The translations under genes and the position numbers were made by a program. The notes beneath the pieces were generated by a model. The model made no database searches, had not been told where the DNA came from, and saw only the letters and a list, made by a program, of their open reading frames with translations. A DNA stretch of 64,000 bases, taken from positions 10,602,001 to 10,666,000 of the forward strand of contig NC_043025.1 of assembly GCF_006345805.1 (NCBI RefSeq). The letters are read 5' to 3'. This document shows positions 1 to 64,000 of the stretch, piece after piece (the stretch's first letter is position 1; every line of letters begins with the position of its first letter). Origin of the DNA: Octopus sinensis. Lineage: Eukaryota.

Positions 1-51285: not shown

Positions 51286-53887
51286 CATATATCAAACTAT
51301 CTATATATCTAACTGACATCGGCTGTCCGTCGTAAGTCGATGTTGACGGCTCTTTTCAGAAAAAAGGGCTTCCCATTAAGGCGTTGTCACTGGTCCTTGA
51401 AAATGGACCCCACGGAAACTTGCACAACTGTGTGAGACTACTGATACTTAGAGCCCTGTGTGCAAATCTGTATCATGTTTGTAAAACAATCTTAGCAACA
51501 TGTTACATTTATTTAAAGTTAGGCTATTTTTACGAGAAGTTTTTCGTTTGATCACTGTCTATTACAAAGTGAAAGCAATAATATTACGACGCAGTTTTAT
51601 TAAACAAAATGAAAGTAAAATGTCACAACGAAAATTATGAATTGCTTTACTATAATTCAATGAATAAATTCATGTGAATCGGTAAAACAGGTATGTAATT
51701 GATTTAATAAGGAAACGTCCTTAAAAGTCTTTGCGAAAATTTACGCAAAAAGACCAAATCGATAATACATGAGGGTATTGGACAGGATTTAAGGTTAGGA
51801 TTTAGGATAGGTTTAGGGTTTAGTGTTAGAGCCGACGTTACTGCAAGGTTTTGGAGTTAAGGATAGGATTAGAGTTAAGATCAAGATGATGTTAAGAAAA
51901 ATATTGAAAACATTTGTATAAATTGCTAGAGGGTGTATGAATTCAATTTTTCACGTAACCAATTTTTTGTATTAGGCAAGTAAACAGTAAATTTTGTCTA
52001 ATGGTTACTCGGCATGTTTGTATGAAACAGTTTTGTGTGAATTGAAAGCAAAGTAGATTTTTTCGTTTGACTATTTGTTTTTTTAACTATATTCATTGAT
52101 GTAGTCTGGCAGCCGTTTTGTGTCATGAAATTTTAGTTTAAATGGTTGCTTTGATATTAGATTTACTTATGTTTATGTCCAAATTTCGGAAACCAAATTT
52201 ATGAAACCAAATTTCGGACATCAAATTTATGAAAACATATTTTTGAAACTAAATTTATGAAACCACATTTATGAATCCAACGAAGCCAAATTAGGAATCC
52301 AATGAAACCAAATTTACGAATCCAAATTTATGAAAACAAATTTAAGAAATCAAATTTATGAATCCAACAAAACCAAATTTACGAATCCAATGAAACCAAA
52401 TTTACGAATCCAACAAAACCAAATTTACGAATCCAATGAAACCAAATTTACGAATCCAAATTTATGAAATCAAATTTCTGAATCTAAATTTCTAAACCGT
52501 ATATATTTTACTTTTGTAAATATTTTGACTGCACGTCTAGTGTAACATTAATTTATTTCTTCATTATATATTTGTTTTGTATGTAGGGTGTTTGTGTACG
52601 CTGAAGCTTAATTGCTAATTACATTTTAAAAAAACTTGATGTGCTGCTGTTTTGGGTTCAGCCCATCATTGTTGTTTGTGTAAATTCGGGCGATGGCCAC
52701 CAGGTCGTAACAGCATCCATCAATTCATCTATCCATCCATCGATCCATCGATCCATCGATCCATCCATCCATCTATACATCCATCTATCCATCCATCCAT
52801 CCATACATACATCCATACATCCATACATATCTATGTATGTATCTTCTGTCGCTGCATTGACTCTATTCTTAATATTATTTTCTCGATTGCATATTTCTGG
52901 CTTTTACGTTTGGTCCTTCTTTGCACCCTGTATATCCGTTTCACTTCTCAGAACTCGAACAATAATAGTGAAAGCTAGTAAACCGTGACATTTGATGTCC
53001 TTATATGGTGTATATATATATATATATATATATATAGTTAATCCAAACAAGAAAGCACAAAAAACACAACAACGCAAGGACGTGGAACAAATATAGTATT
53101 ATTGGACGCTCAGGAAAGAAGGAAAGAAGGAGGGTTTGACGTTTCGAGCGGAGTTCTTCGTCGGAAACATAGGAGAAGGAAAGATCCAGAGAAGGTAAGA
53201 CAGAGGGAAAAAAATCGCCAACGGTACACACGCGGTCATATATATATACTAACCTCCTGATAACCCCAAAATCATTCATGCATAAAGGGGAAGTATACAC
53301 CACATTGGCTACTTCTTCTGTTCTCTCAGTTCAGCCTTTCTGCTAATACTGACAGGTCAGTAAAAACATACTTAAAATATTCTGAGATGTACAAAAAATC
53401 CATTTTAATTTTTGCTGTCAAAACGCTGTATATATATACCAAAGATTGTATATATATACATGTAATGTGACAATTTGCGACAACCAATAATTAACGCAAC
53501 CAATTCACAATAATATATTTGTTTTATCCTTTTCTGCCAAATTTTCCCAAATAGTCTCATCACACTATTGAACTTCTCTGTTACCAAACACTATATTTAT
53601 ACATGTAATGTGACAATTATGTATAAAAAAACATTTTTGAATTCATAATATCCAATGTGACAATTATGTAAAAAACTTTTTTGAATGCATAATATTCAAT
53701 GTGACAATTATGTAAAAAACTTTTTTTGAACCCATAATATCCAATGTGACAATTATGTAAAAAACTTTTTTTGAACCCATATTATTCAATGTTTCCTTAA
53801 ATGTAACTTTTGACAATCTTTTACCAAAGAGTGAAACCGGTTAAGTAAATAAACATCGTTTAAATTGCATTTTCAAACCTTTTTTCT

Positions 53888-53942
<55 letters not shown>

Positions 53943-54405
53943 ACCATTAAAACAGGAGTGAGTATATGATTATTAAGCATATATGTGCGTATAAAGCACA
54001 CATATACACACATACATATACACACATACATATACACACACCATATCTGAATAGTATATGAATTTATATTCCACACAAATTTCTCTCATATGCATATAAA
54101 AATATTACTGCACAGCGATGACAATTTTGACATAGAACTCTGTGGGGTGGGGTGTATAGTAAAGGCGTTCTCATTATTGCATAACAAATATGTGTGTTTG
54201 GGTATGTGTATGAGCAGACTTGGATTTGTGTATATAATATTTACATATTTCTTCGAAGGTCACAGTGGAATATCGAATCTACCTTTGAGCGTACGACAGC
54301 GGTGTCTAACAGTTCTGCATTTACGAGTCACACAAAAATAGATAAAAAGTAGAAAAAGAAGAAACATAAGAACAATTTCATAGCAAAATATTCTAACAAA
54401 TAAGG

Positions 54406-54407
<2 letters not shown>
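51281..54407 (-). repeat. Duplicon copy 3, inverted
   Basis: Reverse complement of 45977-47865 with an expanded aaattt subrepeat (52170-52490) and an insert at ~53030-53900. Confidence 0.9.
53036..53228 (-). mobile_element. Penelope-like pLTR fragment in (TA)n with degenerate hammerhead (53134-53168)
   Basis: Minus strand guuu-CCGACGA-AGAACUCCGCUC-GAAAC-GUC-aaac. Confidence 0.5.
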
Positions 54408-54488
<81 letters not shown>

Positions 54489-54497
54489 GTCTATCTG

Positions 54498-54557
<60 letters not shown>

Positions 54558-54635
54558 ATAATATAAAATACATGCATATATACATACATATATGTACCTA
54601 CCTACATATATATGTATATATACATGCATATATGT

Positions 54636-55126
54636 GTACAGGACATAAAAAACGTGGACACAATGAGAAACGAAAATATAAAACACAAACATAGTAAATG
54701 AACATTTTTTCGAACAACGAAAAAAACAGAGACACTGGACATGCAGCATAAAGGACATTCCCTTCATCAGTTATCCCCCGTTTCATCTACTCCGCGTTTC
54801 GAGGTTTAACAGCCCTCGCCGTTTGTTTTTACTGTCTCGTTCTCACTGTCCCGTTTTTGTTACCACTTTCACCCACCGCAAAATATCTCAAATTTTATTT
54901 AATTTGCTTTGCGGGAAGGACTGTTTTAACAAAGTCGCGTCTTGTTCTTACCTTCGTGACGCGGAACAGATAAAACAGGGGACAACTGATGAAGGGAATG
55001 TTCTTTATGTTGCATGTCTCATTTCTCTGTTTGTTTTTTTCGTTGTTCGAAAAAAGATCGTTTACTATGATTTTGTTTTTATGTTTACGATTCTCATTGT
55101 GTCTATGTGTTTTTTATGTCCTGTAC
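54636..55126. mobile_element. Fold-back element with ~165-bp imperfect TIRs
   Basis: gtacaggacataaaa...cttcatcag...ccgcgt mirrored by acgcgg...ctgatgaag...ttttatgtcctgtac; one arm end also at 43715-43791. Confidence 0.8.
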
Positions 55127-55129
55127 CAA

Positions 55130-55172
<43 letters not shown>

Positions 55173-55699
55173 TAAAATCTTTGGTTGATCCTATGTATAT
55201 GGCTGTAGAGTTGTGTAATAGATTTAGGGCCGCCCATTTGTAAATTACATTATATCTTCTGGAATGGGTTTGTAACGTGCAGATGGTTCCAGTACGATAA
55301 ACATAGTAAATGTGCAACACTCACCAACCACATACATTATGTCAAAAATACAAATATACCCTATACTTTATCATGGTCCATATTGGATTAAGAGATTCCC
55401 CACCAACGCCAACGCTCAACCTGCAAGGTTTGCCTGAAAGAAGCACTTCACATATTAGAGCACAACACTTCAACACTGCTAAACAAACATAATAAGGCAC
55501 TAAGCACATGCAACCACCGCTTTTGTCACACATTCAGATTCTACCACAAATCCAAATGCCTAAACGACAACACATTATATTTACACAATACCCCCTTAGG
55601 TAATCCCTAATAACCTTATAATTCTACATTTTAACTCCTAATCCTTACCTAACTCCTCTTTCATACTTGATTATCACAATCATTTAATTATATTTGTAA

Positions 55700-56097
55700 A
55701 ACTATATACGTATGCATGCATGTATGTATGTATGCATGTATGTATGTATGTATCTATGTACGTACGTATGTATGCATGTATGTATGTATGCATTGTTGTA
55801 TGTATGCATGTATGTATGTATGTATGTATGCATGCATGAGTGGTATATGTACACGCGTGTGCAGGTGTGATAATACATACAGATACATCTATATATGAGT
55901 GTGTGTATATACATATACGTATGCGTACGTGTTGTATATATATGTGTACGTGTGTACGTGTGTACGTGTGTTATATATGTGTATATATATATATTTATGT
56001 ATATATATATATATATACATACACATATATGTGTGTATGTATGTGTATGTATGTGTTTATATGCATATATGTGCATGTCTGTATACGTATATAGGTG

Positions 56098-56142
<45 letters not shown>

Positions 56143-56560
56143 GTACATATATATGTGTGTGCGTGTATATACGTGTGCATGTATGCATATATGAGCATGC
56201 AAGTGGATACATGTGAATATATATGATTATAGGTATAGATGTATAATATAAGCACGGATTTATATATGAGTTTCTGCGGATATAGATATATTTACACATA
56301 CCTGCCTCTGTGTGTGTACGTATATATCCGCATGTGCGTATGTATATGTATACACTCACATACATTTATACGCTTGTGCGAGCCTGCATGCATGCATCTA
56401 CGTATGCAAGGAATTTCTTTATATATGCAAAAATTAGATACAAATAAGCGTGTACATACGTGAATGCATGTGACATACCAGAGTTTTGTATGCGCATGTA
56501 TGTGTTGATGTGTGTAAATGTCTATATACATTTTTGAATATATACATGTGTATACATCTT
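55700..56560. repeat. (TATG/TA/TG)n low-complexity tract
   Basis: Direct inspection. Confidence 0.9.
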
Positions 56561-57393
56561 CACAGATATACATTCTTCTACTACTCTTCACTGACCTGTC
56601 CTTTAAGCAACCTAACCTATATTCCCAAATTCTTTATTCCACCATTTTACTACACCTACCCTATCTCTCTACTCTTCACACTTCTACCATAACATACCTC
56701 ACACGCCTTTACTCTTTATCCAATCATCTCTTTACCCTCTCATCTCTTTCTCTGTCTGTCACCTTCACCTCTCTCTTCCTTCTATCATTTTATCCTGACT
56801 GACCACAAGCCAGCGCACATTCTGTCTCTTAATTTCCTTATTATCTCTCTCCCACTTTATTCTCTCTTCGTTTTTACCATTATTTAGTTCCAATGGCGCT
56901 TACATAGCAACTCATAGACCTGCTCCACCCACTGACATGTTTCAGAGACAAGCTAGGTCAAGATATTCAGAGCCAATATGGGTCAGAGGCCCAGGAATGT
57001 GGAAGCGCCATGATCTCAAGCGCAAGCAGAAAACCCCCCAAAGTGTTCAATGGCCCTCCTTACACGTCGGATTTAATACTGGAGTGTCCTTCTCCTAGAG
57101 ATATGCTTCAGCATAAGCTAAGAGAAAACCAACCCCGAAATTCTGAGGTTCCATGCTATTGCTAGGTAGTCATTGAACACACAGTTGGTTTATCTGTCCC
57201 TTTGCAAGGTTTGTTTTTTAGTCCTGCTAGGTCTTTATCAAACCTCTTCACCAGATAAACCTAGTAAGAGTGGTGGTTTAATCACTGGCGACCTGGCGAA
57301 GAAACAAGTTGTACTAGATTCCATGTTAGCAGTATAAATTATGAGAAACCTTGCAAGTGACCTGGCATGTATATGACATATATACATGCATAA

Positions 57394-57429
<36 letters not shown>

Positions 57430-57900
57430 CACACACACACACACACACAGAAACACACACACATACACACACACAGACAAACACACATATACATATGTGA
57501 CAGTTTCAAAATTGAATACAAGAAGGGCAAAGAAACGAACGGAAAATTCATACATAAGAGATAGACAGGCTGTTTCCTCGTCAGTTATCGTCCAAAAATC
57601 ATTAAAATTTCACTTCTTCAACGATAATATTGTTCGCCTTTTCTGGCGTCAAAAGCGAAAGTGTGCTGGGAATAACGAGCCAACTAGCCCGGTACAATTA
57701 GTGGGTATGAATATAAATATATATCAACAAAACATACAAACATAAATATGGAAAACAACATAAAAGACGTACTGTTCTGAGACAGACATGAGGCCAGACG
57801 CGTATAATTAACACAATGTAAAATGATAGGAATGACTACTAGAGACTTCAGTATTGGATTGAAACATTTGCTATTTTTACTTTGTTATTCTCTTTTACAG

Positions 57901-58005
57901 AAAGCGGTCATTGACGGAGCTACAGCGGTACATATTCTAAAATTGGAACGACGTTCAGCGACGAAACTGTAAATGAGAATAGTCACATGGACAGCTACTG
58001 ACGTG
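57901..58005 (+). other. Probable exon upstream of the repeat ORF (ATG 57973: MRIVTWTATDV)
   Basis: Strong pyrimidine tract ctctcttttacag-like acceptor at 57900 and GTG|GTGAGT donor at 58006. A 105-nt intron to the AG at 58110 would join in frame. Confidence 0.55.
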
Positions 58006-58110
58006 GTGAGTGTGGTTGTAGCAGTGGACTAAGGGTGCGTGGTCGTAAGAGGAGAGGGCGACGGTTGTGGTGATTAATGTTTAGGAAGTGGTGGTGTAGT
58101 ATTACTATAG

Positions 58111-61100
58111 ATGGCGGATACTCCACGGAGAAGATATAATCAAAGAGGATACCAACGGGAGTCGGATGAGGAAACGGATACTAGTGATATAGATGAAACG
58201 GTCGACAACAGAGACGAAGAGGAGAGTAGTGAAGATGAACAGTCTGGATTTTTTGGATGGCTTGGTAGCGGAATACAAAGAGTGGCTAAAGGGGTGGGAG
58301 GGGCAGTTAGAGGAACAGTGGAATTGGATGGTAGCGTGGTGGAAAATGTTGCTCATGGGGTTGGATCAGTTGTTAGTCGTAGAGTTAGATCAGCTGCTAG
58401 AAGAGTGGAATTCGCTGGAAGAGAAGTGGCAAATGTTGCTTATGGAGTTGGATCAGTTGTTAGTGGTGGAGTTGGATTAGCTGCTAGTGGAGTGGAATTG
58501 GTTGGTAGCGTGGTGGAAAATGTTGCTCATGTGGTTGGATCAGTTGATAGTGGTACAGTTGGATTAGCTGCTAGTGGAGTGGGATTAGTCGATAGCGTGG
58601 TGGAAAATGTTGCTCATGTGGTTGGATCAGTTGATAGTGGTAGAGTTGGATTAGCTGCTAGTGGAGTGGGATTAGTCGATAGCGTGGTGGAAAATGTTGC
58701 TCATGGGGTTGGATCAGTTGTTAGTGGTAGAGTTAGATCAGCTGCTAGAGGAATGGAATTCGCTGGTAGAGGAGTGGCAAATGTTGCTTATGGAGTTGGA
58801 TCAGTTGTTAGTGGTGGAGTTGGATTAGCTGCTAGTGGAGTGGAATTGGTTGGTAGCGTGGTGGAAAATGTTGCTCATGGGGTTGAATCAGTTGCTAGTG
58901 GTAGAGTTAGATTAGCTGCTAGTGGAGTGGGATTAGTCGATAGCGTGGTGGAAAATGTCGCTCATGTGGTTGGATCAGTTGATAGTGGTAGAGTTGGATT
59001 AGCTGCTAGTGGAGTGGAATTGGTTGGTAGCGTGGTGGAAAATGTTGCTCATGTGGTTGGATCAGTTGATAGTGATAGAGTTGGATTAGCTGCTAGTGGA
59101 GTGGGATTAGTCGATAGCGTGGTGGAAAATGTTGCTCATGGGGTTGGATCAGTTGTTAGTGGTAGAGTTAGATTAGCTGCTAGTGGAGTGGAATTGGTTG
59201 GTAGAGGAGTGGCAAATGTTGCTTATGGGGTTGGATCAGTTGTTAGTCGTAGAGTTAGATTAGCTGCTAGTGGAGTGGAATTGGTTGGTAGTGGAGTGAC
59301 AAATGTTGCTCATGGAGTTGGATCAGTTGTTAGTGGTGGAGTTGGATTAGCTGCTAGTGGAGTGGAATTGGTTGGTAGTGGTGTGGCAAATGTTGCTTAT
59401 GGAGTTGGATCAGTTGTTAGTGGTGGAGATGGATTAGCTGCTAGTGGAGTGGGATTAGTCGATAGCGTGGTGAAAAATGTTGCTCATGGGGTTGGATCAG
59501 TTGTTAGTGGTAGAGTTGGATTAGCTGCTAGTGGAGTAGGATTAGTCGATAGCGTGATGGAAAATGTTGCGAATGGGGTTGAATCAGTTGTTAGTCGTAG
59601 AGTTAGATTAGCTGCTAGTGGAGTGGAATTCGCTGGTAGAGTGGTGGAAAATGTTGCTAATGGTGTTGGATCAGTTGTTAGTGGTGGAGTTGGATTAGCT
59701 GCTAGTGGAGTGGGATTAGTTGGTAGCGTGGTGGAAGATGTTGCCTATAAAATTGGATCAGTTGTTAGTGGTGGAGTTGGATTAGCTGCTAGTGGAGTGA
59801 CAAATGTTGCGAATGGGGTTGGAAGGGTTGCTAGTGGTGGAGTAGGATTGCTTAGTAGTGGAGTGAAATTAGTTGGTAGCGGGATGGAAAAAGTTGCGAA
59901 AGGTGTTGGGTGGGTTGCTAGCGGAGGAGTTGGATTAGTTGGTATTGGAGTTGGATGGGTTGCTAGTGGAGTTGGAAGGGTTGCTAGTGGAGTTGGAGGG
60001 GTTGCTAGTTGGGGAGTAGGATTGCTTAGTAGTGGAGTGGAATTAGTTGCCAATGGAGTTGGGTGGGTTGCTAGTGCTGCCGTTGGATCGCTTGATAGTG
60101 GAATGAAAAGTATTGCGAATGGCGTTGGGTGGGTTGCTACTGCTGCAGAAGGACTAATTAGAAGTGGAGTAGAAATCGTTGGAAGTGGAATAACAAATGT
60201 CGTGAATGCTCTGAGGTGGGTTACTAGTGGTGGGATGACTTCGTTGATGGGTAATTTGGGTGACCGGATTAGTGGTGGGCTAATCCTTTTCCTCAGTGAC
60301 ATGGCTTCATTATTTGGTAGTTTGGGTGACCGGATTAGTGGTGGGCTAATCCTTTTCCTCAGTGACATGGCTTCATTATTTGGTAATATAGGTGGTTCGA
60401 TTAGTGGTGGGCTAAACATTTTTCTCAGTGGCATGGCATCATTGTTTGGTAGTTTGGGTGACCGGATTAGTGGTGGGCTAAACGTTTTTCTAAGTGGCAT
60501 GGCATCATTGTTTGGTAGTTTGGGTGGTTGGATTAGTGGTGGGCTAACCGTTTTTCTCAGTGGCATGGCATCTTTGTATGGTAGTTTGGGTGGTTGGATT
60601 AGTGGTGGGCTAAACATTTTTCTCAGTGGCATGGCATCATTGTTTGGTAGTTTGGGTGGTTGGATTAGTGGTGGGCTAAACATTTTTCTCAGTGGCATGG
60701 CGTCATTGTTTGGTAGTTTGGGTGGTTGGATTAGTGGTGGACTAAACATTTTCCTCGGTGGCATGGCATCATTGTTTGGTAGTTTGGGTGGTTGGATTAG
60801 TGGTGGGCTAAACATTTTTCTCAGTGGCATGTCTTCATTGTTTGGTAGTTTGGGTGGTTGGATTAGTGGTGGACTAAACATTTTCCTCGGTGGCATGGCA
60901 TCATCATTGTTTGGTAGTTTGGGTGGTTGGATTAGTGGTGGGCTAAACATTTTTCTCAGTGGCATGTCTTCATTGTTTGGTAGTTTGGGTGGTTGGATTA
61001 GTGGTGGACTAAACATTTTCCTCGGTGGCATGGCATCATTGTTTGGTAGTTTGGGAGGTTGGATTAGTGGTGGGCTAAACATTTTCCTCGGTGGCATGGC

Positions 61101-64000
61101 ATCATTGTTTGGTAGTTTGGGTGGTTGGATTAGTGGTGGACTAAACATTTTCCTCGGTGGCATGGCATCATTGTTTGGTAGTTTGGGTGGTTGGATTAGT
61201 GGTGGACTAAACATTTTCCTCGGTGGCATGGCATCATTGTTTGGTAGTTTGGGTGGTTGGATTAGTGGTGGACTAAACATTGTTCTCAGTGGCATGGCAT
61301 CATTGTTTGGTAGTTTGGGTGGTTGGATTAGTGGTGGAATAAACATTTTCCTCGGTGGCATGGCATCATTGTTTGGTAGTTTGGGTGGTTGGATTAGTGG
61401 TGGACTAAACATTTTCCTCGGTGGCATGGCATCATTGTTTGGTAGTTTGGGTGGTTGGATTAGTGGTGGACTAAACATTTTCCTCGTGGCATGGCATCAT
61501 TGTTTGGTAGTTTGGGGGGTTGGATTAGTGGTGGACTAAACATTGTTCTCAGTGGCATGGCATCATTGTTTGGTAGTTTGGGTGGTTGGATTAGTGGTGG
61601 AATAAACATTTTCCTCGGTGGCATGGCATCATTGTTTGGTAGTTTGGGTGGTTGGATTAGTGGTGGACTAAACATTTTCCTCGTGGCATGGCATCATTGT
61701 TTGGTAGTTTGGGTGGTTGGATTAGTGGTGGACTAAACATTTTCCTCGGTGGCATGGCATCATTGTTTGGTAGTTTGGGTGGTTGGATTAGTGGTGGACT
61801 AAACATTTTCCTCGGTGGCATGGCATCATTGTTTGGTAGTTTGGGTGGTTGGATTAGTGGTGGACTAAACATTTTCCTCGGTGGCATGGCATCATTGTTT
61901 GGTAGTTTGGGTGGTTGGATTAGTGGTGGAATAAACATTTTCCTCGGTGGCATGGCATCATTGTTTGGTAGTTTGGGTGGTTGGATTAGTGGTGGAATAA
62001 ACATTTTCCTCGGTGGCATGGCATCATTGTTTGGTAGTTTGGGTGGTTGGATTAGTGGTGGGCTAAACATTTTCCTCGGTGGCATGGCATCATTGTTTGC
62101 TAGTTTGGGTGGTTGGATTAGTGGTGGACTAAACATTTTCCTCGGTGGCATGGCATCATTGTTTGGTAGTTTGGGTGGTTGGATTAGTGGTGGACTAAAC
62201 ATTTTCCTCGGTGGCATGGCATCATTGTTTGGTAGTTTGGGTGGTTGGATTAGTGGTGGAATAAACATTTTCCTCGGTGGCATGGCATCATTGTTTGCTA
62301 GTTCGGGTGGTTGGATTAGTGGTGGAATAAACATTTTCCTCGGTGGCATGGCATCATTGTTTGGTAGTTTGGGTGGTTGGATTAGTGGTGGACTAAACAT
62401 TTTCCTCGGTGGCATGGCATCATTGTTTGGTAGTTTGGGTGGTTGGATTAGTGGTGGACTAAACATTTTCCTCGGTGGCATGGCATCATTGTTTGGTAGT
62501 TTGGGTGGTTGGATTAGTGGTGGACTAAACATTGTTCTCAGTGGCATGGCATCATTGTTTGGTAGTTTGGGTGGTTGGATTAGTGGTGGAATAAACATTT
62601 TCCTCGGTGGCATGGCATCATTGTTTGGTAGTTTGGGTGGTTGGATTAGTGGTGGACTAAACATTTTCCTCGGTGGCATGGCATCATTGTTTGGTAGTTT
62701 GGGTGGTTGGATTAGTGGTGGACTAAACATTTTCCTCGGTGGCATGGCATCATTGTTTGGTAGTTGGGTGGTTGGATTAGTGGTGGACTAAACATTTTCC
62801 TCGGTGGCATGGCATCATTGTTTGGTAGTTTGGGTGGTTGGATTAGTGGTGGACTAAACATTTTCCTCGGTGGCATGGCATCATTGTTGGTAGTTTGGGT
62901 GGTTGGATTAGTGGTGGACTAAACATTTTCCTCGGTGGCATGGCATCATTGTTTGGTAGTTTGGGTGGTTGGATTAGTGGTGGAATAAACATTTTCCTCG
63001 GTGGCATGGCATCATTGTTTGGTAGTTTGGGTGGTTGGATTAGTGGTGGAATAAACATTTTCCTCGGTGGCATGGCATCATTGTTTGGTAGTTTGGGTGG
63101 TTGGATTAGTGGTGGACTAAACATTTTCCTCGGTGGCATGGCATCATTGTTTGGTAGTTTGGGTGGTTGGATTATTGGTGGAATAAACATTTTCCTCGGT
63201 GGCATGGCATCATTGTTTGGTAGTTGGGTGGTGGATTAGTGGTGGGCTAAACATTTTCCTCGGTGGCATGGCATCATTGTTTGCTAGTTTGGGTGGTTGG
63301 ATTAGTGGTGGAATAAACATTTTCCTCGGTGGCATGGCATCATTGTTTGGTAGTTTGGATGGTTGGATTAGTGGTGGAATAAACATTTTCCTCGGTGGCA
63401 TGGCATCATTGTTTGGTAGTTTGGGTGGTTGGATTAGTGGTGGAATAAACATTTTCCTCGGTGGCATGGCATCATGTTTGGTAGTTTGGGTGGTTGGATT
63501 AGTGGTGGAATAAACATTTTCCTCGGTGGCATGGCATCATTGTTTGGTAGTTTGGGTGGTTGGATTAGTGGTGGAATAAACATTTTCCTCGGTGGCATGG
63601 CATCATTGTTTGGTAGTTTGGGTGGTTGGATAGTGGTGGGCTAAATATTTTCCTCGGTGGCATGGCATCATTGTTTGCTAGTTTGGGGGTTGGATTAGTG
63701 GTGGAATAAACATTTTCCTCGGTGGCATGGCATCATTGTTTTGTAGTTTGGGTGGTTGGATTAGTGGTGGACTAAACATTTTCCTCGGTGGCATGGCATC
63801 ATTGTTTGGTAGTTTGGGGTGGTTGGATTAGTGGTGGACTAAACATTTTCCTCGGTGGCATGGCATCATCATTGTTTGGTAGTTTGGGTGGTTGGATTAG
63901 TGGTGGAATAAACATTTTCCTCGGTGGCATGGCATCATTGTTTGGTAGTTTGGGTGGTTGGATTAGTGGTGGACTAAACATTTGTCTCAGTGGCATGGCA
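58111..64000 (+). CDS. Giant Gly/Val/Ser-rich amphipathic repeat protein: acidic N-terminus, about 17 x 29-aa repeats, heptad transition zone, then more than 50 x 22-aa repeats. Uninterrupted ORF 58111-61539; apparent frameshifts beyond
   Basis: 1142-codon ORF without stops through non-identical repeat copies. Variation is synonymous (GGA/GGG, TTC/TTT) or conservative (L/I, G/S, F/Y), with an in-frame TCA insertion at ~60901. Unique N-terminal 60 aa. ATG directly after tag at 58110. Confidence 0.75.

What the first reader, a model, noticed from the sequence alone, without database searches (positions are those of the whole stretch)
58111..64000. Giant amphipathic-helix repeat protein with 29-mer then 22-mer periodicity
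Domain 1 is about 17 copies of GVENVAH-GVGSVVS-GGVGLAAS-GVELVGS (7+7+8+7 = 29 aa, 8 helical turns). A transition zone keeps the GVxxVAS logic without DNA-level tandem identity. Domain 2 is more than 50 copies of GWISGGLNIFLGGMASLFGSLG (22 aa, 2 x 11). The 11/3 periodicity is the lipid-binding signature of apolipoproteins, synucleins and perilipin-4 (established), and the small-residue composition and NVAHG motif recall perilipin-4 repeats. There is no signal peptide. The inferred product, at least ~1960 aa, could coat lipid droplets or membranes or be a cephalopod structural protein. I do not recognise it as suckerin, reflectin or a beak protein.
Basis: partly seen in the sequence, partly recalled or inferred. 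Interest (0 to 1): 0.85.

Follow-up and report, generated by a model that had tools for sequence, protein, structure and literature searches.

The report
Orphan giant amphipathic-repeat ORF, distally broken
A 3.4-kb open reading frame made almost entirely of in-frame tandem repeats (29-residue, then 22-residue units) has the spacing pattern of a very long lipid-binding helix and no relatives in any searched database, but its far end is broken by ten one-base indels and nothing yet shows that it is expressed.

Summary
The repeats are real: 87 bp x17 (29 aa), a degenerate 21/24-bp zone, then 66 bp x57 (22 aa). All are built from one 7/8-residue subunit and read in one + frame starting at an ATG (58111) just after a stop.

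The frame is continuous only to 61539 (1,142 aa). The distal 38 units carry ten one-base indels, so ">=1,960 aa" holds only if those are assembly errors.

Hydrophobicity peaks at 3.63-3.67 residues in all three zones. The 29-mers have a Val/Leu/Ala face with few aromatics, like perilipin-4. The 22-mers have a bulky face and an uncharged Ser/Gly/Asn face, which is ALPS-like rather than apolipoprotein- or synuclein-like.

No orthologue appears among 1.84 billion representative proteins. Pfam Perilipin is not matched; only chlorosome envelope protein CsmC is, and that match depends on residue order.

Coding is supported by the lack of stops and frameshifts over 3.4 kb, while neighbouring non-coding arrays have indels. 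Amino-acid-level selection is absent in the 29-mers (pN/pS ~1) and weak in the 22-mers. AlphaFold2 gives helix or beta-solenoid inconsistently.

Best reading (~0.4): a lineage-restricted gene for a giant lipid-surface-binding helix. Rivals: a beta-rich fibrous protein, or a non-coding or decaying minisatellite.

The parts
58108..58113 (+). In-frame TAG immediately followed by the ATG that opens the ORF
   Evidence: Sequence read; ORF 58111..61539. 'tattactatag|ATG' also looks like a splice acceptor, so an upstream exon cannot be excluded (inference).
58111..58266 (+). Non-repetitive acidic N-terminal segment (aa 1-52; 44% charged, net charge -11, no hydrophobic stretch)
   Evidence: AF2 predicts aa 1-69 as disordered, pLDDT 34-50. 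No Pfam hit. This stretch is also stop-free in one antisense frame, so its openness is only weak evidence for coding.
58267..58308 (+). Lead-in resembling the repeats (GFFGWLGSGIQRVAKGVGGAVRG spans aa 46-68)
   Evidence: translation; composition of aa 53-66.
58309..59787 (+). Domain 1: 17 x 87 bp = 29-aa units (7+7+8+7). Val/Leu/Ala hydrophobic face, Ser/Glu/Asn/His/Gly polar face
   Evidence: TRF 58317-59799, 17.0 copies, 88% matches. Unit table. Helical wheel and shuffles. Only + frame 0 of six frames is stop-free. No indels among 16 units carrying 42 distinct substitution variants.
59788..60228 (+). Transition zone: 20 degenerate 7- or 8-residue subunits (15 sevens, 5 eights = 3.625 residues per turn)
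   Evidence: TRF periods 21/45/66/87/153 bp at 71-77% matches. Translation. Hydrophobicity peak at 99 degrees, 0 of 5,000 shuffles as strong. The subunit count is my parse of the translation.
60229..61485 (+). Domain 2, in-frame part: 19 x 66 bp = 22-aa units (7+8+7), including one unit with an in-frame +3 (extra Ser) at 60889
   Evidence: Synonymous/non-synonymous/stop variant types 12/18/0 against 7.1/21.6/1.3 expected. Consensus units carry no charged residue.
61486..61539 (+). First one-base deletion (in the GG at the unit start) and the resulting stop codon at 61537-61539, which ends the ORF as assembled
61486..64000 (+). Domain 2, distal part: 38 further 66-bp units, 97-100% identical to the consensus. 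Broken by 9 one-base deletions and 1 one-base insertion, plus one +3 insertion. Runs off the window.
   Evidence: All ten indels lie in runs of 2-3 identical bases. Variant types in intact units are 2 synonymous, 9 non-synonymous, 0 stop.

Best explanation
The locus is a lineage-restricted protein-coding gene, or was one until very recently. Its coding exon grew by repeated in-frame amplification of a 21/24-bp (7/8-residue) minisatellite subunit.

The product has three parts: a short acidic, disordered, cytosolic N-terminus; about 640 residues of Val/Gly/Ser/Ala-rich repeats (29-mers plus the transition); and at least 438 residues of uncharged Gly/Leu/Ser/Ile/Phe/Trp-rich 22-mers. If the distal indels are assembly errors, the last domain is about 1,250 residues or more.

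Inferred mechanism: the chain is unfolded when free. On a lipid surface it folds into one very long amphipathic helix whose hydrophobic stripe runs nearly straight (3.63-3.67 residues per turn).
- Domain 1 would adsorb weakly and cooperatively through small hydrophobic residues, as the perilipin-4 helix does on lipid droplets.
- Domain 2 would insert bulky residues into lipid packing defects through a purely hydrophobic, charge-independent interaction, as an ALPS motif does. It has about 1.7 bulky residues per turn and is tens of times longer, so it should bind avidly to lipid droplets or membranes.

Shown here: repeat anatomy, frame, periodicity, composition, and lack of homologues. Inferred: expression, helical folding, lipid binding.
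For: Gene-like features:
- One + frame is stop-free from the ATG at 58111 through the unique 5' part, the 87-bp array, the degenerate zone and 19 units of the 66-bp array (1,142 codons). The other frames have 13-74 stops per zone, except one antisense frame that is open only in the transition zone and 66-bp array.
- All repeat periods are multiples of 3, and the only indel in 58396-61485 is a +3.
- That stretch carries 72 distinct substitution variants and no frameshift. Non-coding arrays in the same window carry 7 distinct one-base indels per 54 substitution variants, about 1.5 per kb. This predicts 5-9 frameshifts in the stretch, giving P(0) of about 1e-2 to 1e-4.
- Proximal 22-mer units have an excess of synonymous variants: 15 of 35 against 8.6 expected, p=0.013.

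Helix and lipid-binding features:
- The dominant hydrophobicity period is 98-99 degrees in all three zones.
- On a helical wheel, all 13 Val/Leu/Ala of the 29-mer fall in a roughly 190-degree arc. All 10 bulky residues of the 22-mer fall in one arc, opposite a Ser/Gly/Asn/Ala face.
- There are zero prolines in about 1,090 repeat residues.
- Domain 1 composition is close to the PLIN4 helix values. Domain 2 meets the chemical definition of an ALPS motif.
- Domain 1 scores 46.5 bits (cut-off 26.3) on Pfam Chlorosome_CsmC, a protein family of a lipid-monolayer envelope. The match vanishes in 7 shuffled, permuted or reversed controls.
- Among the best hits I inspected for domain 2 in 1.84 billion proteins are W/F-periodic repeats with the sequence features of phage tape-measure proteins, e.g. 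GDWIxSGLKPL 11-mers. The library carries no annotation, so that identification is my reading of the sequences. That tape-measure proteins are helical is my own knowledge.
- AF2 run 1 modelled the 29-mers and transition as long helices.
Against: - There is no transcript, peptide or orthologue evidence of any kind.
- pN/pS among the 29-mer units is 1.08. Their variant types are 12/30/0 against a neutral expectation of 11.3/29.4/1.3.
- Non-synonymous variants do not preferentially preserve the hydrophobic moment, P=0.2-0.7. The amphipathic pattern may simply be inherited from the founder unit.
- The synonymous excess in the 22-mers is equally seen in the open antisense frame.
- Long ORFs in 3n-period arrays arise easily in this genome. 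A 48-bp array is open in three frames for 492-588 aa.
- The distal array is frameshifted ten times.
- Composition is unfavourable for a helix in solution: 19-29% Gly with GG doublets, and 28% Val.
- AF2 run 2 modelled the 29-mers as a beta-solenoid at pLDDT 80-89, and run 1 modelled the 22-mers as a beta-solenoid at pLDDT 55-80.
- On the Kyte-Doolittle scale the 22-mer also has a strong period-2 harmonic: 0.41 against 0.34 for the helical harmonic.
Confidence: 0.4

Rival explanations
1. It is a real protein, but the repeats fold or assemble as beta structure: a beta-solenoid with one 29- or 22-residue unit per coil, or cross-beta or silk-like fibres. The product would then be a self-assembling structural or storage material rather than a lipid coat.
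For: - AF2 models the 22-mers as a 22-residue-per-coil solenoid at pLDDT 55-80.
- In a second run it models the 29-mers as a 29-residue-per-coil solenoid at pLDDT 80-89, pTM 0.68.
- Composition has high beta and turn propensity: Val 28% and Gly 19% in domain 1; Gly 27-29% in domain 2, with three GG doublets per 22-mer that could form corners, and one conserved Asn per unit.
- The period-2 harmonic is the largest on the Kyte-Doolittle scale for the 22-mer.
Against: [quoted passage not shown]
- AF2 contradicted itself on the 29-mers, giving helix and solenoid.
- The Foldseek search of the PDB gave nothing better than E=0.56.
- The helical harmonic is the strongest for the 29-mer on both scales, and for the 22-mer on the Fauchere-Pliska scale.
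- There is no signal peptide for a secreted material, if 58111 is the start.
Confidence: 0.2
2. It is not a functional gene. Either it is a G/T-rich minisatellite complex whose unit lengths happen to be multiples of 3 and whose founder unit happens to lack stops in one frame, or it is a dead gene now decaying from its 3' end.
For: - The window is full of tandem arrays, and a 48-bp array is open in three frames for about 500-590 aa.
- pN/pS is about 1 in the 87-bp array.
- There is no filtering of variants for amphipathicity.
- The distal array has ten frameshifts and neutral-looking variants, 2 synonymous to 9 non-synonymous.
- No homologue was found anywhere.
- The unique 5' stretch is also open in an antisense frame.
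Against: - No frameshift and no stop occurs across 3.4 kb that includes zones only 71-88% self-identical. Control arrays in the same window carry one-base indels. The expected number of stop-creating variants in the two arrays alone is about 2.6.
- The ORF begins with an ATG on the first codon after a stop, outside the repeats.
- Two different units (29-mer and 22-mer) each show the helical harmonic at the 0.3-2% level by shuffling.
- The 22-mers show a synonymous excess, p=0.013.
Confidence: 0.25
3. A variant on extent, compatible with the best explanation: the ten distal indels are real. The gene then truly ends at 61539 (1,142 aa) and the remaining 2.5 kb or more of 66-bp units is untranslated array.
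For: - There are no frameshifts in 58111-61485 against ten in 61486-64000, as expected if only the part upstream of the first stop is under selection.
- Distal variants look neutral, 2 synonymous to 9 non-synonymous.
- None of the indels is in the longest homopolymers (TTTT, AAA), which length-dependent sequencing error would favour.
Against: - The distal ratio of indel to substitution variants is about 0.8, roughly six times that of non-coding arrays in the same window (0.13). Nine of the ten indels are deletions, and all ten lie in short homopolymers within units otherwise identical to the consensus. This pattern fits unpolished long-read consensus error in a near-perfect array.
- A 97%-identical control array shows the same kind of singleton one-base deletions.
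Confidence: 0.4

Closest known systems
Perilipin-4 giant amphipathic helix (29 x 33-mer, about 968 aa; PMC5889406)
   Same: - A short N-terminal segment followed by hundreds of residues of near-perfect tandem repeats without indels.
- Monotonous small-residue composition rich in Val and Gly.
- Almost no aromatics in domain 1 (0.016 against 0.002) and a similar charged fraction (0.14 against 0.15).
- Similar hydrophobic moment (0.28-0.30 against 0.257).
- A hydrophobic stripe that runs nearly straight.
   Different: - The unit is 29 aa (8 turns of 3.625), not 33 aa (3 x 11).
- Ser replaces Thr, and Arg/Glu/His replace the Lys-rich asymmetric polar face.
- It is more hydrophobic (0.48 against 0.35).
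- There is no Pfam Perilipin match, and none of the hits inspected was a perilipin.
- The C-terminal 4-helix bundle cannot be checked because the 3' end lies outside the window.
ALPS motifs (ArfGAP1, GMAP-210; PMC6164224)
   Same: Domain 2 has bulky hydrophobic residues (Leu, Ile, Phe, Met, Trp) on one face. The other face is made only of Ser, Gly, Asn and Ala, with no charge. This matches the stated ALPS definition: a polar face of small polar residues, no charged residues, and binding driven by the hydrophobic effect.
   Different: - Known ALPS motifs are tens of residues long; the GMAP-210 motif is aa 1-38. This domain is 438 to about 1,250 residues.
- It has about 1.7 bulky residues per turn against one per turn in GMAP-210. 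In GMAP-210, condensing the bulky residues abolished curvature selectivity and allowed binding to lipid droplets.
- There is no Thr.
- GG doublets are present.
Chlorosome envelope protein CsmC (Pfam PF11098)
   Same: Domain 1 matches the profile at 46.5 bits (cut-off 26.3), covering positions 21-119 of 139 in seven stretches. The match depends on residue order. The chlorosome envelope is described as a lipid monolayer, so it is a functional analogue of a lipid-droplet surface.
   Different: The Pfam profile is 139 positions long. That CsmC proteins are correspondingly small and belong to green sulfur bacteria is my own knowledge. Here the match is a repeat array inside a eukaryote-type, repeat-rich genome. 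Common descent is very unlikely, and convergence of Gly/Val/Ala/Ser amphipathic repeats is the simpler reading (inference).
Exchangeable apolipoproteins (22-mer = 2 x 11) and alpha-synuclein (11-mer)
   Same: The 22-residue period and the 11/3 helical spacing of domain 2.
   Different: - No Pro punctuation, with zero Pro in the repeats.
- No charged class-A polar face, with zero charged residues in the consensus 22-mer.
- No signal peptide and no KTKEGV-type motif.
The features of these families are stated from my own knowledge.
Repeat regions resembling phage tail tape-measure proteins (inspected best hits in the 1.84-billion-protein search)
   Same: Gly/Ser/Ala-rich repeats with Trp/Phe at fixed 11-residue-type spacing, e.g. 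'GDWIxSGLKPL' and 'FQGWISSDGPGKLIGG'. E-values reach 2.7e-18 over 300-500 residues of domain 2.
   Different: Identity is 14-30%. The hits are heterogeneous and viral or bacterial, with charged residues and unrelated flanking domains. This is periodic low-complexity resemblance, not orthology. The library carries no names, so 'tape-measure' is my reading of the sequences.

Membership tests
Perilipin family (PLIN1-5) | Sequence match to the Perilipin profile (PAT / 11-mer region, Pfam PF03036) | tested here: not met
   There was no Perilipin hit at E<=1 for the whole ORF or at E<=10 for four sub-regions. None of the 19 hits I inspected among the 133 with E<=1e-3 in 1.84 billion proteins was a perilipin.
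Perilipin family (PLIN1-5) | 11-mer (PLIN4: 33-mer) repeat amphipathic region | tested here: inconclusive
   Domain 2 is 22 = 2 x 11, giving 3.667 residues per turn. Domain 1 is 29 aa, giving 3.625, which is not a multiple of 11.
Perilipin family (PLIN1-5) | C-terminal 4-helix bundle | not testable with these tools
   The array runs off the window at 64000, so the 3' end of the gene is not available.
ALPS motif | Amphipathic helical periodicity with bulky hydrophobic residues on one face | tested here: met
   The 22-mer helical harmonic holds 0.47 of the power (Fauchere-Pliska scale) and was matched by 71 of 20,000 shuffles. All 10 bulky residues fall in one arc.
ALPS motif | Polar face of Ser/Thr/Gly with no charged residues | tested here: met
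   The polar face is 5 Gly, 4 Ser, 1 Asn and 1 Ala. The charged fraction is 0.000 over aa 793-1125. Definition taken from PMC6164224.
ALPS motif | Short motif (tens of residues) with sparse hydrophobics, about one per turn, giving curvature selectivity | tested here: not met
   The domain is at least 438 residues long with about 1.7 bulky residues per turn. Curvature-dependent binding itself is not testable here.
Exchangeable apolipoproteins | Secreted; 22-mer / 11-mer helices punctuated by Pro, with a charged class-A polar face | tested here: not met
   The 22-mer period is present. However, there are zero Pro and zero charged residues in the consensus units, and the N-terminus is acidic without a hydrophobic signal region.
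Chlorosome_CsmC (PF11098) | Profile score above Pfam's gathering cut-off | tested here: met
   Domain 1 scores 46.5 bits against a cut-off of 26.3, E=4.8e-12. None of 7 shuffled, column-permuted or reversed controls matched at E<=10.
Chlorosome_CsmC (PF11098) | Small protein of a bacterial chlorosome envelope | tested here: not met
   The host sequence is a 1,142-aa repeat ORF. It lies in a microsatellite-, LINE- and SINE-rich scaffold carrying an N gap. I therefore file the match as convergence, not membership.
Beta-solenoid repeat proteins | One repeat unit per coil with a stacked hydrophobic core, supported by a reliable model or structure | tested here: inconclusive
   AF2 gives solenoids, but it is inconsistent for the 29-mers and has a known bias on perfect repeats. 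There is no significant PDB structural match.

The most novel reading that the evidence does not exclude
An animal lineage has evolved, de novo from a 21/24-bp minisatellite and independently of perilipins, a cytosolic two-module giant amphipathic helix that coats lipid droplets or membranes. The modules are a roughly 640-residue perilipin-4-like weak binder fused to a charge-free 'poly-ALPS' of 440 to over 1,250 residues. It would be the longest ALPS-type helix known and a natural test of how helix length, charge and hydrophobic density set organelle selectivity.
Probability: 0.3. Interest if true: 0.75.

Novelty: new variant of a known kind. Interest (0 to 1): 0.5.

Why it matters
If expressed, this would be a second, independently evolved example of a giant repetitive amphipathic helix; perilipin-4 is the main precedent. 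Its chemistry has not been described at this scale: hundreds to more than a thousand residues with bulky hydrophobics and no charge.

The PLIN4 and ALPS work has had to build artificial mutants to ask how helix length, hydrophobic density and polar-face charge decide which lipid surface a helix chooses. This protein would offer a natural case.

It would also be a clear example of gene birth and growth by in-frame minisatellite amplification.

If it is not expressed, it is a cautionary example. Tandem arrays with 3n periods in repeat-rich genomes can mimic designed-looking proteins, and can even score above a Pfam gathering threshold (CsmC).

Tried and rejected
- **Homologues.** The word-indexed search of 5.8 billion proteins gave one weak compositional hit. 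The exhaustive HMMER search of 1.84 billion representatives gave 133 hits, best 82 bits. The 19 I inspected were tape-measure-like proteins, cyanobacterial 7-mer repeat proteins, LRRs and other repeat sequences, not orthologues.
- **Exact-product look-up.** The ORF's product is not on record.
- **Related loci.** Back-translated pattern scans of the metagenome and GTDB genome collections found nothing.
- **Literature.** No paper in the library contains four characteristic peptide strings.
- **PDB by sequence.** Only de novo single-chain coiled-coil barrels matched (8qah, E=1e-6). This is a heptad-like resemblance with no functional meaning.
- **PDB by fold.** Nothing significant.
- **Rfam.** No family matched anywhere in the window.
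- **Other copies.** The repeat motif occurs nowhere else in the window.
- **Upstream exons.** No convincing open segment with protein-like composition lies in 44-58 kb on the + strand.
- **Antisense gene.** The - strand ORF 59745..61478 (577 aa, 'PPRKMFSPPLIQPPKLPNNDAM' repeats) was considered. It is closed throughout the 87-bp array and does not reach unique sequence.
- **CsmC as a compositional artefact.** Rejected, because 7 controls gave no hit. I still do not accept it as homology.
- **Selection for amphipathicity.** None was detectable among the non-synonymous variants.
- **Organism.** It could not be identified. The only conserved ORF (25547-26260) has 43-62% matches in unnamed Logan and ENA samples.

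Full report
**1. What is in the sequence**

Tandem Repeats Finder reports three zones:
- 87 bp x 17.0 copies at 58317-59799, 88% matches.
- A degenerate zone at about 59618-60176 with periods of 21, 45, 66, 87 and 153 bp, 71-77% matches.
- 66 bp x 57.2 copies at 60229-64000, 95% matches, running off the window.

An ATG at 58111 directly follows an in-frame TAG. It opens a frame that reads through all three zones. The layout is:
- An acidic, non-repetitive N-terminus (aa 1-52).
- A short repeat-like lead-in.
- Seventeen 29-mers, consensus ASGVELVGSVVENVAHGVGSVVSG[G/R]VGLA, which is 7+7+8+7 residues.
- Twenty degenerate 7- or 8-residue subunits.
- 22-mers, consensus GGMASLFGSLGGWISGGLNIFL, which is 7+8+7 residues.

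The 66-bp unit still shares DNA words with the 87-bp unit (GGTTGGATTAGTGG...). The whole locus therefore descends from one 21/24-bp subunit. The motif occurs nowhere else in the window.

**2.

The frame is not continuous to 64000. The ORF is 58111..61539, 1,142 aa.

Unit-by-unit alignment shows that the first 19 units of the 66-bp array are exactly 66 bp, apart from one +3 unit. From 61486 onward there are nine one-base deletions, one one-base insertion and one +3 insertion in 38 units. After each frameshift the other two frames hit one or two stops per unit. The '>=1,960 aa' product requires reading through ten frameshifts.

**3. Are the distal indels real?**

For assembly error:
- All ten lie in runs of 2-3 identical bases. 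About 61% of the consensus is in such runs, so p is about 0.007.
- Nine of the ten are deletions.
- The units that carry them are otherwise 97-100% identical to the consensus.
- The ratio of distinct indel variants to distinct substitution variants is about 0.8. In non-coding arrays of the same window it is 0.13 (7 per 54).
- A 97%-identical control array also has singleton one-base deletions.

For real indels:
- There are none in the 3.4 kb upstream of the first one.
- Variants in intact distal units look neutral, 2 synonymous to 9 non-synonymous.
- None of the indels sits in the longest runs (TTTT, AAA).

I put assembly error at about 0.6 and real truncation at about 0.4. Raw reads would settle it.

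**4. Is it coding?**

For coding:
- Only + frame 0 is stop-free across 58111-61485. The other frames have 13-74 stops per zone. One antisense frame is open, but only in the transition zone and the 66-bp array.
- The arrays at 58396-61485 carry 72 distinct substitution variants, no frameshifting indel and one +3.
- Control arrays predict 5-9 frameshifts over the same stretch, so P(0) is about 1e-2 to 1e-4.
- About 2.6 stop-creating variants are expected in the two arrays, and none is seen.
- Proximal 22-mer units show an excess of synonymous variant types: 15 of 35 against 8.6 expected, p=0.013.

Against coding:
- Among the 29-mers, pN/pS is 1.08 and variant types are 12/30/0 against a neutral 11.3/29.4/1.3.
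- The synonymous excess in the 22-mers is mirrored in the open antisense frame.
- Non-synonymous variants are no kinder to the hydrophobic moment than random ones, P=0.2-0.7.
- The unique 5' stretch is also open in one antisense frame.
- A 48-bp array elsewhere in the window is open in three frames for 492-588 aa.

Net judgement: frame maintenance is significant, but amino-acid-level constraint is weak or absent. I estimate about 0.65-0.75 that this is, or recently was, a coding exon.

**5. Periodicity and chemistry**

The hydrophobicity spectrum peaks at 98-99 degrees in all three repeat zones.

| Zone | Helical harmonic | Share of power | Shuffles as strong |
|---|---|---|---|
| 29-mer consensus | 8 per 29 = 3.625 residues | 0.28-0.38 | 63-340 of 20,000 |
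| 22-mer consensus | 6 per 22 = 3.667 residues | 0.34-0.47 | 71-387 of 20,000 |
| Transition zone | peak at 99 degrees | not computed | 0 of 5,000 |

Repeats related by descent inflate the transition-zone test.

Helical wheels:
- In the 29-mer, 13 Val/Leu/Ala residues fall in a roughly 190-degree arc. Ser, Glu, Asn, His and Gly lie opposite.
- In the 22-mer, all ten bulky residues fall in one arc. The opposite face is purely Ser, Gly, Asn and Ala.

Composition:

| Region | Hydrophobic | Aromatic | Charged |
|---|---|---|---|
| Domain 1 | 0.48 | 0.016 | 0.136 |
| Consensus 22-mers (aa 793-1125) | 0.50 | 0.135 | 0.000 |
| PLIN4 helix, 968 aa (PMC5889406) | 0.35 | 0.002 | 0.15 |

There are no prolines in about 1,090 repeat residues. 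Hydrophobic moments are 0.28-0.30 for domain 1 and 0.44-0.45 for domain 2. The PLIN4 helix has 0.257.

Domain 1 is therefore PLIN4-like in chemistry. Domain 2 fits the ALPS definition: a small uncharged polar face, bulky hydrophobics, and binding driven by the hydrophobic effect (PMC6164224). It does not fit the charged apolipoprotein or synuclein type. It has about 1.7 bulky residues per turn. In GMAP-210, moving from one to two per turn abolished curvature selectivity and allowed lipid-droplet binding.

**6. Relatives**

- The word-indexed search of 5.8 billion proteins gave one weak hit.
- The exact product is not on record.
- The exhaustive HMMER search of 1.84 billion representatives gave 133 hits at E<=1e-3, best 2.7e-18 at 82 bits and 14-49% identity. 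The ones I inspected were tape-measure-like proteins, cyanobacterial 'SGVGLTA' 7-mer proteins, LRR proteins, trimeric-adhesin-like repeats and obvious repeat translations. These are periodic analogues, not orthologues, and none was a perilipin.
- Scans of the metagenome and GTDB contig collections found nothing.
- Four signature peptide strings occur in no paper in the library.
- The PDB sequence search matched only designed coiled-coil barrels.
- Pfam gives no Perilipin hit. It does give Chlorosome_CsmC at 46.5 bits, above the 26.3 cut-off, on domain 1. Seven shuffled, column-permuted or reversed controls gave no CsmC hit, so the match depends on residue order.

The chlorosome envelope is described as a lipid monolayer (PMC2882566). 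I read the CsmC match as convergence of small-residue amphipathic repeats that sit on lipid monolayers. It is a functional hint, not homology.

**7. Structure prediction**

- AF2, single sequence, on aa 415-926: the 29-mers and the transition came out as long helices (pLDDT about 50-60). The 22-mers came out as a 22-residue-per-coil beta-solenoid (pLDDT 55-80).
- AF2 on aa 1-330: the N-terminus was disordered. The same 29-mers came out as a 29-residue-per-coil beta-solenoid (pLDDT 80-89).

The two runs contradict each other. AF2 is also known to produce confident but unrealistic beta-solenoids on perfect repeats (PMC11795689). A Foldseek search of the PDB found nothing significant. Structure prediction is therefore not decisive, and a beta-rich fold stays a live rival given the Val and Gly content and the GG doublets.

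**8. Mechanism I commit to (confidence about 0.4)**

A lineage-restricted cytosolic protein that is unfolded when free and folds on lipid surfaces into a very long, nearly straight amphipathic helix.
- At 1.5 angstrom per residue, domain 1 plus the transition would span about 96 nm.
- The in-frame part of domain 2 would span about 66 nm, and all 57 units about 188 nm. These lengths are inferences.
- Domain 1 would act as a weak, length-dependent PLIN4-like binder.
- Domain 2 would act as a charge-independent, packing-defect-seeking poly-ALPS anchor.

Rivals:
- A beta-solenoid or cross-beta self-assembling protein (0.2).
- A non-coding or decaying minisatellite (0.25).

Whether the ORF ends at 61539 or continues is a separate open question.

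**9. Context**

The window is a repeat-rich, scaffolded eukaryotic sequence. It has an N gap at 40443-40542 and many microsatellites, satellites and LINE-like fragments. It has no Rfam family at gathering threshold.

**10. Verdict**

If real, it is a new variant of a known kind of protein. Interest is moderate (0.5) until expression is shown.

Noticed in passing
window 13636-15068: A 48-bp x 30 tandem array (89% matches) is open in three reading frames for 588, 573 and 492 aa. One frame reads as a Thr/Ala-rich 'TTTARSAIGATAAIA' repeat. It shows that long ORFs arise easily in 3n-period arrays here. Whether it is itself coding is unknown.
   Followed up: partly
window 8686-10808 and 28360-29252: The same 108-bp satellite family occurs twice in opposite orientation about 18 kb apart (19.7 and 8.3 copies, 95-96% matches).
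   Followed up: partly
window 17181-18845: A 139-bp array (12 copies, 97% matches) has a 416-bp higher-order period. It carries three singleton one-base deletions and was used as an indel control.
   Followed up: partly
window 25547-26260 (+): A 237-aa ORF has 62%-identical predicted proteins on roughly 1-1.5 kb Logan contigs (ERR12921340, ERR12945500 and others) and a 43% match on an ENA contig (ERZ26168041). None of these hits has a precomputed Pfam domain. It is probably a real conserved exon or gene about 32 kb upstream of the repeat ORF.
   Followed up: partly
window 31914-33075 and 37956-38510: 185-bp units (93-99% matches) occur in tandem and again in inverted orientation about 5 kb away. 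They look like an amplified SINE-type element. No Rfam family reached threshold.
   Followed up: no
window 3072-3689 (+), 44423-45079 (-), 49594-49950 (+): ORF fragments with LINE-type reverse-transcriptase or endonuclease-like sequence. They appear to be retrotransposon debris (judged by eye only).
   Followed up: no
window 40443-40542: A run of exactly 100 N marks a scaffold gap. The window therefore comes from a scaffolded assembly, which bears on the question of consensus errors in the distal array.
   Followed up: no
window 1-1785 and 41574-43560: Extreme strand-asymmetric low-complexity tracts: a TTTC-rich tract with 134/174-bp higher-order units, and an AAG-rich tract. GC skew reaches -0.76 and +0.79.
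   Followed up: no
window 58008-58110: The stretch just upstream of the ATG begins GTGAGT and ends TATAG (103 bp), so it looks like a small intron. A second acceptor-like 'ttttacag' sits at about 57893-57900. The true 5' end of the gene may therefore differ from 58111.
   Followed up: no
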